64,000 nt of DNA from Rebecca billardiae RCC1528 (Eukaryota > Protista > Haptophyta): positions 2,728,001 to 2,792,000 of the forward strand of contig OZ251224.1 in the NCBI GenBank assembly GCA_965240325.2. The letters are read 5' to 3'. The number at the start of each line of letters is the position of its first letter. Positions within the stretch are counted from its first letter, which is position 1. Positions 1 to 64,000 of the stretch are shown here, one piece after another. Both the position numbers and the translations under genes were made by a program. A model generated the notes under the pieces. It was not told the DNA's origin and searched no databases. It saw nothing but the letters and a program-made list of their open reading frames with translations.

Positions 1-733
1 GCGCGCCGCCGTGCGCGTGGGCGCGCAGCGCCGACGGCGACTTGTGGGGGCTCGCGCGCACGGATGCGCCGATCGACGACTTGCGCTCGGGCTTCGCTGG
101 AGACGCAAGCGGCGCCGGCGCGTGCGCGCGCTCGTCACGCGCCGAGCTGCCCGGCGTGCTCGCCCTGCTCGGGGCCGCGCTCGGTGGCGGCTGCGCGCAG
201 TGGCTTGCCTTTGCCATGATCTCGTCGGCTGCGCCCTTGAGCAGTGGCGCGCATGGCGCTGGAGCGACGTTGGGACGCGTGCTCGGCATGAGGACTGACC
301 CGGCCCGCGGCGGAGCCTCGCCCATCTCGCCGATGGTGGTGACTGGCGGCGCCGCAGGCGCATCGACGGCCGGCGCGGAAGTAGGCGTGCCGGCCGACTG
401 GGCGTCGTTGACCGTGGGCGTGGTGTCCGCCGGCATGGCATCGCAGCTCACGTCGGTCGAAAGGGCGGTCGTCCCTTCGGGCCGAGGCGCGCCGACATCC
501 ACCTCGTCGTCCACGACGTCCGCGCTGCCAGCCTGCGTGGACGCATGCGCCAGGAAGTCCTCTCGGCCGCGCGCGGATCGCAGCTCGAGCAGCTTGTTCA
601 CAATCGCCTCGGACTTGAGGTTGGCTCTGATGGCGTGCCTCTTCGCAAGCCGCTGGAGCTCTTTCCTGCCGAGCATGAGCACGAGCGCCCCTTGGGGCGG
701 CAGCGCTAAGAGGTCGTCGTCGCACGCCGTCAT
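1..733 (-). CDS. Partial (3' end runs off the window) protein with an N-terminal SAP/NuSAP-like helix-extension-helix motif and a low-complexity tail
   Basis: ATG at 733 opens a frame missing from the ORF track: MTACDDDLLALPPQGALVLMLGRKELQRLAKRHAIRANLKSEAIVNKLLEL..., open to the window edge. RKELQRLAKRHAIRANLK resembles the SAP-like N-terminus of NuSAP-type proteins. Confidence 0.55.
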   Translation of the reverse strand, partial: MTACDDDLLALPPQGALVLMLGRKELQRLAKRHAIRANLKSEAIVNKLLELRSARGREDFLAHASTQAGSADVVDDEVDVGAPRPEGTTALSTDVSCDAMPADTTPTVNDAQSAGTPTSAPAVDAPAAPPVTTIGEMGEAPPRAGSVLMPSTRPNVAPAPCAPLLKGAADEIMAKASHCAQPPPSAAPSRASTPGSSARDERAHAPAPLASPAKPERKSSIGASVRASPHKSPSALRAHAHGGA

Positions 734-1135
734 GTGAGCAGCAGAAGCGGGCGTGCCGCGTGCGTGTTGGAGGGTTGGGCGTGATCGCCAAAGAGGCGTT
801 TCGGCGGCGGCTTGCCCGTCCGGACGCCCGTTTTGTTTATTCATTCCGGGTTTCGTTGTCCGGTAACACCGGTCCCGCACTCCCGCTGCAACCTCGGACC
901 AGAGGTACCCGCAGCCCTCCTGTTGCCCTCGCATGCCAGCGCGCGGCCACGCGTCGCGCTCCGATTGGCGCGGCGCATTCCGAGCCGGCAAGGCTGCCGT
1001 TTGCATTACTCTGCTCGTGAGCACTCGGTCTCAGTGTCGGACTCGGTGTTTCGGCTTTCGGCGACTTTCGGCGTGGAGACGGCCATCCGTCTCATCCCGC
1101 CGACATCCGAGTCAGACCGAGAGTGGCGGGAGCCG

Positions 1136-2098
1136 TCACGCTTCTGGCGGAAGCTGCGCTGAGGCCGGTCTGCCCGAGAGGCTCGCGCTCGTAGCAGCGC
1201 CGCTGTCGTCTGCACGGCTCGCGCGCTCGTCGGGGAAGAGCTCCTCCGGCTCGGCGCGCGCACCCGGCGGCGGCGTCTCCCCGTCCAAGCCATCCACCTC
1301 GCCGGTGGCGGTATCGACGTGCCACTGCGTCAGGTAGTGCGAGTACCCGCCCAGGGCGAGCTCGGCGCGCACGCGCTCCATCTCGCTCTCCACGTAGGCG
1401 GCGCGGTCCTTGAACTCCTCCAGCGCACCGCGCGCGTCCGCCTCCTGCTCCACCAGCTCACGGAGCAGCGCCTCGCGCATCTGCTCGTCGACCACGGTGC
1501 GGCGCGACCGCTCCTCGGCCGCGGGCGCGCCATCCGCCTCCATCTGCCTCACGATGAGCGCCGCTCGCTTGCTGGGCGAGGGGCGGCTGGCGTTCGGGTC
1601 GATGGGCTCGGCCACTCGCATCCCCTTCATCTCATTGCGCACCGTCTCCATGCGCTGCGTCGCCACCGCGAACGTGTCCGCCCCGAGGAGATGGGCGACC
1701 GCTTGCTCGCCAGCTGGCAGGTCGGGGCCAAACGGGACGGGCTCAGGCTCGTCGTCGTTGGGGTCCTCCTCGTCGACGATGGCTGAGGGCCAAGGGGCGG
1801 CCTCGAACGCCTCAGCGACCGTGGTTGCCTTCTCGATGACCTGATCCGCCTGTGCCGTCGCCTCCGCGACGAGCTTGGACTTTGGGCGCGCCGGCGGGCC
1901 GCGCGGCGCCCGCGTCGGCCGGCTCGGATGGAACAGCCCCGGCAGCTGCTTGCGGAGCTGGTTCTCCTGCTTCGCCGCCTTGCGCAGGAAGTCGTGCCGC
2001 AGCTGCTCCTCGTCGGCCTGCTGCTTCTCCCCGAGCACCAAGCTCGAGGTCATGGGCAAGCCGCCCCGGCGGGGCGGTTCTCGTCGTGCGTCCGCCAT
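1136..2098 (-). CDS. Hypothetical protein with coiled-coil segments
   Basis: ORF from MADARREPP (ATG 2098) with protein-like E/R/A composition; divergent from the next gene. Confidence 0.65.
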   Translation of the reverse strand: MADARREPPRRGGLPMTSSLVLGEKQQADEEQLRHDFLRKAAKQENQLRKQLPGLFHPSRPTRAPRGPPARPKSKLVAEATAQADQVIEKATTVAEAFEAAPWPSAIVDEEDPNDDEPEPVPFGPDLPAGEQAVAHLLGADTFAVATQRMETVRNEMKGMRVAEPIDPNASRPSPSKRAALIVRQMEADGAPAAEERSRRTVVDEQMREALLRELVEQEADARGALEEFKDRAAYVESEMERVRAELALGGYSHYLTQWHVDTATGEVDGLDGETPPPGARAEPEELFPDERASRADDSGAATSASLSGRPASAQLPPEA

Positions 2099-2229
2099 CT
2101 TGTCAAACTGCCAAGCTTGGCTCAGGTTCGCGAGCGCGCTGGGCCTCCGCCGAACGGTTTCGGCCGAATCCGGAAGCACTGCCGAACGCGCTCACGGCCG
2201 GCGCCAAGCCGTCCGCGGCGCGCCACGTG

Positions 2230-4180
2230 ATGTCGGGCCAGATGCCCACGGCGTCGGAGGTTTTGCATGACGAGGAGATCATGCGCATCCACGAGCTCTG
2301 GCAGCAGACCAAGGCCGAGCTCAAGCTCAAGGCGCGCGAGCTCGCCGAGCTCGAGCACGCGCGAGCGCTCGAAGGCGAGCAGCTGCAGGCCGAGCACGCC
2401 AACGGGATGCGCGAGATGCAGGCAATCTGCGTCGAGCTGCGCGACAAGAACCGTGGGCTGGAGACGCAGCTCCAGGGCGCGCACGACGAGATCCGCCGGC
2501 TCAGCGGCCTCCTCGAGGAGTCCAACCGCAAGGCGCGTGAGGCGCACGGCCGCGTCGAGCAGCAGGCTGCGCTCGCGAGCAGCGGCGAGCAGCAGGTGCG
2601 CGAGCTGCACCAGAGCCTGCGCGCGCTCGAGCGCGACCGGAAGGAGGTGATTGACAGGTCGTACGCCGACGTGCGCCGGCTCGAGGAGCAGCTCGCGCAG
2701 AAGGACCAGACCATCGCGGCGCTCGAGGCGCAGGCGCGCAACGCGACGCAGAGTGTGCGCGCCGCGCGCGACGAGCACGCGGGCGAGGTGGAGCGCGCGC
2801 GGGAGCAGCAGCGCCGGCTCGAGGACGCGGACGCGTCGAACCGCGAGCTCTCGAAGCAGCTCGGCGCCACGCGCGAGCAGCTCAAGTACCTCCAGCTCGC
2901 GCGGCGCAACGAGGCGCAGCTGCACGCGGTCGTGCAGCAGCTGCAGGCAGACAACGCGCGGCTCGTGAAGGTGCTCGCGGCCACCGACGAGTTCCGCGAC
3001 TTCGTCGAGTACGCGGACGACTCGGGCGGGCTGTCGTACGTGACGCCCGCCGCGGGCGGCGCCGGCGCGCTCGCGCGCGCCGAGTCCGTCGTCGCCGACG
3101 ACATGCCCGTGCGCGGCGCGCGGCGCGAGGGTGCACTGTGGGTGCCAAGTGACGCGTTCACGCTGGCCAACGAGTTTCGGCATACACATGCCCCGCACGT
3201 GGGCTCGGACGTGTTCGCCGACCTGCTGCTCAAGCTGAACGCCGTGTGGCGGCAGCGCGAGCAGCGCGCGCTCGCGCGCCTGCGCCAGCGCCACGCCGAC
3301 GAGCGCCAGCGCCTGCTCCGCCGCTCGAAGAACCGCGAGCCGTACACGACCATCGTGCAAGCGGCGGAGGTGGAGCGACTCAAGCGCGAGCTGCGCGTGG
3401 TCCGGCTCGGCGTGGGCTCGGGGCGGCGGCGGCTGAACGAGACGGAGGAGCGGCTGCTCGAGTCGAGCCTCGCAGCCGTCGAGTCGCTCTCGGCGCAGGT
3501 GTGCGCGCCGCGCGAGCGCCAGCCCCACGCGCCCCTCGTGCGGACAGCTGGGCACTCGCGAGCCGCGCTACCTGCGCAGCCAGCGCATGACTGGGGCGTG
3601 CCGTGCGCGCTGCGCACGCGCGCGCGCAGCTGGCTGCGCTCAAGGACAAGGACGCGATGCAGCGGCAGGAGAGCATGGGCCCAGACGCCCCCGGCGCGCC
3701 GTCCGGCGCGTACGCCGACGGCGCCGCCGCCGCCTCGAGCAAGGCTGCCGACATGGTCGACGTGCTCGGCGACAAGATCGGCGCGCTCGTTCACGACTTC
3801 CAGCGGCGCACGACCGAGGTGCGGCGGGACGAGGCGGACGTGTACATCACGCTGCTCAAGCTGCAGGCGTGGTTCTTTGAGAGCCTCGAGCGCCGCGTGC
3901 ACGCGTGCAGGTGCGCGCCGGGAGGCCACCCGGCCATGCTCCGAGCGACGCGTCCGTCCCGCAGCTGCACCTCGACTCACGCGCGCCGTCGCCGCCACCG
4001 CCCCCGCCGCCGCCGCCGCGCAGGGACCGGGTCCGAAGCCTTGCGCACGAGTTGCAGCCTGCGCTGGATGCTGCCGAGGGCATGACGCCCTTCCGAGGAG
4101 GGTACGGCCGCTCTGGGCTGTCCGACGACGAGCACGAAGAGGAGGAGCGACGCCGGCTCTTCGACTACGACGATGAGTAA
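2230..4180 (+). CDS. Long coiled-coil protein (centrosome/cilium-like composition); predicted introns 3499-3629 and 3911-4023
   Basis: MSGQMPTASEVLHDEE followed by heptad-rich sequence. GT..AG introns join the frames LSAQ|LAALKDKD and HAC(R)|DRVRSL; ends LFDYDDE-TAA. Confidence 0.75.
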
Positions 4181-4848
4181 CTAGTTGGCTGGTAACAGCC
4201 GCGCACTGAGCGTGCAGCAGTCGACGAGTACAGCTCTTGTCCTATTATAAACCTGTCAGTCCTTGCTGACGATAGTTGATTAGTGGCGGACGCGATACAG
4301 ACAGCAGGGTCCAGCGATGAGTCGACGATATGATATTATATATCTGCTAGAACTTAGATCTCTGAGACTCAGCAGACTACGGTCTGCTGACAGTGACTGC
4401 TCTGCTGACAGTCTGCTCACTGCTGCCGCTGGTCGTCATCGTATTCGTCGACGGTATTATTCGTAACTCATCGAATCGTCATCAGGCTTCATTCGTCATC
4501 GCCGGCACTCTGACTCATCCGTCATCGGCGGTCATCTTCATAGATCTACGGCACCGGAGTGTCACACGACTTATCAAATTGATGCGCTGATCGGCAGTCG
4601 TGATCTGTGACGAATGTGATGCCGCCTCTAATCACGCCTGCTGCAGCGGCCTGTAGTCACACTCACAGCCCTGGTGCCGCGGGTCATGCGTACCAATCCG
4701 ACCATGCATGGCGCCGCCGCGTGTGTGAACGCCGTGCTCCTCCCGTCTCCGTAGCTCCCCAACGACTCAGGCTGTCGACTGGATATACCCAGAGCCTGCA
4801 TTCGCTTGCGCCGCAAGCATGGGACGTGCCATGCCTACAGTGGCGGCT

Positions 4849-7289
4849 TTAGCTCGGCGGCGACGCTGTCTTGCTGTGATCCGTCGCGACTGCGCGCTGC
4901 TCCTTCCAGTGCGCGAGCGCGGCGTCCAGCTTGGGCGAGAGCAGGGGCCGCAGCGGCGGGAGGTGCATGCAGATGCCCTCGAGCAGAGGCTGCACCAACG
5001 CCTCCATGAAGCCGATCTGCGAGCCGGCGAACTTGGCCTGCCCCACACCTTCCGCTCTGTCGCACATGGGCGAGAGCTGCAAGGTTCGCACGCGCGAGGC
5101 GGGCGCGCGCCGCGGAGTGAGCCGTGCGGTCCGCGCGCGCGCCGCGGTGTGCGTGCGCGCTGCGGCCGGCGCGCGGCGGCGCGCACCGGCAAGCCTCGTT
5201 GTCGCTCCGCGTCGCCCTGCGAGAAGAACTCGTCCCGCAGCCGGCGTGACCACTCGATGTGCGCGGGCAGCGAGCGGAACGGGTGGCTGATGTCGGCTGA
5301 GTGCAGCAGGATCGGCAGGAACCGGTCGATTGGCATGAGCGAGTCCGCTCGCGAGTGGCCGTGCTCCTGCGGCGCGCGCGGCGCGGCGACACGTGCGGCG
5401 CGGCGCGGCGCGGCGCGGCGGAACGTTGAGTCCGGCAACGGCGTGCGCGCGCGTGGGAGCGGCCAGCACGGGCGTGGGTTGCGCGTCTCGCGCTCTTGCG
5501 CGCCCTCGCGCGCCGCGGCGCACGCTGCCGCACGCACCTGCTTCGGCGCCTGCGCGGTCGAGACGAGCTCGGTGACCTGCGCAAAGTGCTCTGCCATGTC
5601 CGTCGCCAGCACCATCTTGACGACCAGCTGCCTCAGCTCGCGGTGCTGCTTGGGCTCGAGGGTGTGGAAGATGTTCAGCTCGGGGCTGAGCATCAGCTTG
5701 AACGCCTCCGAGACGTGGTAGTTCTCCAGCACCGACCGGTCGTTGTACGTCATCGCGAGCGGGTCGTTCGAGTTGATCAGGTACGCATTCGTTACGCCCG
5801 GGTGTCTGAAGTCGTGCACGACCGCGGCAAAGAAGAGTGCAAGGAGGTGCGTCTGCTCGAGCTCCCACCCCTCCTCGACGCCGGACTTGCACACGAGCAC
5901 GTGCGTGGCGTACAGCACGTCCGCCGCGTGCATCTCGTTGTGGAACTGGTTGTCCGCGTGGTACCCCTTGTTCAGCGCGGTGCACAGCGCCATCAGCCGG
6001 TGGCAGCCGATTCCGAACGCCTCGTTGAGGCCATACCGGGTGAAGACGCTCACCGTCACAAACGTGAGCGGGTCGGCGACCTCCTCCCTGAGGGCGAAGA
6101 TGCTCAGGTCCTCGTCGCCCGCCATGATGCGCGCCTTCAGCTCCAGCAGCTTGCTCGTCGTCGCGTGCGTCTCCGCCAGCCTGGAGATCATCATCGACGA
6201 CGCGTCGAGGTCCGAGTCCCCGCGCATCATCCTGCCCGCCGACGCTGCGCCCGAGCCACGCCTGTCCTTGGTGCGCAGCGCGTGCGCCGCGATGGACGAG
6301 CGCCTGGGCGCCTTGAGCCTGCGGTGCACCTCGTCGCCGGCGTGCTCGAAGCGCACGCTCAGCCGGTCGGAGTTCGTGTGCGGCAGCAGGTCGAGCGACG
6401 TCTCGAGGTCCTGCACCTCGATCTCCTCGTCGTCGTCGTCCTCGTCGTCGGCCGCCTCAGCTGAGTAGTTGATGCGGATGTAGTCGCGGACGTCCTTGTC
6501 GGCGAGCTTGTGCCTGATCTCCACGTTCGAGTCCCACGAGGCGTCCGCCGTGGCGAGCACCTGGTGGATCTCCTCCGAGTGCAGCAGCTGGTACACGAAC
6601 TCGAGCTCCTCCGACCAGACGAACGGCGCGCCGGCCGGACTGCCGCGGCCGTCACGATCGAGCTGCAACCCGTCGCGCAACGCGTCGCCGAGCTCGCCCA
6701 CGGCCGCCGCCGACGGGGCGTCCGTGGGCAGCTGCTCCGCGTCGAGGCCCGCGCCGGCCCACCTCCCGCGTAGCGCCGCCAGCGCGACCAGCGCCGCGTC
6801 CTTCCGCTCCGTGAGCCCGTGGCTCTCGTGGTCGTGGTCAGGCTCGCCCTCCAGGCTGACCGCGAGCACCGGAGCGGCCGTCGGCGCAGCCTCCGGGACC
6901 ACCGGCTGCTCCTCCGTGGGGGGTGTCTTGGTGGACCCGGCGGGCGCCGGGCTGAAGGGGCGCAGGCGCTCGACAATGTCCCTCACCGAAGTCCGCGGCG
7001 TCGGTCCGGATCCGCCATCTTGCCCGAAGCTGCTGCTGTCGCGTAGCCGGGAGAAGGAGGGCGGCGCGCTGTACCGCTTGTTCGAGCCGCCAGACGTGGA
7101 CGCGTCGAACTCGCGCACGGCGTCGTAGAACACGGGCGGGTCGCTGCCGCTGCCCGTGGACTGCTCGTCGGCCCCTCGCTCCGAGCTCGCGTCCTTGGAG
7201 GCCTGCGCCGCAAGCATCGCAGCCAGACCGCTGGCCTCGGGCCTTGCTGAGCTGCCCTCGCCGCCACCATTCTCGCCCTCTGTGGCCAT
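4849..7289 (-). CDS. Class I 3',5'-cyclic nucleotide phosphodiesterase; predicted introns 5367-5537 and 5077-5186
   Basis: FHNEMHAADV, HDFRHPGVTN (HDxxHxGxxN signature), YNDRSVLENYH, LATDM, HSADISHP, EFFSQGD.E...GLP|LSPMCDR and SQIGF motifs. Confidence 0.95.
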
Positions 7290-7667
7290 CGCCGAGGGCG
7301 GCTCAGCGACACCTCGTGCGCAAGCGGTCCCCGTGGCACAAGGCGAACACCCCACCGCCCCGAGTCGGGCGTGCTGTCGGCTCCCCGGGCCGCCGCAGCG
7401 TTGAGCCCAGGGAGATCCTGCCCGACGCGCAGCCTTCCTTTCTACTGGCGATAAACCAGCAGCGAGCACGAGCGGCTCCGGCCGGGGCGGGGGCGCCGGC
7501 CTTTTGTTGGTCCGGCGCTGTTCCCGGGTGGGTCCCGACTCCCGAGTCCCGACGCTCGATGAATACCCGCATAATATATGAATGTATTCATCGTCCTGGT
7601 CTCGTCAACAGACAACTTGATGAAACGGACAAAGGTCAGGACGACGTGAACCGAGTCTACAGTCAGC

Positions 7668-8630
7668 ATGGCGGCGCCCGGCGTGGCAAGCATCGTTGAA
7701 GGCGCTCGCAAGAAGTGGCGCGAGCAGCGCGACAGCCGCCTGTGCTGTGTGCGGTGCATGGTCGAGCTCGGCCACCAGGTCGAGCGCGCATGGGATGACG
7801 AGTGCATGCGCCTTGCCCTCCTCGAGGTCTTCCGGGAATGCCTGCTCGACCTTGGCTCCAGCCGGCACGAGGAAGTGCGGTGGATGGGCGTGCTCGGGCG
7901 CAAGATGAAGTCGCTCGACTTCTCGCTCACCCATTTCCTCAACATCCTGCTCCCGTTCGAGCGCGAGCACACTCGCGGCCTGCAGGACTACGAGTTCCTC
8001 GCCACGCGCATCACCGCAGCTGACGGCAGCAGTGGTGCGGCTCAGGAACGGCCGCGACTTGGGGCCCTGCACATTGTTGTTGACAACATGCGTTCCGCGT
8101 TCAACGTCGGTTCGATATTTCGCACGGCGGAGTGCCTCGGTGCGGTCAAAGTCCATCTCTGCGGCTACACGGCTACCCCCAACGACGCGCACGTGCTCAA
8201 GACGACCATGGGCACGCATGCGCACGTGCAGTGGGCGTGGGCGCAGAGCGCGCTCGAGACTGTCGCCGCGCTGCAGTCGGAGGGGGTGCCCACCGTCGCA
8301 CTCGAGACCGTCGTTGATGCGACGCGCACGTACGACTTCTCCTTTCCGAAGCCGTGCGCACTCCTTGTCGGCAACGAGAAGCATGGGCTCGGACCGGACC
8401 TCATTGCGCTCTGCACAGGCGTTGTCGCGATCCCCTGCGTCGGGATGAAGAACTCGCTCAACGCCGGCGTGGCCGTCGGCATGTGTGCGCACGAGGTTAT
8501 GCGTCAGTGGAGCCTGTCGCGGCTTTCCCACGCGCCCCAGTCTCGCGAGGGCGCCCGGACAAAGGAGCACGAGTCGGTGTCGGAGCGCCGCGCCCGGTAT
8601 GCTCTGCACAACATCGATGAAGGCACGTGA
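7668..8630 (+). CDS. SpoU/TrmH-family RNA 2'-O-methyltransferase with an N-terminal extension
   Basis: VDNMRSAFNVGSIFRTAE, LVGNEKHGL and IPCVGMKNSLNAGVAVG SPOUT motifs; no intron needed. Confidence 0.9.
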   Translation: MAAPGVASIVEGARKKWREQRDSRLCCVRCMVELGHQVERAWDDECMRLALLEVFRECLLDLGSSRHEEVRWMGVLGRKMKSLDFSLTHFLNILLPFEREHTRGLQDYEFLATRITAADGSSGAAQERPRLGALHIVVDNMRSAFNVGSIFRTAECLGAVKVHLCGYTATPNDAHVLKTTMGTHAHVQWAWAQSALETVAALQSEGVPTVALETVVDATRTYDFSFPKPCALLVGNEKHGLGPDLIALCTGVVAIPCVGMKNSLNAGVAVGMCAHEVMRQWSLSRLSHAPQSREGARTKEHESVSERRARYALHNIDEGT

Positions 8631-9676
8631 CCGATCGCTCGGTGCTGCCGGGCTGATGAATGACAGGACGATCTCGACTCCAGCCTTGACTCCGCCCAAC
8701 GGTCTCCACCGCCCGACTATGTGCTTATTTGAATAATATAAGTCATCTCAGAGAATGCCGCAGACCGCGGAGACTAGCTATATACATCATCATGGCCGCC
8801 CGCGGTGCTACGGAGCTCTAATCAGCAGTAACGGTTCAGCGCGGCCCGCGGCCGGAGCGCGGTACGGCCGTAGCGTGGAGCCCCGCCGGGGGCCCTCACT
8901 ACGACGTTGTCAAAAGATCTTTTGATCAATTAATAAAGAAACATAATATATATATATGTATGACCGACTCGGAACAGCCCCGGGTCCGCGGAGGCGGCGG
9001 ATGTCACTGAGTACTCGGTCACCGACTCGGAAGATACGTGCGGCGGCCCCGGGCGCTGGCGGGCGCAGACAGAGAGAGAGAGGCCGAGCCGCCGCCCGGC
9101 GCTGGCGTCGTTCGTGACCGCCGGCGGATTCATCAGACAGTCTGCATGCACTCCGACGACGATGGCTTTTATTGAGCAGTCTACAACCGACGGTACTTCG
9201 TCAGACCCTCTCGAGGCTCGACCGTGAATCCTGATCGATGTTATTCAGGTGTCTGACCGGCGCGCGGCCGCGGGGCGTGCGCGCCGCGGCGGCACGGCCG
9301 ACCACGGGCATCATGCACGACCACTGCGGCGCAGCCTGGTGGCCCGCACAGGGCAGACCGTGCGGCAGGCTCACAGTCTCACACCCAGCCCCTGGCCTGA
9401 GGCCCGACCGTGCCGGCCGCCGCGGCCGGCACGGTCGGGCCTCAGGCGGAGGGGCGTCATCACCGGCACTCCGCACGGGGCCGTCTACACTAACGAGTAA
9501 GTACAGCGGTTAGTGAGGTTGACGCCCCCTCCTGGACCGGATTGAAGTCGTGGTTGTTCAGTCGCTAGAGTCGGCCGCGCCGCGGACTGAGACAGGCAGC
9601 TAGCTCGCATCCCGTGCTGGTAGCAGAGCCCTTGCACGGTGCGGCTGTAAGCACGTGTCAAAAGGCGCCGGCTTTA

Positions 9677-10087
9677 TTAGCGCCAGTGAAGAACAGGCGG
9701 CAGTAGCTCCAGCTCGTCACGGGCAAAATATCCGATCCAGTCCTCGCCATCTACGGCGTCGCCGTCGAAAGCAACTTCGATCTCGGCATCTGTCGCTAGT
9801 TCAGCGCAGCAGCACGCTGGATCCTCCTCGCAGATGGACCAAGCGCTGGTCACGATGCCAACCATGCCCCGCGAGCTGCCACCCGCTAGCTTCGCGTGCG
9901 TGACGTGCTTCACCACTCGCACTCGGTCGCCCACGTCAATCTCAGCGACGGATACGATCGCTTGCGAACGCGACGTGACGGTTGTTGAGCGGTGGATGAC
10001 ACCAGGCGGCCGATTGGCGCCATGCCATCCTGAGATACAAGGGAGCAGCGTGAGCAACCCAAGCTTGATCGCTCGACGCGCCGCCAT
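9677..10087 (-). CDS. Probable plastid-targeted protein resembling the ferredoxin-thioredoxin reductase variable chain (SH3-like barrel)
   Basis: Hydrophobic signal (IKLGLLTLLPCISG) and S/T/R-rich transit-like segment, then VGDRVRV...GMVGIV...V.F...FARDELELL. Confidence 0.55.
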   Translation of the reverse strand: MAARRAIKLGLLTLLPCISGWHGANRPPGVIHRSTTVTSRSQAIVSVAEIDVGDRVRVVKHVTHAKLAGGSSRGMVGIVTSAWSICEEDPACCCAELATDAEIEVAFDGDAVDGEDWIGYFARDELELLPPVLHWR

Positions 10088-10246
10088 CGTGCGACCGCGT
10101 CGACTTTTGCTGCAGTTCGGGAGATTCGTCATTCCTCGATCTCAGATCTGATCGCAACTTCGTCGGCGTTCCGTCGCGGCGCGGCGAGCTCGATTTGGCT
10201 CGAGCGACGCCGTCCGCGGCCCGCAACTCTCCGCTCGCCGGTTGCG

Positions 10247-10735
10247 ATGCCGATCAGCGACTTGTGGACCGCTCGTGGGGACACGCACGAGTACGAGGGG
10301 ATGCCCCGATACCCTGGCTTGACGCTCGCCACACACGTCGTCGTCAAGACAACCCAAGTCGGCGTTCTCTTGGGCGCGCTCACGGGTATTGGTGGAAGCT
10401 TCTTCGGCTACCAGCTGCACGTTGGGTCGTGTGCTGCTCGGGGTGGCATCATTGGCGCGCCACTTGGTGCTCTCGTGCTTCTTAAGCGCGCACAGACATT
10501 GGACGAGGACGGCGTCATCGATCGCGGCTATCGCCTGAGCCACAACGAGGGGCAGCGCACTGTCGATGCGCTCACCGTTGCTGGCGCGGCGATCGGGCTC
10601 CTCGCCAGCCGTGGTGGACCCGCCGGGTTGGGGGGCGCCGCGCTTGGCGCCACGGCTGGGATGGCTTCCTACCCCATCGTCAAGAAAGCAGGCATCAAGA
10701 GTCCCATGATTCGTACTGGTAAGGCCCAGCAGTAG
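10247..10735 (+). CDS. DUF1757-like small membrane protein
   Basis: Gly-rich hydrophobic helices plus DRGYRLSHNEGQRTVD, similar to the DR.YRL..N..Q...D motif of DUF1757. Confidence 0.65.
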   Translation: MPISDLWTARGDTHEYEGMPRYPGLTLATHVVVKTTQVGVLLGALTGIGGSFFGYQLHVGSCAARGGIIGAPLGALVLLKRAQTLDEDGVIDRGYRLSHNEGQRTVDALTVAGAAIGLLASRGGPAGLGGAALGATAGMASYPIVKKAGIKSPMIRTGKAQQ

Positions 10736-11477
10736 ACGCTGATCTTGACGGCGTCCTCCTGACTCTGCGCACACGATGCGGTCGGCCATCATTATCCGTG
10801 GGCAGCCGGCCGGGGGGGTGAGGGCCCCGGCGGGCCCGGCCAGCCGGCGTCGGATTCGGAGACGGTCTGGTGGACGACGGGACGACGCGCGTGCGGCTGT
10901 CAACATCGCATCGACGCGCGTTTGCCGTTTTACGACGTTTGCGGTTTGGCCGTTGGCTGACGGCCGGTGACGCGACTTACTGCTCCGACCTTGCGGCTCG
11001 CCGCCCGCCGTGCTAAGTCAGCCTGAGCCCTGACCGCTGACGACGGTCGACGGACGGGTGACGGGGTGAGCTGCCGTACTACTACTTACTGCTACTAATA
11101 AGGCAGAGTTTATCGTCGATATATACGATATATATATAGGCTGCTAATATTCTCGGCGCGTATTATCACTACTATCAGTTCTGAACCCGGTAGTACGCGC
11201 CCGGCTGTGCTGCGGACCAGCAGAGTTAGCAGCACTTAATAAGCTACTGCATCGACGATTCATCATAGAATACACTATACAGATTACATCAGTACATAGT
11301 TATTCTCGGACAGCGCAGGCTCGGCCGGCTCGGCCTCGGCGGACCCGTCACCCGGGTACTCTCGTCCTCGACCGGTAGCTAGCGCCGGTAGGCAGCCGTG
11401 CCCGTTCGCATCTGCTGACGAGTGCCAGTCAGACGACGCGCAGTCGTTGCCAGTGATGGCGATCAGCAGTGACGGTG

Positions 11478-12842
11478 TCAGTCACCATGGTCCGCGCCAA
11501 CACGCGGGCCAACTTCGAGCAGGAAGGGCGCGCCGTTGTGCATGCCACCGGTAGCGCGCATCCCGCCGATGCCGACGAGGACGTTGGGCGCACCCTGCAC
11601 GCAGCGAATCTCGTCTCGCATGCCGAGCACGCCCCCCCACAGCCAGTCCGACCCGCGATAGCGCAGGACAAGCGCCGGCCGCCCATCGAGCACCGACGGC
11701 TGCACATCGGCCGCAAAACGCCGCGCACCCCGACCGCCCGCGAAGCGGTTGGAGCCACCGCCGAGGCCATCTGCGTCGAGCTGCTTCCCGAGCCACCTGT
11801 GCCCCGCGCCGAAGAGCACGTGGGTGATGAACTCTGTCGCCGGCCAGAGCGGGCCCAGGCGCAGGAGACTGCCGCGCAGCTCGCGGCCAGCCAGCTCGTC
11901 CACACGTGGCGGCGCACCCGCACGCCACGCTGCGAGAAGCTCGCGTTTGCGCGCGCAGGCGCGAGCCACGTCGTCCGCGGTGCGCGCCTGCGCGAGCGCC
12001 GGCGGGACCTGGGTGTCTGCAGGGCCGTTGAGCCTGACGTTCGTAGCGATGAGTGCGCCGAGCGTGCCGGCCAGTGCGGCCGCTGCGCCCCCCGCACCAA
12101 CGGCGCCGCCGCGAAAGCGGATCACGGCGTGCACGCCGGAGCGCGTCAGGCACACCTCAGTCTGCGGTTGGACGGTGCACAGCGCGCGCAGGAGCTCAAC
12201 GCTGGGCAGTCGCGACCACGGCTGCGTGAGCACGGCGACGCCCCCCGGGCGCGCAAGCTCGGCGAGCACGTGCGAGAGACGCTCCGCCCCCGCAGTGCTG
12301 ATTTCAAAGCCCCCGCAGGTGGTGCACTCCGCGCGGCGCGCAGCGAGGAGGAGGGTGGCGCCGGCGGCCGCCCAGGCCAGGGCGTATGCGCGTGGCGAGG
12401 GCGACCAGCCGCCGAGCAGCCGCGCCAGGTCGCACGACGCCGTCGCGAGTATGAACGCACCCACACTTCCGCCCGTGCGATCGCACGCGCACAGGCCCTT
12501 GTGCATCGTGACCACGTCAAACGCTCCCTTGTGCGCCGCGGCGAAGGCCTCGAGGTGCTCGGAGCGGTGGTCGACCTGGTAGAAGGTGGCGCGGCGGCCA
12601 AGTGGTGCATCCACCGCGCGGACGTCGGTGAAGGCAGCGACCGATGCGTTCGCAGCGATGCGCAGTGCCTCGACATTCGCGCCGTCGCGCCCAGCGAGAT
12701 CGAGCAGGGCGGGCGCGCGCGGGCGCAGCTTGCGCAGCCGCTCAAGCTGCACGGGCGTCGAGCGAAGCGCCGGGTCCACCGTGGTGACCCACTCCCGAGC
12801 GGTCACGCACGCGCATGCGGTGATCAAAGCGGCGATCGCCAT
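11478..12842 (-). CDS. Secreted or membrane protein with a class I SAM-methyltransferase-like N-terminal region and an uncharacterised C-terminal domain
   Basis: Signal-like MAIAALITACACVTA; LLDLAGRDG (motif I-like); FDVVTM; LARPGG; C-terminal W.GK...G.N....F....PS..DG.P.LVL.Y...RDEIR.V pattern. Confidence 0.6.
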   Translation of the reverse strand: MAIAALITACACVTAREWVTTVDPALRSTPVQLERLRKLRPRAPALLDLAGRDGANVEALRIAANASVAAFTDVRAVDAPLGRRATFYQVDHRSEHLEAFAAAHKGAFDVVTMHKGLCACDRTGGSVGAFILATASCDLARLLGGWSPSPRAYALAWAAAGATLLLAARRAECTTCGGFEISTAGAERLSHVLAELARPGGVAVLTQPWSRLPSVELLRALCTVQPQTEVCLTRSGVHAVIRFRGGAVGAGGAAAALAGTLGALIATNVRLNGPADTQVPPALAQARTADDVARACARKRELLAAWRAGAPPRVDELAGRELRGSLLRLGPLWPATEFITHVLFGAGHRWLGKQLDADGLGGGSNRFAGGRGARRFAADVQPSVLDGRPALVLRYRGSDWLWGGVLGMRDEIRCVQGAPNVLVGIGGMRATGGMHNGAPFLLEVGPRVGADHGD

Positions 12843-13563
12843 GGGCAGCAGAGATGGGCGAGAGCCGCGTGATTCACGACCTCTACCGGCAAGCGCGCTT
12901 CACACCTTCGCGCGTGTGCGTGCGAATCAGGCCGCGAGGACGCACGTGGACAGGCCACGCGCCACGCTCGCAGAGATGGCGACCTTTCGCGCCTTCGCGC
13001 GGGAAGACGTAATTTTGGCGCGAAAATATAATACCACATGCCGCTTTGTTGTTCAGGCTTCAGGGCTTCAGGCTGACTGTTGACTGTTGACTCTTCAAGA
13101 TTCTGTCACTTTCAGCTTGATCAACAATAAGTTCACAGTCGACGTGTGTCTCTGAGATTCGGCAGTCAGCTCACAGCTGAGATTGAAAATGCCACCGGAT
13201 GGTGCATGGTGATGCCCCGTGATGCCAGTACCAGCCGTGACCTTGAGCAAACTCCGATGATGCCTACCACGTCCGCTAAGACTATTTTACAAGGCTGACT
13301 CAGCCTCAGAGCGCTCCGAGCGCAGTCAGGCTCAGACCCGGGAGTCCGGAAGCTCGGACCGCGATGCGGCCAGTACTCGGTAGTCAGAGCCGCAGTACCG
13401 GGTCGCCGTCTCGGCGGGAGCGGCCCGTCGAATGAGTTGGGCGACGCCCGAGGCGGCGGACGCCTATCGGGCAGAGCTGCTCCCGCCGCGCCGACTAGAT
13501 AACGATACCCACTGCCACCAAGATCCCTGCGGGAACGGGGCGACGACGGCTTGCGCGCAGCGG

Positions 13564-14115
13564 TCAGCGGTGGTGCGCGTGTCTCGGCTCGAAGGTGTAG
13601 TCGTCATCCGATGACAGCAGCTCGTCCAGGGAGGTGATGATCTGCTTGGCGACGGGATAGTCGCTCGGATGTTGCAGGCCACGTATGAGTCCCGCAAGCT
13701 CCTCGCATAGGCTCGCCGTGGTCGACGCGTGCTTGCAGTCGCGCAGCAGCTCAGGCGAGGTGCGCAGCACGTTGATGTGCGAGCGCAGAAGCTCGTTCAG
13801 CGACATGCCGGCGGGGACGGTGTGCGCAGCGGGTGCGACGGCGAGGCGTGAAAAGACAGGTGACGGGTCGGGCGTGCTGGAAGGAAGACGAAATTCACAA
13901 GACCGAGGCGTGTCGAACCCGCCTTCCCAGTAGTGGCCACCGGGGACGTGCATGCTTGGCCTCGGCGCCTCCGCCGGAGCCGCCAGCGGCGGCGGTGGTG
14001 CCAGCGGGAGCGGAGGGGGTGCTCCTGGCGGCAACGGCGGCGGTGCTCCCGGCGGCAGTGGTGGCGGCGGCCCGGGCGGCAGTGGCGGGAAGATGTCCAA
14101 CATGGAGTTGGACAT
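13564..14115 (-). CDS. Hypothetical proline-rich protein (PPLPPG repeats), possibly transposon-derived or truncated
   Basis: MSNSMLDIFPPLPPGPPPPLPPGAPPPLPPGAPP followed by a helical-looking segment; no recognisable domain. Confidence 0.4.
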   Translation of the reverse strand: MSNSMLDIFPPLPPGPPPPLPPGAPPPLPPGAPPPLPLAPPPPLAAPAEAPRPSMHVPGGHYWEGGFDTPRSCEFRLPSSTPDPSPVFSRLAVAPAAHTVPAGMSLNELLRSHINVLRTSPELLRDCKHASTTASLCEELAGLIRGLQHPSDYPVAKQIITSLDELLSSDDDYTFEPRHAHHR

Positions 14116-14559
14116 ATCCCCCTCCCTTCCCACGCCGGTACGCCAGGGGGTGAGGTTGCCCAGTCACACAAGCCAGGTGGCACGAAGTTGGGACGGTGGG
14201 GACCTGGATGTGAGGCCGAACCACGACGACTCTTGGGGAGTAAAAGTACCCCCATCGCGCGACGGTGCTATGTAGAACTAATTACGCGGCTAAAAATTCC
14301 GGCTGGCAGCCCGCAAAGGCTTTGAAATAAAAATTGGAGTACGGCTTCGTCCCCTTGGCTTCGGCCAACGCTCGATTGACGAGCTGCGCGGTTCACCGTA
14401 TATACCTATCCACGATATGTCACTACTCGCAATCTTGCATCAGAGCATGCTCTCCCCAATGAGAGCACAGGCTTCAATTTTCACTACTCAGGCTGGTATC
14501 TTTTGGTATTTGTCACAGCGTTGGGTGTTTAGAGAATATTCCAGAGTGGATGATGCTTA

Positions 14560-17500
14560 CAGGTGGATACGGGTCAACTGGACAGCGGCCGGCCCAACTC
14601 ACGGGGCGCCATTGTGCCCGCGGCTCCGGCTCCCACCGCGGTGCGCGCGTTCGAGCGGGTGGCTGTGCGAGTTCGCATGAGCAGTCACGGGTCGTGGCGT
14701 GCCTCGGGTGGACGAGGGTGCCGTGGTACATCCCACAGTGGCCAACAGTCTCCGGGGCTAACTGGACAGTGCGCGCCCGCGAGCGACCACGTGAGGCGTA
14801 TGGTCTTTTCCAGGGTGGGCGAGGCCTCTCTGTGCCGCCCCTGGACCTGACGACCACGTCCCAGCAGCCACGTGCCGGTACGCGCCATACGCGTCGATCC
14901 CCAGGCGCGCACGTCGGTACGCGCACCTGTTTTGCACCTGTTTTGCAGCCGCATGCAAGCCAGGAGCCGCGCCCGCGGGTGGAGGGAGGCCTACAGACGG
15001 TGCGGAAGCACTCGAAGACTCGCTGCTGGACCTTAACGTCCCACCCCACCTGCCCCTGCTGCTGCGCACCGCATGTCCGCTCGCGCTCGCGCGCGCAGAC
15101 TAGGTCGTCAACGAGATATGAGAAACGGCTTCCGTGGGACTTCCCGCCCTCTGGTGCGGGCGCTGTCAAGGGGCGTACTAACGAGAGCTGCTGCTGCTTC
15201 ACCAGTGGCTCACGAGATGGAAATATGATTCGAGTCACATGCGCTCTATCGGTCGGTCACACAGGCAAGACGGTCAAGTACTACATCGGCGTGCCGCTCG
15301 GTGCAACGGGCGGCGTCACGGGCGCAGCAGCTGCAGCTGCCACGGAGCTGTGGTGCGGCTGGGTGTACACCGTCGTCGGCGTAGGCGGTGGCATATACCA
15401 CGAGAATGCCGGCTGCACGCTCGCCACCGAGTGCCCGCTCATCGCGAAACCGCTGAACGGCTGGGCAGTTGGCGTGGCACCAGCAGGCGGCGTGCGCGCG
15501 AGCGCCAGCGCCTGCGGCTGCGCCGCGCCGAACTGCGGTGCGCAGCTGCCAGAGCTCATCGGCATCGGCATCGGCATCGGCGTCAGCATCGACTGCGGGG
15601 GCTGCAGCGACTGTGAGACGGATGTCGGTGGCTGCTGCGAGAGCGGCGAGGCCTGCGAGGGTGGCGGCAGCCACTGCGAGGAGGGCAGCGCCGTGGGCTG
15701 CTGCGAGGGCGGCGGGCACGGCGGTGGCGCGGACAGCGGCAGCTGGGCTGGCGCTGCTGCGGTGCTCGCGGCGGCCGTCGACTGCCTCTTCTCTTTGCAA
15801 GCCGCCTTCTGGCACGCGTTCTTCTTCACCTCGCCGCACTGCGCGCACTGCTTGAAGCGCCGGGCCGTGCACTCGCTGCCGCGGCCACACACGCAGGCGG
15901 CGGCGCAGAGCGCGAAGCTGCGTGTGCGCTCCTCCCGCTCGCGCTCAGCTGCGGCACGGTCGTCGCCCTTCTTCTGCTCCTCGGCCTTTTGCTCGTCGAT
16001 GGCGGCCGAGATCGCCTGGCGGTTGACGGCGCCCCACTGGCTCACCCGCTTGCCCCTCTGCATGCCGTCGTCCTTCTTCGCTTTCACTGCCGCTTCCCAG
16101 CCGAACACCTCGCGATTGCCCAGGCACGGCAGGCGCGGATCGCGCTGCTGAAACGCGATGATCGAGCGCAAGCTCTCGATCTGTTTGTTCTGCTGCTCGA
16201 TCGTGTGCTCGAAACCGCGCTTGCTGCCCGCTCGCACATCAAGCGGCGGCGGCTGCGGGATGTACTCGACAGGTGGCTGCGGCGGCACGAACGCCGCGCG
16301 CGCTGCAGCGGGCGCCGGTGCAGCAGCTGCCGTGCGGGTCAGCGCCGCTGTGTGCGGCGCTGCACCAACGGCAGCCGGCGCGGCTGCTGCGGCCGGCTGC
16401 GCGCTTGCCGCAGCATCGACAGCCAAGCACGCCCCGCGGCTGCTGGCGAGAGCCGCGGAGTTCCACTTCGTCGGTTTCATGAGGTGAACGCCGACACCGC
16501 CGACGCTGATGCCGACGCGACGCCATGCGTTCGTCACCTTACGGCGCACCGCCCAATTCCGCACAGCGGTGGCATGCAGCGCGAGGAAGGTGAACTTGTC
16601 AACCCGCGCGTACTTGGTTGGCGGCGGCCGCGGCGGGCCGCCGCCGCTGCTGCTGCCACGAGTCGGCCGCGCCGCCGTCACAGCAGCAGCAGCAGCAGCC
16701 GTTGTCGTAGTCGTCGTAGTCGTCGCGGCAGCAGCAGCAGCGTCGCTGCGGCGACTCATCGTCGTAGCAGTCTCAGTCGTAGTCGTAGTAGTAGTAGCAG
16801 TCGCGGCACGGTAGCAGCCGGCGCGGCCGCCGCGAGCCGCGCGGCGGGCGCGGGCGCGGCGCGGCTGCTGGCCGCGGCCGCGACCGCGCCCGGCGCGCTG
16901 GCCGCAGTCGTGTGAGCGGGCGAGCTCGCCGGCGGGCCCTCGTCTTCAGACGAGGCCGCCGAGTCGTCGTCCATGTCCGCGTCCTCGTCGTCCGACGACT
17001 CATCATCGCCCTGCTGCACGCGCGAGGGCAACAGAGTGTGCGTCTGGTGGTTGATGTTGAGGTTGAGCTCGTCGGCGCCTAGGTCCGCGCGAGCGCGCGC
17101 GCGCTGAGCGGCGAGCTCCTGCTCGCTCGCCCACTTCTTGAACTTCTTCTTCTCGTCGTTGTACCTGCCGTGCAGGTCGGCACCAATCTGGTCGACCATC
17201 TGCAGGTCGCCGGTGGTGTCCGGAGGGCTGATGATCATCACCGACTCCCGGCCCAGGCCGTCAGAGTCGAGCGCGGCCGTGCCCTCGAACGCAAGCATGC
17301 ATGGCTCGCCGAATCGCGAGATGTGGCCGTCCGAGATCAGGGCGAACGGGAATCGCAGCTTCTTCGTCTTTCGCGTCTCGATGATGACCCTGACCAGCTC
17401 GCCGAACGTGTCGCCGGTCTGAGTCCCCTTCTCCGACGTGGCAAACAGCACCTCGTACTTTTTGCCCTCGCTGTCGAGAAAGAGATCGAGCAACTTGTGC

Positions 17501-18529
17501 GAGAACGTCCCGGTTGTCCAGTACGACTGCGCGAAGTTGTACTGCGTCACGACGATGGAGCCGCTCAGGTCGAGCACGGGCGTGAACGAGACGCATGTGC
17601 GCTCCTCGCCCTGTGCCTTGCGCACGGAAGAGCCGGTCGCGCCGATCGCCATGTTGTTGCGCGAGCACGTGCCGTAGTCCAAGAACTGCGGGATCTCGTC
17701 GAGTTGGAGAACGCAATCGGGATGGATGATGATGCCGGCCGAGTTGGAGATGTTAAGCTGCCTGAAAGCGGCATCACAGTTCTTCAGGTGCTGCACGGCA
17801 CGCTCCATCGTGCACGCACCGAGCCGCTTCTGGGACGTGTGTGCGCACAGCGCCTCCTTGATGTCACGATGCTCCGCGAAGAATCGCTCCATCCAGTCTT
17901 GGCCCAGCTCGCCTCCGTCGACGACGCGCTGCGCGTGCTCACTGAGCGGAATCTTCTTGCGACCGCCCATCGCGTTTGACGCCGCGCGGTACCGCAGCAT
18001 CGCGAGCACGACCTCCGATATGCTCTCGCGCGTGATCGCCTGCTCCGCCATGTTCTTCAACTTCGCGTACTTCACGACCCGAGCCTCCTCGGCAACGGTC
18101 AGGACACGCAAGCTCTCGCGCACGCTGAAGTGGAAGGCCGTGCCCATCTGAGCTGCGTTGAGCGCGCGATTCAGCGTCGACCGCGTCACGAGCGGCCAAC
18201 CAGTCTTGAGCTCGTCGTTGTTCACCGCCTGGTACGCGCTCACATCATTCGCGAGGCAGTACTTGACCGCGAGCTGGAGCTGCGCCTGCACCTCCGCCTT
18301 TTCACGGGCAGCGATCTGCTTGGTCGCCTTGTTGGGTGGCTCCTTCAGCGCTGCCGCAGCGCCGAGCGCGAACGCGCCTGTACGTGGCGGCGGTGGCGCC
18401 GCCGTCGCGGCCGGCGACATCCGCGATTCATGACAATGTGTCCACCGGTCGCTCCGCGCGGAGCGCAGTCCTGCCCGCCGCTCCGACTGTCCAGTTAGCC
18501 CCGGTGTCCAGTTGACCCGTATCCACCTG
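14560..18529 (-). mobile_element. Full-length Tc1/mariner-superfamily (pogo/Fot1-like) DNA transposon
   Basis: Perfect 25-bp TIRs CAGGTGGATACGGGTCAACTGGACA (14560-14584) and its reverse complement (18505-18529); TA on both outer flanks (14558-59, 18530-31); internal DDE transposase. Confidence 0.95.
15281..18420 (-). pseudogene. Pogo-like transposase (HTH, CENP-B-type HTH, DDE_1, C-terminal Cys cluster) split by an apparent 1-nt frameshift near 16809
   Basis: LTVAEEARVV...GQDWMERFFAEH (CENP-B-type HTH); LDE, SDGHISR and LQMVD catalytic Asp motifs. The typical DDE C-terminus VTNAWRRVGI lies in the second ORF (15281-16759). Confidence 0.8.
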
Positions 18530-18809
18530 TATCCGGCATGTATAATAATACTGTGCGTCTCTTATTCTTAGTAAACTGTATACGCCATTATGGCGTACAT
18601 CAATGCAGCTATCGAGAGATTAAACAGCGGGGGCCTAGCGGCCTTTTCCCGGTGGGGCTGGTCGAACACAGCGCGTCTAGGACGCGACGGAGAAGCTTGC
18701 CAGTGCCAGCAGACTAGACGACGATGGGACGAGTTGGCCGTTCAGCGCTGACTAACGGTATCATCCGGGCTGCCGCGTCACTTCGCGCGTCGCGCGTGCG
18801 ATTTAGCCG

Positions 18810-19586
18810 TTAGCCAGGCGTCTGCAAGGCCCACCGAGGCGCCAGCGAGGCGCGCGTCGATGCAGTCGTCGCTGCGCACGGCCGCTCGGGCACGGCGGCA
18901 CGGCAACGGCACGCACCGATCACGCCGTGCGTGCGCGCGTCGGCCATCGACGCGTGGTAGTCGTGCAGCAACTGCAGCTCCGTGGGGTTTTCCGCACGTC
19001 GTGCGCGCTGCTGCTGCCGGACGCCCAGATGGCGCGCGACCGCGTCGGTCGCGGCGGCCTCGCGCGCCGCGCGCGGGGCGGCTCGACGCGCGGCGTGACC
19101 CTCGCGGCGCTCCGCGTTGCGCGCCTCGTCCACGCCGTTCAGCGTGCTCGCCAGCCGCGCGCGCAGCTGCGCGAGGCACGCGTCGAGCGCTGCCGGCGTC
19201 TCGCAGTTTGGGTGCGAGGCCGCGGGCGCGCGCGCGCCGGGGCGCGTGGCCTCGTGCGGGTGCACGGCGAGGCGCGCCAGGTCCACAAACGGCTCGTCGC
19301 GCAGTTCCAGCGCGCGCAGCCCGGCGACGCGCGCGTCCCAGCGCGCGACGTGTTTGGACAGCGCGTTCGACATGCGCGCGCCGCCCGCGTCGCCCTCGCC
19401 GCGGTACCGGCGGATGAGAATGGCCAGGGCTGCACGCACGTTGGCGAATTGCGCGCACGCCGCCGCGCTCCGCCTCCGCATCTGCACGACACACGCCGCG
19501 TAGACCACGAACGAATCCAGCTCGTGCACGACATCGTCAGCCGACGTGGCGATGTCGGGCCGACGGCGGCCAAAGTCACGACTCAC
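18810..19586 (-). CDS. Hypothetical protein; start uncertain (GTG), possibly a fragment
   Basis: 258-aa ORF with plausible helical composition and no recognised motif. Confidence 0.3.
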   Translation of the reverse strand: MSRDFGRRRPDIATSADDVVHELDSFVVYAACVVQMRRRSAAACAQFANVRAALAILIRRYRGEGDAGGARMSNALSKHVARWDARVAGLRALELRDEPFVDLARLAVHPHEATRPGARAPAASHPNCETPAALDACLAQLRARLASTLNGVDEARNAERREGHAARRAAPRAAREAAATDAVARHLGVRQQQRARRAENPTELQLLHDYHASMADARTHGVIGACRCRAAVPERPCAATTASTRASLAPRWALQTPG

Positions 19587-19736
19587 GATGTGCCCGTCCC
19601 GACCAGGGACCCGGCGTCGCGGCAGGCGCTTTCCGTACCGTTACCGTATTGTATAGGCGGTATGAACTGGGTAAGGGGGTACCGCTAAGATCGCCGCCAG
19701 ATTTGTGGGAATCGCAACGACATCTCTATGCGGCGC

Positions 19737-19834
19737 GCGCAAAAATTAACCACATGCGCTTCGATTCCCGAGGCGGGCCCTAATTGGCGCAAAAATTAAC
19801 CAAGTGCGTTCTCGATTCCCGAGGCGTGCCTAAT
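19737..19834. repeat. Two-copy ~50-bp direct repeat
   Basis: GCGCAAAAATTAACCA..TGCG..TCGATTCCCGAGGCG.GCC.TAAT at 19737 and 19787. Confidence 0.9.
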
Positions 19835-22071
19835 CATAAAACGTTTGAGGCCTCATTCTTCGTATTCCTACTCCGGTATTACTTGGGACAGCAGTACGTC
19901 ACACACAATTAAAGGGGGTCGGAGCTGGGTCTCCCAGGGCTTTCTCACGAATTAAAATTGTTTAAAGCTGTGTTCACCAGAATATGGCGGCGGGATCTTT
20001 TCAATAACCAGCCACCAGACGCACATCAAGTTGCGCGCTCCACTTCGATCGCCGCCCCGGGGCGTGGCCGTGCCGGTTGGTCGGCCGGTCTTCTCGGCGC
20101 CCCGAGGCGTGTCGTCCGCGTTTCCTCGCACCAATATGCGACGGTGTGGCAAAGGTGGTTGCCAAAGCATGCTGCTTCGCCTTGCCACCCCACCAGCTCT
20201 ATACGGTACACAGCCGTCAGCCGCCACCGCTCCTTCTTGAGCTAGTGAAAATGTGAAATGCTTCCGTTGAACGTCAGATTCATAACGTGATCGCAGGAGC
20301 TTGGGTGGCCTGATGGCCAGGCCTTTTTCTGTTAGACTACGACACAATGCGCACCACACGCACCCGAGCCACGTGGAAAGAGAGCTTGTTGTCTCAGAAG
20401 TATGGGGATCGCAGTACGTCTGACTCGCAGGCAGGGGCGTGAGGGGGTGGGAGCTGAGCTGACCTGACTGACCACGTGCGGCGGTGGGGTCGTGGGGAAA
20501 GCTACTGGGACGGCCGTGAGAGGGGCATGAACCACATGCCCACTGACGGGCACTATAATGTTGGTATTGCAACCGACAAGCAAGCGCTGTGGGATTCATC
20601 GTCCGTTTCATCAAAGAATGGAACTCTGGAATCTGTGTTGTTTGCACTTTGACGCCGTCGCGCCGTGCAGCAACGCGACCGCGGACTGCGAGTGGTCAGG
20701 ACGCCCCCTCGCCGTTCGCGGATTTAGTGATTGCTAGGCGGTAGCCTCGGGTCCGGATGCCAGTGGGCCGTCGTACCCGTCGGACTGGTCGCCGTCTGAG
20801 TCAGGATCGGTGGTGGTGACCGGACGCTCCGTCATCATCATCCGTCCCGGACCCGGTGTTTCCGCGGCGGTTCGTAGTAGGCGCCGGCTCTCGCGGCCTG
20901 ACGCCACCGGCGCCGTCATGCCGGCATTCGGGCGCCCACGCCCGCGGGCGCGGCCGTGGGACAGGCGCCCAGTCGGAACGGCGGCGGTCGACCGCCGTCG
21001 ACCTATAGATTGAAGTATACTGACCAGACTATATAGCTCACACGCAGTACGTCGTCGTCACGCACCGCAGAACCTGAATGACGACTCAGTCAATAGCGCC
21101 GCAATGCGGGCGCGGGGCGGGTGGCGCATATTGCGACTACGGAGTAGCCTCAGGTCAGAGGACTCACTGAGTGAGTAGTGACACTGACACTGCCATTTGA
21201 CCGCTGAGCCCCAGACAGACTGACAACTGAGCGCGACACTGTCAGCACCTGCACCTGAGCCAGCCAGCCAGTGTCGGCGCCTCTAGCTAGTAGTCGGCCA
21301 CGTAGGCCACTCGGACTCAGTCAGTAGTGAGACTTCGTTTGGCTCCGACTGGTGCACTCACTGGCCCCCCGGCAGTCCCCTGGGCTGGCACTCCTCTAGT
21401 TCAGTAACTAGATTTTGATGACTCTGACATTATTACTAGCTATCGCACTTGAATCCAGTATTATTCGGCAGCTAGTAGTTCAATAACTGAAGCAGTACAG
21501 ACTACAGTGAGCTGGCCTAGCCTGAAGCCTGGCGGCAGAGCCGCAGATGTGACTACCGTAAGCTACATACGGCTATGCATCGGATGAATTGTCACTGCTA
21601 CAGTGCGGTCAAATTTCACGCTGGCGGCTGGGCCGCGCTGTCCGAGTGGTGCGTCCGCGGCCACTGCAGCTGGCAGTCACTACTTAGTCACTTGTGTCAG
21701 AGACATCGAATCTAGCGTTCTATAGTATTACTCACTCGCGCCTGGGAGTACTCGGTGTCAATGAGTCAGCCAGAGCCCAGCAGGGTAAGTAAGCACCGGG
21801 TCGTCCGCGCGGCTCGTCTAGTCTGAACCAGGGGCCGAGACCGTCGTCCGCGCCGCCACTCGCGAGCACGGAATAACGCAATAATCCAGATTCCGATGAG
21901 CCATGAGGACTGTACACATCACTTATCAGTGCTGCTCACTACTCCGACGTAGTAATATTATAACTACTGCATCAGCCTACTCAGCAGCGGTCGCGGACGC
22001 GGAACGCGCCGACGATGATAAGCCTCGTCGCGCCCTCGTAGTGCCGAGTCGGAGGCTCACAAGGGTCGTTA

Positions 22072-22073
<2 letters not shown>

Positions 22074-22145
<72 letters not shown>

Positions 22146-22146
22146 G
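22074..22146. repeat. (AT)n microsatellite of about 30 units followed by (TATG)n
   Basis: Directly visible. Confidence 0.98.
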
Positions 22147-23225
22147 TTACTATGATATTCACACTACTCTGAAATCTAATTACGATCGTCGTTACCGGCC
22201 CCAGATTCTAATTTGCGGGTCACAGTCACTTATAATTAAACCTGAACCGTACTACGAGTAACCGTCGGAGTTGGTGGTCTTGGTGCCAGGTGGACTCCCG
22301 ACAATCGCGCGCACTCCGACTCGTCGGGCCGCCGGTGAGTCAGTCCGACTCGGCGTCATAAGTTAGACTGCGCTGTCAGCGCCGCACGCGGCACGGCCGG
22401 GCACGGACGGTCACTCCGAAATCGGACGGTCCGCCTTCATGTACGGTCCACCAGTTGACTCATAAGTTACAGGGCACTACTGTCTACTCACTCACTAAGT
22501 AGTCACTAACTTGAGTGAGACTTAGCATCCGACAGTCTGCTCATCATTAAGTCTCGTCACCGTCTGTCTCAACATGGTGATGGTCTGAAGGCTTGCGGCT
22601 GTTAATGCGGAACCTAAACTTAAAGTCGCTGCATGTTCAATTATAACAATTATTATTATTATATGTATATATATCATCCGTAAATCCGGGGCCGGGCACG
22701 CAAGGCCGACCCCTGACCGGGCTGCCGCACTGAGTGACCCGTCCCGCGTCTGTGGCCGCGGGCCGTCGCCGCCGTCGGTCTGAGTGAGACGGTCGATCCG
22801 AGTGTTAGCTTTAGATATCAGTGTAGTCAGTGTGAGGAGTGTGATCTGATGATTCTGAACACCGCGCCCGACGCCCCGTCACCGGTCTCGGTTCAATTAG
22901 TGAATACTGAATTACGATGCCAGTCTCGTCCGAGAAATCTAAGTCTAACTCGCCCTCGGCGGCATTATATACTGCTTATAATATACGTACTGTCTGCGTG
23001 ATCAGATGTATCATATAATATCTAAATAATATGTATGATCAGCATCAGCTGCTACTAGTCTTAGGAGTCTGTATATACCATTAGAAGGGCAAATCGGCAG
23101 AGTAGTGAGTGTGGGTCACTGCAACCAATCGGCTTTCCGCATGGTCGTACGTACGGCCCGGTGATGAATCGGCGGCGCCGGGAGTCCTACTGCGGCGCCG
23201 GGTACGGCGCCGCCACTCTCCCTGC

Positions 23226-24939
23226 TCACGCTCTGCTCAGCAGCGTGGGCGCAGCGGGTGGACGCGTGCTGCCTGCGCGCTCGCCGTTGGCGGCTGCCGC
23301 TGCCGCCGCGCCGGATATGTGCGCGCTCGCTGGCCGCACCGCTGCCGCGCGCACCGGCCCGACCGCGGTGCCGTGCGCGCGCGCCGCTGGCTGGTGGTGG
23401 TGTGCCGCGCTGTCGGCAGCGCCCCTCCCCCCGCCTGCGCTGTGCGTCGAGTGAGTCCTGTGCCGCGTGCCGTGCTTGGCCTGCAGCAGCTCGAACGCGG
23501 TCGTCGCGTGCGTGCGCTCGCCCTTGAGCAGCGCCTCAAGCGCCTCGCGGCTCTGGTCGCGCGGCAGCCCAATGCCCTCGAGGGTCGAGATCACCTCCTG
23601 CGCAGCGCAGGGGTCGGCGCGGTCGGCGCGGCGAGGCGTGACAACGTGACGAGGGGTGAGCCCGGGCGGAGCAGCGGGGCGCAGCCGCGGGCGGCGGCGG
23701 GCGCGCGCGCGGGCACCGCCGCGCCCGCGCCTCGCCTCGTCGCGCGCACCTCGGGCAAAGGCTCCGGCCTGGGCGGCGGGCGCGGCAGCGGCCCGCCTTC
23801 GCGCAGCCACGGGTGCTCGATGATCTCCTGCAGCGATGGGCGCCGGTCGGGCTCGACCTGGAGGCAGCGGCGGATGAGGTCGACGGCGGAGAGCGACAGG
23901 TGGGCTGGCGTCTTGAACTGCCCCGCCATGATCCGCCTGTTCAGCGACTCGTGCGTCGAGCCGGTAAAGGGGAACGCGCCGACCAGCATGACGTAGAGCA
24001 GGATGCCGCTGGACCAGACGTCTGCGGGCACGCCGTGGTAGTGGCGCTTCGCGACGATCTCGGGGCAGTTGTACGAGGGCGAGCCGCACGCGACGGTGAG
24101 CTTCTGCGTCTTGGTCATCACGGCGAAGCCGAAGTCGCACAGCTTGATGTGCTGCGCGTGCCGGTCGAGCAGCAGGTTCTCGAGCTTGATGTCGCGGTGC
24201 ACAATGTTGGAGCGGTGGCAGTGGCCGAGCGCCGAGAGGAGCTGCATGAAGAGCGGCCGCGCCTCGTGCTCCGAGAGCGACTTCTTCTGCTTGAGGTGGG
24301 CGAGCAGCGTCGACGGGCACAGCTCCATCACCATGTACACGTTCCGCGCGCCCTCGATCACCTCGTACACGTGCACGATGTTGGGGTGGCGCAGACGCTG
24401 GTGCAGGCGGATCTCCATCGCGATGCGCGTGCGCAGCCGCGGCGTGCCCGCCTTCAGCTTGTCGATCTTCTTGATGGCGACGTACTGGTCGGTGAGCCGG
24501 TGCGTCGCCTCTCGCACCTCGCCGAACGAGCCGGAGCCGAGCACGCGGCCCAGGTGGAAGTGCCGAGAGATGTCGTCCGCGATCGTGCCGGCGTACTGCG
24601 AGCGCTGCTGCAGCTCAATCGGAGTCCACGCCGGCACGGCGAGCGCCTTGCGCGCCGGCGGCATCGACTCGTCGGCGACGGCAAGCCGCGGCGCGGAGGT
24701 CGAGAGCATCTGGCCGGGCGGGCCGAAGCGTTGCAGGGATGCCGACGCGGGCCGGAGCACCGGTCGGACCACCGGCTGCTGCTGCTGCTGCTGCTGCTGC
24801 AGCTGCGCCTCGGGTGGCGACAGCTCCCGCTGCGAGCTTGCGTGCTCGCGCGTCGGCCCTGCGCTCTGCGCGCGCGGGTAAGCATGCGCTGGCTGCTGCT
24901 GCTGCTGCTGGGCCTGCGGCTGCGGCTGCGACGACGGCG

Positions 24940-24970
<31 letters not shown>

Positions 24971-25906
24971 AGCCGGCTGCGCCGAGTCGCGCGGGGTCGG
25001 CTCGCGCGTGCCCTGCGCCTGCGGCACAGTCGCCTGCAGCCGCGTCGTTGGCACAGACGCTGCCTGCGGTCGGAGCGGGATCGGCGCGTCCTCGGCGCTC
25101 GTCTTGCGCGGTTCGTCGCGCGCGGCGCCGTGGACGAAGTCGTGCTGCGCGGCGTGCGCGGCGCCGTGCGGCTGGCTGTGCCGGTGGTGGTAGTGCGCGC
25201 CGGCCGCATCGGGCACGAGCGCGCCGTGCGCGGCGCCGCTGCCCGGCCGCGCGGCCGCGATCTCGCGCTGCCTGAGCTGGTCGCGATGCATCTGCTGCAT
25301 GTGGCTGGGAGGAGGGATGAGCGGCGCGCGGGCGTCGCCCGTCGACGCCGCGCGCGTGCTCGCCGCGGCGGACGACGGTCGAACCGGCGCGTGCGTCGCC
25401 GCGCTGCCCAGCCCGACAGCCGCGCGCGCGGCCGCGCCCTGCGCGTGCACGGCGGAGGCCGGCGTGCCCGCCGCGCGCGGCGAGACGTGGTGCGGGTAGT
25501 GGTAGTGATGGTGCTGCTGCTGCTGCTGCGTGGCTGCCGACTGGAAGGCGCGCGACGGCGCCGCCGTCGGGCGCACCACCCCCGCGCTCTGCGGGCGCGA
25601 GCTCATCGGCCCACCGTTACCTGCGGGCAGCGGCCGGCTCGAGCCGTGCATGCCGCCTGCGGATGGCGGGCGCTTGCTCGGCGCGAAGGCGGCGATCTGC
25701 GGGCCGTGGACGTTGACGTTCACGCCCTGCGCTTCCCACGCGCTGATCACCCGCGGCCGGTGCGGATCCGCCCCGCCCGACGAGCGCCACCGGAGCGAGT
25801 GCTGCGGCATCTGTTGCTGCTGCGGGAGCCGCGAGATCGCCTCCTTCGCGGCCGAGCGCGGGCGGCGGCGCGTGGGCGGCTGGCGGTAGCGTGTGTCGTG
25901 GATCAT
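23226..25906 (-). CDS. AMPK/SNF1/MARK-related Ser/Thr kinase with a long polyQ disordered N-terminus and a UBA-like domain; predicted intron 23598-23749; alternative start at 25810
   Basis: LGSGSFGEV, VAIK, HRDIKLENLLL, DFGFA, CGSPSYNCPE, DVWSSG. After splicing, EVISTLEGIGL...HATTAFELL resembles the UBA domain of this family. Confidence 0.92.
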
Positions 25907-26349
25907 GGCCGCTCCCCGCGCTGGCCCCGCGATCGGAACGCGGCGGTCGCAGCGCCGGCGTGCGGGACTGTTATTCGCCCACCCCCACGCTCGGCGGCCT
26001 CGCGGGCGAGTTTAGGCTTGGCTGCGAGGGATGAGCTCGGAGCGCTCGGGCACCGAGCGGTTGCAACGAGAGAAGCGGCCCGACGAGCGATGAAACTGCT
26101 GGCGCGGGTAGCTCTCCTACGTTTCGGAGGCGTGAACGTGCTCAAGATCTGATAAGACTCATATGAGCCGACACCCTCCTAATAGGCCGATTCTTCAAAT
26201 CATCACAAGATGATGCGACTTTGCGATTCGTCCATAGCAGGCCCTCCGGCCGGAATGGTACTGTCTTCTCCACCCAGTCCGGGAAGGGCGGATCTCGTCA
26301 CCGGAGCTCGAACGGCTCCGCCCTCAGTCTCACGGCAGGGCACTAGGGC

Positions 26350-27090
26350 AGTTCACCTGACAGCGGAGGGCCACCTGACACCTGACACTGACACCACCTG
26401 ACACGTGTCAGCCAGTCAGGCGAGTGGCGAGATGGGCTGCCTGACAGTGTCAGGTGGGTCACCTGACACTGTCAGGCGGTCAGGCGGCTGGGAGGGTGCT
26501 GCCGGCTGACACGTCAGCGGCGCCTGTCGGCTGACTGTCAGCTACAGTAGTGACTACGGCCGGGCGGCGGCGCCGGCGGGGCCAGGCGCGGGCCCCGGCC
26601 GGGGCGGGCCGGCGCCCGCCAGCGCGGCCCAGCCGCCACCCGCCGGCCGTCGCGGGTCTGCTTAGAGTCTGCGGCGCTCCGACATCAGACCGTTACAGAC
26701 ACAGTGCTGACGCGGCGCGTAGCCCGCGGCGGCGTAACCGGCGCGCGGCCGCGCGCTGCGGCGCGGCGGCCGCTGCGTGCGCCGCGCCGGCCGAGTAGGA
26801 GTGACTGTCAGCCGGGCTGTCACTTGTCAGCCGACGGCTGACAGCTGGCTGACACGTGTCAGCATGTCAGGCGTGCCGGCGAGTGCGGTCGGCTGACAGT
26901 GTCAGCCGCCCCGTGTGGCAGGCGTGAGGCAAGATGGGCCGCCTGAGGCGCCTAACAGTGTCAGGTCACAGGTGGGTCACCTGACAGTGTCAGGCGGCCA
27001 CACGACACTGTCAGGCGGTCAGGCGACTCTGCCTGTCAGTCAGCTGACAGGTGCCAGATGATTGTCAGGCGAGGCCTGACACTTGTCACT
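26350..27090. repeat. CTGACA/TGTCAG-rich degenerate duplicated module with palindromes
   Basis: CTGACACGTGTCAGC at 26398 and 26849; CAGGTGGGTCACCTGACA at 26451 and 26969; CTGTCAGGCGGTCAGGCG at 26469 and 27008. Confidence 0.8.
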
Positions 27091-27606
27091 CGGGGTGAGT
27101 CAATTAGCTGCGACGGCCGCCTGGTCCGCCGCCACGAACATCAATCATCATGGCATCATGCCACATCATCACACATCATCATGCTATGATCATCGGCCTC
27201 AGGGCTATTCGGCCTCGGGCTGAACATTGAGGCTGTATAGCAGTTAGTTAGCGGCCCGCTGTACGACAAGTCGACACTGATGCCACACGATTCTCTGAGC
27301 ACGGACATGCGGCGCAGAGGCGCTGGGACGAGGCACGGCCAGCGAGCTGGCCATGCGATGACCAAGGTCGGGGAGCGGCGTCACGGCGCGAAGACTGAGC
27401 TCACGTATGCTAAATCCAAATGGCGGCGGCGGTGCGTCGCCAGAAGACCCAGAAGACGAATAGACGATACGTGTGAACGGGCGCGTCACCATCGATCGGC
27501 TGTGAGCGGCGAGGCCATGCAGCGGATGGCGCGCAGTCAGTCCTGCCCATGCCCACTGTGAAGCCTCGGCGTTGGCATGCGTGGCCAGCGGCTGCACCCA
27601 GCCCCG

Positions 27607-28226
27607 TCAGCCCCACGCGGGCGTGGTGCAGTAGTTGAGCACGAGCACGCCGTCGACGTGGAAGCAGCGCGCCAAGTCGGACACGAGCTCATCCGGAGAG
27701 GGCGCGAATGCGCTGTTGCAATACACGAACTGCGGCGCGCCGCGTGCGGGAGGGGTCGGGTCGGCTCAGCATCTGCTCACGGGCGCGGCCGCGCGGTGTG
27801 GCCGCCCGCGCATACCAGCGTCTCTCCCGCTTGGCAGCGCAGCTGCTTACGCAGGAAGGTCAAAATCGAGTGGAAGTGCTCGTGCGCGTCGATTTTGAAC
27901 TTGTTCTGCTTGAGCACAGGAGCGCCGCCGACGTGGCGGAAGTTGACCACGACTGTGCGGGTGCGCGCGACCGGTGCACGGCCCGCGCGGCGAGGATGCG
28001 GCGCGTCAGCATGCGGCGGGCGCCTCTGCAGCATGGCAGTGCCAGCGTGCGTCGAGCGCGCGCACCTTTGCCGTCGCGTACTGCCGGCACGATGGCGAGG
28101 GCGAGTGGTGGCGGGTGACCGGACGCAAGGGCGTGTGAGCACACGCGCGTCGGCGTCGCGCAAGGGCGCACGCGACACATGCGGCTCCACGGGACGCCGG
28201 CGCGCACTTGGCACGTCCATCGCCAT
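27607..28226 (-). CDS. ATG12: Ubiquitin-like autophagy protein ATG12; predicted exons 28226-28208, 28080-28066, 27952-27816, 27729-27607
   Basis: Spliced product [32 protein letters not shown]...FLRKQL...[24 protein letters not shown]...[12 protein letters not shown]-stop, with the diagnostic C-terminal AWG. Confidence 0.95.
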
Positions 28227-28439
28227 GGCCGCACGAGCGGAGCCGGTGAGGCGGTGGCGCCCATCCTTTTATTTCCCGCGCAAAGAAAGTCGGCTTCCGG
28301 GTAGCTGTCGAAAAACGACGACACGACGAGTTTCTTTTCGCCCCACATTCCGCCCTTTTGAAAAAAAAGGCAAGCTGTTTCAGTTTCACCGTCACCGCCA
28401 TTGCACCCCAGCGTGGGCCTTGCAGGCGTGGTGGCCGCG

Positions 28440-30701
28440 ATGGCCACGGCAAACGCCGTCACGATGAAGAGCCAGCGGCGAAAGGCCGCGACGGTCGGTG
28501 CCACGAGCACAGAAGATGAGCTCTCGAGTCTGCAGAAGCGCTTCGCAGCCCTCGGTGCGCGCTGCACGGCCGGCATGTCACGCGTCGCGGCCGGTGTGCT
28601 CGCTCGGCACGGGTGCGCGCTCACCTGCCGCGTGCGGCTGCCCCTCCCCGCCCCCCGACCGCCCCCGCGCTGCAGAGGCGGAGCCGACGATCAAGACAAC
28701 CGATACGACTGGCACCGTCCTTGGAAAGAGCGCGAACAAGCTCATGTCGGACAAGATGGCGTCCGAGGCCGAGCACGATCCGACACACTCGGCGGAGCTC
28801 GCAGAGCTCAAGCGGCTGGACGACCAGATCTGCCAGCTCCGGCGCAAGCACGACGAGCTCGCGCACTCGAACATGGAGAAGCGGCAGGAGCTCGACCGCA
28901 TCGCCGACAAGCTTCGCGACCTCGCGAAGGAGTCGGTGAAGCCGAGCAGCGGCGGCAGCGGCGCCAGCGGCAGCATCTCGGAGCGCTCGTCGAGCAAGGA
29001 GATCCGCGCGCTCGAGCGCAAGCTCGCGCAGTCGGTGGAGCGGTACGAGGAGGCGTACGAGAACCGGCGGACGTACGACCAGATTGTGAAGCGGCTTAAG
29101 GAGGAGCGCGTCGGGTACGACAACAAGATCGCCGAGCTCGACGCCAAGCTGCGCGCCAAGGAGGCGGAGTACGAGGAGCTGTTGCTCATGTCGCACGACG
29201 CGAACCATTCCAAGGAGATGGCCAAGGTGCGAGCCGCGGCCGGGCGGAGGGAGGGCGCGGGGCGGGATGGGAGGCGTGGAGCGCGGGCGCGGGCGCGGGC
29301 GCGGCGGACGCCGCCGCCGGGGTCGAGCCTGGGGCGTCGTCGTCGCCGTCGCCCGCGTGGAGCCCGCGGCCGACGCAGCCAGCTCGCCGCGCGCGCGCGG
29401 ACACTCTGACTGACTGGCTGTGTGCGTGTGTGTGTGCGCGCGTTGCGGTGCGCGCAGGCGGAGCTGGCGCGCCTCGAGGCGATCGCGGTCGAGGAGCGCA
29501 AGCTGAGGGACCGGGAGGTGCAGGAGCAGAAGCAGACCGTGATGCAGAAGCAGGAGCTCAACAAGGAGCTCTCCAAGCGCGAGAAGGCGGCGCTCGCACA
29601 TGACATGCCGTCGGCCGAGCTGCCGGATGGTGTGCCGCGCAACCAGCTATACCAGCACCTGCTGTCGGACACGTCGATCGAGGACGAGCAGAAGAACATC
29701 AAGGCGTACGAGGCGGCCTTCCAGAAGATCAAGGAGGTCACCGGCGTCTCGGACGTCTCCGAGGTGATCGAGAAGTTCCTCACACAGGAGGAGACGCACA
29801 AGCACCTGCTGCAGATGACGCGCGACTCGCCGGCGCGCATCGAGGCGCTGCAGGACCAGAGGCGCCGCGCGGAGGAGCAGGTGCAGCGGCTCAAGTACAC
29901 GTCCTCCAAGCCGGGCGCGAGCCGGCGACCCAACGCGCGCGCGGGCGGCGAGGTGCGCGCGCGCTCGCGAGCTGCGCCGCCGCCGCGCGCAGGCCGCCGC
30001 CGCCGAGCCCGCGCCCGTGGCGTGCGCGCGCGCCTGCCACGCCCAACTGACGGGAGCGCGCGCGCGCCGGCTGCGCCGCGCCGCCGCGCAGGGCGGAGTG
30101 AACGACGCCCAGTCCAAGTACGAGCGCATGCGCAACAAGCACGAGCACATGAAGACGGTCTTCCTGAACGTGCGCTCCGGCATCGAGAACATCGCCCGCT
30201 CCGTCGAGGCGGACAAGCTGCTGCAGGAGACGCCGATTGAGCAGATGGAGGCCAAGGAGCTGGGCCTGCTGCTCGACGACATCGAGAGCCGGCTGGCGGC
30301 GCTGCTCGAGGCGATCGACCTGGAGGAGGAGGCGATGGAGGCGGCCGCGGCCGTCAGCGCATCCGCGCCCGCGAAGAAGCCGGCGGAGGTCGACCTCGGC
30401 GCGGGCAACATCCGGATCAAGGATCCGACGGAGCCGGAGGAGGATGCGGTCAACGGTGCGCGCGCCGCTCGCTCGGCCGCGCGCGCCGCAACCGCCCGCG
30501 CCCGCGCCACGCGCTCACCGTTGCCCCACCGTCGCCCGCCCGCCGGTGCGCGCAGACGAGGACTTCGAGGAGGACATGGAGGAGGATGTGGTGGACCGCG
30601 AGATGCTCAAGAAGCAGAGCGCGTTGATCCTGGACAAGGCAACGAAGGGCAAGAAGAAGCGCAGAAGGCGCAACGCCGCGGCCACAGACGACGAGAAGTG
30701 A
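28440..30701 (+). CDS. ODA3: Outer dynein arm docking complex subunit DC1 (ODA3/CCDC151-like); predicted introns 28555-28675, 29227-29457, 29953-30091, 30456-30555
   Basis: TYDQIVKRLKEERVGYDN...YEELLLMSHDANHSKEMAK|AELARLE...EERKLRDREV, YEAAFQKIKEVTGVSDV.EVI.KF and VDREMLKK match DC1-family motifs. Confidence 0.85.
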
Positions 30702-32621
30702 GCGCGTCGCCAGTGCCGCGTGATCGTTCTCTTTGTCAGCTGCGGCCGCAGCGGTGTGATATCGCCGAGCCATCGATGCAGCTGCATGTGTGCCGCCGCC
30801 CGATGAGTGCGCCGCCCGTGCGAGTCGGGGCGATGCATACCAGTGAAGCTGCGCTGAGCTCACTGGCAGGACTGCCCGGCCCGCGGCGGGGTGTGACGAG
30901 CGCGGGTCAACTTGAGCTGTTACTGGGCCGCACAGAGAGCCTGGTGGGGCCCAGTCACCCTGTGCCAGTCACGGTCACGGACCGATGGTGCCGTGGGCGT
31001 GCCCGTGGTCGCGCGCACGTGGCGCTGCCTCAGCCTTCATCCGAAGGCGGACGCGACCGCCGGCGACCGGTGCCTGCAACCGCCGTCGTAATAGTAATAC
31101 TCACTCCTCAGCAGCATATATATATTATGGCGCACGCCCCCCCCCCCGAAAGGTCTGAGCGTGAGCGAAAGCCGGGGGGGGGGCGGCGCACGTGCTCCGC
31201 AAAATCAAAAAGAGGATGCGCGCAGGATTTTGGGGATTTTTCGGTAGGTGGCCACCGCGTATGAGTGGATATCGCTGCCGCAATGATTGCGTTTGTAGTA
31301 GATGCTAATTTTAACGATAGTAACACTTAGGGGAATGCAGGGTGGAATAGCACATAACACCAGCCGTGTGTTAGAACATTCCGTCATAGTAATAGATGCC
31401 TGAATTGTAAGAGCCTGAAACAGCTCGCCAACCATAGAAACGATAGGTTGGGTCGTCAGCTTTGATTCACGCGCTTCTGAAAAACAGCGTTTTAGATTAG
31501 ACGCATCCCTCTTCTCTTAAGAGAACTGCGCTAGAATAGTGTGGTGAGTGTGTCCTGGACAGCCTGAGCGGAAAGGTCAATAATCACGGTTGTTAGATTC
31601 AAGATTCCTCACCCCGTATTGCCAACTGATTCAAAGCCAATGCGGGTATGAATCGACGCGTTTGTGCTCTATCTGCGATCAATACACAGTGCAGGATTGG
31701 AATTTTCCGTGACGCTTCGGACGGTCCGCAGCTCGAGTCAGCGAATCCGGTCTCGGCCGGACAGTGGAACTCGGGTGGAAGCCGCGACTTCGCGGCGGAC
31801 GGAGCCTCAAACGAGCGGTGCCTCGGCTCGCGGCGCGATCTACTCGGCGAAGACCGACGAGGCTGCTCGCGGGCCCGACTATGCGTCGACGCGGGCTGGG
31901 GTCGTCTTCCGCGTGGCGCTGGGCAAGTTCCTCGCCGCCCTGACGGGTGCTCTCCTTTCGCCCTCACGGCGCGCGCGGTGCGTTTCGCGAGCTTCTTGCA
32001 TGCGCCGCCCGCGGTTGCGCCCGAGCCTGATGCTTCAGTCGACACGGCAGGTGGCTCGCGCAGGGTGGGATTGTGTGCGGGTGCCGCTGGCGGTGCGTCT
32101 CACCCTCCTGAAATTGTGTGGGAGGCTGTGACATTGCACGCGTACACCCCGCCACGCCCGCGGCCCGCCGCCGCGCAAACGCCGCGCCGCGCAGTTGTCT
32201 TTGACCTCGAGCGAGCCTGAGGCGTGGAGGCGACCGACGGCGGGGTGCGACTTGCCCATCGACCCGAGCCGCATCACCCAGCGCAGCCTCGCCCGCGACG
32301 ACGCTTCGCCTGGCTGCCACTGCTCAGCCGCGTGCAAGGCGGGCTGGGCGACGTCTTTGCCGAGCGCGGCTGCAGCGCAGCACGCGAGAGGCTGGAGCGC
32401 CATGACGCGGATGGCGGAGCGGGCTTTGGGCTGGCTGGCATGAGCCGCCAGGCTGTACCGTCCGCGCAGATCGCGCTCGGCCCGGCCGCAGCCCTCCTGA
32501 GCGCGCGCCTCAGAGCTGAGACTGATCACGTGCACGCGCACAAGCCACACTGCCGTGGCTGTGTCGAGCAGCTGCGTGTGCTCGAGGCGCGGCGCTCGCA
32601 CGGGCCACGCGGGCGCAGCGG

Positions 32622-33400
32622 GTGCGCGCAGCTGGCGCACGCAGTGCCACGTCCTGCCGCGCCAGTTTGGCGGCCGTCCGCCCCCCCGAGCTCGAGTTCT
32701 GCGCGCTTTGCGACGGCGCGGCCGGCCGCGCCCATCTTCATGCTTGGGCACGCCAGCATGGCCGCCGCCGGGCCTGCTGCGCGCGCCGAAGCTGGAGGGC
32801 GGAGGAGGGCGCTGGGCTGCTCCTACGGCGTGCTGCAGCCCGGGCAGGCTTTTCCGCGGCGCGGCGAGGCCGTCGCGCCTGCTCGCCGCCGTCGAGTCGC
32901 CCGTGCTGAGTGACCGTCGGCCGCATGTGCTCGGCGGCACCGCAGGCAGGCGTCCCATACCAGTGTGCTCGAGCCGCTGCGCGCACCCAAGGCGAGCTGC
33001 TCGAGCGGGCTAGGTGGGCCCACGGAGTGCGCGCAGCTGGCGCACGCAGCCCCGCGTCATGGGGTGTCGGTTTGACGGTCGCCAGCCCCCGTGGGCTCGA
33101 GCTCTGTGCGCTTCACCACGGAGGTGCCGACGGCGCCCCGCGGCGCGCAACGGCGTGGCAGCATGGCCGCCGCCGGCGCCGCCGCACATGCCGCCGCTTA
33201 CGGGCAGTCGAGAGCTTGGGGCAGCACCTACGGCATGCTGCAGCTCGGGCGGGCTCTGCCAGCCTGCTGTGGCGTGATCGCGCATTTTCCAGACCGTCGA
33301 CTCGCCCGCGCTGCATATTTGTTTGCTGCGCGTGCTCGACGGCGCCGCTGCTGCCGCTACGGCCGCGCGTTGCTGCGTCGCGAGCGAGCCCGATGCGAGC
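32622..33400. repeat. Diverged tandem duplication with a 405-bp period
   Basis: GTGCGCGCAGCTGGCGCACGCAG at 32622/33027, CAGCATGGCCGCCGCCGG at 32754/33159, CCTACGGC at 32822/33227. Confidence 0.85.
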
Positions 33401-34409
33401 TGAACGGCGGCGTGCTCATCGCTGCTGGCGCAGATGGGCGCGTCATGGTGGCCACGCACGATGCTGAGTGCTCGCGCGTGCCAGACGAGGCGCGTGCTCG
33501 CGCTGTGGCTCAATGTCCGGCAGTGCGCGTGGCAGGCCGCAGCTGCTCGACAACAGAACCAGCGGGCAGTGATCGGGCTGCGCGCGCGCAGCTGATGGCG
33601 GCGAACGAGCGAGCCCGCACCGCCGCGCAAGGGCTGGGCGACTGGCGCCGAGGTGGCGCGCACGTCGTCCGCTGCCGTTGGCATCGCGGCGGACGCTTCA
33701 AGCTCGTTCGGCCGGCGTGTTTTCTCCGACGCCCACCTGCGAGCGCTGCCGGCACCGTGCTCGGGCGTCAGTATCGGTGGGCTCGAGCACGCGTGGTGAG
33801 GCGCTCGGAGCGGTCGACGGCCATGATCGGGCAGCGCACGGTGGGCGCAGGCCACGCGCACGCCAGCGCCCCGCGTGGCGTGGCTTCACGGGGCGCAGCC
33901 ACCAGGAGACTGTGCTGCGACGAGCTCGGGCGCGCTCGGGCGCCGCTGCTCTGCATTTTCCCGAAAAATCGGTTTTCGTGCCCTCGACCGGCGGTATGCC
34001 GCCGGGGTGGCCGCAGCTGCGCTCGGAGCAGCGCGCACGGGCACCGCCGTGTGCGCCCGCCCGCTTTCGCCGCCGCCGAGCTCGAGCACAGCGCTGCGCG
34101 GGGCTGCGTAATGCCAACGGCGCATGATTTTTTGCCCGCGCCGAGCGCGCGTCGGCGCGCGCAGCGCGCTCAGGTGTGGCCTGCTACCAAGGTCTGTGCC
34201 ACGATTCGACGCGCCTATGGTGCGCCGAATTTAGGCGCACCGCTTCAGAATTGTCCGATGATTCGACTAGTGGTGCGGACAACTTAAAACGTCACCCTGA
34301 GCAGTTTTCCGGCACTGTGTAAGAGCTCTCTGATTATTCAAATGGGTGTACGCTGTCCCGGACAGACTCTGATCAATAATGATGATCGGCACGAAAAGTT
34401 GCGCGTGAC

Positions 34410-35733
34410 GGCTCGGTGACGACGATCCAACGGCAAAGTGCCGCGGGTGCGGCGGCGTCGGTGCGGCGGAGGCGGAGGCGGAGGCGTCGGGGGAGGCGGC
34501 TGAAGGGAGCGAGGGCGATGGTGGCGGCGCAGTCGAGGGAGGTGCGCCGAATGGCATGTCCGTCCTCACCCTCGCCGGCGGCGGCCGCCCGCGTGCCGCC
34601 GCCGCCGCGGCTCCGCGGCTTGCTGGCGACCGGACTGCACGGGTGATGCGACCGGACGCGCCGATGCTGCGCGCGTACGGGGTGGCGCAGCTGCTGCTCG
34701 AGGTGATCGCGCACTGCGCGCTCGACCCCGCCGAGCCCGCCGCATGCGCCACCCTCTCCGCAGGCTGCGTCGCAAATCTGACCTATCCGGTCGACAGGCG
34801 TCTGCACTCGGACCGCGCGGCGGTGCGGCGCGAGGCCGAGCGCGGGAGCCTGGGCGGCGGCGGGCGCGCGGCGGGGCATGTGCTGCCCGAGAGGCTGGCG
34901 CACTCGCCCAGCGCCGCCGCGCACACCGCCGCCGACCTCGCGCGCACGACCTCCGTCAACTCCTCCGTCAGCGGCGGAGAGCGCGTCGCGTCACGCCGCC
35001 CACGCGGCTGGTCGCTGCCGCCCAGCCGGTTCGTCATCCGAGCGCAGTCGCCCGGCGGCGGCGGGGCGGATCGGAGGCGGCGGCGTCGGAGGGCGGCGTC
35101 GGAGGGCGGCGTCGGAGGGCGGCGTCGGAGGGCGGCGTCGGAGGGCGGCGTCGGAGGGCGGAGCGGAGGGCGGCGGCGCGCCGCCGCCGCCGCCCGACGG
35201 GCTGCCGCGATCGCCGCTCGCCGCCGCGATCGCCGCCGCCGACGGCAGCGGCGGCGCGCGGGCGCCCGCAGCGCGCGCCGGGCCGGTCGCCGCCTGGGTG
35301 GTGGGACCGCCGCTGGGGGGCGGGGCGGGCGGAGGAGATGGCGGTGGCGAAGGAGGACGCGGTGGTGGACGTGGACGTCACGCAGTCCGGGCTGCACTGG
35401 CTCATCCACCTCCTCTCCGCACTCGACCCGCCGCCGTCACCGACGGCGCAGCAGCTGGCGGCGGCGCGACGGACGGTGGCGGGCGCGGCCGCGGCCGAAG
35501 CGGGCGCGCGCCGCGCGCGCCGCTGCGGCGGCGTGGAGCGGCGGGAGCTGAGCGGCGCGCTGCTGCACACGCAGTCACGCTGCGCTTACGTGCTGCAGGA
35601 CGCTGTGCGAGCGCGCCACCGCCGACGCCGTCGCGCCGCCGCTGCCCCCGCCGCACCGGCACCGTCCGACCGTCCGACCGTGTCGTCACAAGCCGCGGCT
35701 GCTGCTCACATTCACAAGCTGCGTGATCGGTGA
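34410..35733 (+). pseudogene. Probable gene fragment: two protein-like segments separated by a minisatellite or intron
   Basis: LRAYGVAQLLLEVIAHCALDP...CVANLTYPVD and VVDVDVTQSGLHWLIHLLSALD...LLHTQSRCAYVLQD are in different frames; no clear start. Confidence 0.3.
35081..35158. repeat. 13-bp minisatellite (CGGCGTCGGAGGG) x6
   Basis: Six perfect head-to-tail copies. Confidence 0.95.
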
Positions 35734-36791
35734 CTCTGAGCACTAGCCACTAGGGCCGTGCGCCCCCAACTTCGTTGTTCACTACCCGAAGATCGGCGTA
35801 GCCGATCATTAATATTGTCGTTAATTATTAATTATTATTCTATTAACGACGTGGTATGCAACGGGCAGGCGTCAAAGTCGTCAGCAAGCTGTAGCAGCAG
35901 ATCGAGCAGCAGAGACAAATAACACCAGGATCAGCGCTCCTCGTCGCCGTCGTCCCCCCCCCCCTCGTAGTCGCCCATCCATCACTCCATCGCCGACGGG
36001 CGGAAGCTCGACGCACCGTCTGGCGTCGACGCGCGCGCGCCACCGCGGTGGTCGCGGTGCCACGCGTCGTCAGCCGTCGTCTCGAAGTAGTCGTCGTGTG
36101 CAGCGCCCCCGCGGGCGCGTGCCCCCGGGCGCACGTGCGCCATCGGCCATGTGCGCGCGGGCGATGAGCATCTTGGCCTGGCCACGCAGGCAGCGCAGAG
36201 CCAGAGTGAGCGCATGATGCATGCCCAGCTCGCGCCGCATGGTGCCGAGCAGTGCGCGCTCGGCGGCGGGGCGCGAGGGCGCGCTGAGGCGCGCGCGCCA
36301 CGTGTCCCGCCCCATCTTGGCGAGATATAAGCTAATTAATTATTATCGTCATATGCATCATGCGCAGTGGCCGCCTCGGCGCCTGCCCGCCTAGGGGGCG
36401 GTGGCCAGCCAGCGCCGCGCAGGCCGGCACGGGGGCGCATCCCGGCTTCCCGCCGCATCCGAGCCAGTGTCACGCCCGTCCCATCAGGCTTCGCGGCCGA
36501 GCGGCCGAGCAGCGGCCGTAACGCGGCTTATTGCATGTCACGTAATAGATACTAGTTGATTTCGCATTGACGATCGCGCGCGCGCGCTCACGACGATGAC
36601 GATCAGCCGTGGCGGCGGTGGCCGACGAGCAGCGAGGGTGGTGCGCAGGCATTAGCCACCGCCAAGTGAGCCCCAAGCTCGGTCCGGGCGCCGGGCGACA
36701 CGCCAGGCTCGGCGCCATCCAAGCGCTGGGTGCCGTCCGGAGTGATCAGCCCGGGGCGATCCCACCGCCCCGGCATCCGCCCAGTCCGCGC

Positions 36792-38795
36792 TCACTGCGG
36801 GTTGGCCATCGCTTCTGAGTCCTGCAGGACGTCGTCGTAGTCCGGGCCGAGCACGAGCTCATGCAGCGCCTTCCCCGCGGGCACCATCGGGTAGCAGTGC
36901 TCGTGCTTGTCCACGACGAACTCGGCGAGCGCCGGCTTGTCCTCCTCCGCGAGGAACGCCGCCATCGTCTCCTCGAGCGTGTCGTACGAGTCGCTGCGGA
37001 AGCCGGCGCAGTGCATTGACTGCGCGAGTGCGACAAAGTTGGGGTTGAACTGGCGCGTGGCGGAGTGCTTCTCGTTGAAGAAGAGGTCCTGCCACTGCTT
37101 CACCATCCCCTGGAAGTCGTTGTTCAGCAGGAGCACCTTGATGGGCACGCCGTACTGCGCGGCGGTCACCAGCTCGCACGCGGTCATGATGAAGGAGCCG
37201 TCGCCGTCAATGTCCACGACCATCTTGTCGGGCGCGCCAATCTTGGCGCCGACGGCCGAGGGCACGCCGAAGCCCATCGTGCCGAGGCCGCCGCTGCTCA
37301 CCCACTGCCCGGGGTTCCTGTACCGGAAGAACTGCGCCGCCCACATCTGGTGCTGCCCGACGCCCGTCGTGACGATCACGTCGTCCCTGTGCGCCACCTG
37401 CCGGTAGAACTCAGCGATCACCGCCTGCGGCTTCATGCGGCCCGAGCGGGACTCGCCCTTGCCGTACCGGAAGCCGAACTTCTCCTTGAGCTCGGCGATG
37501 CGCTCGAGCCAGTGCGCGCGCGAGCGGCTCGTGGGCGCGCTGATGCGCGGTAACAAGCGCGCGAGGTTCGGCTTGATGTCGCCCAGCACGGGCACGTTCG
37601 CCGTCACCACCTTGTCGAGCATCGACTGCTCAATCTCGAAGTGGATGATACCGCCGCTGCCGGTCGCGGCCGCCGCGCGCGCCTTCGGCGCAAAGTCGGC
37701 GATGCGGCCGGTGACGCGGTCGTCGAAGCGCGCGCCGAGCGCGATGATCAGGTCCGCCTCCTGCACCGCGTAGTTCGCGCACGCCGAGCCGTGCATCCCC
37801 AGCATGTGCAGCGAGAGCGGGTGGAGCTCGTCGAACGCGCCCAGGCCCTGCAGCGTCGTCGTCACAGGGATCTTGGCCTTCTCCGAGAGCGCGCGGAGCT
37901 CGGCCGAGGCCTGCGAGTTGATCACGCCGGCGCCGGCGTAGATGAGCGGGCGCTCCGCGCGCGCGATCAGGTCCGCCGCCTTGGCCAGCGCGTCCTCCGT
38001 CGAGATCGTCGCGCGGTACAGCGGCTTGGCCGTGTTGTAGGGCTTCGCGTCCGGCTCGACCGTCAGCGTGCCCGCAGTCACGTCCTTGGGCAGATCGACG
38101 AGCACGGGGCCCGGGCGGCCGCTCATGGCGATCTCGAAGGCCTCGTTGATCCGGCGCGGCAGCTCCTCCACCGTGCGCACGAGCACGTTCCACTTCGTGC
38201 ACGACGCCGAGATGCCGACCGTGTCGCACTCTTGGAAGGCGTCCGAGCCGATCGCGTTGGTCGCGACCTGGCCGCAAAAGACGACCATCGGCGTGCCATC
38301 CTTCAGGGCGTCCTGCATCGGCGTGATCAGGTTGGTCGCGCCGGGGCCGCTGGTCACGAGGACCACGCCCGGCTTGCCCGTCACGCGCGCGAAGCCCTGC
38401 GCCATGTGCCCCGCGCCCTGCTCGTGCCGCGAGAGCACAAACTCGATGTGCGGGCTCTCGTAGATGGCGTCGAAGACGGGCAGGATGGCGCCGCCGGGGT
38501 AGCCGAAGAGGTGCGAGACCTTGTGCTCGGCCATCATCTGGTGGAAGATCACGGCACCCGTCTTGCCCACGTAGGGCGTCCACGGGGTTGGCTTGAGCTT
38601 GTCGTGCTCATCCTCCTCGATCACCGGCTCCATCGACTCGGGGAAGGACTCCTTGGGCTCGGCCGCGGCGGGCTTGGGCTGGAGCTGCGCGGGCGTGAAG
38701 CCAGAGCCCCACATCTCCTTCACGCCCAGCGACGACGCGCATCGCGCCGCGCCGAGGCGCAGCAGCGGCCGCGCCAGGAGCGTCCGTCGCAGCAT
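36792..38795 (-). CDS. ILV2: Acetolactate synthase catalytic subunit with a mitochondrial-type presequence, intronless
   Basis: [57 protein letters not shown] and GMVKQWQ motifs; N-terminus [22 protein letters not shown]. Confidence 0.96.
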
Positions 38796-39166
38796 CTCGC
38801 TCCGGCCAAAGGGTGGGACCAGCCTCGTGCCCGTGCTCGTGCCCTTCCGCCGGACGGCGCTAATGTTTGTTTCATGAATCAATCAGCGTGGGTTGCGGTA
38901 GCTCTTCGAAGCATCGTCGCGTGACTGAGACGACAGCTGTCCATGGCTCCATGCTGCCCGAATTTCATCATCGTCCATTTTCGTCGTCGACAGTCGTCAC
39001 TCGTCCGGGTCGTCGACACGCATGGTGAGGATTTATTGAGCATTCCATTTTCCGCGGATAGGGCGCGGATGTTTTTTTGGGGATGGCCGTTGGCAGCGGC
39101 GGCGGCGTGAAGGCAAGGCGCGCGGAGCCACCGTATCATCCACGACCTCGCGCGACGGCGTCGACG

Positions 39167-39973
39167 ATGGCGCTCGAGCTGCTGACGGCACGCGCGCAGC
39201 GCAACGCGTCCAACTTCGAGGAGGTGCTGCAGAAGAAGCGCGCCTCGACATCTGCGCCCGGTCCGAGTGACGGCTCGGACGCGCAGCCCAACGCGCAGAT
39301 CGAGCTCGCGCCGTGGCGGCGAACCGCCGAGGACATCCTGGCGCCCAAGCCCAAGCCCAAGCCGAGTCCGACATGCGCGGCAGGTCTTCTCGCGCCGATG
39401 AGCACGCCATCCGTACAGGTCTCCGGCGCGAGCGGCGGAGCGGACGACCCAATCTGCGAGTTCCCCGACGACCTTGCCACTGAGTTTGACATGGCGACCG
39501 TCTCGTGCGCGTCTGGCTCGACGGCGAGATTTGGGGTCATGCGGGGCTCGCCTCTCAAGCTGAAGCGCAAGCTCGACGAGCACCTTATGGAGTTGAACAC
39601 GCTCGCGCCCACACCGCCCTCGAATCATCTGCGCGTCCCTCTGGTCGAGGCTGCGCATGATAACTTTCCCGCCGACTTGGAGGCCTTCTACCGCACGCCA
39701 CGCAAGCGCCAGCCTCGCGCTGACGCGATGGGCTCCGGGCAAGCGGCGATGTACGGACATTCGGCGGAGCACGGCATGGACGGAGAACGTCCACACGCAA
39801 TCGAAGAGTCCGAGGACGGGACACCGACAGGCTGCGACGCTGAGGGCAACGCAACCACGCATGCGCTGGAGACGACAACTCAGATGACGACGACTGCTGC
39901 TGTGCCACTCGGCCCACGGTCTTCGCTGGCACAGCGCTTCGGAGACTCGCATGCAGCGCCTTCGCCGTCGTAG
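39167..39973 (+). CDS. Hypothetical disordered protein
   Basis: ORF MALELLTARAQRNASNFEEVLQKKR... divergent from the ALS gene; basic NLS-like patches (KLKRK, TPRKR). Confidence 0.55.
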   Translation: MALELLTARAQRNASNFEEVLQKKRASTSAPGPSDGSDAQPNAQIELAPWRRTAEDILAPKPKPKPSPTCAAGLLAPMSTPSVQVSGASGGADDPICEFPDDLATEFDMATVSCASGSTARFGVMRGSPLKLKRKLDEHLMELNTLAPTPPSNHLRVPLVEAAHDNFPADLEAFYRTPRKRQPRADAMGSGQAAMYGHSAEHGMDGERPHAIEESEDGTPTGCDAEGNATTHALETTTQMTTTAAVPLGPRSSLAQRFGDSHAAPSPS

Positions 39974-42004
39974 CGACATGGAGAATCTGTACGGCTATCG
40001 TGACTGTGGATACTCGAAGGTGTCTCGCGACATTGTATATCGTCGCATGCATGAGAGTAGTAATGCCACCAGGGCCCTGTCCTGTAGCTAACCGTCCTAA
40101 ACGCCATGTTTCAACGACTACTCAACTGACGGTGAGCTGTGATGATGAGACATGCCGAGTGCGCATGCGGCTCTGCGGCTTTGCGCTACAACAGAGCGCC
40201 GCTCAGGGCCAGCTTTGGCAGCTGCAGCGATTGCACACGCCGCTGCGGACGGGCCTCCGCCACTCACTGTGTGATTATGTGGCATGACTGCTGCAGTGCT
40301 GCTTTCGGTGGGCGCGATGTTTTCTCGCTAAATGGATGTTAAAAGGGGGCTCGAACAAGCAGAACTCGGTCTCTGTCGACCGTCTCCACCAGCCCTAAAA
40401 ATCGCCCAGTCCCTTTCAATTTGTCTTTGGTCAAAGATCTTTTTGACAACGTGGTTCGGCAGCACGTTTTTAGTTTTACCGTCTTTACCGTGGCTCATCG
40501 CCGCGGAACGCGCCGATGGCGTAAGAGGCTACAAGCCTGTAGGCCAACTGCAAAGGCTACGACTGTAGGCGATCGCCAAGATGGAGTGGCACGGCCTGCG
40601 TTGGCCGCGCCTCCGCGCACACAGTCTGTCTGTCACTATTAGTACTGACACGTCAGTTAAACGTCCAGGCACCATGAATCGGCATGCGGCACATGTATCC
40701 GCGCAAGCTTGGCATGTGACAATGTGCTCGATGTCTGCGCGGCTAGGCGAAGCGCACATTGTCCCCGTGATGCGCAGCTTGTGACGGTTCTGACGCCCGT
40801 TGCGCGGCGCATGCCAGTCGCCATGAAATAGAAATCCAGAGCTTTGGCAAGCTGCAGGCCTTGATGGACAGAATCGGACGAAGCGCGCTCAGGCCTCGAG
40901 GAACAGAAGGCCGCGGCAGGCTCAAATCTTGCCTCGCGTGCGATGGCGCTTCCCGCAGCCTGCGATCACCTCGTCGCCCTTATTGTAACCGGAAGGGCGC
41001 TCAGTAATTCGCTTCAAAGCATGAGCACGGTCCGTGCGCGCCCAGGTGGCTAGGCGGGTCGCACGCAAGGCTGGGGGATGGCCATTTCAAGAGCTGGCCC
41101 ACAGTGACAGTCGACCTGCTACCTTGCAGGCGACAGTGCCCGCCCAACGGGCTCGACGGCGGAGAGCAACCGGCAATCGCGAATTCACCGTGCGCGGCAG
41201 ACTGGTGTTCGGTTGCATGCGGCCCGTGTCCGCACTCATGCATACGGTGTGATCTAAGGTATGACCTGCAACCAAGTTCCGCCGGTGGGAGCTGCAGGTG
41301 GGCCACCACGGGCGTACTCCGCTATCGCACCCGCTTTCACGCGAGTGTGTCAGTTGTGATGGCTGTGCCCGCCGAGGTACGATGGCGGGCGGTAAATTCC
41401 GGCCGCCCGGGTCGGTCCGGGTGGATGCCCCAAACGGACGGATCTGATCTCAAAGAGATTACCCGTAAAAAGTATTGTGATTGAAGGTCAATGGTCTGTG
41501 TCGTTAAATCATAGAATGAGTAGTAATAGCATGTGGTCTTTCTTCGCACCCATATGAGAATCAGGCTGGTAGAGTGTAACTCCATTATATAGTTATGTGA
41601 GATGCATATCTCCCTTGCCATACGTCAAACTTGTGAGCACTCATTATTGAGAAGGCACCCATCGGTTCCCACTTCCCAGCTCTGAGCTCTCTGATCAATA
41701 GTCTGATCGTATGGAGAAGGTCGGCATTCAGAATAGAAAACTCTAAAATGAGTATCTTCTACTCGTCCGAATACTGAATAGGCCGCGCTCCGGGGAATAA
41801 GCGACGATATCCGATCCGCGTAATTACCCTGCTCTGGCTATAATTAACTGAAGGCGGTTTCAGCAAGGGGACTTCGGCTAACACCGTTTCAGCTGGCCTC
41901 CAAAAAGTGGTGCCTGTGGGCGACGATGCTCAACACAGCCTGGCGACGAACCGAAGCGAAGCGTAACTTGCGTTCATCAAGCAGCCTCGTCGCGGCCGGT
42001 CATC

Positions 42005-43071
42005 ATGCTCCGCACGCTCCTCCTCGCCACCGCCGTCCTCCACGCCTCGGCGTCGAGCCACTACTCGTGCGGGGACGTGGTCGAGTTCGCCGACGGCGTG
42101 TGCGGGACCGGTTCGTCTCAGTCACCGATCAACATCAACCCAGGCACCACGACGGAGATCCCCGCGTGAGTTGCTGCTGCATGCGGCGCTTAGCGCAGCG
42201 CGCCTTCCCCCCTCCTCCGGCGCGCGCTGACTCCTCTGCTGCCCCCCCCCCCCCCCTCTCCGGCGCGCGCGCATGCGCGCAGGTCTGAGCTCAAGCTCCA
42301 GATGAAGTACCCGGCGGGCGTCGCCACCACATGGGACGGCAAGAAGTGGGACATCCATGCGGGCGGCGACGCGCACGTGCTGGCAATGAACCAAAAGTTC
42401 AACCTCATCCAATTCCACGTGCACTCGCCGTCGGAGCACAACATCAACGGGGCGTTCCTCGGCGCGGAGGTCCACTTCGTCCACCAGAACCCGTCTACCC
42501 TGCAGCTCCTCGTCGTCGGCATCAAATTCAGCGGCACGGGCTCCGCCGAGTCGCCGTTCCTCGAGCAGCTCGCCTTCTCGGCCATGGTGTGTGGCATCGC
42601 CGAGCGCAGGCATGCAGGCGCGCGCGCCGGAACCGTGCGCGCTCACGCGCCCAGCCCCGCCCGCCCGCCCACGCCGCGCAGAACGACGACGGCAAGACGA
42701 AGTACTATGTTGACCTGGACGTGACGCCGATGATCACCAACGTGCAGCACATGGGCTACTACACGTACATGGGCTCGCTCACGGCGGGCTCATGCGCGGA
42801 GGACCTGATCTGGATTGTGAGCGAGCACATCGAGCCGGCCTCGCAGGCGCAGATCTGCGATTACTACGACAACAAGGGGATCTTCGCGACCTCGCGGCCC
42901 GTTCAGGCGTACAATGGCCGCGAGATCTCGCACTCCGCGTGGTACTACGGCGAGGTCGAGGTGCCATCGCCCGTGGTGTCGTGCCCGTCGGGCTGCGTTC
43001 CCGCGTCGCGCCGCCGCCTGCTTTTCGGCGGGTTCTCCAACAAGTGCCCGGCGGGCTGCGTGTCGGCATGA
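42005..43071 (+). CDS. Secreted alpha-carbonic anhydrase; predicted introns 42166-42282 and 42587-42681
   Basis: Signal peptide MLRTLLLATAVLHASA; QSPINI, QFHVHSPSEH, EVHFVH (three Zn-binding His), YMGSLT and RPVQ.YNGR. Confidence 0.93.
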
Positions 43072-43782
43072 GCTGGATGTCCCAAAAGGTATGCGCAGCC
43101 AATATGTGCCGACCGTGGCCGCGTGCTAGCCGGCCACAACTGCAGCAGCATCGACTGAGTCATAATAATGAGCATGCAGGCTGATATATGATACATCGAC
43201 AAACAACAATGGTGATGATAGTAGCCGCATCAGTTGAGTATAGTGACTAGTGTCGGACGAAGAGTCACAAGACAGACAAGACTCAAGAGTAGTCCCCGGG
43301 GCGCCTGACTGGCGCCGACGGTGCGTTGCGCCCGCCGGAGCCGGACTCGGACTCGCGGAGACCGGTGAGTCATCGGAGGCCGCGTGGCCGCTCACCCGCT
43401 GTCGCCTGTCTAATACAGTTTACTAAGAATAAGAGACGCACACAGCTCAGGCAGGCGAGATAATTGACAGCAACGGCTTCTTCTTATTATATATATATTA
43501 TTATTATAAAGTCGTTCTTCAGAACTCGGCGCTTCGCCTGCTTCGCGGCCCTTCCCGCTAGCCGTATACTATAGCTTGGCGCACGTCCGTTCAAGATTAT
43601 GATAATCCCGTACGTAGTACACAGTACTACGTCGTAGGCTGCCTAACGACAACGGTAGCGCGCATAGTACGGGGCAGCGCCGTCGGGGGCCCGGTCGGGT
43701 GGTCAGCGGCGTCTCAGCTAGGCGCGCGCAACGGCGCCGTGATGAATCGTCGCATGGGGCCGCCTGGCGGCACATGGCATCA

Positions 43783-46530
43783 TCAGAGGGCGAGCTGCTC
43801 GTGCGTGTACTCCCGCCGGCCGCTCGAGAAGTCGCTCACGGTGTGCCCGTCCTCCGCCGTGGAGACGAGGCGCCAGCGCGTGGTGAGCAGCCCTTCGAGG
43901 CCGACCGGCCCGCGAGCGTGGATGCGGCTCGTGCTGATGCCGACCTCGCATCCGAGCCCGAAGCGGAAGCCGTCGGCGAAGCGCGTGCTCGCGTTGTGGA
44001 ACACGCACGCCGAGTCCACCTGCGAGAGGAAGCTCGACGCCACCGCCGCGTCCTCCGTCAGCACCACCTCGGTGTGCGACGAGCCGTAGCGCGCAATGTG
44101 CGCCACGGCCTCGCTCAGGTCGTCGACCACTTCGACGCAGAGGGTGTTGTCACCGTACTCGGTGCGCAGGTCAGCGGCGGGCTCGAAGCCGAGCGCCTTG
44201 GACGCGCGCGGGCCGCCGACGATGCGCACCCCCGCGGAGGTGAGCGCCGCTGCCAGCTCCTGCGCGGGCGAGCGGCGCGCGCGAGCGGCGCGGTGCGCGA
44301 GCAAGTGAGCGCGTCGTGACAGCGGGCGGCGCGTGTGCGCGCGCGCGCGCGCACGCCGCGTTGCGAGCCTACCGTCGCGCGGCCGTCCTCGACCAAGTCC
44401 ACGTGCACCAGCGCGGTCTCGACCGCGTTGCACGCCGTCGGGTAGTCCAGCTTCGCGTCGGCGAGGACCCGCTTCGCCTTCGCCAGGTCGACCTTGCGGT
44501 CCACGTACGCGTGGCAGATGCCGTCGGCGTGGCCGAGCACGGGGATGGATGAGTTCTGCATCACGTGCTGGACGAGCGCCGCGCCGCCGCGCGGGATGAC
44601 GAGGTCGATCTCCTGCGCGGGGCGGCCGCGGGGCACGCGCGCACGCCGGCCGGGGACCGCGCCACGTGTTGCAGGGCGGGCACGTGGCAGAGCGCGATCT
44701 CGATGTGAGTGCATGAGTGCGTGAGTGAGCCAAGGGCGGGGGCAACTGGGCGCGCGCGCGCGGCCAGGGGCGCGCGCGGGCGCGCGCGCGCGCGCAAGCG
44801 AGGCGCACGGGTCGTAGGGCGCGCACGTGGTGCAGCTTGAGCAGCCCCGACACCTCGGTGCGCGTCTCGAGCAGGCTCACGATCGCGCGGTCGACCGCGC
44901 CGCCCGTCGCCGTGTGCACCGTGTCCGTGATGATCTCGTGCAGCTTGCGGTTCGTCATGATGGCCTCGCGCCCGCCCTTGAGAAGCACGCCGTTGCCCGT
45001 GACGATCGCGAGCGCGGAGACCTGCGGCAGCACGTCGGGGCGCGACTCGAAGATGATGAGCAGCACGCCGATCGCCACCGTCTCCTGCAGCAGCTCGAGC
45101 CCGTCGGCGACGCGCGTGCGCGCCTTCACGCGGCCGAGCGGGTCGTCCTTGCCAGCGAGCGCGCGGATGCCGTCAATGACAGACTTGAGCTTCTTGCCTT
45201 GCACCTCGAGCCGGCCGCGCAGCGGGCCGGTGATCTTCTGGTCGTCCGCCGCCTTGATGTCCAGCGCATTCGCGGCGTAGATCTCGTCCGCCCGGCGCAG
45301 CAGCTCGTCGGCGATCGTGTGGAGCAGCTTCGAGCGCTCGGCGCAGCTCAGCCGCTGCAGCTGCCGGCTCGCCGCGCGCACCGCGGACGCGCGCTCGGCC
45401 GACGCCGACGACTGCGCCGACGACTCCGGCGCAGCGGGGCCGTTGGTCTTGGCGGCGGAGACGCCGTTCGCGCCGGCCGCCCCGGGCTTGGCGCGGCCGC
45501 CACTCGGCAGCGGCGGCGCCACCGCCGCCGCCGCCGCGGCGGCGGCTCCCGCCGCAGCGGCGGTGGCGCTGCCGCGGCGCGGAGCGGAGGCGACGACGCG
45601 GACCGAAGGCGGGAAGAAGAGGGTCCCGACGGTCTCGCCGGCGAAGAGCTTCTCGACTTCGTTGGGCGCGTGGCCCGAGGCGATGGCGACGCAGCCGACG
45701 CCGCTCTCCGCCGCGCGCAGCGCCGCGTCGATCTTCGCGCCCATCCCACCGCGGCCGAGCGACGACTTCTGGCCGATGCTGATCTGCGTGTCCGCGGTGT
45801 ACACGTCGATAATGTCCGGCGGCTGGCCGGGCTCGGGCAGGCAGCGGTACACGCCCTCGACGTCGGAGAGGAGGACGAGGACGTCGGCACCGAGCACGCC
45901 CGCGAGCAGCGACGCGAGCCCGTCGTTGTCCTTGAACGGCGGCTCGGGGCGCGTGGACGGCGAGACGGGCTGCCCGTCGGGCCCGACGGCGGCGGTGAGC
46001 GTGCGGTGCGACGAGATGGCGTCGTTCTCGTTCAGCACGGGGATGGTGTTGTGCTCGAGGAGCCAGGTGAGCGTGTGCTTGAGCTGCGCGACCTGGTTGG
46101 CGTGGGCGAAGTCCGACGGCGAGACCAGCACCTGCGCGCACAGCACGTCGTACTGCCCGAAGAGCTGGTCGTATAGGCCCATCATGCCCGACTGGCCCGC
46201 AGCCGCGCACGCGTTCAGGCTCGCGGGCTCGGGCGCGTTGGTCCCGCCGAGCTGGAGGTGCGCCTGGACGGAGCGGGAGAAGAGGTGCTGGCGGTGCAAC
46301 TTCGACCGGCCAACGCCCACGGCGCCGCTCGAGACCAGGATCACGTCCTTTCCCTGGTGGCGCAGCGCGCTCAGCTGCTCGACAATGTTGCCGATGCGGC
46401 CGAGCGACATCGAGCCGTCGCTGCGGCTGACGGTGCTGGTGCCGACCTTCACGATGACCCGCTTCGCTGAAGTCAGGTCCGCCCGGCAGCGCGGGCGGAA
46501 GCGATCGCCGTCACCGGTCCGCGCGGACAT
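43783..46530 (-). CDS. P5CS: Bifunctional delta-1-pyrroline-5-carboxylate synthase (glutamate 5-kinase plus gamma-glutamyl phosphate reductase); predicted introns 44613-44826 and 44260-44372
   Basis: [80 protein letters not shown] and HARGPVG motifs. Confidence 0.97.
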
Positions 46531-46846
46531 GGCGTCGAGGCTGGCCCTGATGAGGAGCTTGGCGGCCACGGCCACGCGCCCGGCCTCTTCCCCGTGATGC
46601 ACCTCAGACACCGATCCACGATGGTGGCCCGCGGATAATATGAGCTTCACTCAATCACTCGCGTTTCAGACTGTTCGTCCCGCACCGGAGCGCTCCCTTG
46701 ACCGTGCCCTTGAAACGGCTCGCAGTACGAACTTGCGTGCGCCTACGCTTGCTCTCTCCCCTTTCGCTGGCGCGCACGCCGACCAGCAGCCGGTGGCGGA
46801 CGCAGGGTCGCTCGGCCGAGCGCGAAAGAAACACGCACACGAGACG

Positions 46847-48952
46847 ATGGCGACCTCAGATATCGTGGTCCTCGACGGCGAGCAGATGGCGACCGTGCTC
46901 AAGCGGTACGTCGAGATCCTGACGCGAAAGGAGGCGCATCTGCTCGAGCAGGAGGGCTTCTTTAACCGCGAGGAGCACTTCGAGGCGTTCCTCGCCGAGG
47001 TGCGCTCGGAGTTCGACGCGCACCCGAAGATCCGCGCGTGCTTCGCGCACCGCTCCGGCGCGCAGCTGTGCATCGACTTCCTCGTCGGCGACGGCGAGCA
47101 CACGCGCGACGCCGCGTCTGAGACGCGGCGGTACGAGCTCTCGTTCATGTCGACGGTGCTGCTGCGCACGTCCTCGGTGAGCGGCGTGCTCGTGCGCGAG
47201 CCCGAGCTCCTCGCGCGGCTGCTCCAATTCATCGAGCGCCCGCCCAAGCTCGACGACGCCGTGCTGCACTACTGGGGCAAGGTGTTCCGCCACCTGTGCG
47301 CGCTCGGCACGTGCGACGAGCCGCTCGTCGCGCAGGTCGCGTCGCTCGTGCCGCACGTCGCGAACGACTCGATCTGCGCCCTGCTCTCGGAGACGCTCGG
47401 CTCGCTCAGCGGCACGATCAGTCTCCTCCCCTGCCTCGAGAAGGGCGCCAACCCGCTCGGCCCGCTCGTCCAGACGCTCGTCGACTCGGACGCGGGCGCG
47501 CGCAACGCGTGCGAGGTGCTCTGCGCCGTGTGCGTCGCCGTGACGGAGGCGCAGAACAGCGCGGCGCACGGCGCTGTGTGGGCGGCGATCGCGCCGGTCC
47601 TGCCGCGTATGGTCGAGGTGATCTTCGCTGGAGCCATGGCCGCCGGAGCGGCCCAGTACCCCGCGCGCGTCGAGCACTGCCTCTCCTTCCTCGTCGAGCT
47701 GCTGATGCTGCACACGCGAGTGCCGGCCGAGCCGGCGCCCGCCGACGGCGGCGCGCCGCTGCTGCTCGCGCCGCACGTGCGCTCGCTGAGCGCGATGATG
47801 CGCAGCGGGCAGACGTTCGTGCAGCTGAAGGCGGCCGAGCTGCTCACCGTCGCGCTCGTCCTCGTCGAGGAGCACGACGACGACCCCCTCGCCACCGCCA
47901 TCGTCGAGGCGGGCGTGCTGCCCCTCGCAGTCGGCCTCTTCTTTGCGACCGACGTGAACGGCGGCGGCCGTCAGGACTTCCTGCGGCACATCCTGCTGCG
48001 CGTGTTCTGCGAGGCGCTCGCGTGCGACAACGCGCCGGTGCACGCCGCGCTGCTGCACGCCGAGCACGGCGCGCTCACCAAGACCATCGTCCACTCGGCC
48101 GAGCGGCCCGGCGAGCGCGGCTCGGTCACGCACACGCAGATGGCGCTCCGACTCGTGAACGACGCGTGCGATCGCGTGCCGGGGATCGCGGCGATGGTTG
48201 GCAGGACGGCTCGGTGGCGCTCGGCGGTGCAGCAGGTGGTGGGCGTGGTGCCCACCTCGCTCGACGGCATCCCCGAGGACGCGTCCGACGAGCAGGCCGC
48301 CTACGAGCCGCTGCCCGCGCGCGCGGCGGGCCGCGCGCGCGGCGCGCGCGCCGCCAGTGCCAACAGCGAGAACGAAGATCCGCTCAACTCGCCGCCGGCC
48401 GTGGCAGCTGGCGCGGCGGAGGCGGACGGTGGGGCCAAGCGGGCGGGCGGGCGCCCCGGCACGCCGCGGCAGGTCCTCACCCCCGGCTTCGAGAGCGACC
48501 TGGTCGCCGGCCTTCGCGCGCAGCAGCTCGACGATGCGCTCGACGCGGCCGAGGGCGCCGCCGCCAGCGTCCCTGCCGCCGCCGCGCAAGGCGCCGACGC
48601 GCGCGCAGGGCAGATCCACCTCGGCCCGTCGTCGCCCCTGCTCTCGCAGGGGCCGGCACGCTCGCCGCTCGCCGCGCCGAACGCCGACCCCAACGTGCTC
48701 GTGGTCGACGACGACACCTACAAGTCCTCGACCGCGCCGTACTTCGACACGCCCCAGCCCAAGCTGGTCAAGCGCATGTTCTATAACCGCACCGCCAAGG
48801 CCGCGTCGCCCTTCTTCAAGTCGCCCTCGGCGGGCACGCGGGTAGGGCCCGTGGAGGCGAGGGAGGGCGCAGATCTGGGCCCCGCCGGGCAGGTGGGCGC
48901 ACTCGAGCTCGCCGACACCGAGGCAGATCCCACGAAGGCTCTCGCCTTCTGA
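46847..48952 (+). CDS. Divergent SAPS (SIT4/PP6 regulatory subunit)-like helical-repeat protein
   Basis: RRYELSFMSTVLL...ELLARLLQFIERPPKLDDAVLHYWGKVFRHL resembles the SAPS core; disordered Ser/Pro-rich C-terminus. Confidence 0.6.
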   Translation: MATSDIVVLDGEQMATVLKRYVEILTRKEAHLLEQEGFFNREEHFEAFLAEVRSEFDAHPKIRACFAHRSGAQLCIDFLVGDGEHTRDAASETRRYELSFMSTVLLRTSSVSGVLVREPELLARLLQFIERPPKLDDAVLHYWGKVFRHLCALGTCDEPLVAQVASLVPHVANDSICALLSETLGSLSGTISLLPCLEKGANPLGPLVQTLVDSDAGARNACEVLCAVCVAVTEAQNSAAHGAVWAAIAPVLPRMVEVIFAGAMAAGAAQYPARVEHCLSFLVELLMLHTRVPAEPAPADGGAPLLLAPHVRSLSAMMRSGQTFVQLKAAELLTVALVLVEEHDDDPLATAIVEAGVLPLAVGLFFATDVNGGGRQDFLRHILLRVFCEALACDNAPVHAALLHAEHGALTKTIVHSAERPGERGSVTHTQMALRLVNDACDRVPGIAAMVGRTARWRSAVQQVVGVVPTSLDGIPEDASDEQAAYEPLPARAAGRARGARAASANSENEDPLNSPPAVAAGAAEADGGAKRAGGRPGTPRQVLTPGFESDLVAGLRAQQLDDALDAAEGAAASVPAAAAQGADARAGQIHLGPSSPLLSQGPARSPLAAPNADPNVLVVDDDTYKSSTAPYFDTPQPKLVKRMFYNRTAKAASPFFKSPSAGTRVGPVEAREGADLGPAGQVGALELADTEADPTKALAF

Positions 48953-49437
48953 TGGGCGGCGTCGCACGCCCCGCTGAGGCCTGCGGGCCAGCAGTGCTCG
49001 CGGCGGGCGCGCGAGCGGGGACGAGGCCAGGCCGGCGGCGCGTGCCTGGGCCTGGTCAGACCCGAGCTTCTTTAGCATCCTCTTCGACGAGGTCACGCTC
49101 GTGGCGGTGGCGGTGGGCGATGTTTGTCACTTGGACTCGCGCCACCGCAACCACCTGCTGGCGCGCGGTCGGCGCGGCTCCGCCGTGCTAGTTGCGTGCA
49201 CCCTGGCTCAGCGGCGCGCAACGAGAGCTCGAGCCTTCATCGGGCGGCGCCACGTCAGCGCGCCGAGCCGAGCCTGTGCGGCGAGCAGAGCCTGTGCCTG
49301 GGATGCACGCGCCGCCGCCGGCCCAAGCCCAAGGCCCTACCGAGTCTCGTTGGCAAGCAGGCTTTATATATATAGTTTATTCTGACTCGATCTGAGCAGC
49401 GCGGCACCGCACCGACACACGCTGCGCAGCGCATTCT

Positions 49438-50534
49438 ACGGATATCCCACTGCGATCCTATCCCATAGGATTCAATCCTATCAGGCATAGGATGGCCCCA
49501 GGGACGACTCAGCAGACGACATTTTCTCATGTTGCCGAATGGTACGACTGCACCTAGGGGTCGGTAGCAGTGTCGCCACCATCCGCCAGAGCGATCTTGT
49601 TGTGATTTTCGACCACCACCGCGTGTTTTGGGCTCCACGGATGGAGCGCGTGAAGCCGTCGCGGTCGTTGCCGCCTTGCGACTCCACGGCGGCAACGCCG
49701 ACCGACATGTGGCACTTGTAGATGACACCCAGCTTGATGCTCACACATCGTGGTTCACTGTGTTCGACCGGAGCCGTACGAGGTTCAATCACAATGCGTT
49801 TTGGTCCTCGCCAAGCATGGCATTGTACGTCACGCCGGGGCTGCGCGCGCAAGCCGCTGCGGTCGCTCGCGTCCGTCAGGTGGTTGCGATCGAGCATCAG
49901 CGCGCATGTAGAGCAAGCCTCGGAGGTAGCCGGAACATCTTGCCATGTCGCGTGCGTGGATGGTATCGCACCTGTAGACACGCCATGCGTGTGCCGCAGT
50001 CGATTTACGCGACGCTCGACCCGCACGCTCTTGGATTCGTGGGCTCGTGGTCCACAAGGACGGCCGCCACCATCGTGGGAGGTCCGTGGCCGCTCGCACA
50101 ATGGCGGTTGCCCTCTCTTCGCCCCGCCCCAGAATCGGTGTGCCACGGGCAGCAACGCGCCTGGCGGCGTGGGCGGCGGTGCGGGCGGCAGCGCGGGCAT
50201 CCGGTGCGAGCACTCGCCTGCGCCGTCCGTGCCCAGGGTCGCCGCTCGGCTGCCAGGGGCGAGCAACTGACGCTGTCATGCCGATCCTATGTAGCCGTCC
50301 CTGGCGCGGATCCTATGGCATAGGATCGCGCGCGCGCGCGCGATCGCGCGCGCGCGCGCGCGACCGCCGTGGCAGTGGCGGCAGGCGGAGATGGTGTGTG
50401 CCGACAGCCGGTGGAGTTGTGTGTACGATATAGCAACACCGATGATCGTATGCGCAGAACTGAGGCGCTGGCGCTCTTGTGAAGTCATCCTATGCCATAG
50501 GATCAGATCCTATCTGTTGCAGTGGGATATCCGT
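49438..50534. mobile_element. Non-autonomous TIR element (about 1.1 kb) with subterminal ATCCTAT/ATAGGAT repeats
   Basis: 16-bp inverted termini ACGGATATCCCACTGC (49438-49453) and GCAGTGGGATATCCGT (50519-50534); ATCCTAT..ATAGGAT units clustered near both ends. Confidence 0.75.
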
Positions 50535-52065
50535 CTAGGAGCAGCAGCACGGCCGAGCGCGCTCCGGGAGCCTGCTACTGTGCTACTGTACTAGTATGAG
50601 TACAGACTGTAGTGCGCGCGCTAACGATAAACCGATTGAAACTGATCCAGCGACAGTACACTTATATATTGGCGCAACTGGTGCAGACTCACTCGCGGGC
50701 CGCCCGGTAGCGCGGTCATACGACGAGTGAATACTGTCGCGTTGTGCCTCGTGGACTCCAGTGAGTCGTGGACGTGAATGGCGTGATAACTGATATATAT
50801 ATACTACAAGTACATGTAACATGACGACGATGAAGTACGACGACTGGTTAATAACGTCGGAGTACGACGTTATTAATAACGTCGTCCGAAGCCTCCGAAG
50901 GACCCGACTAGACGACTACACTAGACTGCCAACTTCAGTCTAGTAGTGATGAAGTTGGCAGTAGGCAGCGCGCCCCGGGCGCTGCCAGTGACTATAATAA
51001 GGCAGCGCCCGCGGCCGCGAGCTAGGCGCGACCGTCCGCGCCCCGGTCCGCGGCGCCTCCGCGAGTCGAAGTCACTCGGACACTGGGCACCACTGGCAAC
51101 AGGCAAGTCTGCCGCCCGCGCCGGCCCGCCGAGGCCGCCAGCGCGGCCAGGGCGGCCGGCCCTGACGTCCCGGCCCTGGCCCAGTCACAGTGTCAGTGAC
51201 TCAAGCGCCGGCCTGGCGGCCCTCCCGGCTCCCGCTGAGGGCAGACTCAGTCAGAGTGACTCCGCCTGTCTGGCTGAGTCCCGCGACTGAGCGCGACCGT
51301 CCCGCGGCCCGTCCCGGAGGCCCGGGCCCCGGCGCGGGCCGGCGGCGGCCGGGCGGCGGGCTCGGACCGCGTCGTCCGCGCGGCAGGGACTCCGCCGCGC
51401 CACTCTCCGCCGCCCGTGGGCGTGGCCGTGCCAGGCAGCGGCGGTGTAAATTTCGGACTGCTATTTATATATTGTCCAGATGAGTCGGACTTTCAGCAGT
51501 GACTACTGTAGTGCGGTCTGCTGATAGTGAGTGATGACACGGAACTGCAGAAGTCATCATTGTAAGCTCAAGCTGGTAACCACGCTGCTACGCCTGCGCG
51601 TCTGACTGACTGACGCAGGCGCCAGACCGGAGCCGGTTCGGGTTGGCGGGTCGGTCGGGACTAGGGGGTCGCGCCGGCGCCTCGCGAGACGCGAGTGGGC
51701 ACTGGCAGCATGGCGCGCGGGCCCGCGCGGCACTCGCCGTCTCGCAGTCGCGGCCACCTGGCAATGGCAGGAGCTAGTAGTGACACCTGTGCGCAGCAAC
51801 CAACAACCAGTGTGAGTGTCCATTGACCACCGGCACCTCCCGCATGGCTGCTGGCGGCACCGCGTCCTCAGCTCAGCACCAGCTGATGATGACGCGGAAG
51901 CTCGATCGGCTCGCAGAGGCGCCGGGCCCGCCCTCTGCGGCGCCAGCACCTGCGACGCTTGCGATGCCGCGCGGCAGGCGCCAGGCCCCACCTCGACTCC
52001 CGACTCCATCCGCGCCATAATCTCACCAGTCAGTTCCCACCATGGCTCTCCCCGTCACCGCGCCA

Positions 52066-53061
52066 TCACCTGCGCGCGTCCTGGGTCTCGCGGATGACGG
52101 TCGATGTTTCGCTGTTGCCGCGCGTTGCCACCGCACCAAACTGCGCGCCTGCCACAGCCGCCGCCTCCGCCGCCGACACCATCCTGCCATCAATCATCTG
52201 GCCCGGCCGCAGCTGGAACTTTGCATAGATGCGGGTGAAGTGCGCGAACATGCCGTACATGAAGACGCAGAGAACCGTCGTGATCGACAGCGCGACAGGC
52301 CACGGGAACTCCATCCACGCGAACAGCAGCGCAGAGAAATGGAAGAGCACAACACCTGCGCGCAGACGCGGTCGGCGGCCGCAGCGGGCGGCGAGCAAGC
52401 GCGGCATGAGCGAGCGGTCTGGCTCGCGCGGGCGTGGTCGGCACCGACATCTGCGGGCGCGCACCGAGGATGAAGAACAGAAAGCATACTCGGTACTCCA
52501 CGAGCATGCCGTCGACTGCCGAGTGCATGCTGCCATCGGGCCCACGCAGCGCAAGGCCAGGTCCGAGCATTGCGCACATTGTCGCGTTGAACTGGCAGCG
52601 GGCGCGCGGGAGGGGGTGCATGCCCAAGCCGGGGCCAGGGACGTGAGCGCGGGCGCCTCTGGGCGCGAGTAGCGAGCATAGGCACGCGTGACGGAGGGCT
52701 CGCATCCACACCAGAGCGATGAGCTCGACAGCCATCGCAGAGACGGTGACACAGAAGTAGGCACCCTGCATCAGGTCGCTCGCTGTCTCAGGGACATCAA
52801 CCTGGATGATCCCGGCGTACGCGAAGCCGCTGAGCAGGGCCGACTGTGTGCCGATAGAGATGCAGTTGCGCGTGTAGAAGTCCAGCTCCTTCTCGCGGAT
52901 TTTGATCAGGCTCACCTGCGCGCCATGCGCGCGTGTGCGTGATGTGAGCCAGCCGGCGCGTGCCCGGGTCACATCTAGCAGCCACCGTGCCCACGCGCGG
53001 AGGAGCGCTCGGCGCCCACCTGCAGATTGTTCTCGAGGGCGCGCTTGTCCGCATAGAGCAT
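52066..53061 (-). CDS. Orai-like four-TM protein, paralog A; predicted introns 52916-53019, 52592-52711, 52356-52464
   Basis: Spliced MLYADKRALENNLQVSLIKIREKELDFYTRNCISIGTQSALLSGFAYAGIIQ...LGPGLALRGPDGSMHSAVDGM...; TM1 SALLSGFA is identical to the Orai1 TM1 core. Confidence 0.8.
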
Positions 53062-53208
53062 GTCTCTCGGTCAGGCTGGAGCGCCTGGCGCACTGGCGAC
53101 AGGCGGCGGCGGCTTGAGCGATCCGCTCGCCTTTGAGACGGGTGATGGCGCCCGCGGGCGGCGGGCCGCGGGAGCGAACGAAAGGGGGGCTTGAAAGCTC
53201 CTTGCACG

Positions 53209-53682
53209 ATGGGTGCCGCCACGGGCTTAGCCACGGGGCGTCGTCCGGGGACGGCTGCGCTGCTCCTGGGGGTGGCGGCGGTAGGGGCGGCCCCCGTGCC
53301 GTGTGCCGACCTCGGGTTTGCGCCGACGCTGCTGTGCTCGGCGTGCACCAAGCTGGGTGAGCGTATCGGCGCATCCGATCCTCTCGTCGCCGAGTGTGAG
53401 CGCTGCTGTGCTGAGGATGCCGGTGCGAGCAATCGCAAGTACGCCCGTGCCGTGTTGGAGGTGTGCAAGTGACGACTGGGGAGCTTCCCGAGCATCCGGG
53501 AGTTTCTTGAGACAAGCGCCGACAAGTACAAGAACTTCGAGGTCCGGTACAAGAATGGTGTGCCCCCTACGATGTTCCTCGAGAACGAGAACGGAGAGGT
53601 CGAGGAGGAGCTCAGCCTGAGCCACTGGAAGAGCGAGAATGTCGAGGAATTCTTGCAGGAGAAGCTCATCAGCTTGGAGTAG
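53209..53682 (+). CDS. SELENOF: Selenoprotein F (Sep15) with an in-frame UGA-Sec codon at 53470-53472
   Basis: Signal peptide; C..LGF...LLCS.C...C..CC Cys-rich domain; KYARAVLEVCK-TGA-RLGSFPSIREF...W..ENVEEFL.EKL continues in frame to TAG at 53682; SECIS downstream. Confidence 0.93.
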
Positions 53683-53719
53683 GCAACGATTGGATGACCC
53701 GAGCGGCTTCCGTCCGCGC

Positions 53720-53776
53720 GCAACGTGACGCATCGCCCAGAAACGACGCCCATGTCGAGGGGAGATGCTGAGACCC
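53720..53776 (+). promoter_or_regulatory. SECIS element (type II, GUGA core)
   Basis: GTGA-C-GCATC.CCC..AAA-CGAC(loop)GTCG.GGG..GATGC-TGAG: kink-turn quartet, helix II, unpaired AAA and apical mini-stem. Confidence 0.85.
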
Positions 53777-54513
53777 GAGGCCTACCTGCGAGCTGACTTC
53801 CGATCGCTTCCGCTTGTCACGATCGGTCTGTCCATGGATCCGCGGAGCGGCGCCATGACGGCTTGCAGGATGGCTCACCAGCGCGCGTTGGCGCCCATCG
53901 TCATCGGAACGTACGACGCATATTCTATGAACGCCTATGCCATCGAATCATGGCATCAGTTACTGTAATCCGCGAGTAGTAGTCATCATTATTAGTGCCT
54001 GACTCAGTCTGCACTCAGTCTCAGACCGAATAACTAATAAGTCGGCAATACTCACTTAATACTGATATTACTGTACGGAATACTAGTGGCCAAATTTTAA
54101 TAGTTATTAACTAGCGCTGAGCCAATAACTATATATATATATATTGATTATTAGATATTACTAGCAGCGGCCCGATTCAGACGACTGACGGAGCAAGCAC
54201 GGCCACGGCGCCCACGTCCACGACTCACGAGGCGCGGCTGTGACCGTGACGGCGACGGGCCCGGAGTCGGGGGCCTCACGCCGGTCGGCCCGGTCACCGG
54301 ACCGGGCCGCCGCCGCGCCAGGCCCAGGCCCAGGGCCGGCGGGGCCCTGCAATGCAAGCCCAGCGACCCCGGAGCATCACGCCGGCTCAGCCGGAGACCA
54401 CTCCTCGCCGGGTCGAAGGTGATCTCGCAGGGGGCACCAGTTGATGATCCCGGCTGAGTAGTTACTCGTGTCGTGGGCGGAGTGACGAGTCAGGGGCCTT
54501 GTCGATTTTGCGA

Positions 54514-55157
54514 TTACATTGTGCCGTCAAACTCGCCCGTGACGATGGTGTCTGCAGACAGCTTCAACAGGCGGTAGATACGACGACCTCCACGCCACAT
54601 GGTGATGACCGTCAGGAGGATGAGCACCGTGTTCGGAATCGCGAACTCTGCGCGCACGGAAGGGAGGTGGCGCAAATGAGAGCGGGCCGTCGCACAGTCG
54701 GCTCGCACAGGTGAACGGGGCGCGCACCCCATGTGAACTGCATCCAGTGGTAGAGCAGCGCGCTGAAGTTGAAGCAGAGAAGGCCAAGGCTGAAGCAGGC
54801 GAATGTGAATCGGTAGTGTGTCATCATCCCGTCCACCGCTTTGTGCATGCTTCCATCGGGACCCCGCAGGGCAAGCCCCGGACCGAGAATGGCAACGAGC
54901 GTCGCGTTGACAACGGTGAGCATCTGCAGACCCATGATGAGCGTCGTCACGACAAGGTAAACCGACTGGACGATTTCATTCGCATCCGGCTCCCATGGGA
55001 CCTCGGTCAGCCCGAACCATGCGAATCCAGCCAGGAGTGCTGCCTGCGTCGAGATCGAGAGGCAATTGTTCGTGTAGAACGTGAGCTCACGCTCACGAAT
55101 TCGCAAGAGGTTGACCTTCAGGTTGGTGCGCAGGGCATTCTTGTCGGCGTAGAGCAT
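54514..55157 (-). CDS. Orai-like four-TM protein, paralog B; predicted intron 54648-54727
   Basis: MLYADKNALRTNLKVNLLRIRERELTFYTNNCLSISTQAALLAGFAWFGLTE...LGPGLALRGPDGSMHKAVDGM...FTW|EFAIPNT; clearly homologous to 52066-53061. Confidence 0.8.
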
Positions 55158-56058
55158 GGCCTACAGCTGCGAGCTGAACTCTCAGCTCTGGAGTGAGCGG
55201 ACGGTGCGCGCTCCTACGCCGCAGTTGAGCTCGCCGCCCCCATTTGCGGGCGCTGCCCTGGCAAGAGTGTTGCCTGCTTGGCAGCTTGGACAGCTTTGAG
55301 CTTCCGGAATTCCGGGGAGCCCTGGGAGAGTGGGAGGCCGTGCCGGTCCTGCTGCCCCGGCCCCGGCCGGTGCGTGCACGCCAAAGCTCCGAAAGCATGC
55401 ATGCACACCACCAATGCCGCATGCGGGCGATGCGGCCACAACTCCCATGGCGGCGCTTGGCTGCCGCGGGGGTGCCTGAGGTGAATACCCCGCGAGGCGT
55501 GGCAAGATGTGCGGCCTTCTCGTGGTCGTCGCCTCCTCCATGGCCAGTTGCCAGCAGCAGAGCCGCAGCGCCATCGCTGCGCATGGCAAGGTTGGATACG
55601 TCGGCCAGGCCTCGGCCAGCCTTGCCGGCTGCGCCGCCACATCATCAGCAGCCTGAAGTTGCCAGCATCATCCAATTGTAGTGTGAAGTCGCGTCGTTAG
55701 TCAGCAAACAATGGGGCCCGCTGTGAGATGACAGGTCCGAGATGACTGCGGTACTCCGCCGTCCACGCCGCCGTCGCGCCGGGCCCGGCCGCCCCCGGGC
55801 CAGGCCCAGTACTGCCCCACACGGCTACTCCGAGGCTCATAGTAGCTACTGCAGCTGCTTATGCACGGTCCATTCACTCTAAGTGCCGTGACCGTGCGGC
55901 CGTGCCCGGAGTGACTGATCATTGTAGCGGCGCTGCAAGCGCGCCGAGTTCCGACACTGGTCTCGTGCGCAGTATCGTCGTCGTAGCCGTGCGACACACT
56001 CACACAGCGCTCCTGCCGCCGGCAATGGTTATGGTGCGTGAGCTCGAGGCATGCCGCA

Positions 56059-58888
56059 CTACGAGAGCGGGCTCGTCCGCACGCTGCCGCCCGTAGCGAC
56101 ACGGCCCGCCACGGTCGACACCGCCTGCCAGGCGCCGTGCGGGGTGGCCGCACGCTGCGCGGCGGTCGGCCGCAGCAGCCGCTGCAGCAGCCGCTTGAGC
56201 TCCGCGCGCGCGGCCTCCAGCTCGTGCCGCGACGGCCCGGCGGGCTGCCTGCCCCGCCGCCTGCCGGGCGCGTCGTCCTCGTCCTCGTCCTCGTCGCTGT
56301 CGCTGCCACCGCCCACGCCGATCTCCCGGCGGAGATCGTCGTCCATCTCAATATCCATCTCCTCAGCAGCGCGCTGCAGCCAATCAGCTTTCGCCTTGGC
56401 CTTGCGCTCGGTGTGCAGCTGCTGGTCGAGCTTGGCGGCGAGGTGTATGGCGCGGTGCACGCGCGGGAGCACCTCGCTCAGCACGCCGAGGCCCTCGAAC
56501 CGCTGGAACCCCTCCGCGCCCATCCCCAGCCCGTGCGCGATCGTCCGGTACCGCTTCTCCTCGGCAGGCTCGACGAGCGCGATCGACAGGCCGTCCGAGC
56601 GCGCGCGCGCCGTGCGGCCCGAGCGGTGCACGTACGTCTCGACGGTGTGCGGCAGCTGGTAGTGCACGACGTACTCGAGGCCCTTGATGTCGAGCCCGCG
56701 CGCCGCCACGTCCGTCGCGAGGAGGACGGCGCCATCCTGCGGGAGCGCGCGCGGGGAAGGGCCAAAGCCGTGACACACGTGTGAGTGAGTCGCGCGAGCG
56801 CGCGGCGTGGCGCGGGCGGCGGGCCGCGGCGCGGCGCGCCGCGCCGCGCTCGCTCGCGCTCACGAGCTTCTTGAACTTGTCGAGGTGCTGGAGCCGCTGG
56901 CGCTGCTGCATCGACGCGTGCAGCGTCACGGTGGGCAGCTCGAGCAGCGGCAGCAGCGCGCCCAGCCGCCGGATGCACGCGATCGAGTTGGCGAACACGA
57001 TGCCGCGCCGCGGCCGCAGCGAACAGAGCAGGGTGAACAAAATCGCTTCCTTGTCTGCAGCGACGCAGGCGAGCTTGCGCTGCTGGAGCGTCTCGACGGT
57101 GAGCTGCTCGCGCGAGAGGTCGACCGTGTGCACCGGGCGGTGGAAGCGCAGCTTGTCGAACAGCCGCAGCATCGCCGGGTTCTCCCCGCCGCCCGCCACC
57201 GCCGCCATGTCGGCGGGCGGCGCGGGCGCCGGGCGCCCCTTCTTGCCGCCCTTGCGGCCGCCCTTGCCCTTGGGCGCGGCCGCGGCGCCGCGCTTGCGCC
57301 GGAGCTCGGCGGGTAGCGTGAGCGTGGCCGAGAAGAGGAAGGTCTGGCGCGGGGGCGCGCGCGGCGCCGCGCGCGCCTCCGCGCGCGCGCCCTCCTCCTC
57401 CTCCTCGCCGCCGCCGCCATCGCCACCGTCGTCGCCGTCGCCGTCGCCGCCCTCGCCCTCGCCCTCGCCGCCGGTCGCGTCGGCGGCCGACGGCGCCACC
57501 CCGCCTTCGACCATGTCGACGATGGCGCCGAGCTCGGCGAAGTGGCCGGGCGCGACCATCCGATCGGCCTCGTCGAGCACGAGGAAGCGCACGCGCGAGA
57601 GCCGCGCCAGGTGCGCGTCCGAGTGCTGCGTGAGCAGCTCCCACAGCCGCCCCGGCGTGGCGACAATCACCGCAGGCCGCTTGGTGAGAAGTCGCCGTTG
57701 CTTCGGGATGGCCATGCCGCCGACAAGCGCGATCACGCGCGTGTCAGGCGAGCGCGGGAGCACGGCGGCGAAGTGCTCGGCCACCTGCAGCGCGAGCTCG
57801 CGCGTGGGCAGCAGGATGAGCGCCGTCGGCGCGTCCGCGGCGCCGTGCTGCTCCCCGTCCTCGCCAGCGCCGCCGTCGTCACCGCCGCCGCCGTCACCGC
57901 CGCCGTCGTCACCGCGGCCGGCAGCGACCTCGTCGTCGCCCTCGCCCTCGCCTCCGCCCTCCGCGGTCGCGCGGCGCGGCGAGGGGTCGTGCGCGCCGGC
58001 GGCGCGGCGCGCGGTGAGCAGGTGGTGCGCGATGGGCAGCGCAAACGCCAGCGTCTTCCCCGAGCCCGTCTCCGCCGCGCCGATCACGTCCATCCCCTGG
58101 GCAATGGCCGCCGGCACGCACGCCGCCTGGATGGGGGTCGGCTGGCTGAAGCCGACGCGCGACAGCGCGCGCAGCAGCGAGCGGTGCAGCCCGAGCGGGC
58201 GCCACGCGTCGACGCTCACCGGTGCCGTTGACGTGCGCCCACCATCCGCAGGCTGCGCCGCGCCCCGGCCGGCGCCACCATCGCTACCGCCCTCGCGCGC
58301 GCTCTCGACGGCCGAGGCCGCACCGCCCGCGTCGCCCGGCGCTGCGGCTGCGAGCTTGCGCGACTTGGCCGCGCCCGCCGGCTTCGCGTCGGGCGTGGCG
58401 CCCGCCGGCCGTGCCTTCGGGCCGGCATCGGCCGCTTCGCGCTTGCGCTTGCGAGCTCCATCCACCGCCTCCTCCGGCTCGGCCTGGCACGCGGGCTCGG
58501 CGCCGAGCGCACCCTCCCGCGCCGCCAGCTGCTCCCTGCGGCGCTGTTTGGCCAGCCGCCGCCGCTCAGCCTTGGGGAGCTTCTCCGGCGCGGCGAGCTC
58601 CCCCTCGCCATGCGCATCTGCGCCACGAGCGCGCGCTCTGTCGCCGTCATCTGCCCCCGCATCCTTCCCGCTCGCCGCGGCTGCGGTGCGCTTGCTCGCG
58701 TCCGGCTTGGCCGGCTTGCCTGTCGGCACGGTCGTCATGCGCTTGCTGAACTCCTCGCCGTCGATCTCCTCGAGGCCGAGAATCCCACCCTCCTGACTGT
58801 ACCGCATCCACTCCAGGTCGAGAGGGACGTCGTTCCAGACCTGGTCGCGATCCGCGGCGCCGCGCGTGCCGCCCTTGTTCTTCCCCAT
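56059..58888 (-). CDS. DDX24: DEAD-box RNA helicase, DDX24/MAK5 family; predicted intron 56737-56863
   Basis: [94 protein letters not shown]. Confidence 0.93.
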
Positions 58889-59500
58889 GCTGCGCGGAGT
58901 GCGGACGTGAGCACGCGGCCAGCGTATCCCGCGTGCATTCGTGCAAAGCGGATTTTGCAGGACCGGAGTACCGGACTCCATTTACGGCGGCCGCGTGAGG
59001 ACGTGCGCCGCGGAACGCCGCCACTCTCTAATCAAGGGCCTTGTCTAACTGTAATGACTAGCTAGCTACCTCGCCAGGCTCCTGGTCTCAGTCTGTGACG
59101 ATGCGCAGTTCTGTGATCATCGATATTCGATGCCACCACCGACTCATCAGCTGATATATAGCGTGGCAGTGACGATGTCTTAGACGACGATACTCATTGA
59201 TGGCTTCAGAGCTGGTAGCAAGCTAGTCAGGAGGCTACGAGCACGAGCAGCCGCGCCCAGACCGTGGCGGGTGCACGATTGCGCAGCCGCCTGCCGCCTC
59301 GCCGGGCTGTGAAGTGTGAGCACAGCGGTCGCTTGTGGTCGTTGCCGATGCGGATTCCCAACTCCCCAAAGATGACGCCCGCTCGTGCTCGCCGGTTGCG
59401 CGCACAGAGTGCGCGCCCCCAGCTACCGCCGTGCGCCGGGCAACTCGCCGCGCGGCCGGGGCTGGGACCAGCCCAGCCTCGACCACAGCGCGGCGCCGGC

Positions 59501-61246
59501 TCAGTCGGCCTGGCCCTCGAGCACCTCCTCAGGCGCGTTGGGCGACGCGTACAGCAGCGTGGCCTTGACGCGCTTGCGGTACCACGCGACGCCGACGCCG
59601 AGCACAACGACGCCGATGCCGAACGCCACGAGCAGCGTGACAACGAGCGGGTTGTGCATCGCCTCGCCGACAGACACCTTGTCCCCGGGGCGGCGCGGCC
59701 GGCGGCTGCGCCCCGGGTCGATCTGGTCGTACTTGGTGCCGCGGTTCTCGACGAGCTCGCCGTACTCGAAGGCCTTGCACTCCTTCTCCTTGGCCGCGCA
59801 CGTCCTCGCGAACGCGTGCATCAGCGTCGACTGGATGCTCGCCCACGACTCGGTGTGCACGCCGTCGTACTCGCACGCGTCCGAGGCGATGTCGTAGGCG
59901 TCGCAGCAGTGGTTGCTGCACAGCTTGGACTCGGGGATCGAGGTGGTGTCGTTGTTGTCGAAGGCGTTGAAGCCGCACAGCGACTTCACCACGTCGAGCG
60001 CGCCCTTGTCCGTGCCGACGACGCGCGTGCCCTGCGTCACCGCGCACGCCGGCGTGCACACGCGGTTCGAGTGCGTCGTGCACTTGATCCGTTCCTCCAT
60101 GCCATGTGAGCACTCGGAGCATGGCGCGCACGCGCCCTCGACGCGCGCGTAGAAGTCGTGCGGGCACGAGCCGTCGTCCTCGGGCGCGAGCTCGCCCTCG
60201 CGCAGCTTGGGCGGCGCGGCCCCGCAGGTCTTCGGCGCCTCCACGCCGCACAGCGACCACCGCTCCTTCGGGTCGGTCGTGTAGCACCACGGGCCCGCCT
60301 CGCCGTCCGGGTTGCGGCAGTAGTTGTGCCCGCCGAGCCCCGCGTCGGGGTAGAAGCTCGCCGTGCGCGTGTGCTGGTGCGGCGTCTGCTCGGACCACGC
60401 CTGGCAGGGGGTGCCGCGCTCGGTCGTGTTCTTCGTGCCGCGGTAGTCCCTGCCGTCCGCCTCCCAGAAGCACGCGTCGTGGCCGTGGAAGCAGTCGGCG
60501 CCGTCGTACTGGCACTGCGGCACGTTGCACTCGGCGTCGCACTCGCCGTCGTCAATGTAGCGCGGCAGGCAGTGCGGCGCGCACCCCTTGGTCTGGCCCG
60601 GCTCGAGGCAGTCGGTGCCATCCCAGTCGCACTCCGCGACGAAGCACGCCTCGTCGCACAGCCCGTCGTCCGTCCAGAGCGTGGGGCACCCCCTTGCGCA
60701 ATAGCTGCCGGTCGTGAGGCAGTCGCCCGCGTCGTAGAGGCACGCGGTCGTGTTGCACTCCTCGTGGCAGATGTTGTCGCTCAGGTCGATGTGCTGGCAG
60801 CCCGGGGCGCACTCCACCTTCGTCGGGTCCGTGATCGTCGGGTCGGTGAAGTTGGTCACCGCAAACAAGAAGTCGGTCGACGAGTAGCCGTACAGCATCA
60901 CGTACAGCTCGCAGTTGGCCGGGTTCGGGCAGTCGAACTCGAAGCCATCGCGCCGGATGAGCATCTCCTCCATGCCCGCGTTGTTCAGGGCCCACACCGA
61001 GTCCGTCGGCGGGTAGTCCACGTCCTCGAACGAGATGTAGCAGTCCGCGTCGCCGTAGATCGGCACGATGCTCACCTTCATGACCGACACGTTTGCCGGC
61101 ACCCTCACCTTGTAGTACGCCGACTGGCTCATGAAGAGCTGGGCGCGCTCGATCGTGCCGAAGAAGTACGGCTTGTACTCGTGGTCCTCCGCGCGGGCCG
61201 GCGCCACCGCGCACGCCAGCGCGAGCGCCGCGAGGAGCTTCAACAT
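59501..61246 (-). CDS. Type I membrane protein: signal peptide, beta-rich (PPC-like) domain, 3 LNR/Notch repeats, kringle, TNFR-like Cys repeat, TM helix, short tail
   Basis: Three C...C.....D..C...C....C..D..DC repeats; YRG...T..G..CQ.W...HNYCRNPDG..GPWCYT; CAPCSEC...CT..SNRVC; TM LVVTLLVAFGIGVVVLGVGVAWY followed by RKR. Confidence 0.88.
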   Translation of the reverse strand: MLKLLAALALACAVAPARAEDHEYKPYFFGTIERAQLFMSQSAYYKVRVPANVSVMKVSIVPIYGDADCYISFEDVDYPPTDSVWALNNAGMEEMLIRRDGFEFDCPNPANCELYVMLYGYSSTDFLFAVTNFTDPTITDPTKVECAPGCQHIDLSDNICHEECNTTACLYDAGDCLTTGSYCARGCPTLWTDDGLCDEACFVAECDWDGTDCLEPGQTKGCAPHCLPRYIDDGECDAECNVPQCQYDGADCFHGHDACFWEADGRDYRGTKNTTERGTPCQAWSEQTPHQHTRTASFYPDAGLGGHNYCRNPDGEAGPWCYTTDPKERWSLCGVEAPKTCGAAPPKLREGELAPEDDGSCPHDFYARVEGACAPCSECSHGMEERIKCTTHSNRVCTPACAVTQGTRVVGTDKGALDVVKSLCGFNAFDNNDTTSIPESKLCSNHCCDAYDIASDACEYDGVHTESWASIQSTLMHAFARTCAAKEKECKAFEYGELVENRGTKYDQIDPGRSRRPRRPGDKVSVGEAMHNPLVVTLLVAFGIGVVVLGVGVAWYRKRVKATLLYASPNAPEEVLEGQAD

Positions 61247-61503
61247 CGGCACACGAGGGTGGCGGACGCAACTGGGGCCGCCGCCGCCGCTTCACGAGCC
61301 CACCCGCGCGCTGGGCAGGCGCCGCGGCTCGTGAAGCGGCCTGCCCAGCGCGGCTCAGCGGAGGACTGGTGGAGGTGCTGTGCAGTCCGGGAGAGGGCAA
61401 CACCATTCCGGTGCTCGGCGAGGCGCGCCGGCCGGGGCCGGGGCGGGCGCACGGGAGAGCACGGCCAAGACTCGCGTGCAGTCGGCGTGTAGCGTGCCCG
61501 GCC

Positions 61504-62964
61504 ATGCTCGCGCCGGCACTCCTCATAACGACCACAATAACTGCCGCGCCGGGCGGCAGCCTCGTGGCTGCCGCGCCGGGTGGCAGCCTCTCGCTCGTGC
61601 ACGCCGATCTCCTCATCCCCGGCGAGGGCGCGCCCGTGCGCGACGCGGCACTTGTGTACAACGCCTCGAGCGGCGCCATCGTCTTCAGCGGACCGCGCGG
61701 CGCTCAGCCGGCCCTTCCGGCGCGCACGCCCAAGGTACACGTGCCCGTGATCATGCCCGGGCTCTTCGACACGCACACGCACTTTGGCGGCACGAGCTGT
61801 GCCGAGATCGCGCCCGATCTCGCGACGTTCTCGCGCGGTCGGTTCCCGCGCACTTACGAGCAGTTTGCGTGCGCGCTCCGGATGGCGCTCGAGTCGATCT
61901 GCGCGGGCGTGACCTCGGTGCGCGAGGTGGGCTCGGCGTTCTCGCAGCCGCTCGCGCACGCCCTCGCGAGCGGGCTCTACCTCGGCCCGCACTTCCACTA
62001 CGCCTCCTTTGCGCTCGGCATGACCGGCGGCCATGCTGACGAGCAGTACGAGCCGCTCGCGGCCGTTGACAACGCGGGCGCGAAGAGCGTGTACGCGAAC
62101 GGGTACACCGGGCTGTGCGACGGGCCGGCGGAGTGCGTGAAGCGCACGCGCGAGCAGCTGCGCGCGCAGGCCGACGTGATCAAGGTGATGGCCACCGGCG
62201 GCGTCCTCTCGGCGTTCGACTCGCCCACGGACCAGGAGCTCTCTCGCGCGGAGGTGAGCGCGATCGTCTCTGAGGCGGCGCGCGCGCGGCGCGTGGTCGC
62301 CGCGCACGCGCACGGCGCGCTGGGCATCGTCAACGCGATCGAGTCCGGCGTGCACACGATCGAGCACGGCTCGTACGGCAACGCGACGATCTGGCGCCTC
62401 GCCAAGGCCAAGGGCGTGCTGTACACGCCGACCATCGCGATCACGCAGACGTTCAACGGCACGCGGCCGGCCGCGTACAATGAGCGCCAGTGGGCGAAGG
62501 GCGTGGAGGTGCTGCAGCACCACAGCGCGTCGGTACGCGCGGCGCTACGCGAGGGCGTGACGATCACGACGGGCACCGACTGCCCCTTCGGCTCGTGCGC
62601 CCACGTCGGCTCGGAGCTCGTGTACCTGCATGAACTGTTTGGCGTGCCGCCGCTCGACGCGATCCGGATGGGCACGGCCAACGCGCCGCTCGCGCTGGGT
62701 GAGCTTGGCATGGCGCCGCGCACGGGGCGGCTCGCCGCGGGGTACGTGGCGGACATGATCGGGCTCAGCGAGTCGCCGCTCGAGCGCATCCGCGTGCTCG
62801 CCGAGCCGCGCAGCGTCACGCACGTGTGGAAAGCTGGGCGGCTCGTCAAGCACCCGCGCACGGACGTGTGCGCGCCGGTCGCGGACGGGCTGGCCGACCC
62901 GCGCCGCGCGGTCGCCTCGGCGAGCAGCGCGCTCGCGCACGTCACCGCCGCGAGCTCGTACTGA
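61504..62964 (+). CDS. Metal-dependent amidohydrolase (ochratoxinase/Xaa-Pro dipeptidase-like), intronless
   Basis: MPGLFDTHTH, GGHAD, CDG..EC...R.QLR..ADVIKVMATGGVLS, AHAHG, TIEHG, GTD and G..AD motifs. Confidence 0.9.
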   Translation: MLAPALLITTTITAAPGGSLVAAAPGGSLSLVHADLLIPGEGAPVRDAALVYNASSGAIVFSGPRGAQPALPARTPKVHVPVIMPGLFDTHTHFGGTSCAEIAPDLATFSRGRFPRTYEQFACALRMALESICAGVTSVREVGSAFSQPLAHALASGLYLGPHFHYASFALGMTGGHADEQYEPLAAVDNAGAKSVYANGYTGLCDGPAECVKRTREQLRAQADVIKVMATGGVLSAFDSPTDQELSRAEVSAIVSEAARARRVVAAHAHGALGIVNAIESGVHTIEHGSYGNATIWRLAKAKGVLYTPTIAITQTFNGTRPAAYNERQWAKGVEVLQHHSASVRAALREGVTITTGTDCPFGSCAHVGSELVYLHELFGVPPLDAIRMGTANAPLALGELGMAPRTGRLAAGYVADMIGLSESPLERIRVLAEPRSVTHVWKAGRLVKHPRTDVCAPVADGLADPRRAVASASSALAHVTAASSY

Positions 62965-64000
62965 CGATCGTACATACGAGACATCCGGCCGGCTTTGGCA
63001 TCGTCTGGTTGATGGGCTGCCGCGGTGCCGCCGAGAGGCGAGACGCAGCAGGCAGCAGCACAACAAGTGTGACGATATGATGATGGCGCCTGCTGCGCTT
63101 ACATCAATTATTGGTCACATCATCCGCCGCTGTGCGCCATTAGCGTCTGTCTATCTATATATCTATCTATCTAGATCTATGGGTGGAATTCCCATTTTCT
63201 GGCGCACTTCCGCACTGGGGAGGCGGAAAAGCGCGCCATTTAATACGGAAATAAGCTAATAAAAAGGCATTTGTTATAAAAGAAATAAGCGCGCACGCAG
63301 TGCGAAGAAATTTTTTCGGCGGTGTAGTATGCGAATATCACCATACATCTGCGTACGCGGCGTCCCGAGCACCCTCGGGGCTCAGCTGCGGCTCGGCCTG
63401 CGCACGCTCAGCAAGCTCGCGTGCGGCAGCCTTTCCCTTGCCCCGCCTCGAGCAAGACTCACTATGAGGATTGACGTATGACTATGAGTGAGCGTGTGCC
63501 GCCGAAAGCTGCTGTCCGACAGCCACCCGCGGCTGCAGCCGCTGGCCGCGGTGCCTGGCCTCGGCGCGGGCCCCGCAGGCCTCCTCCTCCTGCGCGCCTC
63601 CTCCAGGCGTTTGGGCCGCCGCCGCCTTGGCCGCCTCGTCCTCGTCGATCAGCTGAACGGCGGGAGTGATGTCTGTGCTCAGCTGACTGCGACTTGACGA
63701 GCGAGGCGACGAGCGACAGCAGCCCGATGACCAAGCCGACGAGCTCGTCGTACGAGCCGTCACGCGTGCGCTCGTGCTGTGTCTGAGCTGGCTCGCGCTC
63801 GTACGCCGACCAGGCTTTGCTCGGACTGAACGCGTCTTCTCAGGCGTCTTTGCGTGTGCGCTTGGGCGGCCGCGGGCCGTCATCTGGTCCGACCGCGCGC
63901 AGCTCGAGCTCGGAAGCGTTGAGCTGCTCCACGGTCGACTCGCTTTCTGCCTCAGGCTCGACCACGGCAGCAGGCCCCGCAGCAGCCGCCTGATAGCATC

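Follow-up and report, generated by a model that had tools for sequence, protein, structure and literature searches.

Two Orai-like genes on either side of a selenoprotein F (SelenoF) gene pose the question of whether such a neighborhood encodes a dedicated two-subunit Ca2+ channel under redox control, or whether the two genes are ordinary members of a wider family. The arrangement lies in a 64,000-nucleotide stretch of contig OZ251224.1 of the haptophyte Rebecca billardiae RCC1528, which we call the window. Orai is familiar almost solely from animals, where it forms the STIM-gated CRAC pore. A preliminary description of the window had proposed two four-transmembrane (4-TM) paralogues, here called A and B, that differ at the position of the Orai selectivity filter.

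Gene structures and Orai homology

Both paralogues were confirmed as intact genes on the minus strand, flanking SelenoF, which itself is encoded on the plus strand. Gene B consists of two exons and encodes a product of 187 aa. Starting from the ATG at 55157-55155, exon 1 (54728..55157; 143 codons plus 1 nt) covers the N-terminal helix and TM1-TM3, as defined by the open reading frame, the Pfam Orai-1 match, and orthologues. An 80-nt GT..AG intron of phase 1 (54648..54727), placed using tblastn of transcript-derived orthologues and the splice dinucleotides, separates it from exon 2 (54514..54647), which encodes TM4, a short C-terminal tail, and the stop codon TAA. Gene A comprises four exons and encodes 220 aa. 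Its start codon (53061-53059) opens a 14-codon exon 1 (53020..53061), followed by exon 2 (52712..52915; 68 codons; identified by Pfam Orai-1 and tblastn) with TM1 and most of TM2, exon 3 (52465..52591; 42 codons plus 1 nt) with the end of TM2, the invariant GPGLALRGPDGSMH turn, and the start of TM3, and exon 4 (52066..52355) with the end of TM3, TM4, the C-terminal tail, and the stop codon TGA. All three introns of A (104, 120, and 109 nt) are of the GT..AG type. Transcript-derived (MMETSP) orthologues exist for the genes of the pair. Counted exon by exon, A and B are 49% identical (87/177), and the GPGLALRGPDGSM stretch, previously noted as a loop in both paralogues, is indeed found in each and is invariant across the family. 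An AT-rich island at 54000-54199 was considered as a possible repeat but was unique in the genome.

Single exons gave only marginal Pfam scores: B exon 1 passed the cut-off of PF07856 (Orai-1) narrowly (26.1 bits versus 25), and A exon 2 alone, a piece of only 68 aa, remained below it at 19.5 bits. Family profiles A1 and A4 searched against PDB retrieved Orai chains only (1e-7 and 7e-8, respectively). Structural comparison by Foldseek, which the preliminary description had suggested, was carried out with AF2 models of database orthologues rather than with the joined proteins of the window. The models of P0009 (B orthologue; pLDDT 83) and P0096 (A-clade; pLDDT 86) each show four long helices, and the top 8-10 PDB matches of both were all Orai, with a probability of 1.0 and a TM-score (target) of 0.5-0.72. 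The profile matches and predicted structures support the assignment of A and B as Orai homologues with an Orai fold.

Animal Orai (human Orai1 and Drosophila Orai; PDB 4HKR, 6BBF, and 7KR5) shares with the pair the four TM helices in a common fold and the TM1 motif ALL[AS]GFA, including the equivalents of G98 and F99, and its Glu at the outer end of TM1 is matched in B. Identity to animal Orai is, however, only 15-22%. The long N-terminus of the animal proteins is missing, both A and B starting ~25 residues ahead of TM1, and the long loop 2 is replaced by a tight invariant GPGLALRGPDG turn. The C-terminal tail is also short and, unlike that of animal Orai, has no evident M4-extension coiled coil; in the P0009 model, only a 4-residue helix comes after the end of TM4 at 171, and the tail of B measures ~16 residues.

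In the HMMER alignment to Drosophila Orai, positions 52, 48, and 37 lie opposite E178, V174, and K163, corresponding to human E106, V102, and R91. The pore-filter glutamate at the outer end of TM1 is present in B (Glu52, GAG, 55002..55004, minus strand) and absent from A (Gln52, CAG, 52802..52804, minus strand). In place of the Val at the V102 position, B has Phe (codon 48, TTC) and A has Ala (GCC), and codon 37 encodes Thr in both. The codons thus bear out the Q/E split, the Ala/Phe difference, and the missing R91-equivalent basic residue that had been read from the sequence. The animal R91, K87, and R83 positions are occupied by Thr, Leu/Ile, and Thr, respectively, and the translated exons contain no Lys or Arg at the i-4 or i-8 positions; neither A nor B has the basic inner pore of animal Orai (R91/K87/R83; K163/K159/R155 in Drosophila).

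The flanked gene is a SelenoF (Sep15) coding sequence with an in-frame UGA (53209..53682, plus strand). Its ATG is at 53209, the TGA at 53470-53472 directly follows Cys-Lys (CKU), and the stop codon TAG is at 53680-53682. Pfam Sep15_SelM (PF08806) matched the part after the TGA with 67 bits (1.2e-18) and the read-through sequence with 79 bits, and the orthologue of Diacronema lutheri has the same CK-TGA-RLGSFP junction. The redox domain and the CxU motif with UGA are common to selenoprotein F, whose human version reads CGU. Suggestive of selenoprotein F as well are a Cys-rich N-terminal part and a SECIS-like 3′UTR hairpin. A Cys-rich, UGGT-binding N-terminal domain is what sets Sep15 apart from SelM. 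The N-terminal part here, on which Pfam was silent, is only 56% identical to that of D. lutheri; the six Cys ahead of the redox motif are kept there, and this part may resemble that of human Sep15. The hairpin (GUGA...AAA...UGA; 53725..53772, plus strand; Centroid fold) has 12 pairs, 4 of them compensatory relative to D. lutheri. Its quartet is GUGA rather than AUGA and it went unrecognized by the Rfam SECIS models; an Rfam scan of 51000-56500 at E<=1 detected no SECIS and no other RNA family.

An old and diverse family in haptophytes

At least 17 loci of a divergent Orai family, A and B included, were found in this genome; their filter residue is E, Q, M, V, S, N, T, or Y. So many paralogues, with eight different residues at this site, speak against the dedicated two-subunit channel originally envisaged; within the Orai-like family of this genome, the A/B pair is not special. 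Every member of the family begins with MLYADK and bears the invariant turn on the cytosolic side, and the nearest Atlas clusters belong to Haptophyta without exception. The genome has two further, canonical-like Orai copies on contig C11. A cluster on contig C23 consists of three separate genes starting with MLYA.K, and a weak Pfam match on contig C7 corresponds to a single 4-TM module that is unique in the genome.

The E-type forms one highly conserved orthogroup across haptophytes, in which E is invariant in Pavlovales and Prymnesium. It appears to be present as a single copy, and its conservation far exceeds that of any other member of the family: identity between this genome and Prymnesium is 79% (141 aa), compared with ~60% for the A-clade, and B exon 1 is 90-95% identical to its Pavlovales orthologues. 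A second E-bearing paralogue in this genome (contig C20) has Thr at the V102 position. Gln, for its part, is fixed in at least three old clades (tallies of E 46 / Q 55 and Q 60 / E 5), and that of A is kept in more than 100 relatives. The residues of the two types are complementary: in the Q-types, Gln is accompanied by a small residue, and in the E-type, Glu is accompanied by an aromatic one. Both types occur in every named haptophyte genome examined. The E/Q difference is real and anciently conserved across the haptophytes. Sequence comparison assigns B to the single orthogroup with a retained pore glutamate, which is very strongly conserved, and A to one of several old Gln-fixed orthogroups, in which long-term purifying selection has preserved the glutamine. 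A pseudogene origin of A was ruled out by its intact four-exon frame and conserved Gln, and a recent tandem duplication by the membership of A and B in different ancient clades.

A study on Emiliania, from the same phylum, likewise describes many ORAI-family paralogues as a lineage-specific expansion and speculatively links this to coccolith calcification; its searched passages hold no mention of a split between Glu-keeping and Gln-fixed orthogroups such as we observed (Schaffer et al. 2020, PMC7016017). The present orthogroups are common to this genome, Pavlovales, Prymnesium, and Chrysochromulina. Pavlovales, Prymnesium, and Chrysochromulina are not known to calcify. Because the orthogroups are common to non-calcifying lineages, the expansion seems to predate calcification and to have no connection with it, which argues against the published coccolith role. 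In diatoms, also chlorophyll-c algae, a second, divergent Orai clade likewise exists beside canonical-like Orai, but it is said to keep the E178-equivalent glutamate (Murphy et al. 2024, PMC11085791), whereas most haptophyte family members do not.

The residue found in A is the same Glu-to-Gln change as in Orai1 E106Q and is one base away from the codon of B (CAG versus GAG). E106Q abolishes Orai1 conduction. Unlike this engineered mutation, however, the Gln of A is natural, and several orthogroups have it fixed across deep splits among the haptophytes; it is accompanied by a small residue at position 102 and is not a loss-of-function lesion in a family that is otherwise of the Glu type.

With regard to activation, the preliminary description had considered the channel possibly independent of STIM. 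In agreement with this, a search of the 72-Mb assembly for the SOAR domain (PF16533), the STIM-type activator domain, gave no candidate even at E<=10, and STIM is reported to be absent outside animals (Murphy et al. 2024, PMC11085791). On the other hand, a single-pass protein encoded ~1 Mb away on the same contig (C5, 1727410-1730735) contains EF-SAM modules that best match STIM1/STIM2 in PDB, and is thus a STIM-like EF-SAM protein without SOAR. STIM-independence is less clear than first assumed.

Gene order around SelenoF

The start codons of A and SelenoF face away from each other across a spacer of exactly 147 bp (53062..53208), as first described, which presumably contains a shared promoter region. 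In D. lutheri, Sep15 is also arranged head-to-head with an A-clade gene, P0117 (spacer of 97 bp), and the B orthologue is located 12.3 kb from this pair on the same contig. Both the A-B linkage and the pairing of an A-clade gene with SelenoF thus predate the split of this genome and D. lutheri. The preliminary description had allowed for clustering by chance. Only 0.015 cases of two of the ~19 family loci lying within 3.1 kb would be expected in 72 Mb, so the A-B linkage does not reflect random placement. Another head-to-head pair of the window, at 43783-48952, has likewise stayed together in D. lutheri, where it is flipped with respect to the Sep15/A pair.

Conservation of the SelenoF linkage among relatives held only in part. 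While the head-to-head arrangement is seen in D. lutheri, in Prymnesium and Chrysochromulina, the A-clade genes had no Sep15 in their neighborhood, and in contigs of six relatives, the B orthologue adjoins neither Sep15 nor an A-type gene. Even in D. lutheri, the syntenic copy P0117 has Gly, not Gln, at the filter position and sits on a long, fast-evolving branch; the copy with the conserved Gln maps to a different contig, away from any Sep15. R. billardiae has three more Sep15/SelM genes, all on contigs that lack Orai-like loci. The 147-bp spacing is itself ordinary, since in the D. lutheri loci, every pair of divergent genes (11/11) is separated by <160 bp, and alignment of the spacer with its D. 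lutheri counterpart revealed no convincing common motif. Moreover, with helix limits taken from the orthologue models, the predicted luminal/external loops of A and B contain neither Cys nor a glycosylation sequon, leaving nothing there for SelenoF to act on. The link to SelenoF is probably simple conservation of gene order, that is, retained microsynteny of a divergent pair with a short shared spacer rather than a redox-Ca2+ unit. Retention of the SelenoF/A-clade pair and of the B linkage could nevertheless reflect selection for co-regulation.

Interpretation of the A/B pair

We consider it reasonably probable (about 0.65) that A and B are intact genes belonging to a family of divergent Orai-type 4-TM proteins that has expanded greatly throughout the haptophytes, and that their proximity to SelenoF is retained microsynteny. 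By analogy with Orai, B-type subunits would form a ring with TM1 lining the pore, in which Glu52 would act as the outer cation (Ca2+) site and Phe45 together with Phe/Tyr48 as the hydrophobic gate. Such a pore would lack the basic inner section of animal Orai, having Thr37 instead of R91. Gating would occur without a SOAR-type STIM domain, probably by way of the conserved N-terminal IRExEL helix that runs into TM1, together with the invariant turn between TM2 and TM3. A-type members would be functional proteins whose Gln ring is neutral and whose gate residue is small, and they would show altered permeation or serve a regulatory role. The channel activity, selectivity, membrane location, and stoichiometry presumed here for A and B are carried over from Orai, and a homomeric E-type pore might be blocked by the Phe/Tyr that stands where Orai1 has V102.

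The original proposal, in which B (conducting, Glu) and A (modulatory, Gln) form a STIM-independent heteromer co-regulated with SelenoF as a redox-coupled Ca2+ module, now appears improbable. Orai paralogues do co-assemble, and the A-B linkage and the head-to-head A-clade/Sep15 arrangement, both shared with D. lutheri, would fit such a module, as would the complementary residues of the two types and the use of E106Q as a dominant-negative pore mutant (PMC3050638). However, the family has at least 17 paralogues rather than two, and the aromatic-Glu association represents a single evolutionary event, the E-bearing paralogue on C20 having Thr. The Gly and long branch of the syntenic D. lutheri copy, its unlinked Gln copy, the position of B away from SelenoF in six relatives, the A-clade genes of Prymnesium and Chrysochromulina without Sep15, the three remaining Sep15/SelM genes, and the loops without Cys or sequon all count against it as well. 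It is conceivable, though doubtful, that the E-type is instead a common pore subunit that enters combinatorial heteromers with any variable (Q/M/S/N...) paralogue, the SelenoF linkage being irrelevant. Its apparent single copy and its conservation exceeding that of the A-clade in Prymnesium are consistent with such a role, and the bulky Phe/Tyr48 ring may need partners with small residues; strong conservation is, however, equally compatible with an essential homomeric channel, and the co-occurrence of both types, which might also be cited in favor, is uninformative because every genome has both.

The loss of conduction in Orai1 E106Q would also suit the idea that Q-types such as A are not channels but Orai-derived membrane regulators or scaffolds, which we regard as unlikely. 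A precedent is Jiraiya/TMEM221, the named family ranking directly behind Orai in the Atlas search and, according to Schaffer et al. (2020, PMC7016017), an Orai-derived 4-TM protein that, like the Q-types, lacks the Ca2+-binding residue. Jiraiya is, however, confined to animals, reached an Atlas feature score of only 0.80, and does not have the signature turn of the family, and the Q-types conserve the ALL[AS]GFA motif, the TM2-TM3 turn, and the fold as strongly as the E-type. Similarly low odds attach, taken as a whole, to a haptophyte combinatorial Orai-like system without SOAR-type STIM. There, the near-invariant subunit of the B orthogroup would supply the Ca2+ site, interchangeable Gln/Met/Ser/Asn paralogues such as A would co-assemble with it and tune permeation, the GPGLALRGPDG turn would act in gating, possibly controlled by the SOAR-less EF-SAM protein, and the bidirectional A-clade/SelenoF pair of Pavlovales would tie one subunit to ER protein-folding status. 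That A, B, and SelenoF are chance neighbors at high gene density, or that A is a dying duplicate of B, is largely refuted by the low chance expectation, the linkage in D. lutheri, the different ancient clades, and the intact four-exon frame of A with its widely kept Gln.

As the locus makes apparent, haptophytes carry a large, old, and sharply defined Orai subfamily. The canonical selectivity glutamate survives in only one orthogroup, and others keep the glutamine that is pore-killing in Orai1. The E and Q orthogroups offer a naturally occurring test of how Orai proteins permeate ions and assemble, and the members of this family are specific candidates for the entry of Ca2+ into algae of a phylum of major ecological importance.

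Gene structures and pore residues at the SelenoF locus

Three genes lie within window positions 52066-55157: gene A (Q-type Orai-like), SelenoF (Sep15) and gene B (E-type Orai-like). Gene B occupies two minus-strand exons (55157..54728 and 54647..54514) separated by an 80-nt GT..AG intron and encodes a 187-aa product. Gene A, also on the minus strand, encodes 220 aa in exons 53061..53020, 52915..52712, 52591..52465 and 52355..52066; its three introns (104, 120 and 109 nt) are all GT..AG. SelenoF (53209-53682, plus strand) lies between them, with its start codon exactly 147 bases from that of gene A. The exon models of A and B, first drawn by eye, were confirmed in two ways: transcript-derived and annotated orthologues were aligned to the window with tblastn, and the splice dinucleotides were inspected. 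An AT-rich island at 54000-54199 (GC 37.5%, compared with 58-80% in its surroundings), which includes a (TA)n run and occurs once in the genome, separates the 3' ends of SelenoF and B. Upstream of B lies an ORF of 865 aa (56387-58981, minus strand) that contains a DEAD/DEAH helicase domain; no gene was recognisable in the 1.2 kb that separates the two.

HMMER alignment of B exon 1 placed Glu52 at Drosophila Orai E178 (human E106), Phe48 at V174 (human V102) and Thr37 at K163 (human R91). Gene A carries Gln52 (CAG, versus GAG in B), Ala48 and Thr37, and the GPGLALRGPDGSM stretch is common to both genes. The preliminary description had reported this Q/E difference, Ala and Phe at the 102 position, the missing basic residue at the R91 position and the extra loop. 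Given the alignment and the shared GPGLALRGPDGSM, that observation was correct in every detail, including coordinates, start-codon spacing and pore residues.

A divergent branch of Orai in haptophytes

Window genes were searched exon by exon, and whole-protein steps (profiles, folds) rest on database orthologues: P0009 for B (90% identity over exon 1) and P0096 from Diacronema lutheri, the closest relative of A. The Pfam Orai-1 model barely accepted B exon 1 (26.1 bits, cut-off 25) and scored A exon 2, only 68 aa long, below threshold. Two family profiles, of 44 and 40 members, matched only Orai chains in the PDB (1e-7 and 7e-8). AF2 models of P0009 (pLDDT 83) and P0096 (pLDDT 86) both contained four long helices, and their top Foldseek matches were Orai structures (probability 1.0, 15-22% identity). 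With Orai foremost in both kinds of search on orthologues and family members, the proposed Orai identity held. We put the probability that the A/B family is homologous to Orai at about 0.95 and regard it as a divergent branch of Orai. TM1 was unbroken from residue 2 to 51/52 in both models, so that the 25 conserved N-terminal residues are predicted to extend the pore helix into the cytosol; the invariant RGPDG is modelled as a tight cytosolic turn linking TM2 and TM3.

A family profile search detected 17 loci in the 72-Mb assembly. At the E106 position, B shares its E with a single divergent copy on contig C20, and A its Q with copies on C10 and C16; the remaining loci show M, V, S, N, T or Y. 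Three closely similar N/S-type members starting with MLYA[TF]KRELHAEL cluster on C23 (G000:C23:1290168-1294391, minus; 1319004-1320164, plus), two as tandem copies 3 kb apart and the third 25 kb off on the other strand. Two more loci, on C11, are canonical-like Orai genes, with V/E at 102/106 and scores of 60 and 44 bits for the two exons. Lying ~200 kb apart in opposite orientation with identical TM1 (G000:C11:889857-890430, plus; 1088752-1089325, minus), they look like a segmental duplication. A single 4-TM module on C7 (G000:C7:3208616-3209218; L009:880-2043, plus; TM1 TVLLAGFALSF) follows ~180 unrelated residues, matches Pfam Orai weakly (E 0.2), occurs once in the genome and falls outside the MLYADK-start family.

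The named relatives nearest to B were haptophytes throughout: D. lutheri and Pavlovales sp. CCMP2436 proteins at 90% identity and one from Prymnesium parvum at 79%. The nearest ESM Atlas clusters were Haptophyta without exception. A maximum-likelihood tree was built from 96 rows, leaving out fragments and rows <170 aa. WYGLTE/WFGLTE sequences formed a single orthogroup across Pavlovales and Prymnesiophyceae with invariant E, and Q-bearing sequences fell into at least three separate clades. Gene A joined P0096 (Q) and P0117 (G) of D. lutheri in a group with support 95/96, although its precise position is less secure because it was represented by exon 2 only; the sister was a YNGIIQVDIP group including Prymnesium P0135 and Chrysochromulina P0158. 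In a first search, motif counts came to E 46, Q 55 and other 12; a second gave Q 60, E 5 and G 1. Tree and tallies together show that the E/Q split is real, ancient and under selection. The split noted between A and B is thus conserved beyond this genome, and it belongs to the whole family, not specially to this pair.

SelenoF and its linkage to the Orai-like genes

The SelenoF reading frame contains a TGA at 53470-53472 immediately after Cys-Lys, and the part beyond it matches Pfam Sep15_SelM (1.2e-18). A 3'UTR hairpin (53725-53772, plus strand) has a GUGA rather than AUGA quartet, an AAA loop and UGA on its 3' side. D. lutheri retains all 12 of its pairs, with compensatory changes at 4, and the hairpin had no Rfam match. 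The genome's four Sep15/SelM loci each have an in-frame TGA; the other three (G000:C14:513867, C1:766533 and C21:368189) lie on contigs without family members.

On D. lutheri contig JAGTXO010000021.1, the A-clade gene P0117 and a Sep15 gene form a head-to-head arrangement with 97 bp between them. This Sep15 is a clear orthologue of the window's SelenoF, sharing the CK-TGA-RLGSFPSIREFLETSA junction. The same contig carries the B orthologue at a distance of 12.3 kb; six genes intervene, and its strand is opposite to that of P0117. B, SelenoF and an A-clade gene were therefore already linked before the Rebecca billardiae-D. lutheri split. The linkage emphasised in the preliminary description is shared by relatives only in part, however: P0117 has Gly, not Gln, and the longest branch of its clade; Sep15 was not found within 10 kb of P0096, the well-conserved Gln copy on another contig, nor in six-frame searches of the Prymnesium and Chrysochromulina A-clade loci. 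The direct neighbours of the B orthologue in D. lutheri, CCMP2436 and four metagenomic/Logan contigs of relatives are other genes, in several cases genes for an S1-domain protein and a cNMP-binding protein. An annotated 440-aa D. lutheri gene without a Pfam match (L010:13845-15167, minus), some 4.5 kb from the B orthologue, holds a full S-type family module (148 bits), so that this species too has a local cluster, with a different partner.

A second head-to-head pair in the window, a P5CS-like gene with amino-acid-kinase and aldehyde-dehydrogenase domains (43783-46650) and a 770-aa ORF that matched no Pfam model (46640-48952), is also kept as a unit in D. lutheri, with its orientation reversed with respect to the Sep15/A pair. 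The syntenic block also includes a TPP-enzyme homologue (36834-38738). At three D. lutheri loci, CDS-to-CDS spacers were <160 bp in 11/11 divergent pairs. These observations make a functional explanation of the SelenoF linkage less convincing. On the most economical interpretation, divergent pairs that share a tiny spacer outlast micro-rearrangements as units, regardless of what they encode.

Possible calcium sensing and channel function

The preliminary description had proposed that A and B form a possibly STIM-independent heteromeric channel coupled to SelenoF as a redox-Ca2+ module. A SOAR domain was not detectable anywhere in the genome, which agrees with STIM-independence, but a STIM-like EF-SAM protein is encoded ~1 Mb upstream on the window's contig. 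This 1108-aa ORF (G000:C5:1727410-1730735; L052:3410-6736, plus) has a signal-like N-terminus, two EF-hand+SAM modules with FN3 domains between, one TM segment and a weak FYVE-like tail. The best PDB matches of one module were the EF-SAM domains of STIM2 (4e-7) and STIM1 (1e-5), making the protein a candidate for luminal Ca2+ sensing where Orai-like genes abound. 'No SOAR-type STIM' is correct wording; 'no STIM-like sensor' is wrong.

Gene A is very probably functional and under selection. By analogy with Orai, we lean towards B forming a cation/Ca2+ pore through a Glu52 ring, and the Q-types rather plausibly have altered permeation or a regulatory role. Obligate or preferred E/Q heteromers seem unlikely, and functional coupling to SelenoF very improbable. 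Neither Cys nor an N-glycosylation sequon occurs in the luminal/external loops of A and B (residues 53-60 and 141-142, helix limits from the models), in which no chemical handle for SelenoF was seen. Together with the 17 family loci and the Gly of the syntenic D. lutheri copy, this speaks against a two-subunit redox-coupled module.

The Pavlovales, Prymnesium and Chrysochromulina, which are not known to calcify, share these orthogroups, which argues against a link between the haptophyte ORAI expansion and calcification. Such an expansion is published for Emiliania, where a connection to calcification is suggested speculatively (PMC7016017). The family forms a well-defined Orai subfamily of haptophytes: one orthogroup retains the selectivity glutamate and several others are glutamine-fixed.
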